DNA from: Nitrosopumilus sp.
GTDB lineage: Archaea > Thermoproteota > Nitrososphaeria > Nitrososphaerales > Nitrosopumilaceae
Direction: 5' to 3'
NCBI GenBank assembly: GCA_963667665.2
Contig: OY763927.2
Coordinates: 1,184,001 to 1,248,000, forward strand
Length of the DNA stretch: 64,000 bases
Shown: positions 1 through 64,000 of the stretch, one piece after another
Position numbering within the stretch: the stretch's first letter is position 1
Layout of the letters: each line of letters starts with the position of its first letter
The notes under the pieces: generated by a model
Databases searched by the model: none
What the model was told of the DNA's origin: nothing
Seen by the model: the letters and a program-made list of their open reading frames with translations, nothing else
Translations under genes and position numbers: made by a program

Positions 1-98
1 CATAGATATTTATTGTTCTTAATATTATAATATTATAAACAATTTTTAAAGATACAAGTTATTTTCAAACACACTTTCGGATAGTATATTTATTAGGT

Positions 99-1133
99 AT
101 GAATGAATCGCAAAATATCTTGAAGATAGCAGTGATGGGAATGGGAGTAGCAGGATCTTATCTCATGGCCAGACTAAAAGATTCTGAACATGAAGTTGTA
201 GGATATGAAAGAATGGTAGAAGAAAGACATGACTCTATTTGTGCTTGGGGTACAATAAAGTCAGAGTTAGACAAGTTCTGCGAAAAGACTGGCAGAGATT
301 TTGATGACTTTATGATTCATGATGGTAAAACCATGAAAGTCAAGATGGGTAATGGTGTAAAATTTGATATTGGATTACATGGATTATGTACGTATAACAA
401 ATTAGCATTAATCAAAGATTTTATCAAAGATTCTAAGGTACTTTATGGAACAGCACCAAAGCTTGAAGAGTTAGAAAAAGAATATGACATGATAGTTGAT
501 TGTACAGGATTTCATAGAATTTATCTGCCAAAGCTAAAAGAAGATTTTTTCTTGCCAACATATGAATACAAAGTTGAATATGAAAACGGTGTACCATTTG
601 ATGACTTTTACCTAGAACCATTTCCTGGAATGTCAGGATATTTTTGGTACTTTCCATTAGGTGAAAAATGGGCACACATTGGAGCAGGGGACTACAAAAA
701 GAATCACATCAAAGTAACTGATGATTTCTTGAAAAAATATGGAGGTAAAGTACTCAAAACTAAAGGACGTCCAATCAGGCTAGCCACACCTGATAGATGT
801 AAACCATTCTATTCAGGAAAAGTAGTTGGTGTTGGTGAATCAATTGGAACAGTTTTTGCAATGTTAGGTGAAGGAATTATTCCATCTATGCAGTGTGTTG
901 ATATTTTTCTTGAAAACATGCATGACTTTGCAGCATATGAAAAGGCAGTTGATAAACACTTCAAGGTATATGCCAAGGTTTTTAATTTCGTTAGAAAAAA
1001 AATCCACAAGGACTTTAATTTCTTCAAGGCATTACCTGACTTTATTGCAATATTTCTATACATGAAAAAGCATGAGAAAAGATTTGGAATGGACATTAAG
1101 ATTAGTAATTTAATGAAAGTAGCCAAAGCCTAA
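99..1133 (+). CDS. FAD-dependent oxidoreductase, geranylgeranyl reductase-like
   Basis: N-terminal Rossmann motif KIAVMGMGVAG, GYFWYFP and VGESIGTV...GEGI motifs typical of GGR-family flavoproteins; true start may be TTG at 120. Confidence 0.75.
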   Translation: MNESQNILKIAVMGMGVAGSYLMARLKDSEHEVVGYERMVEERHDSICAWGTIKSELDKFCEKTGRDFDDFMIHDGKTMKVKMGNGVKFDIGLHGLCTYNKLALIKDFIKDSKVLYGTAPKLEELEKEYDMIVDCTGFHRIYLPKLKEDFFLPTYEYKVEYENGVPFDDFYLEPFPGMSGYFWYFPLGEKWAHIGAGDYKKNHIKVTDDFLKKYGGKVLKTKGRPIRLATPDRCKPFYSGKVVGVGESIGTVFAMLGEGIIPSMQCVDIFLENMHDFAAYEKAVDKHFKVYAKVFNFVRKKIHKDFNFFKALPDFIAIFLYMKKHEKRFGMDIKISNLMKVAKA

Positions 1134-1834
1134 CTAAAACTAACTGAACCAAATCCTTCTCGATTGGTTCTATTTGATGCCATATTGTAATCGTAAATAA
1201 TTTTTGAGTATTCTTTGAATTCGTCTTTCATAGGATCTAAAGTATCTGCCAAGTAAAATCCTGGACAATCACCGGTAAACTGAAAAGTTGCATGCACACG
1301 GGGTGTTCCTTTCTCATTTTCTAGCCAAGTACTAAATGGATAAAGATAACATACTCCAGGTCTATCAGGATGCATACCACAACCTCCCTCTTCATTTAAA
1401 AATCTACATGAGATATGTGTTCCATCATCAGCTTCTGTCTCTTCTTTCTTTCTTTTTAGATTAATTGTAGTCATTGTTGTCATCTCTCCTGATGGCCCTG
1501 GTTCTGAATATGTTACAGTTATAGTTTCATTTTTTATAAAATCCGAAGTCTTTTGATATTTCAAACCCTTTCCAATAGTTATTAGGTCATCAGAAGTTAA
1601 CGGAAGTCTTCCTTGTCTATCACAACAATTATGACAGTCAGGCCAATAACATTTCCATAAGATGTATTTTTTTTGAGAATTAAGAAATGGTACATGAAAA
1701 ATTACATCTTTTACTTTTAGTGGATAATCAGTCACATCAGTAACTTTACCTAAAGTAAATTCTCTTAATATTGGGTCAATGTCCCAATTTTTTTCTAGCA
1801 AATTTAATGATTCTTCAATTTCTTTTTGAGACAA
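1130..1834 (-). CDS. YkgJ-family (CxxCxxCC) cysteine-cluster protein
   Basis: CYWPDCHNCC, CRFL...CGMHPDRPGVCYLYPF motifs. Confidence 0.8.
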   Translation of the reverse strand: MSQKEIEESLNLLEKNWDIDPILREFTLGKVTDVTDYPLKVKDVIFHVPFLNSQKKYILWKCYWPDCHNCCDRQGRLPLTSDDLITIGKGLKYQKTSDFIKNETITVTYSEPGPSGEMTTMTTINLKRKKEETEADDGTHISCRFLNEEGGCGMHPDRPGVCYLYPFSTWLENEKGTPRVHATFQFTGDCPGFYLADTLDPMKDEFKEYSKIIYDYNMASNRTNREGFGSVSFS

Positions 1835-1931
1835 TCAAGTTATAACATATTTTTTAGATTTTATTAATGTAGTTAGAATAAAGTAATTTCAGTAAATGAT
1901 TATATTCTAAAACACCAGAATTTGTTTTGGT

Positions 1932-2019
1932 AGCCCGATAGTCTAGCGGTCAAGGATTCTGCCCTCTGGATCTCATGAGTGGATAGGCGGAGACGGGAGT
2001 TCGAATCTTCCTCGGGCTA
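1932..2019 (+). tRNA. tRNA-Gln(CTG) with 15-nt canonical intron (1970-1984)
   Basis: Acceptor stem AGCCCGA/TCGGGCT, anticodon stem CTGCC/GGCGG with CT-CTG-G, GTTCGAAT T-loop; the extra 15 nt fall at position 37/38. Confidence 0.9.
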
Positions 2020-2048
2020 CTGTAAAAATTTCTAAAAACAGTAAAGTT

Positions 2049-2648
2049 CTATCTTGATGCTTGTGCGATTCTTTCTAGCTCATGTTTCTTCTTGACTGAA
2101 GGAGCGTTAGAATCGTTTGCTGCTGCAAGTATTAGTTGTTCTGCCATGTGTTCTTCAATTGATTTTGGATTGGAAAATGTTGCCTCTTTGATTGCATCGG
2201 CGATAAATTTCAAAGCCATATCAACTCTTCGGATTGGAGCAACATCAACTGATACATGGTATGTAGTACCACCATAAACAATTCTAGTAGTGTCTTCGTT
2301 TGGAGCAGAAAACTCTACGGCTCTAACTAAAACTTCAACGGGGTTTTGTCCAGTCTTTAGTGCAATAATATCAAATGCAGATTTTACAGTGTTGAGAAGT
2401 TTAGTTTTCTTGCCAGTCATTCTACCAGTGTTTTTTGCATATTTCTTTCCAAAGTGCATTGACTTGTTGATTAATCTCTCAACAATGTTAACATCAGCTT
2501 TGTTGAATCGCTTTAATGCTGAACGACCATATGTGTATGGTAAAATTTGTTTTCTTAGACAGATTGCAGTTTTTAATCCAGGATCTTTGATTTCAATGTC
2601 TGATAAATCCCATTTTCTAAATAATAACAAGTTCTTTGTTTCTGCCAT
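2049..2648 (-). CDS. rps7: 30S ribosomal protein S7 (uS7)
   Basis: IVERLIN, SVDVAPIRRVD, KKKHELERIAQASR; follows S12. Confidence 0.97.
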   Translation of the reverse strand: MAETKNLLLFRKWDLSDIEIKDPGLKTAICLRKQILPYTYGRSALKRFNKADVNIVERLINKSMHFGKKYAKNTGRMTGKKTKLLNTVKSAFDIIALKTGQNPVEVLVRAVEFSAPNEDTTRIVYGGTTYHVSVDVAPIRRVDMALKFIADAIKEATFSNPKSIEEHMAEQLILAAANDSNAPSVKKKHELERIAQASR

Positions 2649-2650
2649 GT

Positions 2651-3091
2651 CTATCTCCTTGGTTTCTCTTTCTTGCCAATTACTAATTCATGAAGTGATG
2701 TATCATTTACTTTGAAAACTTTGAATCTAACTCCAGGAATATCTCCCATTGCACCACCTTGTGTTGCACCCATACCTTGAATATGTACTTCATCATGCTC
2801 ATCAATGAAATTCATTGCACCGTCTCGTGGCAAAAATGCTGTAACGGTCTTTCCATTTTTAATTAATTGAACTCGAACACATTTTCTTATAGCAGAGTTG
2901 GGTTGTTTTGCTGCAATACCAACTTTTTCTAAAACAATACCTCGTCCTTGAGGAGCGCCTCCAAGAGGATCAGATTTTTTATCAATACCAAGTTTTCTTC
3001 TTTTGTAAGTAGAGATTGCCCATCTCTGTTTCTTTTTCTTAGAGTTCAAAACTCTACCAGCAAATAATCCGAGGGGTGATTTTCTTGTCAT
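2651..3091 (-). CDS. rps12: 30S ribosomal protein S12 (uS12)
   Basis: [31 protein letters not shown]. Confidence 0.98.
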
Positions 3092-3093
3092 TC

Positions 3094-3558
3094 TTACATC
3101 TCCAATGTTGATCTTTTTGGACTGTTAATTAGTACGTTTGTTATATTGAAATATCGTTTTGCAAGTAGACGTGCTTTTTCGGCATTTCTGCCTTCTCGTC
3201 CTACAACAATTCCTTTCTTTCTTGGGTCTACCAATACAATTGCCTGTTTTGAACCATCTGGTCTGGTATTTATTTTCACTTCAGAAACTAGTTTTGAGTT
3301 AAGTAAATTAGTCAAAAATTTTGCTGGATCTTCATCAAATTCTACCAGTTCAACATTTCTCTTGACAATATTTTGTAATGATTTGATATGCATGCCACCT
3401 TTACCAATTGCTAGACCCATTTTACCGGAATTAACTACAAAAATTACTCTATCTTGTTTTTCATCTTCTATACAATCACGTGCAGTTGCACCTGTTACAT
3501 TTTGGAAAAGAGACATCATACGCATTTGATCAGTAGAAAGTTTGATTGCTTGTGTCAT
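3094..3558 (-). CDS. nusA: archaeal NusA-like transcription factor (KH domains)
   Basis: MGLAIGKGG and [12 protein letters not shown] motifs; conserved position between L30e and S12. Confidence 0.93.
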
Positions 3559-3621
3559 TAGAATTCCTTTTTATCTCCAACAAAAAATGTCTCATTTAAA
3601 CTTTCATGTAATAAAATACAA

Positions 3622-3945
3622 CTATTCATTTTTTTCCTCAGCTTCTGTATCTTTTAGAATTGTTTTGATGTTTGCATCAGTTATTGATGTGAATGAAATT
3701 GTTGAAATTCTAAATTGTAAGCCACATAGTCTACCCAATGCGACTGATGTTCCCTGAAAGTTCACTAATGGTATTTTTTCTTTTTTTGCATCTAATTCAA
3801 TTTTCTCAAATATTTCTTTTTTTACTGATTGAGACAATACAAGTAGCTTGGAATTTTTTATAGAGTTCAAAACTTGTTTAGTGCCCATCGTTAACTTATC
3901 TTCTTTAAGAGCATCCTTCAATGATTTTTCAAGTATCTTACTCAT
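3622..3945 (-). CDS. rpl30e: 50S ribosomal protein L30e (L7Ae/L30e family)
   Basis: LTMGTKQVL...FQGTSVALGRLCG; synteny with nusA. Confidence 0.9.
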   Translation of the reverse strand: MSKILEKSLKDALKEDKLTMGTKQVLNSIKNSKLLVLSQSVKKEIFEKIELDAKKEKIPLVNFQGTSVALGRLCGLQFRISTISFTSITDANIKTILKDTEAEEKNE

Positions 3946-4020
3946 GTGTTTCCTTATGATGATCGTCTTAACAGGGCTTTATAGGTTTATTGAAAAATTT
4001 TATAGTTAAAAACAGAAAAC

Positions 4021-5583
4021 TTAGTTTAGAAAACCAAATAGAGAACCTAAAGAAGAAAATACAAGACTCATCTCTTCAAAAAAGTTAGTTGGTTTTTGTT
4101 TTTTTGAATCAAATAAAATAGTTTTTTCAGATAAAGAAGATTTGTGATTAATAATATTTTTAGTTTCAAATTTATCTATAGTGTTAACTACATTATGAAT
4201 TTGTGAAGTTTCTGATAAGACAATTTCAAGATTTTTTCTAGCAGTAATATAATGAGAGTTTTTTGTTAGAATCTCATTATACAAGGAAATGGCATCATCA
4301 GTATTTCCAAGATTTGCAAGAGCATTAGCCTTGTTATTTTTAGCAGGTAGGAAATTAGGATCAATATTGATTGCTTGATCATAGTACAATATTGCCTCTG
4401 AAAAATATCCCAATTTTCCTAAAGTGGAACCTTTGTTTACAAGAATTTCCACATCATTAGGATTGTCAATTAATGATTCATTAAAAAAATTCAAAGAACT
4501 ATCAAATTTACATAATCGATACAAGGCAGGACCCATACCATCATAATATGAAATTGTATCAGTGAATGTACTTGAATCACATTTCAAATTAATTTGATTC
4601 AGTAATTTACCTAATTCCATATCCTCTACAGTAAGATTAGTTTGTTTTTTGATTTCAGTTTTTACTATGATTTTTTTTGAATTATTTTTTTTATCAATTG
4701 GTTTTGCTTCTTCAATTTTAGGATTTGTTATTTTTTTAATATTTTTTTCTTCAGTAATTATTTTTTCATCTAATGAAATATTTGTACTATCAGAAATGAT
4801 TTCATCAAATGATTCTTCAATTTTTTCTTCAACGTGTTTATTTTCTTTAATTTTTTCTTCAATAGTATTTTGGATAGTCTCATCAATTATTGATGAGGGA
4901 ATTTTGTAATAATCAAAAAAAGACATGGCTTCTGTTTCTGCATAATATGCTTTTATTGAATATGTACCATCTACTCTAAAATTTACACTGTCTTTTACAA
5001 GAAAGCTTGTAGAAAATTCTAAATTAGAATCAATGGAGCCAAAGTAAAATCCTTCTGGTGTTCCAAATGGATCATAAACTCCTATCAACACTGTAGGTGA
5101 ATCTAATTTAGAAACTAAACCAGTGATTTTGATAAAATCTTTGTCAATGTATTGTTTTTTGTCAGTATAAAGTAAAATGATTTCAGGTTTTTCAAAGTGC
5201 TCAACTAAAATTTCAGGTTCAGAAAATTCATTTTTCATAACAAAATAATGATTTTCAGAAATTTGTCCATAATCTAATTTTACCATGTATTTCCCAATTT
5301 TTTCATAAAAGGGAGAGTCAAGTGAGATTGTTTTAAAAAAGGTATTCTGAGAGGATATTTCTAAATTATTTGCAGACAAAATTTTTCCATTGGGATTATA
5401 GATGCTTAATGCAATTATTGGCATTTTAAAATCAAGAATTTCACCTGAAATGGTGAGAGAATCACCTGTCTTGTATTGTTCTTGATTAAAATCAACAACA
5501 AATGAATCAGCAAGAACTTCTGTAAAAATCAAAGGAGACAATGCAGTTAACACTAGCATTATTCCTAGCAAATATCCTAACAC
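4021..5583 (-). CDS. secreted/membrane-anchored protein with Ig-like repeats and C-terminal TPR repeats
   Basis: N-terminal signal peptide; two 'D..Y..GD.(L/I).I(S/T)G' repeats; TPR-like NKGSTLGKLGYFSEAILYYDQAINIDPN and NNKANALANLGN. Confidence 0.75.
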   Translation of the reverse strand: MLGYLLGIMLVLTALSPLIFTEVLADSFVVDFNQEQYKTGDSLTISGEILDFKMPIIALSIYNPNGKILSANNLEISSQNTFFKTISLDSPFYEKIGKYMVKLDYGQISENHYFVMKNEFSEPEILVEHFEKPEIILLYTDKKQYIDKDFIKITGLVSKLDSPTVLIGVYDPFGTPEGFYFGSIDSNLEFSTSFLVKDSVNFRVDGTYSIKAYYAETEAMSFFDYYKIPSSIIDETIQNTIEEKIKENKHVEEKIEESFDEIISDSTNISLDEKIITEEKNIKKITNPKIEEAKPIDKKNNSKKIIVKTEIKKQTNLTVEDMELGKLLNQINLKCDSSTFTDTISYYDGMGPALYRLCKFDSSLNFFNESLIDNPNDVEILVNKGSTLGKLGYFSEAILYYDQAINIDPNFLPAKNNKANALANLGNTDDAISLYNEILTKNSHYITARKNLEIVLSETSQIHNVVNTIDKFETKNIINHKSSLSEKTILFDSKKQKPTNFFEEMSLVFSSLGSLFGFLN

Positions 5584-5683
5584 ACGAGTAAAAATGTAAT
5601 TTTCTATTTAATAATCACGTAGAAAACATACTTTTTGATTCAACGATATCAAAAATTGAATTTAATGTTTGATGGATAAATTT

Positions 5684-5914
5684 CTAAGAATCTTCTTTAG
5701 GAATAGAAACTGCCAAAATATTATCACCACGTATCAAAACTGTTCCAAGTTTTTCAGGATTTTCATCAGAAATGTATTCTGCATCATCCAAAGTCAAATT
5801 CATGTGAATGTCAAATTGTTTTAGTCTACCTTGAATAGTTGGGGTATTTTTCATTCTAAGTAAAACAACTTTATCTTTACTGTTATTCATTAATGTTGAA
5901 ATTTCAAAAGCCAT
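5684..5914 (-). CDS. Sm-like (LSm) RNA-binding protein
   Basis: GRLKQFDIHMNLTLDDA (Sm1) and LIRGDNI (Sm2). Confidence 0.93.
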   Translation of the reverse strand: MAFEISTLMNNSKDKVVLLRMKNTPTIQGRLKQFDIHMNLTLDDAEYISDENPEKLGTVLIRGDNILAVSIPKEDS

Positions 5915-5944
5915 AATTGTTCAGTGTAGTTTATTTTTTATTCC

Positions 5945-8900
5945 TCATTTTTTCTTGCTTACTTGCATGTATAAATCAACAGTACCACTTCCAATTGGAA
6001 TGTTACTTCCAACAATTACATTTTCAGTAATACCTTTGAGTTGTTCAATTTCTCCACCAAGTGCAGCTTTTGCAATTGTTGGTACTGTAATTTCAAATGC
6101 AGCTCTTGCAAGAACACTATCTTTTGTACCAGCAATTCCATGTCTACCTATTTGTTGCATGTAACCTCTTGAGCACATTAAGTCTGATACTAGCATGATA
6201 TACCTATTATCAACTTCTAGTCCTTGGTCTTCTAGAGTATGATTTAGTTCATTAATCAATGAATTTCTTGCAGCTTCAATACCTAAAGTTCCTGCAACTT
6301 CAAAGACATTATTTGTTCTAACATTTTGTTTGTCAATACCTTTGACTTCAAGTACTTTGGCAATGTTAGATCCAGTTGTTTGGATAACCCATTCATCATC
6401 TTTTTGAACTAATGTAACTCGTTCAATGTCTGGAACTCCTTTAACTGTAGTTTTAAGAACTTTATTTCTAATTGCAATTGCAGTTGGAGCATCACATTCG
6501 TCAACTAGTTTTAGAGTGATTAATTCACCAATTATTTCCATCTTGAATTTTTTATTTGATGAAAGTGCATTTTCTATCTCGGTAATTGTGCATCCTCTTT
6601 CTTTAAGTCTATTCTCACTTACAATTAGTTTGATTTCAGTTGAATAATCAGTTTCAGTATCAGCAAGTAATGCACTTACTTGAGTTTGTAATACATTTCT
6701 TGCAACATCTATTGCTTTTTCTCGTGATTTCTTTGATTCATTATCAAGATAGATATCCATAGTTGGAGTTACAGGTTTCTTTCTTGCATCAACTAATTCA
6801 ATTAGTCGTGGAAGACCCAATGTAACGTTTCTTTCTTTAATTCCTGCAAAGTGGAAAGTTCTCAAAGTCATTTGAGTACCAGGTTCACCAATTGATTGAG
6901 CAGTAATAATTCCCACAGCTTGTCCTGGTTCTACTTGTGCACTATTGTAAAGTGAAAGTCCTTTCTTACATACAATTTCTGCACCATCTTTACTCAAACC
7001 AGATTTCTGTAAGGTATCAATTACAAGTGAAGTTAATCTTGGATTAAACGTCTTTGTATATTTTTTAGTAAGAGTATCAATCTCATCTTTTGTAGCTTTC
7101 TTGCCAGAATCAATAAGGCTTTGAGATTCAGTTAGTCTTTCAATGTTAAATGCCTCACCATGATCACTTTTTTGCACATCTATTCCGTCTTCGCCATAAA
7201 GGAATTGAACAATGTGACCATGTGGATCTCGTACTGTTCCATCATATTCTAATCTAATGTGTTCTAATGCGTTAATCAGTCTACGTTGCATGTAACCACT
7301 TTGTTGTGTTCTAACTGCAGTATCTACTAGTCCTTCACGACCACCCATTGCATGGAAAAAGAATTCTAATGTAGAGAGACCTTCTCTGTAATTGGATTTC
7401 ACAAATCCGTGTGCGTCAGGATTTGGATCATTTTCTACATAATGTGTCAATGCACGATTAGTGTAACCTGTATTCATTCTATCTCCTCTTCTGGATTGTT
7501 GACCCAAGGCACCTGCCATCTGACCTACGTTTAGAGATGAACCTCTGGCACCAGTTGTAGCCATAATTTTTCCAGCATTCATATCATCAAGTGAACTATT
7601 TGCAGTAGATCCTGCTTTGTCTCTTGCTTTACCTAATTCATTTACAATGTATGCTTCTAATGCCTCTTCAGGCCTCATACCTCTTGTGAGTTTTAGAGTT
7701 CCTTTTTCATATTGACGAGTCAAGTCAGCCACTACATCATAAGTTGATTTAATATCATCAATAATCTGTTGTCTCTCTTTTTCTGGAACTTCAAGATCAC
7801 CAAAACCATAACTAAAACCATAATGTGTAATGAATTGTTTAACCATAATTAGAATAGAGTTAAGGAAATTTTTTCCAACTTCATTTCCATAGTCTTTTAC
7901 AATTCTATGTAAGACACTTTCTGGCTCTTCTGCACCTATGGATGTTTTATCAATTACACCACTAATTAGTTCACCATTTTTAATTACAACATCTTTGTCT
8001 TTTCCACCTGTTCCTTTTGACCATTTTGATGTGAGAACATAGTTGAAGTCTTTTGGAAGAAATAATGAGAATAGTTGTTTTCCAGTATATGCTGGTCCAT
8101 CTTTTGTTTTAGTGGCAGGTTTAGGAAGTTGACCAGTATAGTTACCAAGCATTGCAAGGTTTGAAAATTCTTGGACAGATAGTGTTGTATCATCTTTAGT
8201 TAGAAGATACGCACCAGTAACAAAGTCTCTTAGTGCTCCAATAATTGGACCGCCATATCTTGGAGAGATTAATTGATCTTGAACTCTCATCAAAAGAATT
8301 GCTTCTGCTCTTGCTTCTTCACTTTGAGGAACGTGAAGATTCATCTCATCACCATCAAAGTCTGCGTTGTATGGTGGACATACAGAAGGATGTAATCTGA
8401 AAGTCTTACCTGGAAGCACCCTAACATAGTGAGCCATAATAGACATTTGATGAAGTGATGGTTGTCTGTTAAACATCACAATATCACCATTTGAAAGATG
8501 TCTTTCAATTAGATATCCATTCTCAAGTGTTTCAGCAATTATAGAGCGGTCTTCGACAAAATCTAATCTAATCTTTACACCATCAGGTCTAACGATATAA
8601 TTTACACCTGGGAATATATCAGGTCCGTTAATTACAAGTTTTCTCATTCTATCAATGTTCCATTCTGTAACAATTTCAGGAATTGTTAGTTTCATTGCAA
8701 CTTGAGTAGGAACTCCAACTTCAGATAAATCCAAACTAGGATCTGGAGAAATTACAGTTCTACTTGAAAAGTCAACTCTCTTTCCAGATAATGAACCTCG
8801 GAATCTTCCTTCTTTTCCCTTGAGTCTTTGAGTCAATGTTTTGAGAGGACGACCAGAACGATGATGTGCTTGTGGAATTCCAGAAACTTCGTTATCAAAA

Positions 8901-9736
8901 TATGTTGTAGTGTGATATTGTAACAAGTCAACTAAATCTTGAACAATTAGTGGTGGAGTTCCTGCATCTTTACTTTCTTTTAGTCTTTGATTAACTCTAA
9001 TGATATCAACCATTTTGTGTGTCAAATCATCTTCTGATCTTATTCCTGTTTCAAGAATAATTGATGGTCTAACAGTTACAGGTGGGACAGGAAATGCTTG
9101 AAGAATAAACCATTCGGGTCTTGCAGTAACAGGATCATAGTTTAATAGTTTCAAATCTTCATCAAGTATTTGTGAAAATCTTTCTCTAATTGTTATTGGA
9201 AGTAATCTATGTTCACCAATTTCTGTTTTCTCTACAAAAATAGTTGGCTTTGTAAAGATTAACTCATATTGTGTTTTTCCACAATGAGGACATTCTTTTG
9301 CTTTTTTTGCTTTCTCTATGATTTGTTCTGGAATACGTTTTTGAGAAATTACAGTATAAGCAGCTTTTTTGTTTTTAATTTTTAGAAATACATCTAAATC
9401 TTCTTGAGGAACTTTGAGTCTTGCACAAGAACGACATGTTGATTGTAATAGTTTGTAGATATTATCAATAAATGCAATATGTAAGATGGGTTCAGCAAGT
9501 TCAAGATGTCCAAAGTGCCCAGGACATCGCGCTGCTGTATTTCCACATGTAAGACATTTTTGTCCAGGCTCAAGAGTACCAAGTCTGCCATCCATAAGAC
9601 CTCCTTGTACTGCCATTCCATCTTCATCATATGTTTCAGGAGCAGTAATTTCAGCAACAGAGTATTTTCTAATTTCAGTTGGAGACCATACTGAAAAACG
9701 AATTGCATCAATTTTTTTTATTGCTTGAATAGACAT
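5945..9736 (-). CDS. rpoA1: DNA-directed RNA polymerase subunit A, unsplit A'+A'' (Rpo1)
   Basis: Catalytic NADFDGDEMN motif and the A'' motif GEPGTQMTLRTFHFAG are in one 1263-aa ORF. Confidence 0.98.
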   Translation of the reverse strand: MSIQAIKKIDAIRFSVWSPTEIRKYSVAEITAPETYDEDGMAVQGGLMDGRLGTLEPGQKCLTCGNTAARCPGHFGHLELAEPILHIAFIDNIYKLLQSTCRSCARLKVPQEDLDVFLKIKNKKAAYTVISQKRIPEQIIEKAKKAKECPHCGKTQYELIFTKPTIFVEKTEIGEHRLLPITIRERFSQILDEDLKLLNYDPVTARPEWFILQAFPVPPVTVRPSIILETGIRSEDDLTHKMVDIIRVNQRLKESKDAGTPPLIVQDLVDLLQYHTTTYFDNEVSGIPQAHHRSGRPLKTLTQRLKGKEGRFRGSLSGKRVDFSSRTVISPDPSLDLSEVGVPTQVAMKLTIPEIVTEWNIDRMRKLVINGPDIFPGVNYIVRPDGVKIRLDFVEDRSIIAETLENGYLIERHLSNGDIVMFNRQPSLHQMSIMAHYVRVLPGKTFRLHPSVCPPYNADFDGDEMNLHVPQSEEARAEAILLMRVQDQLISPRYGGPIIGALRDFVTGAYLLTKDDTTLSVQEFSNLAMLGNYTGQLPKPATKTKDGPAYTGKQLFSLFLPKDFNYVLTSKWSKGTGGKDKDVVIKNGELISGVIDKTSIGAEEPESVLHRIVKDYGNEVGKNFLNSILIMVKQFITHYGFSYGFGDLEVPEKERQQIIDDIKSTYDVVADLTRQYEKGTLKLTRGMRPEEALEAYIVNELGKARDKAGSTANSSLDDMNAGKIMATTGARGSSLNVGQMAGALGQQSRRGDRMNTGYTNRALTHYVENDPNPDAHGFVKSNYREGLSTLEFFFHAMGGREGLVDTAVRTQQSGYMQRRLINALEHIRLEYDGTVRDPHGHIVQFLYGEDGIDVQKSDHGEAFNIERLTESQSLIDSGKKATKDEIDTLTKKYTKTFNPRLTSLVIDTLQKSGLSKDGAEIVCKKGLSLYNSAQVEPGQAVGIITAQSIGEPGTQMTLRTFHFAGIKERNVTLGLPRLIELVDARKKPVTPTMDIYLDNESKKSREKAIDVARNVLQTQVSALLADTETDYSTEIKLIVSENRLKERGCTITEIENALSSNKKFKMEIIGELITLKLVDECDAPTAIAIRNKVLKTTVKGVPDIERVTLVQKDDEWVIQTTGSNIAKVLEVKGIDKQNVRTNNVFEVAGTLGIEAARNSLINELNHTLEDQGLEVDNRYIMLVSDLMCSRGYMQQIGRHGIAGTKDSVLARAAFEITVPTIAKAALGGEIEQLKGITENVIVGSNIPIGSGTVDLYMQVSKKK

Positions 9737-12700
9737 TAGATTTTCTCCTTGATTAGTAATCGTGGTGCAATGTTAAGACTCTGCATTTCTTGTAAGAGTA
9801 GTTTGAATGCATATGCTACAGATACTGATGATACTTTGGCTTTATCACCACAAACTCTGCAGACATATTTTCTTTGTTTTACATCATGATAAGCTACCAA
9901 ACCACATCTTTCACATACAAAGATATCAGATTTATCAGATTCATCAAGTAATCTATCTTTTAGAATCATTGATGCACCATAAGCAATCAAACAATCTCTT
10001 TCCATTTCACCAAATCTTAATCCACCACCTCTTGCTCTTCCTTCTGTTGGTTGTTTGGTTAACATCTGTACTTGTCCACGTGCTCTTGCATGGATTTTAT
10101 CTGCAACCATGTGATGAAGTTTTTGATAATATACAACTCCAATAAAGACATCAACGGGGAATGATTTTCCAGTTCGACCGTCATACATTATTTCCTTACC
10201 AGAATATTTGAAATTGTGTGCATCCATTACTTCTTTAACTTCATCCATTTTTTCTCCAACAAATGCAGAACCATCAAATCGTTTTCCACGAAATGCTGCA
10301 GCCTTTCCACAAATTGATTCCATCATCATTCCAACTGTCATTCTTGATGGGAATGCATGAGGATTAATCAAAACATCAGGAGACATTCCTTCTTTTGTAT
10401 ATGGTAAATCTTCTGCTTTAGCTAAAATTCCCATTACGCCCTTTTGTCCGTGTCTTGATGCAAACTTGTCACCAATCTCTGGAATTCTCATATCTCTTGC
10501 TCTAATTTTATACATTTTTCCGCCTTCGTTTGATTGAGTCATAACAACAGTATCTACAACTCCAGTTTCAGAAGGTCTTACACCAATAGAAGTATCACGT
10601 CTGTAGGGACCAGTTGATTCAAACTCTCTATATTCTTCCATAAATCGTGGAGGACTAGTTTTTCCAATCAAAATATCTCCTCCTTTAATTGGAGATTCTG
10701 ATGCAACTACACCATCTTCTTCTAGTAATCTGTATGCGCGCTCTCCTTTGTAGCCTCGAATGTTATCTTCAGCATTTGGAATCTCAAAGCTATCACGCAT
10801 TCCACCTGGGTATTGTTTTGCTTCAGCATCGTATATTCTAAAGAAGAAACTTCTTCCTAATCCTCTATCAACTGATGCTTGACTAAGTACAATTGCATCT
10901 TCAATATTGTAACCATCAAATGGCAATACTGCAACAATACAATTTTGACCTGCTGGTCTGTCTTCTAGTCCTAAAAGCTTCATTGCTTTAGTATTAACAA
11001 TTGGGACTTGGGGATATAACATAAAGTGTTGTCTAACATATGTACTAGTATTCATCATTGGTGTAGAGAATCCTAAACTTTGTTTTGCCATTGCAGATTC
11101 GTATGTATTTCTTGGAGATTGGTTGTGTTCAGGATATGGAATTATTGAAGCACCAGCACCAAGGATTGCTGGGGGGAATACTTCAAGGTGAGTACGCTTT
11201 TTTGTATCTTTGTCATCTAAAGTAACATAACAATTTTCTTCTTCATTTGCATCAATCATTTCCAAAACACCCATTCTCAAAAGATCAGTCCAAGAAAGTA
11301 ATTTCTTTGAAATTTTATCCAATAGATCTTGTGTTAACAATGATTTGTTATCTTTGATAATAATTAATGGTCGTAAGACACGTCCTGCATTACAATTCAC
11401 ATAAAGTCTTCTTGTTGAACCTTCAATGTCAGATTTATGAAATGAAATTCCAACATGAGGATGAATCTTTGAGTTTCGTCTAAGGTCTCTAAGTAATTCT
11501 GCTAGTTCTCCACCATCTTTGAAATATCCAATTAAGCGACCGTCAACAAATATTCTGGTTCCATCTTTTTTCAAATCTTCTTTTGCATCAAAGAAATGTA
11601 CGGTTCCAAGATCATAGAGTTTTTCCACAATTTCTTCAGAGGGAACATTAACTGAGATAATTCCAGATAGTGCCAAATTTTTTACTAAACCACAATTCGA
11701 GCCTTCTGGAGTTTCACTTGGACAAATTCGTCCAAAGTGAGTTGCATGCAAGTCTCTTGCTTGAAAGTTTGGCTGAGTTCTACTAAGTGGAGATTGAATT
11801 CTTCTAAGATGACTAATAGTTGAAAGATAATTGGTTCTATCAAGTAATTGAGTAACACCAACACGTCCACGTCCCCAGTTTCCAGTTGCAATAGCATTGT
11901 TTAGTTTATCAGTAATTATTCCTGGACGAATTGCTGCAGCCACTGCATTAATTCCACGTTTTTGGCCTGATCTTTCTAATTGATATTTCATATCTCTAAC
12001 AAGATTTCTAAATGCAGTTCTAAACAGGTCTGCTAACATTTGACCTGCAAATTTTATGACTTTGTTTCCATAGTGATCTTTATCATCAGATGTAATCCAT
12101 CCAAGTTTTAATTCTAATAGTTTACAAGCTGCTTCTCCTAAGAATTGGGCTTTTTCTTTTCTGTTTTCAGGATGCTTACCCAAGTGTGGTAACAATCCCC
12201 AATCCAGTAAAGTCTCTGCGCGTTTTATCTGGAATTCTTCTAACATTCCAGGTGCAATTCTTTTACTGATGTAAACAATTGCATCTTTTGATGTTGCAAC
12301 ATCAGCTGCTTTTTCAAATGAACCTTCTAATTCATCTTGCAAGTCATCTACCAATGAAACCACTCCAGCAATCTCTCTATCAGATTCTAATCCAAGTGCT
12401 CTCATCAATATTACAACTGGAATATCAACTGGGGAGCCAGGAATTCTAGCGACAATTAGTCCATCATTTTTCATTACAAGTTCTAATTTTGCGCGATAAC
12501 CAACAATTGAAGAATAGACTTTGGCTTTGAAAACAATATTTCCACCAACAGTTTCTCTATCAACAATAATTTTATTGTAAGAAAGATCTTCTAATCCTAC
12601 AATGACTCGTTCAGAACCATTGATGATAAAGTAACCACCAGGATCATTTGGATCTTCACCATGTTCAATTAATTTTTGAGTAGAAAAGTTATGTAAGATA

Positions 12701-13083
12701 CATGCATTTGATTTTGCCATAACTGGAACATCGCCGATATGAACAAATCTAGATTCCAAAATTTTTCCATCTTCTACAACACTTGCCTCCATCATTACAG
12801 GTGCAGAGTATGAAACATTTCTTAGTCTTGCTTCAGCAGGGGTGATATGAGTAATAGAACCGTCAAGTTCCATCATTCGTGGTTGTTGAAGTTTAACTTT
12901 ACCTAGTTGAATTTTGTAAGGATATTCAGCGTTTTCAATATCTATTTGGCTGACTTCATTGATAATGCTTTGAAGACCTCTTTCTAAAAATTCATCAAAG
13001 GAGTTGAGATGTTGACGTGCAATACCTTCACGTTTTAGAATATCTTGAATTACAGGCCAGCGTTTGTTAGAAGGATGAACCAT
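9736..13083 (-). CDS. rpoB: DNA-directed RNA polymerase subunit B (Rpo2)
   Basis: GDKFASRHGQKG, GGLRFGEMERD, C-terminal Zn ribbon. Confidence 0.98.
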   Translation of the reverse strand: MVHPSNKRWPVIQDILKREGIARQHLNSFDEFLERGLQSIINEVSQIDIENAEYPYKIQLGKVKLQQPRMMELDGSITHITPAEARLRNVSYSAPVMMEASVVEDGKILESRFVHIGDVPVMAKSNACILHNFSTQKLIEHGEDPNDPGGYFIINGSERVIVGLEDLSYNKIIVDRETVGGNIVFKAKVYSSIVGYRAKLELVMKNDGLIVARIPGSPVDIPVVILMRALGLESDREIAGVVSLVDDLQDELEGSFEKAADVATSKDAIVYISKRIAPGMLEEFQIKRAETLLDWGLLPHLGKHPENRKEKAQFLGEAACKLLELKLGWITSDDKDHYGNKVIKFAGQMLADLFRTAFRNLVRDMKYQLERSGQKRGINAVAAAIRPGIITDKLNNAIATGNWGRGRVGVTQLLDRTNYLSTISHLRRIQSPLSRTQPNFQARDLHATHFGRICPSETPEGSNCGLVKNLALSGIISVNVPSEEIVEKLYDLGTVHFFDAKEDLKKDGTRIFVDGRLIGYFKDGGELAELLRDLRRNSKIHPHVGISFHKSDIEGSTRRLYVNCNAGRVLRPLIIIKDNKSLLTQDLLDKISKKLLSWTDLLRMGVLEMIDANEEENCYVTLDDKDTKKRTHLEVFPPAILGAGASIIPYPEHNQSPRNTYESAMAKQSLGFSTPMMNTSTYVRQHFMLYPQVPIVNTKAMKLLGLEDRPAGQNCIVAVLPFDGYNIEDAIVLSQASVDRGLGRSFFFRIYDAEAKQYPGGMRDSFEIPNAEDNIRGYKGERAYRLLEEDGVVASESPIKGGDILIGKTSPPRFMEEYREFESTGPYRRDTSIGVRPSETGVVDTVVMTQSNEGGKMYKIRARDMRIPEIGDKFASRHGQKGVMGILAKAEDLPYTKEGMSPDVLINPHAFPSRMTVGMMMESICGKAAAFRGKRFDGSAFVGEKMDEVKEVMDAHNFKYSGKEIMYDGRTGKSFPVDVFIGVVYYQKLHHMVADKIHARARGQVQMLTKQPTEGRARGGGLRFGEMERDCLIAYGASMILKDRLLDESDKSDIFVCERCGLVAYHDVKQRKYVCRVCGDKAKVSSVSVAYAFKLLLQEMQSLNIAPRLLIKEKI

Positions 13084-13334
13084 TATACTTCCACCACATA
13101 TCGGTAATAGAGACTCGTACCAGCAGTTGGGCTTTTTCGGGTAATCTTTATCAAATCACCTGGTTTTACACCAAGTCCCAAAATTGCAGGATCAGTTACA
13201 AAAATTAATGGTAATTCAGTTGGGTTACAATTGTATTTTTCTAAAACTTGCTCAGCTTCTTGTTTTGAAATAATTTCATGTTTTGGAACATAGATATGAT
13301 CAGGAACTAGAACTTGATTTTTCTTAGTTGCCAT
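13083..13334 (-). CDS. rpoH: DNA-directed RNA polymerase subunit H (Rpo5)
   Basis: HIYVPKHEII...LPLIFVTDPA...GDLIKITRKSPTAG...YYRYVV. Confidence 0.97.
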   Translation of the reverse strand: MATKKNQVLVPDHIYVPKHEIISKQEAEQVLEKYNCNPTELPLIFVTDPAILGLGVKPGDLIKITRKSPTAGTSLYYRYVVEV

Positions 13335-13510
13335 CTATAAGACCTCCATTAGAACATTAAATGTAATAGTAAAGAATACACACAAACTGTAAAAAATTCC
13401 GTTCAGGTTAATATATATCTAATCTGAAATTCGTCGCAACAAGTGTTTTTTCTTATTTGTCAATAAATTTTTTCACAACCTTAAATAGTGTAAATTTAGG
13501 CGTAGAATTG

Positions 13511-14347
13511 ATGAAAGCTTATCTATCGGTGTTTGCCCTATCTGCAATTTTAATTGCAAGTATTGGTATGGCACCAGCATTTGGACAAAGCTCACTTGTA
13601 GTAACTACAGACAAAGCATCCTATTCAGAAGGTGATACTGTAGAAATTACAGGAGAAGTTGCTCAACTTCTAGGAGGATATGCCTTATCTGTCAGAGTGA
13701 TAGCACCAAATGGAAATATTGTTTCCATTGAACAGCTCACAGTTGGTGCAGATAAAAAATTCAGTTTTAGTACAACTGCAGGCGGCCCACTATGGAAGAG
13801 TGGAGGAACTTATACAGTTCTAGTCCAATATGGAGACAACAAAAATAATTCAGGAACAACATCATTTGAATTTGGTGGTTCTACAACGACACCACCAACT
13901 GAAGTAGAAGGATCAGTGTTAACTGATACAACTGTTTCAGTTTCAGGTTCTAGTGATTTGATAGGATATGAGATTACAGGTGGAAAACTACTAGGCATCG
14001 TAACTGATTTTGATGCAAATTCACTGATCATATCTATTCAAGCTGATGAGGATGGCACATTAATCCTTACAATACCTAGATCGGTGTTAGATGCAACAAT
14101 TAATGGTGAAGATGATGACTTCTTTATCTTAATTGATGGAGAAGAAGTAGACTTTGATGAAACAACCACATCAACAGACAGAACACTTACCATAGCATTT
14201 CCAGCAGGTGCTGAAGAGATCGAGATAATCGGTACCTTTGTGATTCCAGAATTTGGTACAATTGCAGTCATGATTCTAGCAGTAGCAATTATCTCAATAA
14301 TTGCAGTATCTGCAAAGTCAAGACTTAGTATTATGCCAAGATACTAA
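13511..14347 (+). CDS. PEFG-CTERM sorting-domain surface protein (copy 1)
   Basis: Signal peptide MKAYLSVFALSAIL; C-terminal VIPEFGTIAVMILAVAIISIIAVSAKSRL; start set at ATG 13511. Confidence 0.9.
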   Translation: MKAYLSVFALSAILIASIGMAPAFGQSSLVVTTDKASYSEGDTVEITGEVAQLLGGYALSVRVIAPNGNIVSIEQLTVGADKKFSFSTTAGGPLWKSGGTYTVLVQYGDNKNNSGTTSFEFGGSTTTPPTEVEGSVLTDTTVSVSGSSDLIGYEITGGKLLGIVTDFDANSLIISIQADEDGTLILTIPRSVLDATINGEDDDFFILIDGEEVDFDETTTSTDRTLTIAFPAGAEEIEIIGTFVIPEFGTIAVMILAVAIISIIAVSAKSRLSIMPRY

Positions 14348-14364
14348 AATTCATCTTTTTTTCT

Positions 14365-14372
14365 CTTTTTAA
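14365..14372 (+). repeat. left target-site duplication CTTTTTAA
   Basis: Identical 8-mer at 18200-18207; the paralogous empty spacer has a single copy at 19103-19110. Confidence 0.85.
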
Positions 14373-14430
14373 GATTCTGGGTAATCTGAGGGGTTTGTTT
14401 TGAATAATTCTCCGTGTTTACTTTCGGGTG
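14373..14430 (+). repeat. left terminal inverted repeat
   Basis: GATTCTGGGTAATCTGAGGGGTTTGTTTTG... matches the reverse complement of 18142-18199 at 44/58 ungapped positions (manual count). Confidence 0.88.
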
Positions 14431-14493
14431 TTTGTTAAGTATAGAATCTAAGTCTTGAAAAGATAAATTGAATATATCATATTCTCATAATAC

Positions 14494-14712
14494 ATGAGAT
14501 CGATTTATACTATAATTCAATATGTCTGTGTAGATGATTTCATCGATTATTCTTTTTGGGGGCTTGTCGTAGGACTTGTCACTCTTGCTGGCGGAACTGG
14601 TTTAGCATTATATTTGTATTTTAGAACAAAGAAAGATATTGATGCTATTGGCTTACATGATGATGTTATTGTAAGTAGACTAAGTTCGGCAGGCATAGAG
14701 ATTACGGATTGA
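14494..14712 (+). CDS. small single-TM hypothetical protein (transposon passenger)
   Basis: Hydrophobic stretch FWGLVVGLVTLAGGTGLALYLYF followed by RTKK; start uncertain. Confidence 0.5.
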   Translation: MRSIYTIIQYVCVDDFIDYSFWGLVVGLVTLAGGTGLALYLYFRTKKDIDAIGLHDDVIVSRLSSAGIEITD

Positions 14713-14753
14713 ACAAATAAATTCATAAATATAGGAATTTTTGAATATTATGT

Positions 14754-14897
14754 ATGTCTGAAACCACAATTAAGAAATCGACATTATCTAATCCAGATAA
14801 TGAAATAGAAGTTACAACAACTTTTCAAACAAAAACAACAATTGTTAATAATAATACTGAATATGACAAGGTAGATGACGACAAAGAAGAATATTGA
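14754..14897 (+). CDS. putative 47-aa acidic micro-ORF (transposon passenger)
   Basis: Manual translation MSETTIKKSTLSNPDNEIEVTTTFQTKTTIVNNNTEYDKVDDDKEEY; AT-rich TATA-like tract upstream; overlaps the start of the next gene. Confidence 0.35.
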   Translation: MSETTIKKSTLSNPDNEIEVTTTFQTKTTIVNNNTEYDKVDDDKEEY

Positions 14898-15312
14898 TTT
14901 TGAAGTTATAAAAGAAAGGTGGGGTAAATACACCTTAAATGATGGCTCAGTTTTAAAAATTAGATTTATTTTAACAAACATAAAAACATGGAATGAAAAC
15001 GGAGAGAAAAAATACACTGCAAATAATCAAGTCATTCAAACAATTCTTTCTGCTGAACATCTAATTGGAGAACCAGCAAAGGCTACATTTACACCCGAAG
15101 TATTACAAAAAAATATAGAAAAAGATGATTTATCATATGAGCAGTTAGAAACCCCAGTTAATGAATACATTTTAGATGATGGAACAAAACTCAAACTTTT
15201 CCCTCAAGTAATAAGAGTCGATAGATCTTCATTAAAAAATAAACTTGGTGAACCTATCTATATGGTAACTACCAATGTAACAATTAATTATAATTTACCT
15301 AAAACATCATAG
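14875..15312 (+). CDS. hypothetical protein with internal duplication (transposon passenger)
   Basis: Two related halves: ERWGKYTLNDGSVLKI and TPVNEYILDDGTKLKL. Confidence 0.75.
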   Translation: MTTKKNIDFEVIKERWGKYTLNDGSVLKIRFILTNIKTWNENGEKKYTANNQVIQTILSAEHLIGEPAKATFTPEVLQKNIEKDDLSYEQLETPVNEYILDDGTKLKLFPQVIRVDRSSLKNKLGEPIYMVTTNVTINYNLPKTS

Positions 15313-15336
15313 ATGAATCCTATGATCTATGTGATT

Positions 15337-16449
15337 TTATTTTTTACTGGAATTTTGAATTAAGGTTATCCATTTGTTTTTTCCATTAATTTTAATTCCT
15401 GCCCTATCTGCTGGAGTATCATTATTCAATCCCATGTGGGAACGGATGTAATTATGATGAATCTGCATACCTGTAATAATTGGAGAGTCATCTTTTTTCA
15501 ATCCTCTCATGACCTTTTCCCTGTCTCTAAGTTCTCCGTTAAGTCTCTCCATTTTGTTGTTGTTCATATCTCCCTTAAAGTGAACATGACGAATGTGGAT
15601 TGATTGATCTATTTTGTATCTTGAATACCATTCCTTTTTGTGGGCTTGCTGAAAGTTTCTAGCACCGTCTGAAATGAGTACTTTGGGTTTCTTTCCTGCA
15701 ACTTTTACACTTTCCTTAAACATTGGTCTTACATCCTCAGTGTACTTTGTATTTGAAACCTGTTTTGCAATCCAGAATCTAGTTTCATCATCCATCATTA
15801 CATAGAGATATTTTCTATCCCCTTTAATTTTGAGATATAGTTCGTCAGTTCTCCACTTGTCTGAAACTTGTGGTGTAATTTTTTCAAGATATTTCTCCAT
15901 AAGATTTGTATATTTTCTAATCCAATTCCATACTGTTTTGTGAGTTACTTTGACTCCTTGCAACTCTAAGAATCTCTGAGTATTCCTTAATGACTCTCCT
16001 GTAAAGTATAGTTGTAATGCAGATGTTATCATTTGAGGACTTGCTTTCATTTTCTCAAAGCCCAGATTGATTGAGAATTTCTTCTCACAGTTCTTGCATT
16101 TGAATCTCTGAATATCATAGTTTTTGTTGTGTCTAACTCCATCTTTTTTGAGATTAACAGATTCACAATTAGGGCAGGATTGATTATTAATTTCATTTAT
16201 GGTAACTTGTTGTTTTACTATCTCTCTAATTTCAAGTGAAACCTCTACTGCATGGATGTGTTTGCAACAAATTTGTCTGAATGTGTGATCAGGACAGGAA
16301 CATTCCCATCCTTGTTCAGTTGAGATAACGTCATAGTATTTGTTTTGTGATTGTGATTTTACTAGGTAGTAATGACTATCAATTCTCTTGATCTGGTCTT
16401 GTTTTTCTGCAATCTTTTTTCCTCTTTGTTGTCTTGGGTTTGGTTTCAT
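15337..16449 (-). CDS. IS6-family-like DDE transposase with N-terminal SWIM finger and Zn ribbon
   Basis: SWIM CSCPDH...CKH; CPNC...FKCKNC; HTH GESLRNTQRFL...VTHKTVWNWI; catalytic WRTDE, LISDG and NNKMER; start set at ATG 16449. Confidence 0.9.
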   Translation of the reverse strand: MKPNPRQQRGKKIAEKQDQIKRIDSHYYLVKSQSQNKYYDVISTEQGWECSCPDHTFRQICCKHIHAVEVSLEIREIVKQQVTINEINNQSCPNCESVNLKKDGVRHNKNYDIQRFKCKNCEKKFSINLGFEKMKASPQMITSALQLYFTGESLRNTQRFLELQGVKVTHKTVWNWIRKYTNLMEKYLEKITPQVSDKWRTDELYLKIKGDRKYLYVMMDDETRFWIAKQVSNTKYTEDVRPMFKESVKVAGKKPKVLISDGARNFQQAHKKEWYSRYKIDQSIHIRHVHFKGDMNNNKMERLNGELRDREKVMRGLKKDDSPIITGMQIHHNYIRSHMGLNNDTPADRAGIKINGKNKWITLIQNSSKK

Positions 16450-16459
16450 GTTGTTATAG

Positions 16460-16473
16460 TTATGGTACCATAA
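16460..16473. promoter_or_regulatory. perfect 14-bp palindrome TTATGGTACCATAA in the divergent transposase/AbrB promoter
   Basis: Self-complementary and abuts a TATA-like TTTAAAA in a ~55-bp divergent spacer. Confidence 0.55.
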
Positions 16474-16504
16474 TTTAAAATACATGAACTATCCTAAACA
16501 AATT

Positions 16505-16912
16505 ATGAAACTACAAAAAGTTCATGCGTACAACTATGGGGATAAAGCCCACCACAAGTATGTGATAACCTTGCCTGAGGAATTGATTGGTGAATTAAAG
16601 TGGGAACATGGTAGTGAATTAGAAGTTAAAAAACTTAAAGATAAAATTCAAATTTCATTTGTTTCAAAACCCGTCAAAAATCCGAAACCTAAGAACATAA
16701 AACCAAAGATGCCATATAGTGAATTTAGAGAAAAAATCCAAAATGCTTTGGAGTATAGAGATGATGGGGCTACATGGACTGAATTACGAGATCAATTAGA
16801 ATTAGAGCAAGTCGTACCTAATAACAAATGGGTTAGACAATTAGAGAAAGACATCGGACTAAAACGAATTAGAGACATGAAAGGAGTTGTGTGGCGAATT
16901 AGTCATGTCTAA
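16505..16912 (+). CDS. AbrB/MazE-like DNA-binding protein with a C-terminal winged-helix-like domain
   Basis: KYVITLPEELIGELKWEHGSELEV is an AbrB-type signature; C-terminal GATWTELRDQL...WVRQLE is helix-turn-helix-like; start is 16484 or 16505. Confidence 0.65.
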   Translation: MKLQKVHAYNYGDKAHHKYVITLPEELIGELKWEHGSELEVKKLKDKIQISFVSKPVKNPKPKNIKPKMPYSEFREKIQNALEYRDDGATWTELRDQLELEQVVPNNKWVRQLEKDIGLKRIRDMKGVVWRISHV

Positions 16913-17683
16913 GGGATTAAAGGCGTTTGATGATGTTAAAGTAGAAACAACAGTTGAGAAAAAATATTTTGAAGATCTTATTGTTTTAGGTAATGCTGTA
17001 CCTGATGAAATTAGTGACAATAGAAAAACTGTTTGCACAGTAGCGTTTTCAAAAGAACATGGACTGATTAGAATTTATCCAGTACCGCCATACTCTCCAA
17101 TGAAAAGGTGGAATGTAGTTTCTTTGCCCTTAGAAAGAAATACAAAAGATAGTAGAGATGAAAGTTGGAAAATTCAAGGCTCAAAAACAGAATGGGAGAC
17201 ATTATCAGATAAAATAATAGTAAAGCGAAAATTATCAAGAAAAGAGTGGGTAGAACTAATTACATATTTGAAAGAAAATCATAGTTATGGTTGTATCGAA
17301 GATATTAATGATAAAAAATTGAGTTTAGGAATAATTGTCCCAAAAATTATTGATAAGAATTTAGAAAAAATGTGGATTCTACTGTTCAAACCACATTAGT
17401 GAATGATGACTTATTCATGACAATTCAAAATTATGGAGTTCGTCCAGTTATTACATATAGTTGTCCCCATTGTAGAACTAAAAAACAACAACACAAACAG
17501 GGCGTGTTGGAATGGGGAGTGTATGAGTGGTTACGTTATAATCCTGTTGAAAAAGTTCAAGATCAAGTTTGGGATAATCTACACATTGATGAATCAGGGT
17601 ATGACCAAACGTTTCTTGTTGGCAATATGAATCTCCATAGGAGTAGATTTTTGATTATTAGTATTTTCAGGTACAAACTTTGA
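16905..17683 (+). pseudogene. frameshifted conserved hypothetical gene (DUF488-associated); joins ORFs 16887-17399 and 17372-17683
   Basis: Adding one A to the A6 run at 17365-17370 gives LEKNVDSTVQ and one continuous protein (TVCTV...LIRIYPVP...DSRDES...SLGII...EWGVYEW...FLVGNM...FLIISIFRY). Confidence 0.65.
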
Positions 17684-18040
17684 TTGTAACAATCTAGGAT
17701 CTTCAACCAACTCTCTAACCATGTGTCTGTGACAAGGGCAGCCATCTTTTTCATAACAAAGTAATGTAATGTCTTGCATGTTGCTTCTAGCTTGTAATGC
17801 ATGAATTGCTTCAACACTATCCATATTGTCTCTTAACTCAGACAATAGGGTTATTTTAAAATCATCCCAATCTACTTCAGTATTTTTGTATCGTTTTAGT
17901 AATTCTGCACTTGAGGCTAACTCTCGTACCCAAATATCATATTTTTCTCGTTTAACTCCCCTAGGATACCATCTAGTAATCAAAACTCGAAGTCCATCTT
18001 CTTCTTCGATTGGTTTGTAAATGGACTTTGTCTTAATCAC
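17594..18040 (-). CDS. DUF488/YeaO-family protein
   Basis: KSIY...DGLRVLITRWYPRGVKRE...WVRELASSAEL and ITLLCYEK...CHRH motifs. Confidence 0.85.
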   Translation of the reverse strand: MIKTKSIYKPIEEEDGLRVLITRWYPRGVKREKYDIWVRELASSAELLKRYKNTEVDWDDFKITLLSELRDNMDSVEAIHALQARSNMQDITLLCYEKDGCPCHRHMVRELVEDPRLLQSKFVPENTNNQKSTPMEIHIANKKRLVIP

Positions 18041-18049
18041 GGCTGTTCG

Positions 18050-18108
18050 CCTTTATCCTTGCACAAAATATAATTCATGATCCGATGTTGAAAAGCAAGG
18101 ATCAAAGG
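18050..18108. promoter_or_regulatory. inverted repeat bracketing the DUF488 promoter
   Basis: CCTTTATCCTTGC (18050-18062) pairs with GCAAGGATCAAAGG (18095-18108) with one bulge; the spacer holds a TATA-like tract. Confidence 0.5.
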
Positions 18109-18141
18109 AGAGAGATCGAGAAAAGTTGACTTTTTACTTAG

Positions 18142-18199
18142 CCCCCGATAGTAAACAAGTAGAAGATTTGAAAATAAACCCTTCAGATTACCCACTTCC
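18142..18199 (-). repeat. right terminal inverted repeat
   Basis: Reverse complement reads GGAAGTGGGTAATCTGAAGGGTTTATTTTC..., matching the left TIR. Confidence 0.88.
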
Positions 18200-18207
18200 C
18201 TTTTTAA
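18200..18207 (+). repeat. right target-site duplication CTTTTTAA
   Basis: Identical to 14365-14372. Confidence 0.85.
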
Positions 18208-18245
18208 ATATACATAAATACCAAAGATATCTGGATTGAAACAGG

Positions 18246-19085
18246 ATGAATTTTAAACGTTCTACAACATCAATGGCAATAGCCCTTATGGCACTGTCAT
18301 TAATTTCAGTGGTATCAATTCAACAAGATGCTTTTGCTGCAAGTCAAGGAATGTCTATTACAGCAACAGCTGATAGAGGTTCAGATACCATTACTCTAAT
18401 GGGTATGACAACTTCAGGATATACAGATGTTACAATTAGAGTAGTATCACCAATGGGAAATGTAGTATCTGTAGGTCAGGAAACACCAGATGAAAATGGA
18501 AATTTTGAAGATGTATTCAATGTTAGTAAATGGAATGAAGATGGATACTATACAATTCAAGCCAAGCAAGGTCAAGGAATTTTCACATTATCTGTAGATG
18601 TTCTAGTTAACAATGGTATGACTGAAAAAACTTCTGAAACTCAATCTACTTTAGATACAGGAATTTTTGTTCCAAACGTCATTACTAGAGACGCAGGAAT
18701 TGAAATTTTTGCAGAAGCTGAAATTGGTTCTACAACAATCAATATTATTGGAACTACAGACAGAGTAAGTGAAGCTATTACATTAACTGTAATTTCACCA
18801 AATGGGAATATAGTATCAATTGATCAAGTAACAGCAATGCTTAATGGAGAATTCACTTCAGTTATTGCTACAGGAGGACCATTATGGAAACAAGATGGTT
18901 TTTACACTGTAACTGCATACCAAAATGACAATCCAAAATATTCTGCGTCAACTGAGGTAGATATCAAAGATGGAGTAGTAGTACCAGAATTTGGTACAAT
19001 TGCAGCTATGATTCTAGCAGTAGCAATTATCTCAATAATTGCAGTATCTGCAAAGTCAAGACTTAGCATCATACCAAGATACTAA
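18246..19085 (+). CDS. PEFG-CTERM sorting-domain surface protein (copy 2)
   Basis: Signal peptide, two Ig-like repeats, C-terminal VVPEFGTIAAMILAVAIISIIAVSAKSRL. Confidence 0.9.
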   Translation: MNFKRSTTSMAIALMALSLISVVSIQQDAFAASQGMSITATADRGSDTITLMGMTTSGYTDVTIRVVSPMGNVVSVGQETPDENGNFEDVFNVSKWNEDGYYTIQAKQGQGIFTLSVDVLVNNGMTEKTSETQSTLDTGIFVPNVITRDAGIEIFAEAEIGSTTINIIGTTDRVSEAITLTVISPNGNIVSIDQVTAMLNGEFTSVIATGGPLWKQDGFYTVTAYQNDNPKYSASTEVDIKDGVVVPEFGTIAAMILAVAIISIIAVSAKSRLSIIPRY

Positions 19086-19147
19086 AATTCATCTTTTTTT
19101 CTCTTTTTAAATATACATAAATAGAGATAGGTGTAAATCGCAACAAG

Positions 19148-20005
19148 ATGAACAACCGTACGTCGTTCGCGCTACTAGCCGTTTTGACTGTAGTCGCTAC
19201 TTTAACCATGTCATCAGCATATGCTCAACAACCAGCAGTATATTCTGAGGAGGAAGCAAGAATAGCAGCAAATGAGTTTTTGCTTCAGGATCTTCCAGTA
19301 TCTGTTTGGACAGACAAAACAGATTATGTTCACAATGACATGATTATTGTAACAGGTCAAGTAGCAAATGTATCTGGATTTCCAATCACAGTTACTGTTG
19401 TGAGTCCACTAAACTCCCTTGTTACAATTGCTCAACTCACTGTAGCAAATGATGGTAGTTTTGAGACAACACTAAACACAGCAGGTGCAATGTGGAAATA
19501 CGATGGTACCTACACCATTAAAGTAAACTATGGAAGCCCTGAAAAAAGTAACAAAGCAAAAGTTGAACTAACTGGTGAAGTTGCATATACACCAACAGTG
19601 CCAGCAAAACAATGTGGTACTAATGATATATCTGTAGATGGTCAATGTATACCATACAGCATTTCAGGTGGAATGGTAACTAGTGCAACCTTCAATACTG
19701 ATGATAATTCAATTATCATTAACATCAACGCAGAAGATGATGGAACACTAACAATAAACCCAGAAACACAAGTCATAGATGGTATCTTTATGGTACTAGT
19801 TGACGGAGAAGAATGGGATGATGTTGAAATTGTTGCAAATAAAGTAACAGTAATGTTCCCAGCAGGCGCTGAACAAATTGAAATTATTGGTACCTTTGTG
19901 ATTCCAGAATTTGGTACAATTGCAGCCATGATTCTAGCAGTAGCAATTATCTCAATAATTGCAGTATCTGCAAAGTCAAGACTTAGCATCATACCAAGAT
20001 ACTAA
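19148..20005 (+). CDS. PEFG-CTERM sorting-domain surface protein (copy 3)
   Basis: Signal peptide; C-terminal VIPEFGTIAAMILAVAIISIIAVSAKSRL. Confidence 0.9.
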   Translation: MNNRTSFALLAVLTVVATLTMSSAYAQQPAVYSEEEARIAANEFLLQDLPVSVWTDKTDYVHNDMIIVTGQVANVSGFPITVTVVSPLNSLVTIAQLTVANDGSFETTLNTAGAMWKYDGTYTIKVNYGSPEKSNKAKVELTGEVAYTPTVPAKQCGTNDISVDGQCIPYSISGGMVTSATFNTDDNSIIININAEDDGTLTINPETQVIDGIFMVLVDGEEWDDVEIVANKVTVMFPAGAEQIEIIGTFVIPEFGTIAAMILAVAIISIIAVSAKSRLSIIPRY

Positions 20006-20075
20006 AATCACAACTTTTTTTCATTTTTTCATTTTAGATAGTAAAGGAAATATACAAATGTGCATTTGGAAACTT

Positions 20076-20879
20076 GTGGAATCTAAAATATTTTATGGTA
20101 TCATAGTTTTATTTTTTATTTCAACTACAACTGCGTTTGCTCAAGAATCTTTAATTTCCGATTTTAAGACAGATGACAATCTGTACGATGAAGGCGATAC
20201 AGTTGTAATATCAGGTATTGTAAATACAGTAATTGGAAAAACGCCAATCATAATACAAATAATTCATGAAGCAACATACGTACATTTTGCACAAATAGAA
20301 GTAGCCCAAGATGGTACATTTTCAGAAACGGTTATTGCAGAAGGGCCATTATGGAAAAATGCAGGAGAATACATAGTTAGAGCATCATACCAAGATCAAA
20401 TAGCAGAAATTGAATTTGATTATACTCCAAAATCAGAGTCAATTGAGACCACAACCAATTTTGAAGTAGATGCAGGAAGTTATGGAACATTTGATGTAGA
20501 GTATACCATCAGAGGAGGTACAATTAAAGACATGATAGTAGATACGGAACAGTTTGCAATAATAGTACAAATTGATTCAACAGACGAGGGAACCATCACA
20601 TTAGATTTACCTAGAGAATTCATAGGTGCTGAGAAACAAAATGGTAAAGATGATACTTTCATTATTCTGATAGATGGAATAGAAGTTGCATATCAAGAAT
20701 CTTTAGTACACCCAAATTCCAGAGTCATAACAGTGAATTTTGAAGAAGGGGATTCAGATATTGAAATTATTGGAACTTATGTTGTTCCAGAATTTGGCAC
20801 CATTGTAATGATGATTCTGATTGTAGGTATAATGACAGTTATTTTAGCATCCAGAAACAAATTACAAATTAAGATTTAG
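20076..20879 (+). CDS. PEFG-CTERM sorting-domain surface protein (copy 4, divergent tail)
   Basis: Signal peptide from GTG 20076; C-terminal VVPEFGTIVMMILIVGIMTVILASRNK. Confidence 0.88.
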   Translation: MESKIFYGIIVLFFISTTTAFAQESLISDFKTDDNLYDEGDTVVISGIVNTVIGKTPIIIQIIHEATYVHFAQIEVAQDGTFSETVIAEGPLWKNAGEYIVRASYQDQIAEIEFDYTPKSESIETTTNFEVDAGSYGTFDVEYTIRGGTIKDMIVDTEQFAIIVQIDSTDEGTITLDLPREFIGAEKQNGKDDTFIILIDGIEVAYQESLVHPNSRVITVNFEEGDSDIEIIGTYVVPEFGTIVMMILIVGIMTVILASRNKLQIKI

Positions 20880-22045
20880 TTTTTTGAAACAAAAGAATAT
20901 TTTTCTTTGAATGGAGAAACGGAACGAAGTTCTTGAACTATTTTTTTTAGAATATCAACTGTTTGATCGATTTCTTTTTGATCATTAAAAATTCCTGTTG
21001 TCAAACGCAAAGAACCAGTAATTTGTTCAAGTGAAAATCCCATTGCTTCTAAAACATGTGAAGCTTTTTGTGTGTTTACAGAACATGCAGAACCTGTAGA
21101 TGCTGCAATTCCATATTCATCAAGTTTGATTATAAGATCCTCACCATTTACACCAAGAAATGTAAAATGTGCATTATTTGGTAATCTGAATTGAGGATGA
21201 CCATTCAAAGTCACTTCAGGAATTTCATTTATTACTTTTTCAATTAGGGTATCCCTAAGTTTTTTCATCTGAGAGATATTTCCATTTAGATTATTTTTTG
21301 CTAATTCACATGCCTTTCCAAATCCTACAATGCTTGCAACATTTTCAGTTCCAGAACGCAATCCATGTTCTTGTCCTCCACCCAGAATCACAGGATCAAT
21401 GTCTATACCATTTTTGATGTATAATGCACCTATCCCTTTTGGACCATATAGCTTATGAGATGAAATAGAGAGTAAATCTATTCCTAATTTTTTAACATCC
21501 AGAGGAATTTTACCAACAGCTTGTACAGCATCAGTATGAAATAGAACGTTTTTTTCATTACATATTTTTGATATTTCAGATATTGCTTGTATAGTACCTA
21601 CTTCGTTATTTCCAAACATTATAGAGACAAGAATAGTTTTCTCAGAAATATGACTTTTCAAAACAGATGAATCTACCACACCAAACTTGTTTACTGGTAG
21701 ATAATCTACATCAAATCCATTTTGTTTTAATTTTTTACATGGTTCTAAAATTGCATCATGTTCAATTAAGGAGGTAATGATTTGGCCAGAGGTATTTTTC
21801 ATGGCTATCCCTTTCAAGGCAGTGTTATTTGATTCAGTACCACCAGATGTAAGTAAAATTTCAGAAGGTTCTGCATTAATTAAAGATGCAATTTGTTTTC
21901 TTGATTTTTCAATTGCTTTGTGAGCTAACCTACCATAACGATGTAGGGATGATGGATTTCCATATTGTTCTTTTAGGTAGGGCAACATTGAATTCAAAAC
22001 ATCTTCATGAATTTGAGTTGATGCAGCATTATCTAGATAAATCAA
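20876..22045 (-). CDS. iscS: cysteine desulfurase (IscS/NifS class)
   Basis: IYLDNAAST, TSGGTESNN, HTDAVQ, SSHKLYGPKG, STGSACS. Confidence 0.95.
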   Translation of the reverse strand: MIYLDNAASTQIHEDVLNSMLPYLKEQYGNPSSLHRYGRLAHKAIEKSRKQIASLINAEPSEILLTSGGTESNNTALKGIAMKNTSGQIITSLIEHDAILEPCKKLKQNGFDVDYLPVNKFGVVDSSVLKSHISEKTILVSIMFGNNEVGTIQAISEISKICNEKNVLFHTDAVQAVGKIPLDVKKLGIDLLSISSHKLYGPKGIGALYIKNGIDIDPVILGGGQEHGLRSGTENVASIVGFGKACELAKNNLNGNISQMKKLRDTLIEKVINEIPEVTLNGHPQFRLPNNAHFTFLGVNGEDLIIKLDEYGIAASTGSACSVNTQKASHVLEAMGFSLEQITGSLRLTTGIFNDQKEIDQTVDILKKIVQELRSVSPFKEKYSFVSKN

Positions 22046-22839
22046 TCTGCAATCACATTAATTTTTCCCGGTTTATATCCATCCTGATCAATTTCAACTG
22101 CAGAAAATCCAATCATCTTTAATTTTTCAGTGATTTTATTCAGAATTGCATCATTAAATGACGATATCATTACTTTGTCGACTTCAATTTTTGCACAACC
22201 ATTAAGATCTCGAACTCTAACTCGTTTTACATTTGTAAGTTGTTTAACAATTGTTTCACCAAATTCAATCCTAATTAATTTCTCAGCTGTTACTCTTTGT
22301 CCCCAAGGTATTCTAGAAGCCAAACAAGAATTTGATGGTCTATCATAAACAGACAATCCTATAAATTTTGCAGATTCTCTAATTTCTAATTTTGAAAAAT
22401 TTGTTTCTACAAGTGGGCTTCGGATACCATTTTGTTTTAAAGCTTCAATTCCAGGTCTGTAATCACCCAAATCATCCAAATTAGTTCCATCAACTATTAC
22501 TTGAACACCATGTTTATTGGCTAATGCAATCAAATGATCTCCTAATTCTATTCTACAATGAAAACATCGGTTTGAGTCATTTTTTATAAATTCTTCATTT
22601 TCAAGTTCATTATAATCCAAAAAGAGTTGTCTTATTCCAATCTCTTTGCATATTTGTTTGGCAGAATCAAGTTCTTCCTTAGATAGTGTTTTGTAATCAG
22701 CAGTAACTGCAATTGCTGAATTTCCTAGTTTTTGAAAAGCAGCATACGCAACAAGGGCACTATCAACACCACCTGAAAGTGCAATCATTACTTTATTTTT
22801 AGATTCAAACCAATTTACTAATTCATCCAGTTTTGTCAT
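22042..22839 (-). CDS. larE: ATP-dependent sulfur transferase LarE
   Basis: PP-loop ALSGGVDS, RCFHC, DGTNLDDLGDYRPG, SCLASRIPWG. Confidence 0.93.
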   Translation of the reverse strand: MTKLDELVNWFESKNKVMIALSGGVDSALVAYAAFQKLGNSAIAVTADYKTLSKEELDSAKQICKEIGIRQLFLDYNELENEEFIKNDSNRCFHCRIELGDHLIALANKHGVQVIVDGTNLDDLGDYRPGIEALKQNGIRSPLVETNFSKLEIRESAKFIGLSVYDRPSNSCLASRIPWGQRVTAEKLIRIEFGETIVKQLTNVKRVRVRDLNGCAKIEVDKVMISSFNDAILNKITEKLKMIGFSAVEIDQDGYKPGKINVIAD

Positions 22840-22841
22840 TG

Positions 22842-24062
22842 TTAATCCTCTAATTTCTCAATCTCTTTTCTTAATAATGACTCGGTCTCTTTAATTGATT
22901 TGTCAATTGTGTTAGATACAGTTTTCAAGTCATCAAATTCTATTTTAAAATCAGTTTTTCCTTTGAAGGATGATTTTTTGTAATTTACTTGAAAAGATAC
23001 ACCATTCAAAGTTAAAGAAACAGAATGGATTGTCCTAGGAACAATTAATCGATTAGATTCAGAAATTCGAATTCCCAAGGTACCAGTTTCAAGAATTAAG
23101 GTATCAACAATTTCTTCAACGTTTTCATCATTACAAATTACAGATACAAGATTTGTAGGTCTACCTTTCTTGGTAATTCCATGATAAATTGAAACATCTT
23201 TTGCACCTTTTTCCATAATTTTTTCAATTAGATTTCCTAGAATTTCTCCTGAAACATCATCCACATTTGTTTCAAGAATTTTTACTGAATCAATATCAAA
23301 ATTATTTTCAGGGCCTCTAACAATTTTCAAAACATTTGAAAAAGTTTCAAAATCTTTTTGTCCTGCACCATAACCTATTGAATCAATTTTCATAGAGGGG
23401 TAATATTCCACAGCATTATTTGTTAGATTTGCTAAAATACAGGCCCCAGTTGGAGTAGTAAGTTCTTCGTTTGCAGTATTTCCTTTAATTGTTAAATTCG
23501 AATTTTTGAAAATCTCAAGAATTGCACTAGCTGGATTTGACATGGTCCCATGTGAAAAAGTTACATTACCTCCACCAACTGAGATAGGTAAACAAAGAAT
23601 TTTTTCATCAAATAGTCCTAAATCTTCTAGAGCAATTGTAATGCCAACAATATCCACAAGCGTATCAATACTAGATGCTTCATGAAAGAGAACAGAATCT
23701 TTGGGAATTCCATGTATTTTAGATTCAGAAGAAATAAGTGTATCAATACAAGAATTTGAAAAGGTGTTTGCTTTTTCTGAAAGTCCAATGGATTGAATAG
23801 AATCAGAAATTGCCTTTTTGATTTCTGAGCCTTTTCTTTCATGAACATCTTCATTAATTTCTAAAATTAATTGAACAGATTCGATTCCATGTTTAGAAAT
23901 TTTTTCAAAATCAATTTGTTTAATTGATGAATTTGGGAAAAAAAATTCTGATTGTTTTATTCCATTAATTATCTTATTTTTATCAGCACCTAAATCCACC
24001 AATGAGCAAAGAAGCATATCTCCAGATATTCCAGCAATCTGTGGATCAATTACAACAACCAT
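22842..24062 (-). CDS. larC: nickel-pincer cofactor biosynthesis protein LarC
   Basis: AGISGDMLL, FHE...DTLVDIVG, ELTTPTGA, LETNVDDVSGE, TKKGRP, ETGTLGIR. Confidence 0.93.
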   Translation of the reverse strand: MVVVIDPQIAGISGDMLLCSLVDLGADKNKIINGIKQSEFFFPNSSIKQIDFEKISKHGIESVQLILEINEDVHERKGSEIKKAISDSIQSIGLSEKANTFSNSCIDTLISSESKIHGIPKDSVLFHEASSIDTLVDIVGITIALEDLGLFDEKILCLPISVGGGNVTFSHGTMSNPASAILEIFKNSNLTIKGNTANEELTTPTGACILANLTNNAVEYYPSMKIDSIGYGAGQKDFETFSNVLKIVRGPENNFDIDSVKILETNVDDVSGEILGNLIEKIMEKGAKDVSIYHGITKKGRPTNLVSVICNDENVEEIVDTLILETGTLGIRISESNRLIVPRTIHSVSLTLNGVSFQVNYKKSSFKGKTDFKIEFDDLKTVSNTIDKSIKETESLLRKEIEKLED

Positions 24063-24152
24063 AGATTAAAAATTATCAAAAATACTTATAAATTCGTCTA
24101 ATAGGTAATGAATTTCATTAGATTTAATTATTGAAAATCAACAGTGTTTTTC

Positions 24153-25067
24153 ATGATTACTATTATTGGTTCAGGTAAAGTAGGTGGAGATGCTGCATTA
24201 TTCTCTGCATTAAAGCGACTAGATGATCAAATTTTGTTATTAGATGTTGTTGAAGGACTTCCACAAGGAGAAGCAATGGATATCAACCATATGTTATCAG
24301 AACAGGGAATTGATGTTGAGGTAAAAGGTTCAAATGATTATGCAGATATGAAAGGCTCAAACATTGTTGTAGTTGTTGCAGGTTCTGGAAGAAAACCAGG
24401 AATGACAAGAATGGATCTTTTGAAGATTAATGCTTCAGTTGTCAAAAGTGTTGTTGGAAATATCAAAAAATATGCTGATGACTCGATGATCATTCCAGTT
24501 ACAAATCCACTTGATCCAATGGCATATGTCACATACAAAGTCTCAGGATTTGATAGGAGTAGAGTATTTGGAATGGGAGGAATGCTAGACTTGTCAAGAT
24601 TCAAACAATTTATTCATGAAGCTACAGGACATTCACGTGATTCCATTAGAGCATTAGTAATTGGAGAGCATGGAGAAAATATGCTTCCATTACCAAGATT
24701 TTCATCAGTTTCAGGTATTCCATTATCAACTTTTCTTCCACAAGAAAAATTGGATGAATTGGTTCAAAACACAAAACAAGTTGCAGCCAAAGTTATCGAG
24801 TTAAAAGGTGCCACAGTACATGCTCCAGGAAATGCAATATCTGCAATTGTTGAATCAGTTGTAAAAGATAGAAAACAAGTCATGCCAGTTGCAACATATC
24901 TTGATGGAGAATACGGTCATTCAGATGTTACGATAGGAGTTCCAGCAGTTATTGGGAAGAAAGGCGTAGAGAAAATCATAGAACTAGACCTTAATGATGA
25001 AGAAAAACAAGTTTTTGAAAAAGGAATTGAGAGTGTAAAAGGTGCCATCTCAGGTATTGAGATCTAA
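24153..25067 (+). CDS. mdh: malate dehydrogenase (LDH-like)
   Basis: [35 protein letters not shown]. Confidence 0.93.
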
Positions 25068-25100
25068 GCCTTTTTTTATCCAAACAAAGAAAAATCATCA

Positions 25101-25874
25101 TTGGAAATTCATGAAATTTTAGAATCATTGAAGGCAGGTAAAATTGCAGTTAATGATGCAAAAAAACTTCTCTCATTATATTCAATTGAACAAGTAGAAG
25201 GATTTGCCAAAATTGACATCAACCGAAGAAAGAGAAGAGGGATTCCAGAAGTGATTTTTGCCGAACCAAAAGAACTAAACGAAATTAAAAAAATTATAAA
25301 GAAAACTCTTGAAAAAAATAACTCAGTAATTGTCTCAAGGATTAAGAAAAAAGATTATCCAAAAATTATAGCATTCGCAAAGAGACTTGAAGTAAAAATA
25401 AAAACTGGAAAAAATTCATCATCAGTGTTGCTATTTAAAAAACCTATAAAATTTCATGGAGGGAAAGTAGGAATACTCACTGCTGGAACATCAGATATTG
25501 GAGTGGCAGAAGAATCTAGGTTAATGTGTGAGGCAATGAACTGTAAATGTATTACAAGTTATGATGTAGGAGTTGCAGGTATTCATAGAATTTTTCCAAT
25601 TTTAAAAGAAATGATAAAAGAAGATGTGGATTGTATAATAGTGGCTGCAGGAATGGAAGGTGCTTTGGCCACACTTGTTTCTACCATGGTAGACATTCCA
25701 ATCATAGGAATTCCAACATCTGTAGGATATGGATACGGTGAAAAAGGAATAGCTGCCCTTGCATCAATGCTACAAAGTTGTTCGTTAGGATTATCAGTAG
25801 TAAATATAGATAATGGGATTGCAGCAGGTGGGATTGCAGCAAATATTGCAAACAGAGCTGTCAGAAAAAAATGA
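25101..25874 (+). CDS. larB: nickel-pincer cofactor biosynthesis protein LarB
   Basis: GIPEVIF, TAGTSDIGVAEE, DVGVAGIHR, AGMEGAL, PTSVGYG, VVNIDNG. Confidence 0.95.
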   Translation: MEIHEILESLKAGKIAVNDAKKLLSLYSIEQVEGFAKIDINRRKRRGIPEVIFAEPKELNEIKKIIKKTLEKNNSVIVSRIKKKDYPKIIAFAKRLEVKIKTGKNSSSVLLFKKPIKFHGGKVGILTAGTSDIGVAEESRLMCEAMNCKCITSYDVGVAGIHRIFPILKEMIKEDVDCIIVAAGMEGALATLVSTMVDIPIIGIPTSVGYGYGEKGIAALASMLQSCSLGLSVVNIDNGIAAGGIAANIANRAVRKK

Positions 25875-25958
25875 AAAAACAATTCTAATTAAAATTTACA
25901 AATGATCTAGTCACGGTCTCGTAAATGATATATAACACACTTTAACGACGTTTTGTAG

Positions 25959-27539
25959 TTGGCTGGCAAACGTGTTGTACTTACTGCTGATCGTAGTTTA
26001 ATGACAAATTATAGAGGAAATTTTCTGTATGGTTTTATTGCATGTGGACCATATGAAGTTCTACCAGAATGGGTTTTTGACAAAGTTTTCTGTCCATCAG
26101 TTGAAACAGACAAAACTACAGGAGAAGTTAAAGTTGCTCAAGTAGGATTAAGAAGAGTAGAAAGCTCACTTCTTCAAGGAGGATACAAAAGAGATGAAGT
26201 ATTCCTTGCACATCCTGAAATGTTACACAAATCAATTGGGCCTGATACCAAAGTTGTAGGAATTAATGTAATGGATCCACTAGGAATGGCTCCAGTAACA
26301 ACAACAATGTCACCAGAAAAACTATCCTATGTAGCAATGAAATTCAAGAAAATGTGTGCTAGTATTATTCAGCTCAAAAAGAAATATGACTTCAAAGTGG
26401 TAGTTGGAGGTAATGGAGCATGGGAATTAGCTAAATCAGACAGAATGAAAATTCACGGAATTGATACAGTAGTTGTTGGTGAAGCTGATGAGTTAGCAAT
26501 AGATTTGTTCCAAGATCTAGAAAAAGGGGATGCACCAGAACTAATGCATTGTTTTGTCAGAAATCTTGAAAATATTCCAGTTATTGAAGGCCCTACAATC
26601 AATTCCTTAATTGAAGCAATGAGAGGTTGTGGAAGAGGATGTGACTTTTGTGACGTAAATAAAAGATCAAAGAAAGACCTTCCATTAGAAAGATTACAAC
26701 ATGAAGCAAAAATTAACTTAGATTATGGATTTGATTCAATTTGGTTACATTCAGATGAGATGTTACTTTATGGATGTGACAATAGAGACTTTTATCCAAA
26801 CAGAGATGTCATTACTGATTTATGGAAAGGACTCAAAGGATTAGGAGCAAACTTTATTGGAACTACACATATGACATTCTCAGCAGTTGCAGCAGATCCT
26901 ACATTAATGCAACAAATTTCACATATCAATGAACAAGACAAAACAGGAAGATGGCTTGCAACAAATTTGGGAATTGAAACAGTTGCACCAGCATTAGTAA
27001 AGAAACATCTGGGTGTTAAAACAAAACCATTCTCACCTGATGAATGGGGAAGTGTTGTAATGGAAGGTGCAAAGATTCTAAATGAAAATCACTGGTTTCC
27101 AGCTGCAACAATTATCATTGGTTGGCCTGATGAAACTCCAGAGGACAATCAGTATACTATTGATATGGTCAGTGACTTTAGAGAGATGAATTTTAGAGGA
27201 TTGGTTGCACCATTACTTTACCAAGACTTTAGTGAAAAGAATTCAATGCACTTTGGAAACTTGAATGAAGCCCAATTCACATTATTTTGGAGATGTTGGG
27301 AAAATAACTTACGTGTAATTAATGATATAATTCCAATTATTCTTAGAAACAAGACCTATGGTCCACCAATGAAAGTCTTCATGTATGGTATTCTTAGAGC
27401 AGGAACATGGGCAATAATGAGATATCTCAGAGGACTGTGTAAAGATCTTTTCAATGGACGAACTCCAGAAGAGATTATGGACAAATATGCAAGAAGTAGA
27501 TCAGTAACTGCACCTAGAATTCAAACAAAGAAATTATAG
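25959..27539 (+). CDS. B12-binding-domain radical SAM protein
   Basis: RGCGRGCDFC (CxxxCxxC); N-terminal VVGINVMDPLG...VVVGG...VVVGEAD region. Confidence 0.85.
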   Translation: MAGKRVVLTADRSLMTNYRGNFLYGFIACGPYEVLPEWVFDKVFCPSVETDKTTGEVKVAQVGLRRVESSLLQGGYKRDEVFLAHPEMLHKSIGPDTKVVGINVMDPLGMAPVTTTMSPEKLSYVAMKFKKMCASIIQLKKKYDFKVVVGGNGAWELAKSDRMKIHGIDTVVVGEADELAIDLFQDLEKGDAPELMHCFVRNLENIPVIEGPTINSLIEAMRGCGRGCDFCDVNKRSKKDLPLERLQHEAKINLDYGFDSIWLHSDEMLLYGCDNRDFYPNRDVITDLWKGLKGLGANFIGTTHMTFSAVAADPTLMQQISHINEQDKTGRWLATNLGIETVAPALVKKHLGVKTKPFSPDEWGSVVMEGAKILNENHWFPAATIIIGWPDETPEDNQYTIDMVSDFREMNFRGLVAPLLYQDFSEKNSMHFGNLNEAQFTLFWRCWENNLRVINDIIPIILRNKTYGPPMKVFMYGILRAGTWAIMRYLRGLCKDLFNGRTPEEIMDKYARSRSVTAPRIQTKKL

Positions 27540-27857
27540 ATTTTCAATAGCAATATCTGCTATAGTGTTTCGTTTTGGTGTTATGGAGATAAAATAAACT
27601 TTGTCTGCTCTTTCAATACTTTCAACTTTTTTGTAAGACTTTGATGTTACATCAAATTCATAGATTCCTGATTCAAGTGAACCTTTTGAATAAAGCATAA
27701 GAAATGTTTCTCCAGTTATTGGACTAAGCGGAATAAATGACATTACATATTCTTTGTAAGAATTAATGGGCATTGTATTTTTCATTGGAGGAGCTGCTGC
27801 TGCCATGTACATAAAGAAGTCTTCAATTGTATCAAATTCTTCGTATTCAATATGCAT
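27534..27857 (-). CDS. hypothetical protein
   Basis: 107-aa ORF filling the intergenic space, with TATA-like TTATA upstream. Confidence 0.7.
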   Translation of the reverse strand: MHIEYEEFDTIEDFFMYMAAAAPPMKNTMPINSYKEYVMSFIPLSPITGETFLMLYSKGSLESGIYEFDVTSKSYKKVESIERADKVYFISITPKRNTIADIAIENL

Positions 27858-27910
27858 TAAGTTTCATAATTTGCTTTAGTATAATAACCTACTAATGAAA
27901 TGAGGTAAAA

Positions 27911-28885
27911 TTATTTTCTAGATTTGATGTGGTTGTGAACTTTAAATCCAATCAATGCAGGTGCTGCAATATACATTCCCAAGTTGAGTGCAATTACAGA
28001 AATTCCAAGTCCTAGAACTTCAACTTCTGAACCATCTTCAGCTAATGTCATTATTGACAATGATGATATCATTGGAGTGATAAAAGCTCTCACTACTTCT
28101 TGGAACATTGGATTTTCTCTTTCCATGTCAGCAATGATTGGTGAGAATGAATAGTACAATTGATTAAATCCAGTCATGAATGCTATTCCTGATTCAGTAC
28201 TCATTACAGTATTATCTCTAATTTCTCTGAGGAATTGAACTTGTGGTGCTAATTCAGTTCCATATGCTGCTGTTGCAATTAGACAACCACCACCACCTTT
28301 TGCTTCAGGTTCTTTATCCATTACTACTTGGCAAATACCATTTACTAATTCGGTTCCAGCTCCACATGTTGGTTCTGGTTCAGGTGTTGGTTCAGGTGTT
28401 GGTTCAGGTGTTGGTTCAGGTGTTGGTTCAGGTGTTGGTTCAGGTGTTGGTTCAGGTGTTGGTTCAGGTGTAGTACCAACAAACTCTCCACCAACATAAT
28501 TAATTGCAATTTCAGATTTATCGCCACCATATTTTGCTTCAACCATATAATCACCACTTAATTTCCATAGGTTACCACCAGCAGTGAAAGTAAATTGGAA
28601 TGAACCATCAGAGTTTGGAGATAGTTGTCCAATCCCCACAATACTATTGTCAGGAGACCATACCAGATAAGTAATATCACCAGCAGTTAATGATGAAGAT
28701 TCATAATTTTTGATCTGTCCAGAGATAACAACCTGAGAATCATTTGAATATATTGTCAAGTCAGATTCAAGGAATACTGGAGGAACATTATGTTCATCGG
28801 CAAAAGCAGAACCATTAACACCATAAGATAGGATTGAAATAAATAATAATGCAAACGCTAGGAATGCTGAAAGCCTCATTTTCAT
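27911..28885 (-). CDS. CFI-box-CTERM surface protein with a PEPT-repeat linker
   Basis: Signal peptide; (PEPT)n; CGAGTELVNGIC; GGGCLIATAAYGTELAPQVQFLREIRDN; C-terminal TM helix. Confidence 0.88.
   Translation of the reverse strand: MKMRLSAFLAFALLFISILSYGVNGSAFADEHNVPPVFLESDLTIYSNDSQVVISGQIKNYESSSLTAGDITYLVWSPDNSIVGIGQLSPNSDGSFQFTFTAGGNLWKLSGDYMVEAKYGGDKSEIAINYVGGEFVGTTPEPTPEPTPEPTPEPTPEPTPEPTPEPTPEPEPTCGAGTELVNGICQVVMDKEPEAKGGGGCLIATAAYGTELAPQVQFLREIRDNTVMSTESGIAFMTGFNQLYYSFSPIIADMERENPMFQEVVRAFITPMISSLSIMTLAEDGSEVEVLGLGISVIALNLGMYIAAPALIGFKVHNHIKSRK
28377..28472. repeat. 12-bp tandem repeat (GGTTCAGGTGTT) x8 encoding the Pro-Glu-Pro-Thr linker
   Basis: Seven perfect units plus one with a single terminal mismatch. 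Confidence 0.95.
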
Positions 28886-28939
28886 TTTGAATCTGAGTTG
28901 AGAGTATTTATGTATTAAATGAAATAAAAATTGACAGTA

Positions 28940-31900
28940 TTATACTAGAATTATACCTTTTTTGACCAAGTATTGGATCGACTCTATAAAGTCTTCATCA
29001 GATATTTGTTCATCAGCCCACCATTTGGCATTATTTTTGATCCAATCAGGAATTTCTCGTTCAAAAGAACTTCTCTCAGAAGGCATAACAGAGATTATTT
29101 CTTTATCAATTAGATGTTCAATTCCGTCAATAAATTCATTATCAGAAATACTGTTTGAAGACCACCAACGGGCATTATTTTTAATCCAATCAGGTATAAT
29201 TTCTGAAATTACAGAAAATGATAAAGTTCCAATATTTTTGTCATCATAGGAAAGATGGATTAAATATTTTCCAGGTGAGGAATTAGCATTTACAGTAAAA
29301 ATTGACTTGTAGCCGCCACTTGTACTTAGAGTTGCAGCAAAGTTTTGATCAGTTCCATCAGGATTTGTAAGAGTGATAGATAATGGAATTCCACGTTTTT
29401 GGTTCTTTATACTTCCAGACAAAATTATTTCTTGAACAGAACCAGTGTCTGGTAATGAAACTTTATCATGACTCAATTTTGCGGGACTAGAGAATGAGAC
29501 TGAAGTTTTCGAACTTGACAAACTGAAGATATTTGAATTTCCAGAGGCATCACGTGAATCATAATATCGTGCATCAATACTACCTCCAGCTGGCGAAATT
29601 AATTTTGAGCCAGTTCTATCACAAATCCATGATGGTAACTTAAAGACGCCCTCAAAGATTCCAGTACTTGGTCCTGTTTCAATTAGAGCAAATCCTGATG
29701 AAGCTAAACCACTATACTCAACACCGTCAATGGTACAACGTTTGTAACGAATGTCTTTGATTTTGATCTCTAACAAAATATTTCCATCTTTTCCTACAGT
29801 ATCAACAATAGGAGAATTTGGATCATTGATAGATTGATAGATTTCTATTGTATCACTTTTTAAATTAAGATCAGAATCTTTGAGAATAATGGTAACTGGT
29901 TGTCCAAATCGATACGTTGTTGAAGTAGTTGAAACTGTTCCAGAACTTGTTGATACATCAGATTTTGTAGAAGTTGTAGTAATCACACCGGTCTCATCTA
30001 AATCAGAATAAGATATTGCAATTCCTTCTTCATCAATTAATCTGTCGGTTACAATAATTTTTATTTCATCATCAATAGTTTGTATGGTTTGAATAAAATT
30101 AGGATCTAATATATTCAATTGATTTGTTACAGCATACTCAAAAGTACCTTCAAAAGTAGAAGAATTATCCTGAGTTTCTTCTAATTCAAAACGATAAATT
30201 GAATTGTTTATACTTTGATCATTTTTTAATCCAAATGAAAATAAATCAAAAACAATTGGTTGTTTGTTTGTTTCACTAGTAATAGACATTGCTCCAGAAG
30301 AATCAAAATCAATTATAAGAAATACAGTTCCGCTTTTAGCTGCAATAGCTTTCACATCCACATCATCAATTTGGATAAATCCTTGCGATGATGAAATATC
30401 GCCTGCATCAACTATAGTTATTGTGGATGAACCAAGAGTTACAAAAGAAAGAGCAAATGTAGTATCACTAAAATCAGAAATTCCAAAGTCACTTTCAAAG
30501 GATCTTAAATCATAATTTATCCAATTTGTACCATCTGTGTTTGATTCAGATACATCAAGCAAAATTGAAGATAGTGATAGTGCGGAAATTCCCAAGTCTA
30601 TTGAAAACATTTCATATGTGCCATCATCTACAATAGATGTGTCAATTACCAGCCGGTCAGAGTTAAAGTCAGGCACGGAAGAGTTTGCATCATCACCTAT
30701 AGGAAAAGTAGCAGATGATGTGTGAAATAGTACATCCTGAGTATTCTCAAAAGTAATAGGATTTCCGATTGTGATGGTTGGTATGATTGCTGTTGTTCTA
30801 AATACATCCAAATCACCGCGTGCGCCAGTGTTTAGATTTTGATCAGGATCTACCAAAATTACAGGGTATTCAGTTCCAGGATGAAGAGTTTCACCATTTG
30901 CAATTGTCAATACTGGGTCAGGGTTAAGCGAGACTGAAGCAGTTGAAGATCCTGTCAAAACTGAGATAGAATCTTTATTGTAATTGATTATTCCAGTTTG
31001 ACCACGTGGAGCATCATCAAGAATTCCTATTGTAGATTGATCACTTGAATCAAAGTTTTCAAAAAGTCCAGAATTTGGTTCTTGTTCAACTAATGTGACA
31101 ATTTTAGAAAATGTGTTTGTACCCCCATCACCTACTGAAGAATTAGGTTGATCACTGTTTATTTTTAGCTCCATTATGTTTCCAAGATTCAAAGAGAGTT
31201 TACCATTATCTTCAAATCCTAAGTTTGAAAGATATGGAACCAAATCTACTAAACCTGCCCCTCCATTTGCAGAGCTAGTACCAGCATTATCATATGCTTG
31301 ATAAAATGTACTCATTGTAGAATTAATGTTAAAAGTCCAAGAGTCTTCATCAGTAGGATCTTGATTTAATTGAAAGTCATTTACATTTAGAAAAACTTCG
31401 GCATTATCGGGATATAGATCTCTATCTATACTAAAAGAAATATTTTGTATTTCATCATATTCAAGTGAAACTTGTTGTGATGGGCCACCAGGATTGTATT
31501 GAATTATTACATCATCAAATGAATAGAGTTGAATTAATGGCCAAGCATTAGAATCTAATCCAATTTGTCCAGTAGGAATATTTGGATTTGTATTAATTGA
31601 TTTTGCTTTTCTAACTATATTATTCAAATTTGTAGAACCAGTTGGAGAACCAGTACAGGAACTAAATGAGGAATCGCCATTAGTAAAACTCCCCAAACCT
31701 ACAGATTGAGGTACTGCAACTCCATCAGTTTCAGATATAGTAATTCCAAATACAGATGATGATGTATCTCTACTACAGAAAACTCCAAAATCTAATCCTT
31801 GTCCAGCTAATCCTACCGTAGAATCTGCTATCTTTGCCTTCTCGACATTTGCAAAATAAGCATACCAATTACCATCAGTGGCCTGAACCATTCGTAATGA

Positions 31901-32131
31901 TTTTCCATTAAGTGTAACATCAGGTTCTCCCTTTCCATCATCAGTATCATGTAGATTTGAATCACGAATAACTACTTCAATTACCATAGAGCCTGAAAAA
32001 TGATTGTCAAATTGGGAATTTTCAGCAGATACAAACAAGTTTGGATTACTTGATGCCTCAGCATTCACTACAGGAATTAGTGAAAATATTGAGAAAATTA
32101 TTAGTAAATAGAAGCATTTCTTGTCCAACAC
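28940..32131 (-). CDS. large secreted S-layer-like protein with a C-terminal IPDWIKNNAxWW repeat domain
   Basis: N-terminus NLFVSAENSQFDN...GEPDVTLNGKSLRMVQATDGNWYAYFA resembles Nitrosopumilus S-layer proteins (from recall); ETGPSTGIFEG-type repeats; two IPDWIKNNA.WW units. Confidence 0.7.
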   Translation of the reverse strand: MLDKKCFYLLIIFSIFSLIPVVNAEASSNPNLFVSAENSQFDNHFSGSMVIEVVIRDSNLHDTDDGKGEPDVTLNGKSLRMVQATDGNWYAYFANVEKAKIADSTVGLAGQGLDFGVFCSRDTSSSVFGITISETDGVAVPQSVGLGSFTNGDSSFSSCTGSPTGSTNLNNIVRKAKSINTNPNIPTGQIGLDSNAWPLIQLYSFDDVIIQYNPGGPSQQVSLEYDEIQNISFSIDRDLYPDNAEVFLNVNDFQLNQDPTDEDSWTFNINSTMSTFYQAYDNAGTSSANGGAGLVDLVPYLSNLGFEDNGKLSLNLGNIMELKINSDQPNSSVGDGGTNTFSKIVTLVEQEPNSGLFENFDSSDQSTIGILDDAPRGQTGIINYNKDSISVLTGSSTASVSLNPDPVLTIANGETLHPGTEYPVILVDPDQNLNTGARGDLDVFRTTAIIPTITIGNPITFENTQDVLFHTSSATFPIGDDANSSVPDFNSDRLVIDTSIVDDGTYEMFSIDLGISALSLSSILLDVSESNTDGTNWINYDLRSFESDFGISDFSDTTFALSFVTLGSSTITIVDAGDISSSQGFIQIDDVDVKAIAAKSGTVFLIIDFDSSGAMSITSETNKQPIVFDLFSFGLKNDQSINNSIYRFELEETQDNSSTFEGTFEYAVTNQLNILDPNFIQTIQTIDDEIKIIVTDRLIDEEGIAISYSDLDETGVITTTSTKSDVSTSSGTVSTTSTTYRFGQPVTIILKDSDLNLKSDTIEIYQSINDPNSPIVDTVGKDGNILLEIKIKDIRYKRCTIDGVEYSGLASSGFALIETGPSTGIFEGVFKLPSWICDRTGSKLISPAGGSIDARYYDSRDASGNSNIFSLSSSKTSVSFSSPAKLSHDKVSLPDTGSVQEIILSGSIKNQKRGIPLSITLTNPDGTDQNFAATLSTSGGYKSIFTVNANSSPGKYLIHLSYDDKNIGTLSFSVISEIIPDWIKNNARWWSSNSISDNEFIDGIEHLIDKEIISVMPSERSSFEREIPDWIKNNAKWWADEQISDEDFIESIQYLVKKGIILV

Positions 32132-32223
32132 TCAAAATTCCATTTTATCACAAATAACATTGTCGTAGCATTTCTTCTTAGAAACTAGTAATACATAATA
32201 AGAAATATCAAAAAATAAGGAAA

Positions 32224-33576
32224 ATGTTTGTTCAAAGAACCAAAGTTTTACAGATTTCACTTTTAGCTATTTTTTCTGCATTTCTAGTAGAGTTAATTTT
32301 TGGTTTAATCTCAAACAGTCTTGCACTCATCACTGATAGTATTCATGCATTGTTAGACTGTGTAGTTACAATTGTTTTACTTTTGGCAGCAAGAATGGCA
32401 ATCAAACCACCTGATGCAGAACATACCTACGGACATGGAAAAATTGAATCACTAGGTGGATTAATTGGAGGAATAGCAATTTTTCTGATTGCATGTTTTT
32501 TTATTTATGAATCTATCAACAGATTACAGAGTCCGCCACCAAGTATTCTACCAGGATTATTTGCAATAATTGGTGGATTATACACAATAGGAATTGATTT
32601 TTTCAGAATAATTCTGTTAAGAAGAGCCATAAAAAAAATTGGAGGTGCAACTCTCAAAGCAGATTTCTACCATGCATTTATGGATCTTGGTTCTACCGTA
32701 GTTGCAATTGCGGGAATAGTTTTGATATCATATGGATTCTATTATGGAGATTTTGTTGCAGCATTAATTTTAGGAGGATTATTAGCAGTACTTAGTGTAA
32801 AACTAATCTACAAAACTGCTCTTGATTTGACAGACATCATCTCACCTAAACTTGTAAAAGATGTCAGAGAGATTGCAACTTCAACAAAGGGAGTAATTGA
32901 TGCCAATCCAATACTGATGAGAAGATCAGGTGATACAATTTTTACAGACATAACCATCTCATTAAGAGGTGATACTAGTTTTGATAAAGCACATGAAATT
33001 AGTAATAGTGTTGAGAGAAACATAAAAAATAAAATTTCAAATGCATCAATTACAATCCATTTTGAGCCAAATTGGAAAGATGTTCCATTGGATGGAAAAA
33101 TTTTAGATATTGCAAAAAGTGTTGATGGTGTAAAAGATGTTCATAATGTTAGTACACACAAAACCAAGGGAAAGACATTTTCTGATTTACATGTAATGGT
33201 TGACAAAGAGATCAATCTATCATCAGCCCATAAAATTTCTGAAATTGTTGAGCAGAAAATTCAAGAAAATATACTTGAAATTGCACATTCTACTATCCAT
33301 TTAGAGCCATTTGTGACAGTACCTGAGAAATTTAATGTAGAAGACACAATTACAGAAGATGAAATCAAGGAGGTTTTAGAGAAATATCCCGAAATCAAAA
33401 AAATTGGTCGCATTGTATCTTTGAGTTTTGAGAATATTCTCAAAATAGACATAGATTGTTCATTTGATAAGGAATTGTCAATTGAAAAAGTTCATGATTT
33501 AACATCAAAAATAGAACATGTCATTAGAACACAAATCAAAAATGCTGTAATTACAATTCATCCAGAACCAGACTAA
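32224..33576 (+). CDS. cation diffusion facilitator (FieF-like) with three C-terminal domains
   Basis: SLALITDSIHALLD, HTYGHGKIE, ADFYHAFMD; three IH.EP-ending dimerisation domains. Confidence 0.92.
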   Translation: MFVQRTKVLQISLLAIFSAFLVELIFGLISNSLALITDSIHALLDCVVTIVLLLAARMAIKPPDAEHTYGHGKIESLGGLIGGIAIFLIACFFIYESINRLQSPPPSILPGLFAIIGGLYTIGIDFFRIILLRRAIKKIGGATLKADFYHAFMDLGSTVVAIAGIVLISYGFYYGDFVAALILGGLLAVLSVKLIYKTALDLTDIISPKLVKDVREIATSTKGVIDANPILMRRSGDTIFTDITISLRGDTSFDKAHEISNSVERNIKNKISNASITIHFEPNWKDVPLDGKILDIAKSVDGVKDVHNVSTHKTKGKTFSDLHVMVDKEINLSSAHKISEIVEQKIQENILEIAHSTIHLEPFVTVPEKFNVEDTITEDEIKEVLEKYPEIKKIGRIVSLSFENILKIDIDCSFDKELSIEKVHDLTSKIEHVIRTQIKNAVITIHPEPD

Positions 33577-34751
33577 ACCAAAATACTAGTCAGATACATT
33601 ACTAACATTCCTGCTGCAAAACCAGATACCACAGCAGCACTAGAGAAATTTTTGTCACCTTCATCTCTAATCCATTTCATTATTACAACAATTACTTGAA
33701 AAATAGCTCCTGCTCCAATTGCAAGAAAAATCACCGATGTAAATGGAGAATATACAAAACCACCAACCCATGCACCAAAAATGGCAGGAGAGCCTGCAAT
33801 TAACCCCATTGCGGCCAGTTTTCCTATCATTAATTTTCCTCTAGACATAGGGGCTGCGATAGCTATTCCTTCAGTAGTGTTATGCAAAGCAAATCCTACA
33901 ATTAGAAACGTGCTAAATGCAATAGAGCCCAATCCAACAGCTGCACCAATTGCAAGTCCTTCACCAAAATTATGCATTCCAATTCCAATAGAAATCATTA
34001 ATGCAATTGCGACAGGTTTTGAAATTTTTGAAGAATCAGCTTTTTTGACAAGTTTGTTTCCAGCATAATATAATCCAAGAAAAGACAATACTGTAACGGT
34101 AGCAACAAGCAAAGTACCATTAAAACTTCCAGCTAAACTCTCATCAGAAACATCAATTGCTTCTTCAATAGAATCAATTGCCAAGAAAAATAATAATCCA
34201 GCAGTTAATGCCAAAAAGAAATGGTACTTTTGTTTGCTTATTCTTTTTATGAAAGGAAGCCATAACAATCCAATCATTACAGGAATAATTCCAACATAAG
34301 TTCCAATTACTGCAAAAAAGATTACAAGATCAAAAGATGGTTCTAATGCAGGGGCAGCTGCCTCTATCTCTTTTTCAAATCTAGTTCCATCTTCGATAGT
34401 GATTCCAATTATGTAGGGTTCTGCTTCATTCCATTCAAATGGTATTCTTACCAAAGCTGTTTCAAACCGTTCTAGGAATCTATCGGGTTCAACTGCTGCA
34501 GGTTGTATTCTGTCATTAATATCTGCCATAACTACTTCAACAGAAATAGGTCCAGTGTTTCGTACAGTAGCTTGAATTTCAGAATCAACAAAATCTACTT
34601 TCTCAATAGTTATTTCAGGTAAAGGAACACCCAAATCTAACAAATCAGATCCAGGACCGAAAATGTATGCTATCAAAAGTATGAGAAACACAAATGGAAT
34701 TATACCACTTGCTAGAATCTTGCCTTTTGATGATTTGTTACTAATTTCCAT
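33573..34751 (-). CDS. ZIP-family metal transporter with an extracellular N-terminal domain
   Basis: GMHNFGEGLAIG and ALHNTTEGIAI signatures. Confidence 0.92.
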   Translation of the reverse strand: MEISNKSSKGKILASGIIPFVFLILLIAYIFGPGSDLLDLGVPLPEITIEKVDFVDSEIQATVRNTGPISVEVVMADINDRIQPAAVEPDRFLERFETALVRIPFEWNEAEPYIIGITIEDGTRFEKEIEAAAPALEPSFDLVIFFAVIGTYVGIIPVMIGLLWLPFIKRISKQKYHFFLALTAGLLFFLAIDSIEEAIDVSDESLAGSFNGTLLVATVTVLSFLGLYYAGNKLVKKADSSKISKPVAIALMISIGIGMHNFGEGLAIGAAVGLGSIAFSTFLIVGFALHNTTEGIAIAAPMSRGKLMIGKLAAMGLIAGSPAIFGAWVGGFVYSPFTSVIFLAIGAGAIFQVIVVIMKWIRDEGDKNFSSAAVVSGFAAGMLVMYLTSILV

Positions 34752-35817
34752 AATCTACTCCTGTTTGTGATTTTTGAATTTGATTATCTTTAACTAGAAA
34801 TATTCCAACCCAACCTTTTTCTGAAAATTCTACCTTGTGAGCGTGAAATAGATACTTTCCAGGATATTCATACTGGAATTCCATAATACCACGCTCAGTT
34901 TGTGATAGAGTAATCATATCAGTGTAAAACGAAGGAACAGTATCGGTTCCTGTTGGATAATAATGATATAGATTGCCATGTAAGTGTAGATTGTTTATTG
35001 GATCGAATTCAACCATATTGACAACATAGATTCGAATTAGTTCATTAGTGTTAATTTCAATGGGATGATGTTGGTAATAAAATGGAATCGTGTTTGCAGC
35101 ATAGAAATTATTTTCAGTATCAAAATCAGTATCCAAACCATTTAGTACCATAACCATTTCATCTGCTAATGGTCTACCTTCTTTTGGATCAACTATGTAA
35201 ACACCATACAGACCACGGACAATATGTTCTTCAAGTGGCATCACATGACAGTGATATGGATGAACACCAACAGGACCTGCTTTAAATTCATAAGTAAAAC
35301 TACCTCCAGGTCCAACTATTTCAAATACACCATCCATCTCGGCTGGATGAATTCCATGAAAGTGCATTGTATGAGATTTTGAACCGTTATTCATGAAATT
35401 TATACGAACAAGATCACCTTCAGTAGCTCTTATGGTTGGACCTGGAACAGTACCATTGAATGTCCACACATTAAAGAATACACCTGGTGAAACTTCCATA
35501 ATTTTATCATCTTCTGCAATAATAGTAAATTCTCTTAGAGTAGTTCCATCAGATAACTGTGAAACTTTTCCATAGTTAAATTCTCGTAGATATTCCATCG
35601 GGTCAAATTCCAATGTTGCACTAGTATACAGGGGATCCAATACTTCACCTGTTGTTTTTATAACACCACCAGTATGTGTAACAAAGACGATCTCTTCTAG
35701 TTGGGCACTAATATCTTCTGTAAATGTAAAGTAAAGTGTAGACATTGCAATGATCACAAATATTGATACGATCATAATTCTAGAGCGATATTTTTTCATT
35801 AGATATATTCTGCGCAC
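34741..35817 (-). CDS. two-domain multicopper oxidase
   Basis: WTFNGTVPGPTIR, HTMHFHG, YHCHVMPLEEH, LHLHG, YLFHAH; N-terminal membrane anchor; start may be 35799 or 35775. Confidence 0.92.
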   Translation of the reverse strand: MRRIYLMKKYRSRIMIVSIFVIIAMSTLYFTFTEDISAQLEEIVFVTHTGGVIKTTGEVLDPLYTSATLEFDPMEYLREFNYGKVSQLSDGTTLREFTIIAEDDKIMEVSPGVFFNVWTFNGTVPGPTIRATEGDLVRINFMNNGSKSHTMHFHGIHPAEMDGVFEIVGPGGSFTYEFKAGPVGVHPYHCHVMPLEEHIVRGLYGVYIVDPKEGRPLADEMVMVLNGLDTDFDTENNFYAANTIPFYYQHHPIEINTNELIRIYVVNMVEFDPINNLHLHGNLYHYYPTGTDTVPSFYTDMITLSQTERGIMEFQYEYPGKYLFHAHKVEFSEKGWVGIFLVKDNQIQKSQTGVDYGN

Positions 35818-35837
35818 GTCTAAATTGTAATTTAAAT

Positions 35838-35889
35838 TTACCCTAAGCTAACTTTTTTAGCATTATCTAACTTTGTTAAACAAGACTAA
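35838..35889. promoter_or_regulatory. three tandem TTAN-N6-CTAA boxes at 19-bp period (candidate DtxR/MntR-type operators)
   Basis: ttac-cctaag-ctaa (35838), ttag-cattat-ctaa (35857), ttaa-acaaga-ctaa (35876), directly upstream of MCO-ZIP. Confidence 0.55.
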
Positions 35890-35941
35890 TTTACAAATTT
35901 TAAAAAATTACGTTTAAACTAAAGAAAATCAGTCATAATTT

Positions 35942-36445
35942 GTGCAAAAATCAGGAATAATGCTCATGAGTTCAGCTGCATTAATTGCAATAGGATTGCT
36001 TTTGTTAGTTTTAGGAAATCAAATTATCTTAGAAGGAATTAGTCAGGGAGAGGGAAAAGTGAGTTCTAGTCAATCACTGACAGTTTCAGCAGATTTTGAT
36101 TCACAAGAGACATCAACAGGAATTTTTGCGGTCCAAATTATGGAATTCAAAGATAACATATTTTCTGTTAAAGTATTAGATCCATTAGAGAGTGAAATTA
36201 TTTTTCAAACAATTAATGAAGAAACAATTGAAAAAGAATTTGATGTTTTAGAGACTGGAACATACGAACTAATCATTGAAAGTACTAGTAATGAGGAACC
36301 TATGATATTTGCAGCTATAGGACCACTTCCAGATGCTAACAAACAATTACTTGGCTCTATTTCAATTATTATACTTGTTATTGGAATGATTGGACTAGTA
36401 GTAGTAGGAATTTACGGAATTAAATATAGAAGAAAATCAATTTAG
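35942..36445 (+). CDS. hypothetical membrane protein (two TM helices flanking a beta-rich domain)
   Basis: N- and C-terminal hydrophobic helices. Confidence 0.75.
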   Translation: MQKSGIMLMSSAALIAIGLLLLVLGNQIILEGISQGEGKVSSSQSLTVSADFDSQETSTGIFAVQIMEFKDNIFSVKVLDPLESEIIFQTINEETIEKEFDVLETGTYELIIESTSNEEPMIFAAIGPLPDANKQLLGSISIIILVIGMIGLVVVGIYGIKYRRKSI

Positions 36446-36757
36446 ATAACTATCCATTTTTTCAAGACTATCAATGGCAGCATCAAAGTTATCACTATTT
36501 TCAACAATTGTGTTTAGTTTATCAGAATTGGCAGCAAGAAAACATTTTCCATCATCAGATTTTTTGGAAATAAATTCATGCTCTATCAAATAAGAGAGTC
36601 TTTCAAGAACCTCAGATTCAGATATGGAAACTTTTTGGGCTAAAAATGAACATTCTTTTTCACCATCTTCTAGTTCTGCCAATATTGAAGATGTTATAGG
36701 ATCAAACATACAATCTACGACTTTTTCTCGATCAAATGTTTCATCCATTTCACACAA
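36437..36757 (-). CDS. winged-helix (ArsR-like) hypothetical protein
   Basis: DPITSSILAELEDGEK...LAQKVSISESEVLERLSYLIEHEFI. Confidence 0.65.
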   Translation of the reverse strand: MCEMDETFDREKVVDCMFDPITSSILAELEDGEKECSFLAQKVSISESEVLERLSYLIEHEFISKKSDDGKCFLAANSDKLNTIVENSDNFDAAIDSLEKMDSYLN

Positions 36758-36835
36758 TTAGAAAAGTTGTAAATTTATAACTTTTCACACAAATCATGCC
36801 AATAAGATAATTAGGAAAAAGATACTCAGATAATC

Positions 36836-36988
36836 ATGCAAAAACTTTGCATCAAAGATCCATCAGGAAAAGGCAAACACTGTTTTTGTATAGATATTGA
36901 TGCCCAGCGAGGAGTCAAAAAATGCTGTAAATGTAACCAATGGAATGTTCAAGGTAATGACTGGACAGAAGATGCAGACTTTAGATAA
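36836..36988 (+). CDS. putative 50-aa Cys-rich microprotein
   Basis: Manual translation MQKLCIKDPSGKGKHCFCIDIDAQRGVKKCCKCNQWNVQGNDWTEDADFR; lies below the ORF-track cutoff. Confidence 0.6.
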   Translation: MQKLCIKDPSGKGKHCFCIDIDAQRGVKKCCKCNQWNVQGNDWTEDADFR

Positions 36989-37115
36989 TTTGAAATAAAA
37001 AATGGTATTATTATTGTGACTAGACACAAAAATCATCAGAAAAGAAAATTAGAAAAATCACCGAATTTGACGCCTAGCATGGTTTTTATCGGGGTTTCCT
37101 TGAATTTTGGAATAA

Positions 37116-37700
37116 TTGAGCAGTCAAGAATATAGACACATTGTAAGGATTGTGGGTAACGATATCCTAGGTGAGAGAAAGTCACTTGTAGGATTAACCC
37201 AGATCAAAGGTATTGGTTACAACTTTGCTACAGCAATTTTGGATACTCTAAAAATTAATACAAATTCCAATATCGGTAATCTTACGGATGATAATGTCAA
37301 AGCAATTGAAAAATTAATTTTAGATCCAATTGGAGCAAATTTTCCAACATGGTTTCTTAACAGAAACAAAGATTTTGAAACCGGAAAAAATTTGCATTTG
37401 TTAACATCAGATATTCCATTTACATTAAGAAATGATATTGAAAGAGAAAGAATAACTGCAAGTTGGAGAGCTTATCGTCATCTAAGTGGACTAAAAGTTA
37501 GAGGACAAAGAACTAGAACTTCAGGAAGAAAAGGTGGTGCAGTTGGTGTTGCCAAAGGTGGACTAGCAGCTCCAGTAAAGAAAGGTGATCCAGGAGCTCC
37601 AGGAGCAGATGCAGCAGCTACTACAGCAGATGCAGCAACAGAAAAGAAAGAAGCTCCAGCAGCAGAAAAGAAAGAAGCTCCAGTGGAGAAAAAGAAATAG
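37116..37700 (+). CDS. rps13: 30S ribosomal protein S13 (uS13)
   Basis: [27 protein letters not shown]; Ala/Lys/Glu-rich tail. Confidence 0.97.
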
Positions 37701-37709
37701 GTGTAATAA

Positions 37710-38336
37710 ATGGGAGACCCAAAATTACCACGTAGAGTTTGGAGAAAACCAAAGAGACCTCTTAATTATGAACTAAAGATGGAAGAGCTAAAAACTGTTG
37801 GTACATTTGGATTAAGAACTAAAAGAGAATTGTGGAAAGCACATACAGAATTATCGCGTGTGAGACATCAAGCAAGATCATTGCTTGCATTAAGACAAGA
37901 AGTTAGAGAAGAAAAAGAACCAATCTTAATGAAATCTCTTGCTAGAATTGGATTAGTAAGTAGTGATGCAACATTAGATGATGTACTTAATCTAAATGTG
38001 GACGATTTACTTTCACGTAGATTACAAACTATTGTTTCAAAGAAGCTTGGATTCAAAACTCCATATCAAGCAAGACAAGCAGTGATTCATGGACATATTA
38101 TGATTGGAGATAGAAAAATAGACATTCCATCATATACAGTTAGAGTGAATGAAGAAGACAATATTCACTTTACACCAGAATCTAAGATTCCAGAAATGTT
38201 AGAAAAAACAAAATCAGAGCCTGTAGTTGAAAAACCAGTTGAAGAAGAAGGTGAAACAACTACTGAAGAAGTTAAGACACCTACTGAAGAAGCACCAAAA
38301 GATGAAAGTTCTTCAACCGAACAATCAAAAAAATAG
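37710..38336 (+). CDS. rps4: 30S ribosomal protein S4 (uS4)
   Basis: MGDPK, FGLRTKRELW, RRLQTIV, QARQAVIHGHI. Confidence 0.97.
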   Translation: MGDPKLPRRVWRKPKRPLNYELKMEELKTVGTFGLRTKRELWKAHTELSRVRHQARSLLALRQEVREEKEPILMKSLARIGLVSSDATLDDVLNLNVDDLLSRRLQTIVSKKLGFKTPYQARQAVIHGHIMIGDRKIDIPSYTVRVNEEDNIHFTPESKIPEMLEKTKSEPVVEKPVEEEGETTTEEVKTPTEEAPKDESSSTEQSKK

Positions 38337-38375
38337 GCTTACCAGTAAATAACCCCAATTATCAAAGAGAATAAC

Positions 38376-40136
38376 ATGTGTTCAATTATTGGTTACTTCG
38401 GAAAGAAAATTGCTGCACCTATTATTGTAAAGGGATTAAAAAGAATGGAATATCGGGGATACGATAGTGTTGGAGTTGCAACAGAATCTGAAAATCAAAT
38501 TGAATTAAAGAAAGGTACTGGAAAAGTAAATGAAGTAAATTTAAAAGTTCAGTTAGATAAACTACCTGGAAAAATAGGTATTGGTCATACCAGATGGGCA
38601 ACTCATGGAAAAGTTACAGATGCAAATGCACATCCACATCAAAGTAACTCTGGAAAAATTGCTATAGTACATAACGGAATTATAGAAAATTTTGAAGAAT
38701 TAAAAAAACAGTTAGAAAATGAAGGATATAGTTTCAAAAGTGAAACAGATAGTGAAGTTATTGCAAACTTGCTTCAAAAAAATTATAAATCAACTGGAGA
38801 TATCAAAGAAACAATTTTGAAAACAGTCTCAAAACTTAAAGGACATTTTTCATTTGTTGCAATGTTTGAAAATGGTCAACTTGCAGCTGCAAGATTTCAT
38901 AAACCATTAATAATAGGAATTGGACAAGATGATTTCTTTTTGTCAAGCGATGTTTTAGGATTCATTGAACATACAGATGACGCAATCTATATGGAAAATG
39001 GAAATTTTGTTATTTTAGATAAAAATAAGTTTCAGATTTTTGATTTTAATGGTGAACATGCAAAATATGGAATCACAAAAGTTTCAAAAGAATTTGGAGA
39101 TGCTTACAAAGGAGATTATGCACATTTTACACTAAAAGAAATTTTTGAGCAACATGAAACAATTTTGAAAGCTGGAGAAAAAACAGCAGAAGCAATTGAA
39201 AAAACAGCAGACTATATCAGACATGCAAAAAACATCTACATAACAGGAAGTGGAACTAGTTACAATTCAGCCCTTATTGCAAAGCAAATTTTATCAAAAT
39301 ACGTCAAAATCAAGGCTGAGCCAATCATATCAAGTGAACTACAATTTGCACCAGATAGTATTGAAGAAAATTCTATCCTAATTGCAATATCGCAAAGTGG
39401 AGAAAGTGCTGACGTTTTAGATGCAGTAAGAATTGCAAAAGAAGCAAATTGCAAGATAATATGTATTGTCAATATGCTTACATCATCACTCGCACGTGAA
39501 TCAGATGTAGTGATTGGTATGAATTGTGGACCTGAAATTGGGGTTGCAGCAACAAAAAGTTTCACATCACAACTAGTAATACTCTATAAAATTGTGCAAA
39601 AATTAAGTAACAATGACATTACAATTAATTTTGAAAAGTTTTCTGAAACAATTTTAAAAATATTAGAGAATCCAAAAAAAATTCAACAGATTGCAAAAGA
39701 ATTAAAGGAAATTTCAGATATTTACATTTTAGGAAGAGGAATAAATTATCCTATTGCAATAGAGGCTGCCTTAAAATTAAAAGAGTTAACATACATTCAT
39801 GCAGAAGGAATTCCAGGAGGAGAATTAAAACATGGACCTCTTGCATTAATGGATTCTAATGTATTTGTGATCATTATCAATCCAAATGATTCAACTTATT
39901 CAGATACGCTAACAAGTGCTAGAGAGATAAAAGCTCGTGATGCAAAAATTATTGGAGTTTCAGATATAGAAAGTGATGTGTATGATTATTGGATAGAAAT
40001 TCCAAAAATAGATCAAGTATTGTATCCAATTTCAGAAATTATTCCAATACAATTGTTATCTTACTATGCAGCACTTGAAAAAGATACAGACCCAGATTAT
40101 CCTAGAAATCTAGCAAAATCAGTTACAGTGAAGTAA
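38376..40136 (+). CDS. glmS: glutamine--fructose-6-phosphate aminotransferase
   Basis: N-terminal MCSIIG, EYRGYDS, GHTRWATHG, SQSGES, PRNLAKSVTV. Confidence 0.97.
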   Translation: MCSIIGYFGKKIAAPIIVKGLKRMEYRGYDSVGVATESENQIELKKGTGKVNEVNLKVQLDKLPGKIGIGHTRWATHGKVTDANAHPHQSNSGKIAIVHNGIIENFEELKKQLENEGYSFKSETDSEVIANLLQKNYKSTGDIKETILKTVSKLKGHFSFVAMFENGQLAAARFHKPLIIGIGQDDFFLSSDVLGFIEHTDDAIYMENGNFVILDKNKFQIFDFNGEHAKYGITKVSKEFGDAYKGDYAHFTLKEIFEQHETILKAGEKTAEAIEKTADYIRHAKNIYITGSGTSYNSALIAKQILSKYVKIKAEPIISSELQFAPDSIEENSILIAISQSGESADVLDAVRIAKEANCKIICIVNMLTSSLARESDVVIGMNCGPEIGVAATKSFTSQLVILYKIVQKLSNNDITINFEKFSETILKILENPKKIQQIAKELKEISDIYILGRGINYPIAIEAALKLKELTYIHAEGIPGGELKHGPLALMDSNVFVIIINPNDSTYSDTLTSAREIKARDAKIIGVSDIESDVYDYWIEIPKIDQVLYPISEIIPIQLLSYYAALEKDTDPDYPRNLAKSVTVK

Positions 40137-41196
40137 ACAATCTGTGATATTCTTTTTCTACCATCTCTAAAAATTCTGCAGAATTGTTTCCCGTTTTGAG
40201 CATGGATGAGACAATGCTGCCACCTGCACCCACACCTTCTTTTGCAAATCCTTCTGAAAATGCCCTTAGACCAGAATATTGTGAATTTTTTAAGCCAGGA
40301 TCAACAGAGATTGCGGGAATATCAGATATTTCCTTGACTAAATTCTTGAAATTTGCACTTTCATCATTTGTAATATACGAAGTAGTTCCAATTGCAGTAT
40401 TTTCTTCATTAAATCCAATTTTTGATGCAAATGCCAATACTGCAGTCATCTGAGTTCCACCTGCCAACATAACTTTAGAAACATCAGAAGCAGCACTAAG
40501 CATTCCTGCAACAAAAGGAATCATAGGATCCCCAACTTTGGCAACAATACTGTAAGGATGATCAGAATTAATTCTATCAAGTGCAGAACTAACAATTTGA
40601 TTTTTCAATTCAACAGGATTGTTTGGAATACTAGAACTGACTTTAGCATCAAAACCTAATGCTTTCAATACAGCTAATGCAGTGGTAGTTCCACCAGGAA
40701 TACTCTCACCAATTATTAGACAATCAGTTAGAGATGCCATACTTCTTCCGACAATTCTACCATAATCAACAGCGTGTGACACTTGAGAATCAGTCATAGC
40801 ATCTTGATTTGAAATATTTTTTCCAAAAGGTAATCCTGTTTCAATGAAAGGTAATTGGGGAGAAATTTTACTACCAGCATTAATTGTTAAATGAGGAATA
40901 CTTGATGATTCCAAAGCAGTTTTTGTCAAAATCCCAGGAGTTGGTTTTCCATCAGGGGTCATTGGAATATTATCAATTGTTTTACAATATCCATAATGAA
41001 GATATTCTGCATCAGCTGGTGGAGTAAACTGTATTAAATTTTTATCTGCACCTGCAAAAGTAATTCCAGGAATTTCACAAGTTTCAGTATATGAAATTAC
41101 AAAAGAAAAAAGAAATCTTCCAGATTTAATAGTGTCTAGAAAATTTTGAGCCTTTTCAACATTACCAAATAGTTCAAAATTTTCCAAAAAATTCAC
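40123..41196 (-). CDS. cobT: archaeal-type nicotinate-nucleotide--dimethylbenzimidazole phosphoribosyltransferase
   Basis: IPGITFAGA, TPPADAE, GESIPGGTTTA, LAGGTQM, KEGVGAGG. Confidence 0.88.
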   Translation of the reverse strand: MNFLENFELFGNVEKAQNFLDTIKSGRFLFSFVISYTETCEIPGITFAGADKNLIQFTPPADAEYLHYGYCKTIDNIPMTPDGKPTPGILTKTALESSSIPHLTINAGSKISPQLPFIETGLPFGKNISNQDAMTDSQVSHAVDYGRIVGRSMASLTDCLIIGESIPGGTTTALAVLKALGFDAKVSSSIPNNPVELKNQIVSSALDRINSDHPYSIVAKVGDPMIPFVAGMLSAASDVSKVMLAGGTQMTAVLAFASKIGFNEENTAIGTTSYITNDESANFKNLVKEISDIPAISVDPGLKNSQYSGLRAFSEGFAKEGVGAGGSIVSSMLKTGNNSAEFLEMVEKEYHRLFTSL

Positions 41197-41804
41197 TGAC
41201 CCATCATTTCAACAAACTGTTGTTCAGTTCGTTTTTGCATTACAGGGTTAGTGATTTTTTCTTCTCCAATAGTTGATATTTCAGAAATTCCATAATTGTG
41301 GCCAGAATACAATACCAAATTGTCATCTAAGGAATGGAGAACATCAAAAAGGCTATGATAGAGTTCTTTTGCACTTCCTCCTGGTAAATCAATTCTACCA
41401 CAATTTCCAACAAATAATGTATCACCTGAGAAAATTTTACCATCACCTATTAGACAAATACTGTCCTTAGAATGTCCAGGAGTATGAATTACTTTTAATT
41501 TTGAATTACCAAATTCGATATAATCTCCATCTTTTACTGTAATGTCATGTTTTAATTCAGAAGATTCGTGTTGGATGATAGGAGCTTTAGTTGATTCTAC
41601 CATTGCTTCATTTCCTTGAGTATGATCAAAATGGTGATGAGTATTTACAATGTATTTTATTTTCAAATTATTTCTTTTTATGATCATTTCTAATTCGATT
41701 AGATCCCATGATGGATCAATTAGGATTGCTTCACTGGTATCTTCATCTTCTACAATATAGGTAAAGTTCTGCATATTTCCTACTTGAATTTGATGAACTT
41801 TCAT
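41193..41804 (-). CDS. MBL-fold metallo-hydrolase (glyoxalase II-like)
   Basis: THHHFDH, HTPGHS, FSGDTLF, GRIDLPGG. Confidence 0.92.
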   Translation of the reverse strand: MKVHQIQVGNMQNFTYIVEDEDTSEAILIDPSWDLIELEMIIKRNNLKIKYIVNTHHHFDHTQGNEAMVESTKAPIIQHESSELKHDITVKDGDYIEFGNSKLKVIHTPGHSKDSICLIGDGKIFSGDTLFVGNCGRIDLPGGSAKELYHSLFDVLHSLDDNLVLYSGHNYGISEISTIGEEKITNPVMQKRTEQQFVEMMGQ

Positions 41805-42448
41805 AGGATACCATCTTCAGCTTCAGGAGGTATTCCAATTTTTTCGGCAAACAATTCTCCAGTCAAATCTTTTCGTTTTGGAATTCCTTGTTTCATTTTA
41901 TGAAATGTGACTGTCATGTCACATTTTGTGTAGATGTTTGCAGTCTCGCCTGTTTGTGGATTTAATCCAGATGGCACATCTACTGCAAATTTGTAGCAAT
42001 CTGTTTGATTGATGTAAGTAATGGCAGATGCATATGGCTCTCGAATTTCTCCAGAGATACCAGTGCCAAAAATACCATCAACTATTACATCTGGTTTGAA
42101 ATCAAAATCAAAAGTATCTCCAGAAACTAGTTTCACAGATGGCATTTTCTGCAAGATTGACCAATTCCAATTACTTTCCTCAGTTTTGATTTTATCAGGA
42201 GTGCCAAGAAGCATTACTGTAACTTTTGCATGGTAACCAGCTAAATGTCTTGCCATTACCAAACCATCACCGCCATTATTTCCCAATCCTACAAAAATCA
42301 GAATATTTTTTGAATCTACATTTCCAAGTTTGTCAACTAATCGTCTAACTGATGCAGCACCTGCATTTTCCATCATGAACTTTTTTAAAAATCCCATATC
42401 ATGACCTTTGTTTTCAATTTGATACATTTGATCAACAGTAATTTCCAT
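41801..42448 (-). CDS. nnrE: NAD(P)H-hydrate epimerase
   Basis: MMENAG, GNNGGDG, DGIFGTG, AVDVPSG. Confidence 0.92.
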   Translation of the reverse strand: MEITVDQMYQIENKGHDMGFLKKFMMENAGAASVRRLVDKLGNVDSKNILIFVGLGNNGGDGLVMARHLAGYHAKVTVMLLGTPDKIKTEESNWNWSILQKMPSVKLVSGDTFDFDFKPDVIVDGIFGTGISGEIREPYASAITYINQTDCYKFAVDVPSGLNPQTGETANIYTKCDMTVTFHKMKQGIPKRKDLTGELFAEKIGIPPEAEDGIL

Positions 42449-42568
42449 GATTTACAAGAAAATCATATCCAAAATAAGAGCTTTCGGAATGTGTTTTAAG
42501 TAAAAAATAATTTTTTACTCATTAATTCGAATGATTTATCAACTACCTACATCTAAAACCACTAAACA

Positions 42569-43855
42569 ATGAGTTCTGCAGGGAAAATAATAGGAATTGC
42601 AATTGTAATTATCATAATTATTGTAGGTTTAGGTTATGTAATTGGAGATTCAGATACAGAGATTAGCGAATCTACAGATTCAACAGTTGAAGAAATTTCA
42701 GAATTATCAGGTGTTGTCAATATAGGATTAATTTTACCGCTTTCAGGGGATTTAGCTACACATGGATTAGAAAATTTGGAAGGCTCAAAATTAGGAGTGA
42801 TTGAGTTTAACAAGCATTTAGAGGAAATAGGAGCTTCATGGACACTTAAAATGACTTCAGAGGATTCTGCAACTAACCCAGTTATTGCATTAGAAAAATT
42901 AACTTCACTAAATGCTAAAGGAATTAAAATGATAGTCGGTCCTGAAACAAGTTCTAACATTAGAAACATGAAGGGGTATTCAGATTCAAACAACATGTTA
43001 CTAGTTAGTTGTTGTTCATCAGCTCCATCTTTGGCGATTCCAAATGACAGTGTGTATCGTCTAGTTCCAGATGATTCTAATCAAGGCACTGCACTTTCAA
43101 AGCTAATTCAACATGAAGGAATTGAAGTATTAGTTCCTGTTTGGAGAGGAGATACGTGGGGTGATGGATTAAGTGCTGCTACTACTAGTTCATTTGTTCA
43201 ACGTGGTGGAATTATAGATGAGGGTGTTCGTTATAATCCCGAGTCTCCAGAATTTTCTGCATCAACATCATTACTTGCTGAAATAGTTCAAGGACATGTT
43301 GATGAGTATGGAAAAGATAAGGTAGCTGTTATGTTTTTAGGATTTGCTGAAATTTTACAATTTGTACAATCTGCAGACCAACATGAGATTTTGGATGATG
43401 TTAGATGGTTTGGACCAGGAGCTAATACTAAAGAACATAAATTAATTGATGATCCAATTGGTTTAGACTTTTCAACTAATGTTCAATTTACTACAGTTCA
43501 ATTTGCAGCATCTAAAATGACCGATACTGGTGATGTAAATCCAATTTATGAGAAAGTGCAAGATCATCTAACTGAAACTTTGGGAACAGCACCTAACTCA
43601 TTTGTGCTTTCTTCATATGATGCTGTATGGATTATTGGTTTATCAATGCTTGAAACTCAAAGCACGGATGTCACTAAAATAAAATCAGTAATTTCAGATA
43701 TTGCAGAAAACTATAGCGGCGCAATTGGTCCCACAATACTCAATGAGGCAGGTGATTTGGCACAAGCAAATTATGAAGTCTGGGGAATCAGAGGCGGCGA
43801 GTGGGTATTATTAGGACAATATACGCAATCTACTGATTCAATTTCACTAATTTAG
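42569..43855 (+). CDS. ABC transporter substrate-binding protein, branched-chain amino acid (Liv) type
   Basis: N-terminal TM anchor; IGLILPLSG, IVGPETSS, YRLVPDDSNQG, YDAVW; next to Liv ATPases and permeases. Confidence 0.88.
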   Translation: MSSAGKIIGIAIVIIIIIVGLGYVIGDSDTEISESTDSTVEEISELSGVVNIGLILPLSGDLATHGLENLEGSKLGVIEFNKHLEEIGASWTLKMTSEDSATNPVIALEKLTSLNAKGIKMIVGPETSSNIRNMKGYSDSNNMLLVSCCSSAPSLAIPNDSVYRLVPDDSNQGTALSKLIQHEGIEVLVPVWRGDTWGDGLSAATTSSFVQRGGIIDEGVRYNPESPEFSASTSLLAEIVQGHVDEYGKDKVAVMFLGFAEILQFVQSADQHEILDDVRWFGPGANTKEHKLIDDPIGLDFSTNVQFTTVQFAASKMTDTGDVNPIYEKVQDHLTETLGTAPNSFVLSSYDAVWIIGLSMLETQSTDVTKIKSVISDIAENYSGAIGPTILNEAGDLAQANYEVWGIRGGEWVLLGQYTQSTDSISLI

Positions 43856-44583
43856 GAAAGTCCCAAGTATAACTTTCCAAGTTCAGGATGAGCCAATAAT
43901 TCATCAGGTTTTCCTTTGAACACACCCTTTCCATTGGCAAAAAGATAAACAAAATCAGCCAAAGTAATGGCTCTTTTGACATTTTGCTCTACTAGAATAA
44001 TTGTAATTCCAAAATCATCTCTTAGTTGTTTAATTTTTGAGAGCACTTCATTAGCTAGCTTTGGAGAAAGGCTAGCAGTTGGTTCATCAAAAAGCATTAC
44101 ATTTGGCTGTCGAATCAGTGCCATACCCATAGCAAGCATTTGACGTTCTCCCCCACTGAGGGTATTTGATTTTGATTTTTCATATTTTTTTAATACAGGA
44201 AATGTCTCAAATATTTCAGGTATTCTCTGAGACACAAGTTTTGAATTTAAGGTATAACTTGCCATAATTAGATTTTCCTTGATAGTAAGATTAGAAAATA
44301 CATTATCTACTTGTGGAAGATATGCAATTTTTTTTCTGGCAACTTTATGAGGTGCAAGACGGGTAATTTTTTCACCATTATAACTAATGTCTCCAGAATA
44401 TACAGTACATAAACCAAAAATACTTTTGAGCAAAGTACTTTTTCCACTTCCATTTGGTCCCACCACTACAGTAATTTCTTTTTCTTTTGCATCAAAATCT
44501 ACATCAAACAGAATATGACTATTAACATATCCAGAGTTTAGCGCATCTACATGAATAGTTGAATGAATAGTTTTTTGTGACAT
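43852..44583 (-). CDS. livF: ABC ATP-binding protein, LivF-like
   Basis: GPNGSGKST, LSGGERQMLAMG, DEPTASLSP, LVEQN. Confidence 0.88.
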   Translation of the reverse strand: MSQKTIHSTIHVDALNSGYVNSHILFDVDFDAKEKEITVVVGPNGSGKSTLLKSIFGLCTVYSGDISYNGEKITRLAPHKVARKKIAYLPQVDNVFSNLTIKENLIMASYTLNSKLVSQRIPEIFETFPVLKKYEKSKSNTLSGGERQMLAMGMALIRQPNVMLFDEPTASLSPKLANEVLSKIKQLRDDFGITIILVEQNVKRAITLADFVYLFANGKGVFKGKPDELLAHPELGKLYLGLS

Positions 44584-45342
44584 TTATTCTCCCAGATAAG
44601 ATTCCATTACTTTTGGATGTTTAATGATTTCATCAGAACTTCCTTGTGCAATAATTTTTCCTCTATTCATTGCAAAGACATGATCTGCATATTGTAATGC
44701 AATGTCTAATCTATGCTCAACAATTAAAAATGTAATTTTTTGTTTTTTACAAAGATTTGAAATTTTTTCAAATATCTCATGTGCTAATGTTGGATTTACT
44801 CCTGCAATAGGCTCATCCATAAGAATCATCGAAGCACCAGACATCATTGCTCTACCTAATTCAAGAAGTTTTTGCTGACCGCCACTTAGATTTCGACTTG
44901 TAGTATCCTTTTTTTCCACAAGATTAACCATTTCCATTATTTCCATTGCTTTATCTGCAATTCTTTTCTCATCATTTTCCCATTTTGATTTTAATGGCGC
45001 CATAAGAAATGATTCACCGGCATTGCCATTACTAGAAATTAAAAAATTCTCCATAGTTGTAAGAGTGTTAAATGGTTGAGGTATCTGCCAAGTTCTAATC
45101 AGACCTGTATTGTAGGTATCAAACAATCCTTTTTGAGTAATATCAGTTCCATCAAAAATTATCTTACCATTATCTGGTTTTAGAAGACCAGAAACTACAT
45201 TGATGAGTGTTGTTTTTCCACTTCCATTTGGGCCAATTAGCTGATATAATTTCCCTTGTTCTATTTCCATATCAATTCCATCTAAAACAGTAAAACTGTC
45301 AAAATGCTTTCTGATACCTGAAATAGATAAAATACTCATCAA
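44584..45342 (-). CDS. livG: ABC ATP-binding protein, LivG-like
   Basis: GPNGSGKTT, RTWQIPQPF, LSGGQQKLLELGR, DEPIAGVNP, VEH. Confidence 0.88.
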   Translation of the reverse strand: MMSILSISGIRKHFDSFTVLDGIDMEIEQGKLYQLIGPNGSGKTTLINVVSGLLKPDNGKIIFDGTDITQKGLFDTYNTGLIRTWQIPQPFNTLTTMENFLISSNGNAGESFLMAPLKSKWENDEKRIADKAMEIMEMVNLVEKKDTTSRNLSGGQQKLLELGRAMMSGASMILMDEPIAGVNPTLAHEIFEKISNLCKKQKITFLIVEHRLDIALQYADHVFAMNRGKIIAQGSSDEIIKHPKVMESYLGE

Positions 45343-45392
45343 AACATCAAAGGCGTAAAGAAATTAAGGGTTTTCGATCTTGGAATGATAAC

Positions 45393-46319
45393 TTGGCACT
45401 TGATCCAATATTTTCTGATGCTATAATTTTTGCAAGTCTTTTAGCTCTTCTCAGTATCGGACTTACACTCACATATCTTACAACTAGAGTTCCAAATTTT
45501 GCTCATGCCTCATTTGCTACTATTGGTGTATACATTGCATTAGTTGCGACAAGAGTTTGGGAGAGTTCACCATACATTGCAATTCCAATTGCATTTGTAA
45601 TTTCAGGAATAGTAGCTGTTGCTTTGTATACTTTTATTTTAAAACCATTAATTCGTAAAGGTGCTTCTCAAGCAATTCAGATGGTAGCAACTTTGGCATT
45701 TGATTTAATTGTAATTGCAATGCTAAACATTTTTGCAGATTATATCGTAAATACATATCAAGTTACATCTAGAGAATTTACACTACGAAGTTATGATGTA
45801 GAATTTATGGGACTGCCAGTGATTGTCTTTGCAGCACCAATTACAATTGCTATTTTAGCAATCACACTACATGTTGTGTTAAGGAAAACAAAATTTGGAA
45901 TTGCAATGAGGGCTGCAACTGAAAATTCTGACTTGTCAGGAATAGTTGGAATTAATGTAAAGTTGATTTTTGGTATATCATGGCTTTTAGGTGGAGGTAT
46001 AGCAGGAATAGCTGGTGCTCTAATGTCATTATGGTTTCAAGGAGACCCAAATTTAGGTCCGCAACTAATACCAAGTGTATTTGCAGCAAGTATTGTAGGA
46101 GGATTTTTCAGCATTTATGGAGCAATAGCTGGAGGTATACTAGTTGGACTAACTGAAGTTTTAGGAACACGATTTTTAGCTGGTGAATTAGGTTCTTGGT
46201 TGATTGCATACAGACCACTAATTCCACTGGTGTTCATTGTAGTTACATTACTATTAGCACCACGCGGATTGGCAGGAATAAACTGGTCAAGATTGAGGAG
46301 ACATGGTTCTAGAAGCTGA
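45393..46319 (+). CDS. livH: ABC permease, LivH-like
   Basis: GLTLTY...NFAHA, TKFGIAMRA, GIN, multiple TM helices. Confidence 0.88.
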   Translation: MALDPIFSDAIIFASLLALLSIGLTLTYLTTRVPNFAHASFATIGVYIALVATRVWESSPYIAIPIAFVISGIVAVALYTFILKPLIRKGASQAIQMVATLAFDLIVIAMLNIFADYIVNTYQVTSREFTLRSYDVEFMGLPVIVFAAPITIAILAITLHVVLRKTKFGIAMRAATENSDLSGIVGINVKLIFGISWLLGGGIAGIAGALMSLWFQGDPNLGPQLIPSVFAASIVGGFFSIYGAIAGGILVGLTEVLGTRFLAGELGSWLIAYRPLIPLVFIVVTLLLAPRGLAGINWSRLRRHGSRS

Positions 46320-47370
46320 AATAGTTTTCATTGTAGATTTACTTGCAATTTTTGCAATCTACCTTATTGTTAATCTAAGCTTAAACATGGAGTTTGGATA
46401 TGCTGGAATTCCAAATTTTGGAAAAGTTCTAGCAGTTGGTGCAGGTGCATTTGTTGCAGCATCAATTCCAGGAAGAATTTTTGCAAACATTGCAGGAATA
46501 GAGGGGGACTATATTGAAAACAATTTAGCCATAGTTTCTGAAATTAATGTTTGGTTAGTGGATAATACTGGAATTGGATTCATTGTATTCTTTTTGACAC
46601 TAGGTATTGCAGCAGCCGTAGGTGGAGGTTTAGGATTACTTACTGCATATCCTGCCATACGACTACGAGGAGATTATCTAGCAATTTCATTGCTAGCTTT
46701 TGGTGAAAGTATAAGAATAATTGGAAATAACTTTACACCGCTAGTTGGCGGTACGCTTGGTGTTCAAGTACCAGATCCACTATCATTTCTTCCAGGAGAA
46801 TTACGATTCCCAATAGCTACTATTGGATTGATCCTAATTGCAATTGTTGTGTATGTGTTTAGCGAAAAAATGATTCGTTCACCACTTGGAAGAATGCTTA
46901 GAGCAGTTAGAGATAACGAAGTGGCAGCTGAATCACTTGGAAAAAACACTACACAGATAAGAATTAAAATAATTATTGTATCTGCAGCACTTGCAGCAAT
47001 AGCAGGTGCATTGTATGCATTTTATGTTGGTGGAACAATTGCCTTTGCGTACGATAGAGCAAGTTGGACTTTTTGGCCATTTCTTATGATTCTCATAGGA
47101 GGATTAGCAAATAACAAAGGAGTACTCATTGGAACACTTCTCTTTGTTACACTACGAAAATTCATTATATTTTTCAAAGATTCATTTCAAGAATATGTCC
47201 CATTTGATGTTGTATGGTTAGACTTTTTGTTGCTTGGAATAATTTTGCTTGCAGTTTTATTATATAGACCACAAGGAATTTTTATTGAAAAGCCGACACC
47301 AACTATTACTCTAAATGGAAATAGTGAACCGTCAGGATTAAAGAAGATGTTTAATTTCTTTTTTAAATAG
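46303..47370 (+). CDS. livM: ABC permease, LivM-like
   Basis: SLNMEFGYAG, RLRGDYLAI, SPLGRMLRAVRDNEVAAESLG, RPQGI. Confidence 0.9.
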   Translation: MVLEAEIVFIVDLLAIFAIYLIVNLSLNMEFGYAGIPNFGKVLAVGAGAFVAASIPGRIFANIAGIEGDYIENNLAIVSEINVWLVDNTGIGFIVFFLTLGIAAAVGGGLGLLTAYPAIRLRGDYLAISLLAFGESIRIIGNNFTPLVGGTLGVQVPDPLSFLPGELRFPIATIGLILIAIVVYVFSEKMIRSPLGRMLRAVRDNEVAAESLGKNTTQIRIKIIIVSAALAAIAGALYAFYVGGTIAFAYDRASWTFWPFLMILIGGLANNKGVLIGTLLFVTLRKFIIFFKDSFQEYVPFDVVWLDFLLLGIILLAVLLYRPQGIFIEKPTPTITLNGNSEPSGLKKMFNFFFK

Positions 47371-47444
47371 AATATTACAAGCAAGATTGTCAAAACATTG
47401 GATTTAGCAAACGACTTTATCCTAGTTTTTAGACATTATCAAGC

Positions 47445-48059
47445 ATGACATTAAAGAATGTAAAACCATCACTAAACAAAATTGCAAAATCTTTAGAGAG
47501 TATCCAAGAAGCAAGGGAATTTCTACTAAAAAATACAAGAGAGATAATTATTCTCTGTAGCAGATCAATTATTGCAGTTCATAAAGGAGATCTAAAGACT
47601 GGAAAAAATAATTTGAAACAAGCAGACAAATTATTGAAAAAATATAAGAAAAAAGCAACAGGTGGACTTAGAAGATATCTAATTACACCAGAACAGGAAT
47701 TTGTAGAAGCTGCTTGTCTTATTGCAATTGTTGAAAAAAAAGAAATTCCTTCAGATAAGAAATTGTCAGTAATGCCAGAATCATATGTTTTAGGATTATT
47801 GGATTGTGTAGGTGAATTGAAAAGAATGGTATTTGATAAAATTAGAATAGGCAAGATTGATGAGGCTACAAAGATTTTTGAAGTAATGGAGAATTTGTAT
47901 CTTCATCTTTACACTTTTTCATTGTATGATAAAGTGGTAAAAGAGGCTAGAAGAAAAATCGATGTAAATAGAATTTTAGTAGATGATGTCAGATCTGCAA
48001 TTACAGAAGAGAAAAGGCGAAGTGAGCTAATCAAGACTTTACAAAAACTCAAGAAATAA
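47445..48059 (+). CDS. translin-family protein
   Basis: QEFVEA, YVLGLLDCVGELKR, RRKID. Confidence 0.85.
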   Translation: MTLKNVKPSLNKIAKSLESIQEAREFLLKNTREIIILCSRSIIAVHKGDLKTGKNNLKQADKLLKKYKKKATGGLRRYLITPEQEFVEAACLIAIVEKKEIPSDKKLSVMPESYVLGLLDCVGELKRMVFDKIRIGKIDEATKIFEVMENLYLHLYTFSLYDKVVKEARRKIDVNRILVDDVRSAITEEKRRSELIKTLQKLKK

Positions 48060-48075
48060 TTTTTAAAATTCTGTA

Positions 48076-48160
48076 TGCGGGCGATGGGATTTGAACCCAC
48101 GAACTCCTGAGAGACTAGCCCCTCAAGCTAGCGCCTTTGGCCAGGCTGGGCGACGCCCGC
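48076..48160 (-). tRNA. tRNA-Leu(GAG)
   Basis: Reverse complement GCGGGCG...CTAGC-TTGAGGG-GCTAG, long variable arm, GTTCAAATCC, CGCCCGCA. Confidence 0.95.
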
Positions 48161-48212
48161 AATGAAATTTCCTTGTATGGTTTTTATAATCCTTGATTAC
48201 TTTTTTGTTCGT

Positions 48213-48449
48213 ATGTTAGTTCCTGTTAGATGTTTTACCTGTGGAAATTTAATTGCAGATAAATTTGAAGAATATCAAAATAAAGTAAAATCAGGGGAAG
48301 AACCAGAAAAAGTTCTAGATTCTTTGGGACTTGAGAGATATTGTTGTAGAAGAATGCTTTTGACTACTGTTGAGACAATTCAACAAGTAATTCCATTCTA
48401 TGAAGCAATTCAGAAAAGAAAACAGGAAGTTCAAGCTGAGTTAGAATAA
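48213..48449 (+). CDS. rpoN: DNA-directed RNA polymerase subunit N (Rpo10)
   Basis: [11 protein letters not shown]...RYCCRRM; start set at ATG 48213. Confidence 0.96.
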
Positions 48450-48450
48450 C

Positions 48451-49689
48451 TTGTCCAAGATTTCCTCGATTGAAGGACGTATTTTATATAATAGTAGAGG
48501 AAGCAAGACAATTGAAATAGATGTAAAATCAGAAGGTAAATTTCTTGGAAGAGTTTGTGCGCCATCAGGTGCCAGTGTAGGAAAATATGAAGCAGTAAGT
48601 TTTCCTAATGGAAAACCAGAAGAAAGTCTAAGAATAATTCAAGAAAATTCTCAAAAATTTATTGGATTAGAATCTTCAGATCTTAAAGGAATTCACGACA
48701 CTCTAAAAAGTCTGGATAATTCTACAAACTATTCAGAAATTGGAGGTGCACTTGCTTTTGCAGTGACAATTGCATCAATGGAATCAGCCTCAAAATCATC
48801 AGGAGAACCATTGTTTAAAACACTGTCATCAGAATCCTCATTCAAATTTCCATTTCCAATAGGAAATATTTTGGGAGGTGGAGCACATGCAGGACCTGGA
48901 ACACCAGACATTCAAGAGATTTTGATTTGTCCAACAGGGTCAAAGACTATAGAAAATGCTATTGAAACTAATTTGGCAGTACATAAAGAATTACGTAATG
49001 TTTTAGAAAAAGAAGATCCTAACTTTACTAACGGAAGAGGTGATGAAGGTGGATGGGCACCAAAATTAGAAAATGAAAAAGCATTAGAAGTTTCTGTAAA
49101 AGCTTGTGAAAATTTAGGATTTACTTTAGGAAAAGAGGTATCATTGGGGGTAGACTTTGCATCATCTACACAATGGAATGAAGAAAAACAAAAGTATGTT
49201 TATGACAGAGCTGGATTTGAAAATTCTACTGGAGAACAGATTGATTTTGCAGCAAATATTATTGAAAAATATAAATTAATTTATGCAGAGGATGCAGTCC
49301 ACGAAGAAGCATTTGAAGACATGGGAGAATTGACTGCCAAATTTCCAAACATACTGATTACAGGAGATGATTTGATAGTTACAAGCAAAGATATCCTGAC
49401 AAAAGCTATTGATTCAAAATCATGTAATGCAGCAATTCTAAAAGTAAATCAAGCAGGTAGTCTTTATGATGCTCTTGAATTTGCCAGTGTTGCAAATCAA
49501 AACAATATCAAATTAATCACATCACACAGATCGGGAGAATCAATTGATTCACAAATATCTCATATAGGAATAGCAACAAAATCAAAAATGCTCAAAGTTG
49601 GAGTAGTTGGTGGAGAAAGAGTAGCAAAACTCAATGAACTATTACGCCTATCAGAGCATGATTTAATACGCGGTATGGCAGAGATTTAA
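48451..49689 (+). CDS. eno: enolase
   Basis: NSRG, APSGASVG..EA, GDEGG, TGDDL, LKVNQAG, SHRSGE, ERVAKLNELLR. Confidence 0.95.
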   Translation: MSKISSIEGRILYNSRGSKTIEIDVKSEGKFLGRVCAPSGASVGKYEAVSFPNGKPEESLRIIQENSQKFIGLESSDLKGIHDTLKSLDNSTNYSEIGGALAFAVTIASMESASKSSGEPLFKTLSSESSFKFPFPIGNILGGGAHAGPGTPDIQEILICPTGSKTIENAIETNLAVHKELRNVLEKEDPNFTNGRGDEGGWAPKLENEKALEVSVKACENLGFTLGKEVSLGVDFASSTQWNEEKQKYVYDRAGFENSTGEQIDFAANIIEKYKLIYAEDAVHEEAFEDMGELTAKFPNILITGDDLIVTSKDILTKAIDSKSCNAAILKVNQAGSLYDALEFASVANQNNIKLITSHRSGESIDSQISHIGIATKSKMLKVGVVGGERVAKLNELLRLSEHDLIRGMAEI

Positions 49690-49696
49690 AATCGTC

Positions 49697-50320
49697 ATGA
49701 GTCAACAAGCAGAAGCAATAGACATCAAAAAGAAAATTTTAGCTACTGGAATTAGAGTAGGAACTCAAGTAAAGACAAAATTCATGAGGCCATTTATCAC
49801 TACAGCCAGTCCTGAAGGACTTTACATGCTTGATTTAGACATTACATTAGAGAAAATCAAAACTGCTGCGAAATTTATCAACAGAATAGGAACAGACAAT
49901 ATCATTGTATGTACAGGAAGACGATATGCAGAAACACCAATTGAAAAATTCTGTGAGATGTTAGATGCTAAGAAACTCCTTGGAAGATTCATGCCAGGAA
50001 CTTTGACAAATCCTTCATTGCCATATTATATTGAACCAAAATTAGTCTTAATTTCAGATCCACAAGTGGATGAGCAAGCAATTACAGAAGCAACGAATGC
50101 AGGTATTCCAGTCATAGGAATTGCAAATACGGATAATATTACATCAAAACTAGATGTAATTATTCCAGCAAACAATAGAGGAAGAAAAGCTCTTGCAACA
50201 GTTTACTGGTTATTGGTACGTCAAATTCTCATTGAAAGAGGAGAACTAAAAGAAAACGAATCAATGAAATATGAAATCGATGATTTTGAAACAAAGATTA
50301 CAGAAGAGGAAATCGAATAA
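49697..50320 (+). CDS. rps2: 30S ribosomal protein S2 (uS2)
   Basis: GRFMPGTLTNP, IIPANNRGRKAL. Confidence 0.97.
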   Translation: MSQQAEAIDIKKKILATGIRVGTQVKTKFMRPFITTASPEGLYMLDLDITLEKIKTAAKFINRIGTDNIIVCTGRRYAETPIEKFCEMLDAKKLLGRFMPGTLTNPSLPYYIEPKLVLISDPQVDEQAITEATNAGIPVIGIANTDNITSKLDVIIPANNRGRKALATVYWLLVRQILIERGELKENESMKYEIDDFETKITEEEIE

Positions 50321-50346
50321 ATCATTAAAAATTTTAAAGTGTTCAC

Positions 50347-51294
50347 TTGAAATCTAAAGCATCTGCTCCAGGAAAAGTTATTCTTTTTGGAGAACATTTT
50401 GTAGTATATGGAGTAAAAGTAATTCTTTGTGCAATCAATAAACGAATTACCGTCATTGCAGAAAAAGTAAAAGAAGAAGAAATATCTATCAAATCAAACA
50501 TAGGGGATTTAATTTTAAAACCAAACAAACCTATTGCAGAAATTGATTCTCCTCTAAAACCACTATACTATTTAGCAGACAAAATATTACAAAAACAAAA
50601 TCAAACTACAGGAATTAAAATTACAGTAGAATCAGACATTCCATTGGGAGTGGGTTTAGGTTCATCATCTGCTTGTTGTGTTGCAGGTGCTGCAGCAATT
50701 TCTAGATTATTTACAGAAACATCAAAAGAAGAAATTCTTGAACTTGCAATTGAAGCTGAAAAAACTATGTTTCAAAACACTTCAGGAGCAGATTGTACAG
50801 TTTGTACATATGGAGGAATTATGGAATATGATAAAAAAAATGGATTTACCAAAATAAGATCTGAACCCAATTTTCATCTTGTTATTGCAAATTCAAACAT
50901 AGAACATTCTACAGAATTAGTAGTTGCAGGAGTAAAACAATTCAAAGAAGAAAATGAAATTGAATTTTCCAAGTTATGCAATGATGAATCAAAATTAGTT
51001 GAAGATGTTCTAAAATTATTAAAAGACAACAACATCAAAGAATTAGGACATAAAATAAGTCAGAATCAGAAATATCTAGAGGTAATAGGAATTTCAAATG
51101 AAAAATTAAGAGACATGATCCTAATTGGAGAAAAATCATCATTTGGAGCAAAAATTACAGGTGCGGGAGGAGGTGGATGTATCTTTGCCTTGACAGATAA
51201 AACAAATTTGGAGCAGTCAATCAATCAATTCACAGATAAAAATTATGACTGCTTTTCTGTAAAAATTGATTTCAAAGGACTGGATACTTTTTAA
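50347..51294 (+). CDS. mvk: mevalonate kinase
   Basis: APGKVILFGEHFVVYG, PLGVGLGSSSA, KITGAGGGG. Confidence 0.95.
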   Translation: MKSKASAPGKVILFGEHFVVYGVKVILCAINKRITVIAEKVKEEEISIKSNIGDLILKPNKPIAEIDSPLKPLYYLADKILQKQNQTTGIKITVESDIPLGVGLGSSSACCVAGAAAISRLFTETSKEEILELAIEAEKTMFQNTSGADCTVCTYGGIMEYDKKNGFTKIRSEPNFHLVIANSNIEHSTELVVAGVKQFKEENEIEFSKLCNDESKLVEDVLKLLKDNNIKELGHKISQNQKYLEVIGISNEKLRDMILIGEKSSFGAKITGAGGGGCIFALTDKTNLEQSINQFTDKNYDCFSVKIDFKGLDTF

Positions 51295-51317
51295 TTAACT
51301 ACACAATTTGGAACAGC

Positions 51318-52061
51318 ATGATTCTAATAAAATTAGGTGGTTCAATTATCACAAATAAAGAAAAACCATTATCAGTTAGAAGAAAAACAATAGAAAAAAT
51401 TGCTAAGAGTTTAAAAAAAATCGATGAAACAATGATTATTGTTCATGGTGGTGGTTCCTATGGACATTATTGGTCTGTAAAATATAATATGCATACAAAA
51501 GAAAAAAAGTATGATCTTAGAGGAGTAGCAATTGTAAAAAATTCAATGATCGAATTAAACAAGATTGTTTTGGATTCATTATTAAAAAATAAATTAAATC
51601 CATATTGTTTTCCACCATCAAATTTTATGTTAGGAAACAAACCAATTTCAAAAAAGATTGAAGAAATAGAAAAAATTGCAAAATCAGGCTTAATTCCAGT
51701 AACATATGGAGATGCATTATGGTACGGTCAACAAAAAACATACATTTTGTCAGGTGACAAGATAATGACGCATCTTGCAAAAATTTTAAAACCAAGACTT
51801 AGCATTTTTGTTCTAAATGAAGATGGATTGTACTCTGATCTCAAATCAAAAAAATTAATTTATGAATTAAAGGGTAAACGTCCTTCAATTTCAGAAAATA
51901 AAAAAGATGTCACTGGTGGAATGGTTAGAAAAGTAGAGGAGGCCTCAAAGATTTCAAAAATGGGAATAAATGTATTTTTTGTAAATGGAAACAAACCTGA
52001 AAGAATTGTGAAAGCTGTTAAAAATAGGAAATTTGAAGGGACATTGTTTAGAGGAAAATGA
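51318..52061 (+). CDS. ipk: isopentenyl phosphate kinase
   Basis: IKLGGSIITNK, VHGGGSYGH, LSGD, DVTGGM; lies between mvk and idi. Confidence 0.9.
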   Translation: MILIKLGGSIITNKEKPLSVRRKTIEKIAKSLKKIDETMIIVHGGGSYGHYWSVKYNMHTKEKKYDLRGVAIVKNSMIELNKIVLDSLLKNKLNPYCFPPSNFMLGNKPISKKIEEIEKIAKSGLIPVTYGDALWYGQQKTYILSGDKIMTHLAKILKPRLSIFVLNEDGLYSDLKSKKLIYELKGKRPSISENKKDVTGGMVRKVEEASKISKMGINVFFVNGNKPERIVKAVKNRKFEGTLFRGK

Positions 52062-52062
52062 A

Positions 52063-52713
52063 ATGTCTGAAGAATATGTAATTTTAGTTGATGAAAATGA
52101 TAATCCAATCGGTACTGAAGAAAAAGTAAAGTGTCATTTGCCTAATGGAAAACTGCATAGAGCATTTACTGCTTTATTATTTGATGAAGACGGTAGATTA
52201 GTAATTACAAGACGAGCAAAAGAAAAGATGTTGTGGCCAAGTGATTGGGATGGAACATTTGCAAGTCACCCAAGAGAATCTGAAACTTATGTATCATCAG
52301 GCGAAAGAAGAATGCCTGAAGAATTAGGAATTGAAGGAAAATTAGATTATTTACACAAATTTGAGTATCATATATCTTTCAAAGATGTGGGTTCTGAAAA
52401 TGAAATTTGTGGAACATTAATTGGAATAATTGATAAATCTACAGAACTAAAAGAAATTGAAGGGGAAATAGATGAAATTAAGTGGATTTCTGCAAAAGAG
52501 TTACTTTTAGAATTAAAGACAAATCCTCAAATTTATTGTCCATGGATGCTTATTGCTTTAGTATTATTAGATAAATCTGAGCAATCTATGCTTGAAAAGC
52601 ATGAAAATGTCTTATCTACATGGATGAATAATGAAGTTCATGATAGATTGCATGAAGCAATCAAGACACATTTACCAAAAGACAAGTGGAGATTAGTAAA
52701 TGGAAAAAAATAA
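52063..52713 (+). CDS. idi: isopentenyl-diphosphate delta-isomerase, type 1 (NUDIX-like)
   Basis: VILVDEND, LHRAF, SHP, EELG, ENEIC, CPW; start set at ATG 52063. Confidence 0.9.
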   Translation: MSEEYVILVDENDNPIGTEEKVKCHLPNGKLHRAFTALLFDEDGRLVITRRAKEKMLWPSDWDGTFASHPRESETYVSSGERRMPEELGIEGKLDYLHKFEYHISFKDVGSENEICGTLIGIIDKSTELKEIEGEIDEIKWISAKELLLELKTNPQIYCPWMLIALVLLDKSEQSMLEKHENVLSTWMNNEVHDRLHEAIKTHLPKDKWRLVNGKK

Positions 52714-53680
52714 TCCAATTGAAAAAAATGCAAAAATAGTAAACAAGTCTCTTAATTCAAAACTAAAAGGAAATCCAAAGAGACTCTATGATGCAGCTGG
52801 TCACTTGATTATTCATGGTGGAAAAAGACTTAGACCATATATGGTAATTAGAAGTTGTCAAATTTTAGGAGGTAAAGTTTCTAATGCAATGCTTGCTGCA
52901 AGTGCTGTAGAAATGGTTCATAACTTTACTTTAGTTCATGATGATATAATGGATAATGATGAGATGCGTCACGGAGTTCCAACTGTACATAAAAAATTTG
53001 GAATGTCAGTTGCAATTCTAGCTGGTGATGTTTTATTTTCAAAAGCTTTTCAAATAATTACTGAATCAAAATTATCTGCAAATGCTACTACTAAATTAGT
53101 TTCCAGACTATCAAAAGCATGTGTAGATGTATGTGAAGGTCAGTTACTTGATGTAAAGATGGCCGAAGATAAAAAAATTCCAACACAAACAGACTACATT
53201 ACAATGATTAGTAAAAAGACTGCAGCGTTATTTGATGTATCATGTGCAATGGGAGCTATTTGTGCCACAAACAAATCTAGCGACATTTCAAATCTTTCAT
53301 CATTTGGAAAAAATTTAGGAATTGCATTTCAGATAACTGATGACCTAATAGGAGTTATGGGAGATCCTAAAATTACAAAGAAACCTGTTGGAAACGATCT
53401 TAGAGAAGGTAAAAAATCACTTCCAATTCTAATGGCAATAAAATCAGCAAAAGGCAAAAACAAAAAAATAATTCTAAAGGCATTTGGAAATTCCAAGGCA
53501 ACAAGAAATGATCTAAATAAGGCGGTAGAAGTAATTCGCTCTCTTGGAATTGAAGAAAATGTTAGAAAACAGGCTCTAAAATATGCAGAAAAAGCAGAAA
53601 AATCATTGGGAAAGTATTCAGGCTTTGCTAAAACAGAACTAATCACATTATTGGATTTTGTAGTTATGAGAAGTGTATAG
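52700..53680 (+). CDS. geranylgeranyl diphosphate synthase (polyprenyl synthetase)
   Basis: GGKRLRP, HDDIMDND..R.G, KKTA, AFQITDD, DLREGKKS. Confidence 0.93.
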   Translation: MEKNNPIEKNAKIVNKSLNSKLKGNPKRLYDAAGHLIIHGGKRLRPYMVIRSCQILGGKVSNAMLAASAVEMVHNFTLVHDDIMDNDEMRHGVPTVHKKFGMSVAILAGDVLFSKAFQIITESKLSANATTKLVSRLSKACVDVCEGQLLDVKMAEDKKIPTQTDYITMISKKTAALFDVSCAMGAICATNKSSDISNLSSFGKNLGIAFQITDDLIGVMGDPKITKKPVGNDLREGKKSLPILMAIKSAKGKNKKIILKAFGNSKATRNDLNKAVEVIRSLGIEENVRKQALKYAEKAEKSLGKYSGFAKTELITLLDFVVMRSV

Positions 53681-53699
53681 TTACAATAGGTGAATCAGC

Positions 53700-55409
53700 A
53701 TGGATAAAGAATTAAAAAAAGAAATTAGGAAAATGGCCCTTCAAAATGCATTTGAGCATGGAGGACAAACTCAAGATAAAATAATTTTGGGAAAAATTCT
53801 TGGAACTAAACCAGTATTTAGAACTAAAGTAAAAGAAATTACAGAAGATATTTCTGAAATTGTTGCAAATGTAAATCAGTTATCATCAGAAGAACAAAAA
53901 AAAGAAATTGATGAAAACTTTCCAGAAATTTTAGCACCTAAAGAAAAAATCAAAGGAAGAGAAGGCCTTCCAGAATTAGAAGGAGCTGAACAAGGAAAAG
54001 TCATTACAAGATTTCCTCCTGAACCAAATGGCTATCCGCACATAGGACATGCAAAAGCTGCCATCATTAATTCAGAATATGCAAAGATGTATGGTGGAAA
54101 ATTTATTCTAAGAATGGATGACACAAATCCTGAAGCAGAGAGAATGGAGTATCATGCAGCTATCAAAGTTGGATTAGAGTGGATAGGAATAAAATTTGAC
54201 ACTGTAAAAAGTACTTCAGATGATATGGAAGTATTTTATGAGAAAGGTATAGAATTAATCAATTCTGGAAAAGCTTACGTTTGTACTTGTAAAAGAGACA
54301 ACATCAGTAAGAACAGAAGAGAAAGAAAAGCTTGCAAGTGCAGTATGGGAGATATTGACAAAAATAATAAAAATTGGGAAAAGATGAAAGAAAAATACAA
54401 ACCTGGTGATGCAATTCTAAGATTTCGTGGAGACATGAAAGCAGATAATGCAGTCATGAGAGATCCAGTATTATTCAGAATAATTGATGAAAGTCATTAC
54501 ACATTAGGTAAAAAATATAGAATTTGGCCTAGTTATGATTTTGCAGTTGCAATTGAAGATAGTATTGATGGAATTACACATGCTTTTCGTTCAAAAGAAT
54601 TTGAACTAAGAAAAGAGCTAACTGATGCAATCTTAGATGCATTAAACATGAGAAAGCCATACCAAGGATTTTTCTCCAGATTAGAATTCAAAGGAATGCC
54701 AATTTCAAAAAGAATCATCAAGCCATTGATTGAAGAAGGCAAGGTTTCATGGTATGATGATCCAAGACTACCAACTCTTGAGGCACTTAGAAGAAGAGGG
54801 ATTAGACCAGAGGCTATCAGAAAATTCATTCTATCTTTAGGGTTAACCAAAGCAAATACTCTTGCTCCATTTGATGCACTTGAAGCATTTAATAGAAAAT
54901 TTGTGGATGCTGAAAGTACAAGATTATTCATGGTAAGCAATGCAAAAAAATTAACAGTGAAAAATTTACCAATATCATCAGTTGAAATTCCTAACCATCC
55001 AATTAATGACATGGGGAAAAGAAAAATTGAGATTGATGAAAATTTTTATATTTCTGGAGATGATGCACTAAACATAAAACAAGGAATGAAGATTAGACTT
55101 TTAGGATTAGGAAATGTTTCCATTACAAAAGTCGGTACAGAATTTGAAGGTGAGTTTATTGAAGAGAAAGAAACAAAAGATATTTTGAAAATTCAATGGG
55201 TATCACAAAAAACTGCACATGAAATTAAGATGATCATTCCAAAAGCATTATTCATTGGTGATGAATTTAATGAAGAAAGTTTAGAAGAATTAGATGTTTT
55301 TACAGAACCATATTATCTACAATTAAAAGAAGGGGAAGAAATACAATTTGTCAGATTTGGATATTGTAGAAAAGATTCACAGAATCAAGCGATTTTTACA
55401 CACAAGTGA
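53700..55409 (+). CDS. gltX: glutamate--tRNA ligase
   Basis: TRFPPEPNGYPHIGH, RMDDTNP, ISKR, WYDDPRLPT, QFVRFGY. Confidence 0.96.
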   Translation: MDKELKKEIRKMALQNAFEHGGQTQDKIILGKILGTKPVFRTKVKEITEDISEIVANVNQLSSEEQKKEIDENFPEILAPKEKIKGREGLPELEGAEQGKVITRFPPEPNGYPHIGHAKAAIINSEYAKMYGGKFILRMDDTNPEAERMEYHAAIKVGLEWIGIKFDTVKSTSDDMEVFYEKGIELINSGKAYVCTCKRDNISKNRRERKACKCSMGDIDKNNKNWEKMKEKYKPGDAILRFRGDMKADNAVMRDPVLFRIIDESHYTLGKKYRIWPSYDFAVAIEDSIDGITHAFRSKEFELRKELTDAILDALNMRKPYQGFFSRLEFKGMPISKRIIKPLIEEGKVSWYDDPRLPTLEALRRRGIRPEAIRKFILSLGLTKANTLAPFDALEAFNRKFVDAESTRLFMVSNAKKLTVKNLPISSVEIPNHPINDMGKRKIEIDENFYISGDDALNIKQGMKIRLLGLGNVSITKVGTEFEGEFIEEKETKDILKIQWVSQKTAHEIKMIIPKALFIGDEFNEESLEELDVFTEPYYLQLKEGEEIQFVRFGYCRKDSQNQAIFTHK

Positions 55410-55415
55410 TCAAGT

Positions 55416-56285
55416 ATGAAAATAGTGAGATTATTACATGAAAATATTGAAACATATGGTTTCGTTAAAGGAGATAAAGTAGCCACAAAAGATGAAATTA
55501 CTTTTCTAACAGGAATTCCAATTCCATTTACTGTAAAAGAATTTCTTTTTGATGGATGGTATGATGAAATCAAAAACAAGATTGGAGATTTGCCATATGA
55601 AGAAAATATTTCAAAATTCAAATTATTATCACCAATCCAAAATCCAAATAAAATAATCTGTTTGGCATTCAACTATTCAGACCATGCTGAAGAACAAGGA
55701 TTGCAAGCACCTGAAGATCCAGTCATTGTGATTAAACCACGAACAACACTAACTAGTACTGAATCAGATATTGTATGCCCAGATTTTGTTTCAGAATTAG
55801 ACTATGAAGTAGAATTAGCCGTGATTATTGGAAAAAACTGCAAAAATGTCAGTGCAGAGGATGCATCAAAGGCTGTATTTGGATATATGGTATTCAATGA
55901 TGTTTCTGCTAGAGATATTCAATTCAAAGATAAACAGTTTACTAGAGGAAAGAGTTTTGATACGTTTGCACCATGTGGTCCATGGATTACAACAGCTGAT
56001 GAAATCAAAGATGCCCAAAATCTAAAGATGACAACCAAAATTAATGGAGAATTAAGACAAAACTCTTCTACAAGTAAAATGTTTTTAAAAATCCCTGAAA
56101 TTGTTTCAAAAATTTCCAAAGTCATGACTTTAGAAAAAGGAGACATTATTGCTACAGGAACACCAGCAGGTGTAGCACTAAAGAATCCAAATGTAGAATT
56201 TTTGAAAGACGGAGATAAAGTTGAAATGGAAATTGAGGGTCTTGGAATTTTAAAAAATACAATAAAGTTTGTTAAATCAGACTAA
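55416..56285 (+). CDS. fumarylacetoacetate hydrolase-family protein
   Basis: LDYEVELAVIIG, NDVSARD, GKSFDTFAPCGP, GDIIATGTPAGV. Confidence 0.93.
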   Translation: MKIVRLLHENIETYGFVKGDKVATKDEITFLTGIPIPFTVKEFLFDGWYDEIKNKIGDLPYEENISKFKLLSPIQNPNKIICLAFNYSDHAEEQGLQAPEDPVIVIKPRTTLTSTESDIVCPDFVSELDYEVELAVIIGKNCKNVSAEDASKAVFGYMVFNDVSARDIQFKDKQFTRGKSFDTFAPCGPWITTADEIKDAQNLKMTTKINGELRQNSSTSKMFLKIPEIVSKISKVMTLEKGDIIATGTPAGVALKNPNVEFLKDGDKVEMEIEGLGILKNTIKFVKSD

Positions 56286-57053
56286 AGATTTCTTCATTAA
56301 ATTAAATGAAATTTTATGTTCTAATGAATCAAAAATAGGTAATTGTTCTTTAGTCAAAATTTGTATTCTTTCATAATTTTTCTCCATACCATAATTTTGT
56401 AAAAAGGAAATTACTTGTAATGTGGTGTTTTGTGAGCCTGAAAATAATGTAACAATCAAAGTTTTATCAAAATGTTCGGAATCAGTAAAAATTGCAATTG
56501 AATTTTTACCATCCACATAAGATTTGACAATTTTATTTTGTTCATAAAATGTAGATAATGTATCATCATCAATAGGAAGCCATCTCCAAGATTTTACATA
56601 ATGAGAACATAATTGACGATTTAGAGATTTTTCAAAATAGATATCATAATTTGGATTTTTTTTTGGCATAAGAGAGTAAAAATTCCATGTTTGAAAGATG
56701 GCATAATCTAAAGAATGTGCCATTAAGTGAGATGAAGTGTTTTCAGTATCAATTAACATAAAGGAAAATGAGGCACCATTTTCTAGTCCAATTGATTCAG
56801 CATGTTTTACTAGTTTGGATGCAATTTTTTGTCTTCGAAAATTTGGATCTATCCTAATTCCTTCAATCCAAATTTGGTCTTCTGAGTAAAATGCATGACA
56901 TATTCCAATGGGAAACTGTTTTTCAAATAATAGTAAATTACCTTCTGATAACCAAGAATCCCAGACTTGTTCTACATAGTCTCCCCAAGAAAAAGTATTT
57001 TTACAAAATTTCAAAACTGGAATTTTATCTAAATCGTTTGCTTCTCTAATCAT
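56277..57053 (-). CDS. GNAT-family N-acetyltransferase
   Basis: WIEGIRIDPNFRRQKIASKL acetyl-CoA-binding motif. Confidence 0.85.
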   Translation of the reverse strand: MIREANDLDKIPVLKFCKNTFSWGDYVEQVWDSWLSEGNLLLFEKQFPIGICHAFYSEDQIWIEGIRIDPNFRRQKIASKLVKHAESIGLENGASFSFMLIDTENTSSHLMAHSLDYAIFQTWNFYSLMPKKNPNYDIYFEKSLNRQLCSHYVKSWRWLPIDDDTLSTFYEQNKIVKSYVDGKNSIAIFTDSEHFDKTLIVTLFSGSQNTTLQVISFLQNYGMEKNYERIQILTKEQLPIFDSLEHKISFNLMKKSLV

Positions 57054-57102
57054 TATTGTCACTGTACAAAACAATATTAAGAATAATCAAATAAAAACTA
57101 CA

Positions 57103-57411
57103 ATGGGAAAAATTATAGCTGGTAAAATATCAGATATTCCTCCTGGAAAGATGATCAAGGTTTCTATTGATGGAAAAGACATCTTAGTTGCAAATATTGA
57201 TGGTAAATATTGTGCAACTGATGATTCTTGTACTCATTCAGGTTCCAGTCTATCAGAAGGAAAATTAGATGGATGTACAATTACATGTGGTTGGCATGGT
57301 GCACAATTTGATAGTAAAACAGGGAAATTAGTTAAATTCCCAACAAAAATTAGAGATTTGACATCATACAATGTTGTGGTAGAATCAGACGACGTGTTTG
57401 TAGAGATGTGA
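57103..57411 (+). CDS. Rieske [2Fe-2S] ferredoxin
   Basis: CTH...CGWHGAQFD. Confidence 0.93.
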   Translation: MGKIIAGKISDIPPGKMIKVSIDGKDILVANIDGKYCATDDSCTHSGSSLSEGKLDGCTITCGWHGAQFDSKTGKLVKFPTKIRDLTSYNVVVESDDVFVEM

Positions 57412-57447
57412 CTATATACTGCTAATTTTTAAGAAAAGGTGTTAAAA

Positions 57448-57717
57448 ATGGTAGACGACGCTCAAAATAAAGAATCAATGAAAGAAGCAATTGAAACATT
57501 AAACCAAATTGCATCCAATAATTCTACTCCAAAGACAATTAGAAAATCAGTTTCGGATTTGATTGGAGATTTGAGTAAGGAAGGAGATTCATTATCAGTA
57601 AGAGCCGCAAATACAATTAGTCTACTAGATGACGTAACACAAGATCCCAACATGCCTTCATACGTTAGAACACAGTTATGGCAAGCGGTTTCAAAATTAG
57701 AAAGTATAAGAGAATAA
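57448..57717 (+). CDS. UPF0147-family protein
   Basis: TPKTIR, VRAANTISLLDDVTQDPNMPSYVRTQLW. Confidence 0.88.
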   Translation: MVDDAQNKESMKEAIETLNQIASNNSTPKTIRKSVSDLIGDLSKEGDSLSVRAANTISLLDDVTQDPNMPSYVRTQLWQAVSKLESIRE

Positions 57718-57742
57718 ATTCTCTCATGTAGAAATAATACTA

Positions 57743-58504
57743 TTGAAAATTGAGGAATATTTAGAAACACTTCCAGAAAATTTACTTAGTGGGGAAGACG
57801 TTCAGCTACCAGAAAAATCTTTTAGAGAAATTTTCAAATTTATAGATTTAGGGGAAAATGATATTTTTTATCATTTAGGTTGTGGTAATGAAAAAGGAAT
57901 AGAGATAGCAGTAAAAGAGTTCAAAGTAAAAAAAGCTGTAGGGATAGATAACAATCCTGAAAAAATTCAACATGGAAAAGAAATTCTTGAACAAAAAAAT
58001 ATTCAAGGACAATTAGTTTGTAAAAATATAGAAGAATCAGATATCTCAGATGCTACAGCAATTTTGTTCTGGTTCACAGATGATAATGTGATTAATCAAA
58101 TGTTAGGAAAATTTGAAAAACTAAAACCAGAAACAAAAATAATTACAATTTGGGGACCACTTCCAGATTGTATTCCAGATAAAGTAAATTTTCCATACAT
58201 TATCAACAAAATACCATTCAAAAAAGCACAAAGTATGAAAGAACAGGTATTAGCAATTTTTGGCGTAAAATGCATAGATTTTGTCACAGCATGGGAATTT
58301 GCAGAAAGATATACAAAATCTATTGGAACCCCTGAAATTAAAAATGATCGATTTTTGACAATCATACAGACATTAATGATTTGGATTAATGCAAAAAAAT
58401 TAGGAGTTGCTTGTGGTGAAGAGATTCCAGAAGCTATTCAAACTTATATCAATATCATGAAAATGCAATTTGACATTGATTTTGAATATCTTTTAAAAGA
58501 ATAA
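57743..58504 (+). CDS. SAM-dependent methyltransferase-like protein
   Basis: FYHLGCG, AVGID, DISDAT motifs. Confidence 0.75.
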   Translation: MKIEEYLETLPENLLSGEDVQLPEKSFREIFKFIDLGENDIFYHLGCGNEKGIEIAVKEFKVKKAVGIDNNPEKIQHGKEILEQKNIQGQLVCKNIEESDISDATAILFWFTDDNVINQMLGKFEKLKPETKIITIWGPLPDCIPDKVNFPYIINKIPFKKAQSMKEQVLAIFGVKCIDFVTAWEFAERYTKSIGTPEIKNDRFLTIIQTLMIWINAKKLGVACGEEIPEAIQTYINIMKMQFDIDFEYLLKE

Positions 58505-58539
58505 TCGGTGTAAGCCTTTTATTTTGTTTTGATGTAATA

Positions 58540-58893
58540 TTGAATATGGAAAGTAGAATTAACATCAATGTTTCTACAGTAGATTATGATAAAACAAGTA
58601 AAGCATTAACTCATCAACTAGTTCTTTTAGAAGAAATGGTTCATAGTAAAGAAGATTTTGTTATGACTGATTCTGAATTTGCATTTGGTTGGCACTTTTT
58701 TGTATTAAGTGTGAATAAATCGCTTGTTGAAAAATTGATCGAAATTATGGGAGCAGATTTTAATAAACTAAAAGGAAAAGGAATTGAAAAAAAATTTCTT
58801 ACATGGTTAACAAAGAATGTAGAAACCAAGTCTCCACGATTCAAACTTGCCATCAAAGAAGAAATGGAATCTAGTAAATTCGGTATTTTCTAA
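58540..58893 (+). CDS. hypothetical protein
   Basis: 117-aa ORF with plausible composition; no family recognised. Confidence 0.7.
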   Translation: MNMESRININVSTVDYDKTSKALTHQLVLLEEMVHSKEDFVMTDSEFAFGWHFFVLSVNKSLVEKLIEIMGADFNKLKGKGIEKKFLTWLTKNVETKSPRFKLAIKEEMESSKFGIF

Positions 58894-59024
58894 AAATTAG
58901 GTATGAAAAAGGATTGATTTTTACTCATTAAGGCAAATGATCCCAAAATCTTCAAATTATATCTAGAATTAATATTTAAAATTCTTTTAGAAAATTTTAT
59001 CATCTAGAATGATTATCAATTATT

Positions 59025-59372
59025 ATGGATATACAAAAAGCAGTTGAAAAAATTTTGAAGGTAAGCCCATCTGTCAGAGTAGTCAGTGTGGTTGATCTCA
59101 AAGGAAAAGTGGTATTTTCAGAACGTGCTAAGAAAGTGAAAATTTTGGTGTCAAAGAAACAGAGCTTGGCATCATTAAAGGCAGCAGCAAATGATTGGAA
59201 ACAACGAAAAAAACTAGTAAAAACGCTTGGTACATGCAAGTATGTTGTTGCAGAATATGACACGATAAAGAGGATAATTATGCCTGCAGGAAGAAATCAT
59301 ATTTTGTATGTAACTACTACTGCAGCTTTAGATCATAACAAAGTAGTTCGTAAAGTACGCTCTTTAAAGTAA
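59025..59372 (+). CDS. roadblock/profilin-like small protein (thaumarchaeal expanded family)
   Basis: VRVVSVVDLKGKVV...LGTCKYVVAEYDTIKRIIMP pattern. Confidence 0.6.
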   Translation: MDIQKAVEKILKVSPSVRVVSVVDLKGKVVFSERAKKVKILVSKKQSLASLKAAANDWKQRKKLVKTLGTCKYVVAEYDTIKRIIMPAGRNHILYVTTTAALDHNKVVRKVRSLK

Positions 59373-59487
59373 TCAAAACAATTCTATTTTTTTTTACAGT
59401 TTATTCAAGCTAGATCATTAGTTATTTTAAAAAAATTTTAGTGACAATACATTTTGTTGATTGTCTTTTTTAGATTAGTCACTGAAT

Positions 59488-59754
59488 TTATTTGAGTTTT
59501 CTTTTTCCAGTTCCTCTACCAGAACTAACCCACATACCTTTTGTATCAGGTCTCTTTTTTGGTTCAGATATATCACTGAAACTTATTTTACCAGTTCCTC
59601 TACCAGAAGTGATATATTTTATACCACTGTCTTTAGCTTTTGCTTTAGCTGCTTCTTGGATTTGTTTATATTCTTCACCAGTCCACTTTGTAGCATCACT
59701 GTCAACTTCAATAATTCTAGTGCCTCTTCCGGATCGTACTCTTATTTTGACCAT
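59488..59754 (-). CDS. small basic SGRGT-repeat protein (paralogue A)
   Basis: 88 aa from ATG 59754; first 27 aa identical to 63102-63356 while the DNA differs at synonymous sites. Confidence 0.8.
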   Translation of the reverse strand: MVKIRVRSGRGTRIIEVDSDATKWTGEEYKQIQEAAKAKAKDSGIKYITSGRGTGKISFSDISEPKKRPDTKGMWVSSGRGTGKRKLK

Positions 59755-60034
59755 ATTAATCACATATAATATAGAAATTCTCATTAATAAAATTTCGAAA
59801 AAGCGCAATTTTTGGAAAATTTGTCGTATTAAATGATTTAATTAAATTATGTATAAAAAATTCAAATTATTTTCTTAGTGAAAGGTTTTAGAATTTTTAT
59901 GATTCATAAAATTATGTAGACCCTCGAGGTGACTTGTCAAGTTAGTTCATGGCCCTTACAAGAATTAACAGTAAAACCTTATTCTATGCCTAAAATTTGA
60001 CCTTAAAACAAATTTCATATGTGATTATTCTCAA

Positions 60035-60142
60035 TTAAAATTTGGAAATTTTTTCATGTATATCATAAAGATCTAATTTCTGATCTAATACAGCAGAGGC
60101 CACAACAGTTACAATTTCAATTATGGGTTTAGTAAATGTCAT
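60035..60142 (-). pseudogene. TATA-binding-protein gene remnant (N-terminal fragment)
   Basis: MTFTKPIIEIVTVVASAVLDQKLDLYDI, then KKFPNF in a shifted frame, resembles the TBP start (I.NVVAS..L.Q.LDL..I...FP); stops follow. Confidence 0.6.
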
Positions 60143-60204
60143 CAAGAATCACACTAAAGAAACTATATTTAAAGAAATTTAAAATGGATTGTTAGATGTG
60201 TTTT

Positions 60205-60285
60205 ATGGTTACTTGTGATAAATGCTATCACGAATATCATGATCAATGCATGGGAAAAGTAGGAATGTTTGACTGTGATTGCTAG
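60205..60285 (+). CDS. putative 26-aa Cys/His-rich micropeptide
   Basis: MVTCDKCYHEYHDQCMGKVGMFDCDC; TATA-like TTTAAA at 60168-60173; alternative start 60196. Confidence 0.5.
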   Translation: MVTCDKCYHEYHDQCMGKVGMFDCDC

Positions 60286-60311
60286 TGTTTGAAAAAATAG
60301 TTTTTCTAGAA

Positions 60312-61112
60312 TTATTTTCTGATTTCTATTAAAATATTCTCATCAAACCATCTGATCTGCTCTAAATCATCAAAATTATTCTTGATGTTTTGTTGAAATA
60401 TTTCAAGAGATTCATCAAATGTTTCTTTATCATATAGAGCAAAAGTAGAATAGTGGTTGTTTTGAGCTTGGTGAACTAGTCTATCAAGACTAGAGGTTCT
60501 AGAATGTCCAAATACTCGGGTGGAATTAATATGTATATCTGCATTTTGTATATGGTGTTCTAATTCATCTAGTTCGTACAAACGATCTTCTTTCTCTGTA
60601 AATAATGGAAAGTGTTCTCCCCAAATACTTCTAGAATTTTGATTTCTTAGTCTAGTGTATATGAAAAGATGTCCATCATCTTTGAGTGTTCGTAATGATT
60701 CAGACAAAAACTTTGGAACATCAAAATGGTGAATTGTATTAAAGGTAACAATGCAATCCATTGAATTATTCTCTAGTGGTAGTCTGTTTGCATCACCCAG
60801 TCTTACACAAAAGTTTGTAGTGTTCTCCTCTACAAGATAACTCTCTAATGATTCTAACATTTTTTCATTATAATCCACACAGTGAATATAAAATGAAGCA
60901 TCAAAGCATTTCAAAAACTCTAGGGAATACCGTCCATCTCCACAACCAACATCTGCCATGTTGATTTTCTGTTTTTCTTTTAGTTTGTCTTTTATGTGTA
61001 GGATTGGTTTTGTATCCAATGTTCTTACACTTCGATATTTTGAGGCAATAGTTGAAAAGTGAGTATGCATATCTTGCGAGTTTAATTTAATTTCATTTTG
61101 TATTCTTGACAA
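60312..61112 (-). CDS. class I SAM-dependent methyltransferase
   Basis: ADVGCGDG, CVDYNEKML, GDANRLPL, TLKDDG. Confidence 0.9.
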   Translation of the reverse strand: MSRIQNEIKLNSQDMHTHFSTIASKYRSVRTLDTKPILHIKDKLKEKQKINMADVGCGDGRYSLEFLKCFDASFYIHCVDYNEKMLESLESYLVEENTTNFCVRLGDANRLPLENNSMDCIVTFNTIHHFDVPKFLSESLRTLKDDGHLFIYTRLRNQNSRSIWGEHFPLFTEKEDRLYELDELEHHIQNADIHINSTRVFGHSRTSSLDRLVHQAQNNHYSTFALYDKETFDESLEIFQQNIKNNFDDLEQIRWFDENILIEIRK

Positions 61113-61271
61113 GGATTACGATGACTTTTTGCCCTATATGAAGCCACTAGTTTTTCAATCAATTTAACATGAAAAGAACCAAAAAAACTAGATTCTTGAC
61201 GATAAAATCAAAATTTGGATTCTATATGATAAAAATAAAGAGATAATATACAATGCAGCGTAATATCCAAT

Positions 61272-61457
61272 ATGGTACTTGTACTGATAGGAATTGCATT
61301 AGGAATTTTAATAGTAATAGCTCTAATTATCAAGGCGACTAAAACGTCTTCTCGTGATGTTGTGGGGATTGACATACATTGCAAAAAGTGTGGTGTTAAA
61401 ACACAGGGATTACCATGTCCAAAATGTGAAAAAAGAACCCAGTCATTTGGTGTTTAA
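61272..61457 (+). CDS. small membrane-anchored Zn-finger protein
   Basis: N-terminal TM helix; CKKCG...CPKC. Confidence 0.75.
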   Translation: MVLVLIGIALGILIVIALIIKATKTSSRDVVGIDIHCKKCGVKTQGLPCPKCEKRTQSFGV

Positions 61458-61636
61458 TTTTAGTTCTAAATTGTAATAGATATTGCCAAAAAACTAGTAA
61501 GTACTACTTATTGTTAAATTGAAATTTAGGCCTTCAAAGGGAACTAGTGTTTTAGTTTAAGACTCTACAATTTAAAATAATTTTTAAAAATTTTCAGAAC
61601 AAAATGCAATGTTAGAGTCTTGAAATAATTTCGGAG

Positions 61637-61709
61637 GGCCCTCGAGGGGAATCGAACCCCTGTCCGGGGATCCACAATCCCCTATACTAGCCACTGTACT
61701 ACGAAGGCC
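61637..61709 (-). tRNA. tRNA-His(GTG)
   Basis: Reverse complement (G)GCCTTCG...GGGGA-TTGTGGA-TCCCC...GGTTCGATTCC...CGAGGGC-C; encoded G-1 and C discriminator. Confidence 0.95.
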
Positions 61710-61803
61710 ACCAGAAAGAAAAATAGTTTATCCTGTAATAATCTTTGATTATGAACCAAAACTTAGACTGTAAATTTATTATTTACTAGTTAGAATTTAG
61801 AAT

Positions 61804-61884
61804 ATGCGATTATGGTGGATTGCAATGGCAATAGCAATTGGACTAACATGGATTGGAATGAACTATGGACTTCCATTCAAGTAG
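61804..61884 (+). CDS. putative 26-aa hydrophobic micropeptide
   Basis: MRLWWIAMAIAIGLTWIGMNYGLPFK; TATA-like TTTATTA about 25 nt upstream. Confidence 0.45.
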   Translation: MRLWWIAMAIAIGLTWIGMNYGLPFK

Positions 61885-61981
61885 CCTCAAATGCAAGAAT
61901 GTTTTTCAATTTTACAACTAGGATTTTTTCATAAAGTGATAGCGATCGCTTTAAATTTGTTGTATTAGGGTATTTTTCGAC

Positions 61982-63004
61982 TTGAGAAAAGGATTCATTG
62001 CCAATAGATTACGTTCAGGAAGAAAATCAGTAGAGAATTCTATTGAAAGTGAAATGGAGACCATACAAGGGGAAAAATTTGTATGGATTAATTTACAAAA
62101 TCCAGATAGAAAAGATGTTGAAAAATTAGCTAAAAAATACAATTTCAATACACTAAACATTGAGGATTGTATGACCAAATTTGAACTTCCAAAACTAGAT
62201 AGTTATGATGACCATTTCTTTGTAATTTTGCATTTTCCACCACTTGCACAAAAAGTAGGAATATCAAAAAATAGTCAGTTATCAATATTTCTTGGAAAAG
62301 ATTTCCTAGTCACAGTACATCAAGGAGATCTAAAACCCCTAGTTGAATTAGCAGAAATATGTAAAACAGATTCAGATCTACAAAGAAAAGAGAGACTATT
62401 AGGAAAATCCTCAGGAGTATTACTTCATGAAATTATAGACGTACTAGTAGATGATCTTTTACATACTTCTAGAAAGATAATTGCAAATCTAGATGAAATG
62501 GAAGATAGGGTATTTGATGAAAAAAAACCAGTAGCAAGAAGTATTGCCCTACTTAGAAGGGAAATTAACAGACTAAGAAGAATAGCTAATCCATTAAAGA
62601 AATTTGTATTAGAAATTGCAAAAAATATTAAAAGATTTGCAGAAAGAGATGATGTAGAACTAACTTTATTTTTTGATGATATTATAGATCACATAGACAA
62701 AGTAATTGAAACACTAGAAGAATCACGAGAAACTATGGAAATTTACAAAGATACAGACTTTGTGTTAAGCACGGAAAAGACAAACAAAGTACTTAGTTTA
62801 CTAACTATTATTTTCATGCTAACAATACCATCAACATTAATTGGAACATTTTATGGAATGAATGTCAATTTACCAGGAGGAATTGGGGATGATTCAATGT
62901 TCTTAGGTCCATTTACAATTTTTATAATTATTATTCTTGCATCAGTAATTCCTGCGATCATGATGTTTGTATATTTCAAAAAACTGGGCTGGATATCTAG
63001 TTAA
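61982..63004 (+). CDS. corA: CorA-family magnesium transporter
   Basis: WINLQNP, PKLDSY, GTFYGMNV signature, two C-terminal TM helices. Confidence 0.93.
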   Translation: MRKGFIANRLRSGRKSVENSIESEMETIQGEKFVWINLQNPDRKDVEKLAKKYNFNTLNIEDCMTKFELPKLDSYDDHFFVILHFPPLAQKVGISKNSQLSIFLGKDFLVTVHQGDLKPLVELAEICKTDSDLQRKERLLGKSSGVLLHEIIDVLVDDLLHTSRKIIANLDEMEDRVFDEKKPVARSIALLRREINRLRRIANPLKKFVLEIAKNIKRFAERDDVELTLFFDDIIDHIDKVIETLEESRETMEIYKDTDFVLSTEKTNKVLSLLTIIFMLTIPSTLIGTFYGMNVNLPGGIGDDSMFLGPFTIFIIIILASVIPAIMMFVYFKKLGWISS

Positions 63005-63101
63005 AATAAGAGATTTTAGAGTTTTTTACAAATTTCACTAAAATTAGGGTAAATTCCAACAAAGCACCCTAGATAAATACAAGATAATTTTACCTTATTT
63101 T

Positions 63102-63356
63102 ATGGTTAAAATTAGAGTACGAAGCGGAAGAGGCACAAGAATTATTGAAGTTGATAGCGATGCTACAAAGTGGACTGGTGAACAATTTAAAGAAATCCAA
63201 GCAGCCAGAAAAGCAGCAACTGGAAATAGAATGGTCTCTTCTGGTAGAGGAACCGGTAGAAGAAAATTGAGTGATATACCTGAACCAAAAAAGAGACCTG
63301 AATACAAAGGTACAATAACTTCAGGTAGAGGAACCGGTAAAAGAAAAGCGAAGTAA
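63102..63356 (+). CDS. small basic SGRGT-repeat protein (paralogue B)
   Basis: 84 aa with three SGRGT motifs; paralogue of 59488-59754. Confidence 0.8.
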   Translation: MVKIRVRSGRGTRIIEVDSDATKWTGEQFKEIQAARKAATGNRMVSSGRGTGRRKLSDIPEPKKRPEYKGTITSGRGTGKRKAK

Positions 63357-63430
63357 TAAGAATTCGTAAAAAACCTAATTTTTCATTTTTAATATTTTTT
63401 ATTTTATATTATTAACTAGATTTGATTTTT

Positions 63431-64000
63431 CTATATTTTGATATCAGGATTTCCAGCTTTAAGCTTTTCCCAATCTGCAAGAAAGTTTTCTAAACCAATT
63501 TTTGTCAATGGATGTTGCATCATCTTGTCTAAAACTGCAGGAGGTAATGTTACTACATCTGCTCCAATTTTTGCAGCATCAATTACATGTATTGGATGAC
63601 GGATACTTGCAACAAGTATCTCAGTTTCAAAATCATAATTGTCAAATATTTTTCTGATATCTTTAATTAGATGCATTCCATCTTGTCCAATATCATCTAG
63701 TCTTCCAATAAATGGACTAACATATTTTGCACCAGATTTTGCAGCAAGCAAAGCCTGATTTGGTGAAAATATCAACGTAACATTAACAGGGATTCCTTCT
63801 GATGAAAGGGATTTACATGCTTTCAAACCATCAGGAGTCATAGGAACTTTAACTACAACATTATCTCCATATTCACGAAGACGTTTGCCTTCTTCCATCA
63901 TTCCAGAGTATTCTGTACTTACAACTTCTAGACTTACATCACCTTTGATAATTTTTGTTATCTCTTCCATTGCATCTTTAGGATTACCTTTTTCTTTAGA
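63431..64000 (-). CDS. fsa: transaldolase / fructose-6-phosphate aldolase family (5' end lies beyond the window)
   Basis: [37 protein letters not shown]; the frame stays open to the window edge. Confidence 0.93.

Follow-up and report, generated by a model that had tools for sequence, protein, structure and literature searches.

The 3,827-bp segment at positions 14373-18199 of the window (the whole 64,000-nt stretch of Nitrosopumilus sp. DNA that was analysed) is very likely a unit transposon ("tIS") of the IS6 family, as ISfinder broadly defines it, that has inserted into a Nitrosopumilus-type genome, with the targeting and mechanism proposed below. It belongs to a large archaeal family of cargo-bearing units that are bounded by terminal inverted repeats (TIRs) and target-site duplications (TSDs). 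An ammonia-oxidising archaeon thus carries an IS6-type cargo unit of 3.8 kb at a putative promoter-edge site that relatives in other species have hit repeatedly.

The coordinates and counts agree with those of the initial annotation, which had described a bounded unit with long TIRs and an 8-bp TSD. When the left end (14373-14430) is aligned without gaps to the reverse complement of the right end (18142-18199), 44 of 58 positions match in register, and a repeat search places the best core in 51 nt (14378-14428 and 18144-18194, 82%). A perfect 8-bp duplication, CTTTTTAA, adjoins the unit on both sides, and a single DDE transposase gene lies within it, flanked inside the unit by 964 bp on the left and 1714 bp on the right. 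The features are as follows.

14365..14372, no strand: left TSD copy CTTTTTAA, read in the sequence; single in the empty sites of four congeners
14373..14430, + strand: left TIR, outer block TGGGTAATCTGAGGGGTTT, inner block GTGTTTACTTTCGGG; 44/58 to the right end
14494..14712, + strand: 72-aa ORF with a hydrophobic stretch, from the ORF list; uncertain as a gene
14875..15312, + strand: orphan gene, 145 aa, also found near an end in related units
15337..16485, - strand: transposase, 382 aa, with Pfam and NCBIfam matches; the actual start may be M13
16445..16488, no strand: palindrome, candidate operator between the divergent transposase and AbrB-like genes
16484..16912, + strand: AbrB/MazE-like DNA-binding protein, 142 aa (Pfam MazE_antitoxin, E 2.3e-4, residues 25-66)
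16887..17683, + strand: PDC-M19B-like gene ("gene X"; PADLOC, PHROG), split into ORFs of 170 aa and 103 aa
17594..18040, - strand: DUF488 protein, 148 aa, PDC-M19A/PDC-M45C-like (Pfam, PADLOC)
18142..18199, - strand: right TIR; 44/58 to the left end
18200..18207, no strand: right TSD copy CTTTTTAA, read in the sequence
18208..18220, + strand: TATA-like box region ATATACATAAATA of the next PEFG-CTERM gene (ATG at 18246)
19103..19110, no strand: unoccupied paralogous target CTTTTTAA after PEFG copy 2

Chance matches in AT-rich DNA might be invoked for the TIRs and the 8-bp repeat, given that the genome has 34% G+C and that CTTTTTAA is low in complexity. However, 200,000 random inverted pairs of 58-mers from the same window gave a mean of 16.2 matches (sd 3.6) and a maximum of 32, the genome holds a third occurrence of the end sequence, and four congeners have exact empty sites; this reading is refuted and its probability is negligible. 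An unoccupied counterpart is also present in the window, as had been claimed: 14246-14372 and 18984-19110 are 96% identical, as are 18196-18220 and 19099-19123. Therefore, the locus without the unit and one repeat corresponds to the paralogous spacer TTCTCTTTTTAAATATACATAAATA. Alignment to relatives lacking the insert, a check that the initial annotation had suggested, recovered the exact orthologous empty site in four genomes of the same genus (G018, G020, G022, and G006), in which the flanks are joined as ...TCT(C/A)TTTTTAAATATACATAAATA... and CTTTTTAA is single-copy. The segment is thus an insertion relative to these congeners.

The transposase is intact; its C-terminal 200 residues form a complete IS6 HTH-DDE core and its N-terminal 142 residues comprise two zinc modules. 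The NCBIfam model transpos_IS6 (NF033587) aligns over positions 1-200 of 202 at residues 143-346 (E 3.8e-34), with a score of 118.2 bits that is just below the curated cut-off of 125, and Pfam DDE_Tnp_IS240 (PF13610) scores 55.5 bits against a cut-off of 27 (E 8.9e-15); further matches are to Pfam rve (2.3e-11), Pfam SWIM (0.0021), and the NCBIfam IS1/IS1595 zinc domain (1.2e-6). Across 13 aligned family members, the core residues (D214, D273, and E313) are invariant, as are a CxCx9CxH pattern and a four-cysteine ribbon in the extension, which correspond here to a SWIM-like zinc finger (C62, C64, C74, and H76) and a zinc ribbon (C104, C107, C130, and C133). The profile matches and the zinc-bearing extension support the extended IS6-like enzyme that had been proposed. 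Relatives of the transposase fill 5207 protein clusters at E<=1e-20. In its own genome, neither a second copy of the transposase nor of the full unit was found and no relic ends lie beside the transposase gene, which, together with the perfect 8-bp TSD, upholds the description of a single-transposase unit.

Homologous transposases do lie between such TIR/TSD pairs, with variable cargo, as the initial annotation had anticipated. Long TIRs with a perfect 8/8 TSD bound 27 of the 74 genome loci (units of 2,060-5,923 bp) and, with a perfect 8-bp TSD, 18 of the 78 independent metagenome loci (2,583-7,296 bp), and inverted repeats scoring at least 20 occur at 39/74 loci compared with 1/73 in a reversed-not-complemented control. 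No TIR/TSD pair was detectable at the other 47/74 and 60/78 loci; short contigs account for part of these and decay may account for another part. Since DNA flanks the transposase gene on both sides in all 27 + 18 bounded relatives, flanking cargo is the family norm, and the family comprises hundreds of members, in which multiple passengers lie to both sides of the transposase. The suggestion that this family is poorly described is likewise supported: our literature search found no paper describing such archaeal IS6-type cargo units or their promoter-edge targeting, the excerpts available from IS6 reviews give inverted repeats of 15-20 bp and one passenger-carrying member, and those from a Thaumarchaeota mobilome paper state that passenger-carrying transposons were not detected in archaea.

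The cargo of the unit begins at the left with the 72-aa ORF and the 145-aa orphan, neither of which matched a family in Pfam, NCBIfam, PHROGs, or PADLOC. The orphan groups by BLASTP (cluster 4) with ORFs of G013, L037, L050, and L084, and hence occurs in 5 of 31 units; in Atlas, it matches only unnamed archaeal clusters (score 0.95). Between the transposase and AbrB-like genes, the palindrome has overlapping 24-nt arms (16445-16468 and 16465-16488, 79% complementary). A small divergent ORF is present in 25 of 27 related units; it starts 33-113 nt upstream of the transposase start except in L099, one of the 25, in which it starts 59 nt inside the transposase gene as called. By Pfam, six of the divergent ORFs are of the AbrB/MazE type, seven are ribbon-helix-helix (mostly weak matches), and one is a zinc ribbon. 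Judged by this arrangement, the AbrB-like protein is probably the regulator of the unit.

The remaining cargo may serve in defence. The DUF488 protein matches Pfam DUF488-N3a (E 4e-28) and PADLOC PDLC04658 (E 6.3e-9) and PDLC04505 (E 1.2e-6), and gene X matches PADLOC PDLC04508 (E 1.3e-11) and PHROG 25907 (E 3.9e-20). These two genes form a candidate anti-virus defence pair; in this unit, a 7-nt deletion near 17363 breaks the frame of the PDC-M19B-like partner and so inactivates it. A second copy of this cargo (811 bp, G000:C1:598278-599088) differs by 6 substitutions in 804 nt and one 7-nt indel, and its gene X reads through with seven extra bases, AGAAAAA. Relatives carry restriction-modification, GmrSD, HicAB, KwaB, and PycC-like genes, often of defence type; together with the candidate PDC-M19 A and B matches in PADLOC, they substantiate the earlier proposal of defence or stress cargo.

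Searching the whole genome with the TIR core, as had been proposed, returned three occurrences, namely both ends of the unit and a solo end at G000:C1:598226-598281, which matches the left end at 53 of 58 positions. The near-identical cargo copy with this solo end is counted here as a sign of recent activity, as far as sequence can indicate it. The initial annotation had also regarded the ends as multi-site. This holds at the family level, at which the outer 22 nt are repeated directly further in at 32 of 62 ends, compared with 22 of 1240 interior controls and 1 of 62 in a reverse-complement control; in this copy, the internal repeat is weak (score 5), and support comes from two conserved blocks in an alignment of 10 ends. 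The left and right ends have 14 mismatches in 58 positions, whereas several relatives have perfect ends; the tips of relatives begin GGTTCTGT. In G016, the end adjoining the left flank resembles the right TIR (47/58, compared with 43 for the left end), and therefore the G016 unit is inverted relative to the unit described here.

The unit might alternatively be a patchwork, in which the outer ends derive from one element and the transposase and cargo from nested insertions of relatives, so that the 3.8 kb would not travel as designed cargo. Insertion of relatives into one another does occur, as at 598 kb, where the related end lies inside the second copy of the DUF488 gene, and IS5/IS630 elements are nested in G013 and G008. 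On the other hand, an end-tip motif scan of 14300-18300 found no internal pair of ends: its four internal matches (14593, 15779, 16164, and 17086) lie in coding sequence and, on reading the sequence, show no inverted-repeat pairing. As cargo on both sides of the transposase is moreover common to every bounded relative (27 + 18), a patchwork origin is quite improbable.

Target choice by the transposon is non-random. The TATA-like box lies 6 bp beyond the duplication and is part of the recurrent target; its geometry relative to the PEFG-CTERM gene suggests a promoter role. The 20-nt target motif occurs twice in the genome, one site being occupied, and at 122 sites in other genomes; a TIR tip directly adjoins 16 of these 122, and 92 are empty. 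The identical 8 bp are occupied in G016 (inverted, 2.4 kb), G013 (3.5 kb, a different TIR type), G008 (13.7 kb, likewise with a TIR type other than that of the present unit), L033, and L034; units flanked by CTTTTTAA lie at a related site of another genus in L037, and in L050 a unit occupies the equivalent paralogous site. At 23/24 and 15/18 sites, a TATA-like heptamer stands 6 bp away from the duplication, compared with 20% and 13.6% of random positions of the same loci, in an either-flank form of the test that was fixed only after the hold-out flanks had been seen. A form restricted to the transposase-upstream flank was rejected, as it failed in the hold-out set (7/17 left and 10/16 right flanks), and a gene-geometry test (19/35 versus 7/22 flanks) is only suggestive.

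In addition, 10 of 27 units are separated from another end by exactly the 8 bp of the duplication. In two cases (L062 and L037), the neighbour is a complete unit sharing the same 8 bp, giving arrays of the form t[A]t[B]t; for the other 8 of 10, no partner end of the neighbour was found within the sequence examined. Across the family, insertions fall either 6 bp from a TATA-like box or flush with an end of a relative already in place. It is conceivable, though rather unlikely, that the PEFG site is used repeatedly because newcomers home to resident ends or to a 40-bp scar of an older element that was later lost, and not to the promoter sequence. Besides the abutting units and the arrays verified in L062 and L037, scars resembling TIR tips that persist at the PEFG site would fit such homing. 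By contrast, neither flank of the present unit or of L033 holds a scar or a neighbour. Of the 45 bounded units, 32 (17/27 + 15/18) abut no other end, yet most of them still have the TATA-like box at its fixed spacing, and arrays would also be expected if one flank alone defined the target.

Occupation of the PEFG site in several species could also be traced to one ancient insertion, inherited vertically as an immobile relic whose ends, cargo, and orientation diverged in place. The ends match at only 44/58, a cargo gene is frameshifted, and the site is filled in many congeners, including TSD-flanked remnants of 39-40 bp and 204 bp in G004, G003, G010, and G019; the right side of such scars resembles TIR tips (scores of 11, 10, and 9; 99th percentile of the null, 9), and the G016 transposase (76% DNA identity) is about as diverged as the flanks (77-79%). 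However, the transposase ORF is intact with every family-invariant residue, and G016 and the solo end preserve the difference between left and right ends, which points to function and not to decay. The second cargo copy, which differs over 804 nt by only 6 substitutions and an indel, contrasts with orthologous flanks that are about 80% identical, and occupied species are scattered over both clades of the flank tree (support 99/98), beside species with clean empty sites. Given also the different TIR types in G013 and G008 and the use of the paralogous site in L050, an immobile relic is improbable.

For the movement and regulation of the unit, the following model is proposed. The transposase would bind a direct repeat of two sub-sites within each long end, pair the ends, and attack the target with an 8-bp stagger. 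A replicative cointegrate followed by host recombination, as proposed for IS6 members, would probably move everything between the ends. The divergent AbrB-like protein would probably repress the transposase and its own gene at the intervening palindrome. The downstream promoter should survive insertion, because the duplication restores the sequence adjoining the box.

Several known systems share parts of this behaviour. IS30 targets its own inverted repeats and IS26 inserts next to a resident IS26, and new copies of the archaeal family similarly land beside resident ends. The conservative reaction of IS26, however, is not known to make a duplication and leaves one IS copy shared, whereas the archaeal newcomer keeps both of its own ends and re-duplicates the 8-bp flank of the resident, giving its tandem arrays. 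The eukaryotic retroelements Ty3 and Tf1 are targeted to promoter-proximal "safe havens" guided by transcription factors; the archaeal units likewise keep a short, constant spacing from the putative core promoter, on its upstream side, and leave the gene intact, but they are DDE DNA transposons, for which any role of TBP or TFB would be hypothetical.

Closer comparisons are found among IS6 elements. As described in the sections available, family members (IS26, IS257/IS431, IS240, and IS6100) have 15-20-bp inverted repeats, about 0.8 kb, and a single gene, and they move cargo only when it lies between two IS copies in direct repeat (Varani et al., 2021, PMC7986276). The unit shares with them the HTH-DDE transposase, which matches IS6 profiles over their whole length, and the 8-bp target duplication, and the tips of its relatives fit the GG and cTGTt signature given for the family (PMC7986276). 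Unlike them, it has two-block ends of about 58 nt, a transposase of 382 aa that bears two additional zinc modules, five or six ORFs in one pair of ends, and a strong target preference. Long Clostridia members with an N-terminal zinc finger, named clades h/i (Varani et al., PMC7986276) and clades VII/VIII (Harmer and Hall, PMC6807381), are bacterial plain IS of 1.2-1.8 kb according to the relevant passages of both papers. They too have a zinc-finger extension ahead of the IS6 core; compared by description of the extensions, the archaeal unit differs in its host, in the SWIM pattern CxCx9CxH of its first zinc module, and in the presence of cargo. Harmer and Hall argue, in the part concerned, that archaeal and long-transposase elements should be placed outside the IS6/IS26 family (PMC6807381). 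In the corresponding part of the other review, the only passenger-carrying IS6 member named is ISDsp3 of Dehalococcoides sp. BAV1, a single copy with one hypothetical passenger gene (PMC7986276) and a listed length of 1,456 bp (PMC6807381). ISDsp3 and the unit are alike in having one IS6-type transposase and passenger DNA inside one pair of ends; by the description of ISDsp3, the archaeal family is set apart by its units of 2.1-7.3 kb, its multiple passengers on both sides, and its hundreds of members.

The ends of the unit (14373-18199, 3,827 bp; contig C1 of the source genome G000, offset +1,184,000) match at 44 of 58 positions when the first 58 bases are compared, without gaps, with the reverse complement of the last 58, against a mean of 16.2 (sd 3.6, maximum 32) for 200,000 random inverted 58-mer pairs drawn from the window. 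A repeat aligner places the core of these inverted ends at 51 nt and 82%. The tips read GATTCTGGG on the left and GGAAGTGGG on the right, and the same 8 bp, CTTTTTAA, border the unit on both sides. The DNA up to 14372 matches the end of the next PEFG-CTERM paralogue (18984-19110) at 96% over 127 nt, and the DNA from 18196 on is the continuation of the spacer of that same paralogue; because the flanks match this paralogue on both sides, removal of the unit plus one repeat recreates the paralogous spacer, as the initial annotation had proposed. That annotation had also called for alignment to relatives lacking the insert. A search of window positions 12800-19800 against 40 relatives found the flanks joined in four genomes of the same genus (G018, G020, G022 and G006) as ...TCT(C/A)TTTTTAAATATACATAAATA..., with the 8 bp present once, and these are true orthologous empty sites. 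The original observation and most of its interpretation hold. The unit is not distinct in base composition (28-36% G+C, flanks about 34%, genome of 1.89 Mb 34.4%), and an Rfam scan of 13000-20000 gave no family at the gathering score.

The unit holds five or six ORFs between its 58-nt ends:

Features of the unit and its borders
14365-14372: 8-bp duplication CTTTTTAA, left copy
14875-15312: orphan gene left of the transposase, 145 aa
left of the transposase: doubtful ORF, 72 aa
15337-16485, minus strand: transposase, 382 aa
16484-16912, divergent from the transposase: AbrB-like gene, 142 aa (AbrB/MazE-type domain, E 2.3e-4)
right of the transposase: ORFs of 170 and 103 aa, one gene split by a 7-nt deletion
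17594-18040, convergent with the split gene and adjacent to it: DUF488 gene
18200-18207: 8-bp duplication CTTTTTAA, right copy

Residues 143-346 of the transposase cover positions 1-200 of the 202 in the NCBIfam IS6 model NF033587 (E 3.8e-34), with a score (118.2 bits) just below the equivalog cut-off of 125 and the next family, IS1, at 50 bits; the Pfam model DDE_Tnp_IS240 (PF13610) is matched at 55.5 bits (cut-off 27). In addition, residues 104-138 match the zinc-binding domain of IS1/IS1595, and residues 60-81 give a weak SWIM match. An alignment of 13 members (55-85% identity) shows invariant residues in both zinc modules (C62, C64, C74 and H76, forming CxCx9CxH; C104, C107, C130 and C133) and in the catalytic core (D214, D273 and E313). 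A PDB sequence search with the transposase gave no match at E<=0.01. A 44-nt palindrome lies across the starts of the transposase and AbrB-like genes. The split gene, which reads through in a second copy of this cargo at 598 kb, matches PADLOC PDC-M19B (profile PDLC04508, E 1.3e-11) and PHROG 25907, and the DUF488 gene matches PDC-M19A (PDLC04505, E 1.2e-6) and PDC-M45C (6.3e-9). The two may form a PDC-M19-like pair, with A and B adjacent and B split; PDC-M19 is itself a candidate system in PADLOC.

A search of the source genome with the core of the terminal inverted repeat (TIR), as the initial annotation had suggested, yielded three occurrences, namely both ends of the unit and a solo end at C1:598226-598281 that matches the left end at 53 of 58 positions. 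This solo end directly adjoins an 811-bp copy of unit positions 2677-3480, which is cut within the DUF488 gene and differs from the unit by six substitutions and a 7-nt indel; since it abuts a cut cargo copy, a related element must have inserted into a second copy of the cargo, of which a fragment is left. Because orthologous flanks are only about 80% identical between species, the near-identity of the cargo copy indicates recent movement within this genome. The genome contains no second full copy of the unit beyond this fragment and the solo end, for which no partner was found, and the break in homology at window position ~17049 carries no end motif. The 10 kb around 598226-599088 (locus L014, 10226-11088) also contain an IS6-like transposase fragment and other fragmentary ORFs, among them a split transposase-like pair. 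In all, 17 matches to the transposase are present in the genome, including four long paralogues (40-48% identity), three of which lie in TIR-bounded units:

Paralogue units in the source genome
G000:C1:403718-406290: 2.6 kb, TIR 40/42, duplication GTCAAAAA
G000:C1:474894-477934: 3.0 kb, TIR 24/24, no duplication
G000:C1:874871-878165: 3.3 kb, TIR 44/58

Two pairs of identically scoring partial transposase matches, one inverted and about 50 kb apart (1817515-1817844 and 1867672-1868001) and one direct and about 6.7 kb apart (899212-899640 and 905870-906298), suggest two duplicated regions of the genome.

The unit belongs to a family that is widespread in archaea. Among species-representative genomes, 194 relatives were found and 75 loci kept (53-84% identity), from Nitrosopumilaceae, Nitrosotalea, Nitrososphaera, Bathyarchaeia and Methanoperedens; relatives fall into 5207 protein clusters at E<=1e-20 and are named in databases as 'IS6 family transposase' or 'DDE-type integrase/transposase/recombinase'. 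Inverted repeats that span the transposase gene with a score of at least 20 occur at 39 of 74 loci, against 1 of 73 when the flank was reversed but not complemented. At 27 of the 74, the repeats are accompanied by a perfect 8-bp duplication, giving bounded units of 2,060-5,923 bp with ends of 17-62 nt that mostly start GGTTCTGT. An independent scan of metagenome contigs, with at least 506 relatives, gave bounded units at 18 of 78 loci kept (2,583-7,296 bp), with the same commonest start; many loci without a bounded unit lie on short contigs, which explain part of the shortfall, and decay may explain another part. In every bounded unit, the transposase gene is flanked by further DNA to its left and to its right.

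Apart from the transposase, few cargo ORFs are common to several units, although a 145-aa orphan family is present in 5 of 31. Most of the 97 cargo ORFs of at least 70 aa lack a Pfam match; the matches comprise HicA/HicB, type I methylase and specificity subunits, GmrSD-HNH, NOV_C, PIN, ParB_N, DprA/SLOG with a phosphoribosyltransferase, KwaB, an N6/N4 methylase, a cyclase (at locus L033, where it matches PADLOC PycC) and proteasome-like subunits. More constant is a divergent neighbour of the transposase, a small ORF of 45-116 aa that is present in 25 of 27 units; it begins 33-113 nt upstream of the transposase start or, at locus L099 as called, 59 nt inside it. Six of these ORFs are of the AbrB/MazE type, seven are ribbon-helix-helix proteins (mostly weak matches) and one is a zinc ribbon, the remainder having no or only marginal Pfam matches. 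The regulator slot is conserved, but the fold is not. A single AbrB-like family for all of these ORFs was rejected, since an iterative profile recovered only four and the fold class varies.

The ends themselves appear to be built of two parts. With gapped alignment, which took over from a weak ungapped test (17/62 at >=10 of 16, against 4.2% of controls), 32 of 62 ends have a direct repeat of their outer 22 nt further inward (local score >=9), against 22 of 1240 samples of interior DNA and 1 of 62 for the reverse complement of the same inner region; the score in the present unit is just 5. When ten related ends are aligned, two conserved blocks with a variable spacer between them emerge.

The insertion point of the unit, downstream of the first PEFG-CTERM gene, is also occupied in other species:

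Inserts at the PEFG site in other genomes, with flanking repeats
G016: 2,443 bp, transposase decayed, different cargo, ATTTTTAA
G013: 3,458 bp, different end type (GGTTCTGTCAAGTTAGCG...), CTTTTTAA
G008: 13.7 kb, many nested IS5/IS630 fragments, related ends, diverged repeat CTTTTTAG / CTCTTTAA
L033: 3,799 bp, transposase 84% identical, ends 62/62, CTTTTTAA
L034: 3,965 bp, another end adjoining, TTAAAAAG
G019 (L017): 204 bp, CTTTTTAA
G004 (L024): 40 bp, ATTTTTAA
G003 (L019): 39 bp, ATTTTTAA
G010 (L016): ~40 bp, imperfect repeats
G011 (L018): similar length (short inserts all ~36-41 bp), degenerate repeat

The G016 unit is inverted relative to that of the window, because its ends pair best with the opposite ends (47 against 43 and 44 against 39 of 58) and its transposase match lies on the other strand. 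At a related site in another genus (L037), three copies of CTTTTTAA bracket a derivative of 632 bp that lacks the transposase and a unit of 3,260 bp, and the unit at L050 sits at the paralogous site after PEFG copy 2. Likeness to a TIR tip on one side of the short inserts of G004, G003 and G010 scores 11, 10 and 9 (99th percentile of the null, 9), and the short inserts may be what lost elements left behind. A tree of the left flank (1.57 kb) places occupied species in both main clades (support 99/98), next to species with clean empty sites. Furthermore, a scan of species genomes with a 20-nt motif taken from the right of the insertion point found at least 143 sites; among those listed, 92 are empty, 3 carry short scars and 27 have no PEFG stop within 120 nt, with 17 in another sequence context and 4 that were too short left out. 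At 16 of these 27 listed sites, a TIR tip, diverse in sequence, ends exactly one base before TTTTTAA. Many different members of the family thus use one conserved hot spot at a promoter edge.

The G008 insert (L029, 2812-16497 of G008:C1) includes large ORFs of 675 and 658 aa, one of which encodes a right-handed beta-helix domain, and several IS5-type and IS630-type transposase fragments; none of its scanned ORFs matches the IS6-type transposase profile. The PEFG array of the window consists of four tandem paralogous secreted proteins (13457-14347, 18246-19085, 19148-20005 and 19959-20879), of which the first three have a common C-terminal membrane anchor (...PEFGTIA...PRY) and the fourth has the same anchor with a different tail. 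Both paralogues scanned, 13457-14347 and 18246-19085, give weak MG2-domain matches, and two spacers of the array contain the 20-nt terminator-promoter motif.

Target sequences are non-random across the family. When species-genome loci are read with the transposase from left to right, positions -13 to -7 of the left flank are 78-100% A/T, followed by G-rich positions. A rule restricted to a TATA-like left flank, set before the hold-out, failed in the metagenome set (7/17 left, 10/16 right). An A/T-rich heptamer at that spacing on at least one flank was found at 15 of 18 metagenome sites and at 23 of 24 species-genome sites, whereas random positions within these loci gave 13.6% and 20%, respectively; the heptamer window and threshold were fixed beforehand and the either-flank form was not, so that this form of the rule is partly post hoc. 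The resulting motif, TSD-CAWWGT-TTATAT (TSD, the 8-bp duplication), resembles the BRE/TATA region of archaeal promoters. The gene geometry around such flanks is suggestive only: an ORF of at least 60 aa that points away and starts 20-70 nt from the duplication accompanies 19 of 35 TATA-like flanks against 7 of 22 others. The window fits this spacing: the duplication ends at 18207, ATAAATA occupies 18214-18220 and the next PEFG gene has its ATG at 18246. A second recurrent landing site is seen in three units from different genera (L053, L075 and L079), whose right flanks have the common context ...CTTTA(A/T)TAGGTACTnGTACCGTACnATACGGTAAG ahead of an ATG or TTG start codon; each abuts the end of another element on its left.

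Such stacking was seen in both sets of loci. In the species-genome set, 10 of 27 units abut another end from which they are separated by exactly their 8-bp duplication, as do about 3 of 18 metagenome units, read from their flanks. Complete neighbours with the same 8 bp occur at L062 (3,812 bp, CGAAATTA three times) and at L037; partner ends of the abutting neighbours were found for 2 of the 10 and, in the locus sequences examined, for none of the other 8. Arrays alone cannot tell whether newcomers home to resident ends or whether a single flank defines the target.

It is tempting to speculate, although we regard the idea as rather doubtful, that this IS6-derived family homes to the upstream edge of core promoters and stacks defence-gene elements there. 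The 8-bp staggered cut would fall 6 bp from a TATA-like box, over or beside the BRE. Recognition may depend on a bend that TBP/TFB introduce into the DNA, or the added zinc modules may read a promoter-like sequence. Under such promoter targeting, the duplication would restore the edge of the promoter and so keep the downstream gene expressed; strong promoters that are conserved, for instance those in front of PEFG-CTERM surface-protein genes, would thus become reusable landing pads, at which different carriers of defence genes may succeed and stack on each other across species. If true, archaea would possess a promoter-targeted DNA transposon system and a route to small defence islands.

IS6 elements are textbook minimal insertion sequences that, to our knowledge, have been thought to carry cargo only between two bracketing copies. 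Here, the same core, joined to two zinc modules and acting on long two-part ends, drives true unit transposons, common in ammonia-oxidising and other archaea, that ferry restriction, toxin-antitoxin and candidate anti-virus genes. The repeated promoter-edge site offers a natural experiment on target choice and might be turned into a means of site-directed insertion for archaea in which genetic manipulation is difficult. The window itself contributes a clean internal and orthologous empty site, evidence of recent within-genome movement and the promoter-edge hot spot.

Elements of the Tn3 family have inverted repeats of about 38 bp, a 5-bp duplication, a large Tn3 transposase and a resolvase. 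By contrast, the unit has an 8-bp duplication and an IS6-type transposase, and no resolvase or serine/tyrosine recombinase domain was found in any of its ORFs with Pfam or NCBIfam. The unit also differs from IS26-type pseudo-compound transposons: only one transposase gene lies in or beside it, no second copy flanks the cargo, and the nearest paralogues (40-48% identical) are far off.

With the IS6 family in the broad sense of ISfinder, the unit shares the HTH and DDE(K/R) core matching IS6 profiles and the perfect 8-bp duplication, seen here and in the 27 and 18 related units. The match to the IS6 tip signature (GG, cTGTt, caaa) is partial in its own tips and good across the family (GGTTCTGT). 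The unit is unlike the family norm of inverted repeats of 15-20 bp, about 0.7-0.9 kb and a transposase only. As to the replicative cointegrates by which IS6 elements move, simple insertions flanked by duplications are what resolved cointegrates could leave, yet they are no proof of this route. The text of Varani et al. (2021, PMC7986276) describes IS6 members with inverted repeats of 15-20 bp and GG tips, transposases of 220-250 aa except for Clostridial zinc-finger forms, and cargo travelling as pseudo-compound transposons via cointegrates; it names one passenger-carrying member, ISDsp3. The unit falls outside the strict IS6/IS26 family, which the text of Harmer and Hall (2019, PMC6807381) proposes to restrict to short bacterial-type transposases with a conserved 14-bp TIR, leaving out archaeal and long forms, for which, it notes, no experimental data exist; the present transposase is archaeal, 382 aa long and has two extra N-terminal domains. 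For archaea, the main text of Krupovic et al. (2019, PMC6563490) describes thaumarchaeal IS-like transposons of one or two genes and states that passenger-gene transposons were not detected, a gap that the present family fills; 'IS6' as a whole word is absent from that main text, and supplementary tables list IS families per genome. A literature search found no description of this architecture, although the figures and supplements of PMC6563490 may bear on the point. The unit is a transposable element with passengers, a single transposase, one pair of ends and one duplication, which places it among tIS or unit transposons. In this element, an IS6-core enzyme works as a unit transposon whose ends are long and in two parts; the element has a regulator slot, carries defence-type cargo and is non-random in its targets.
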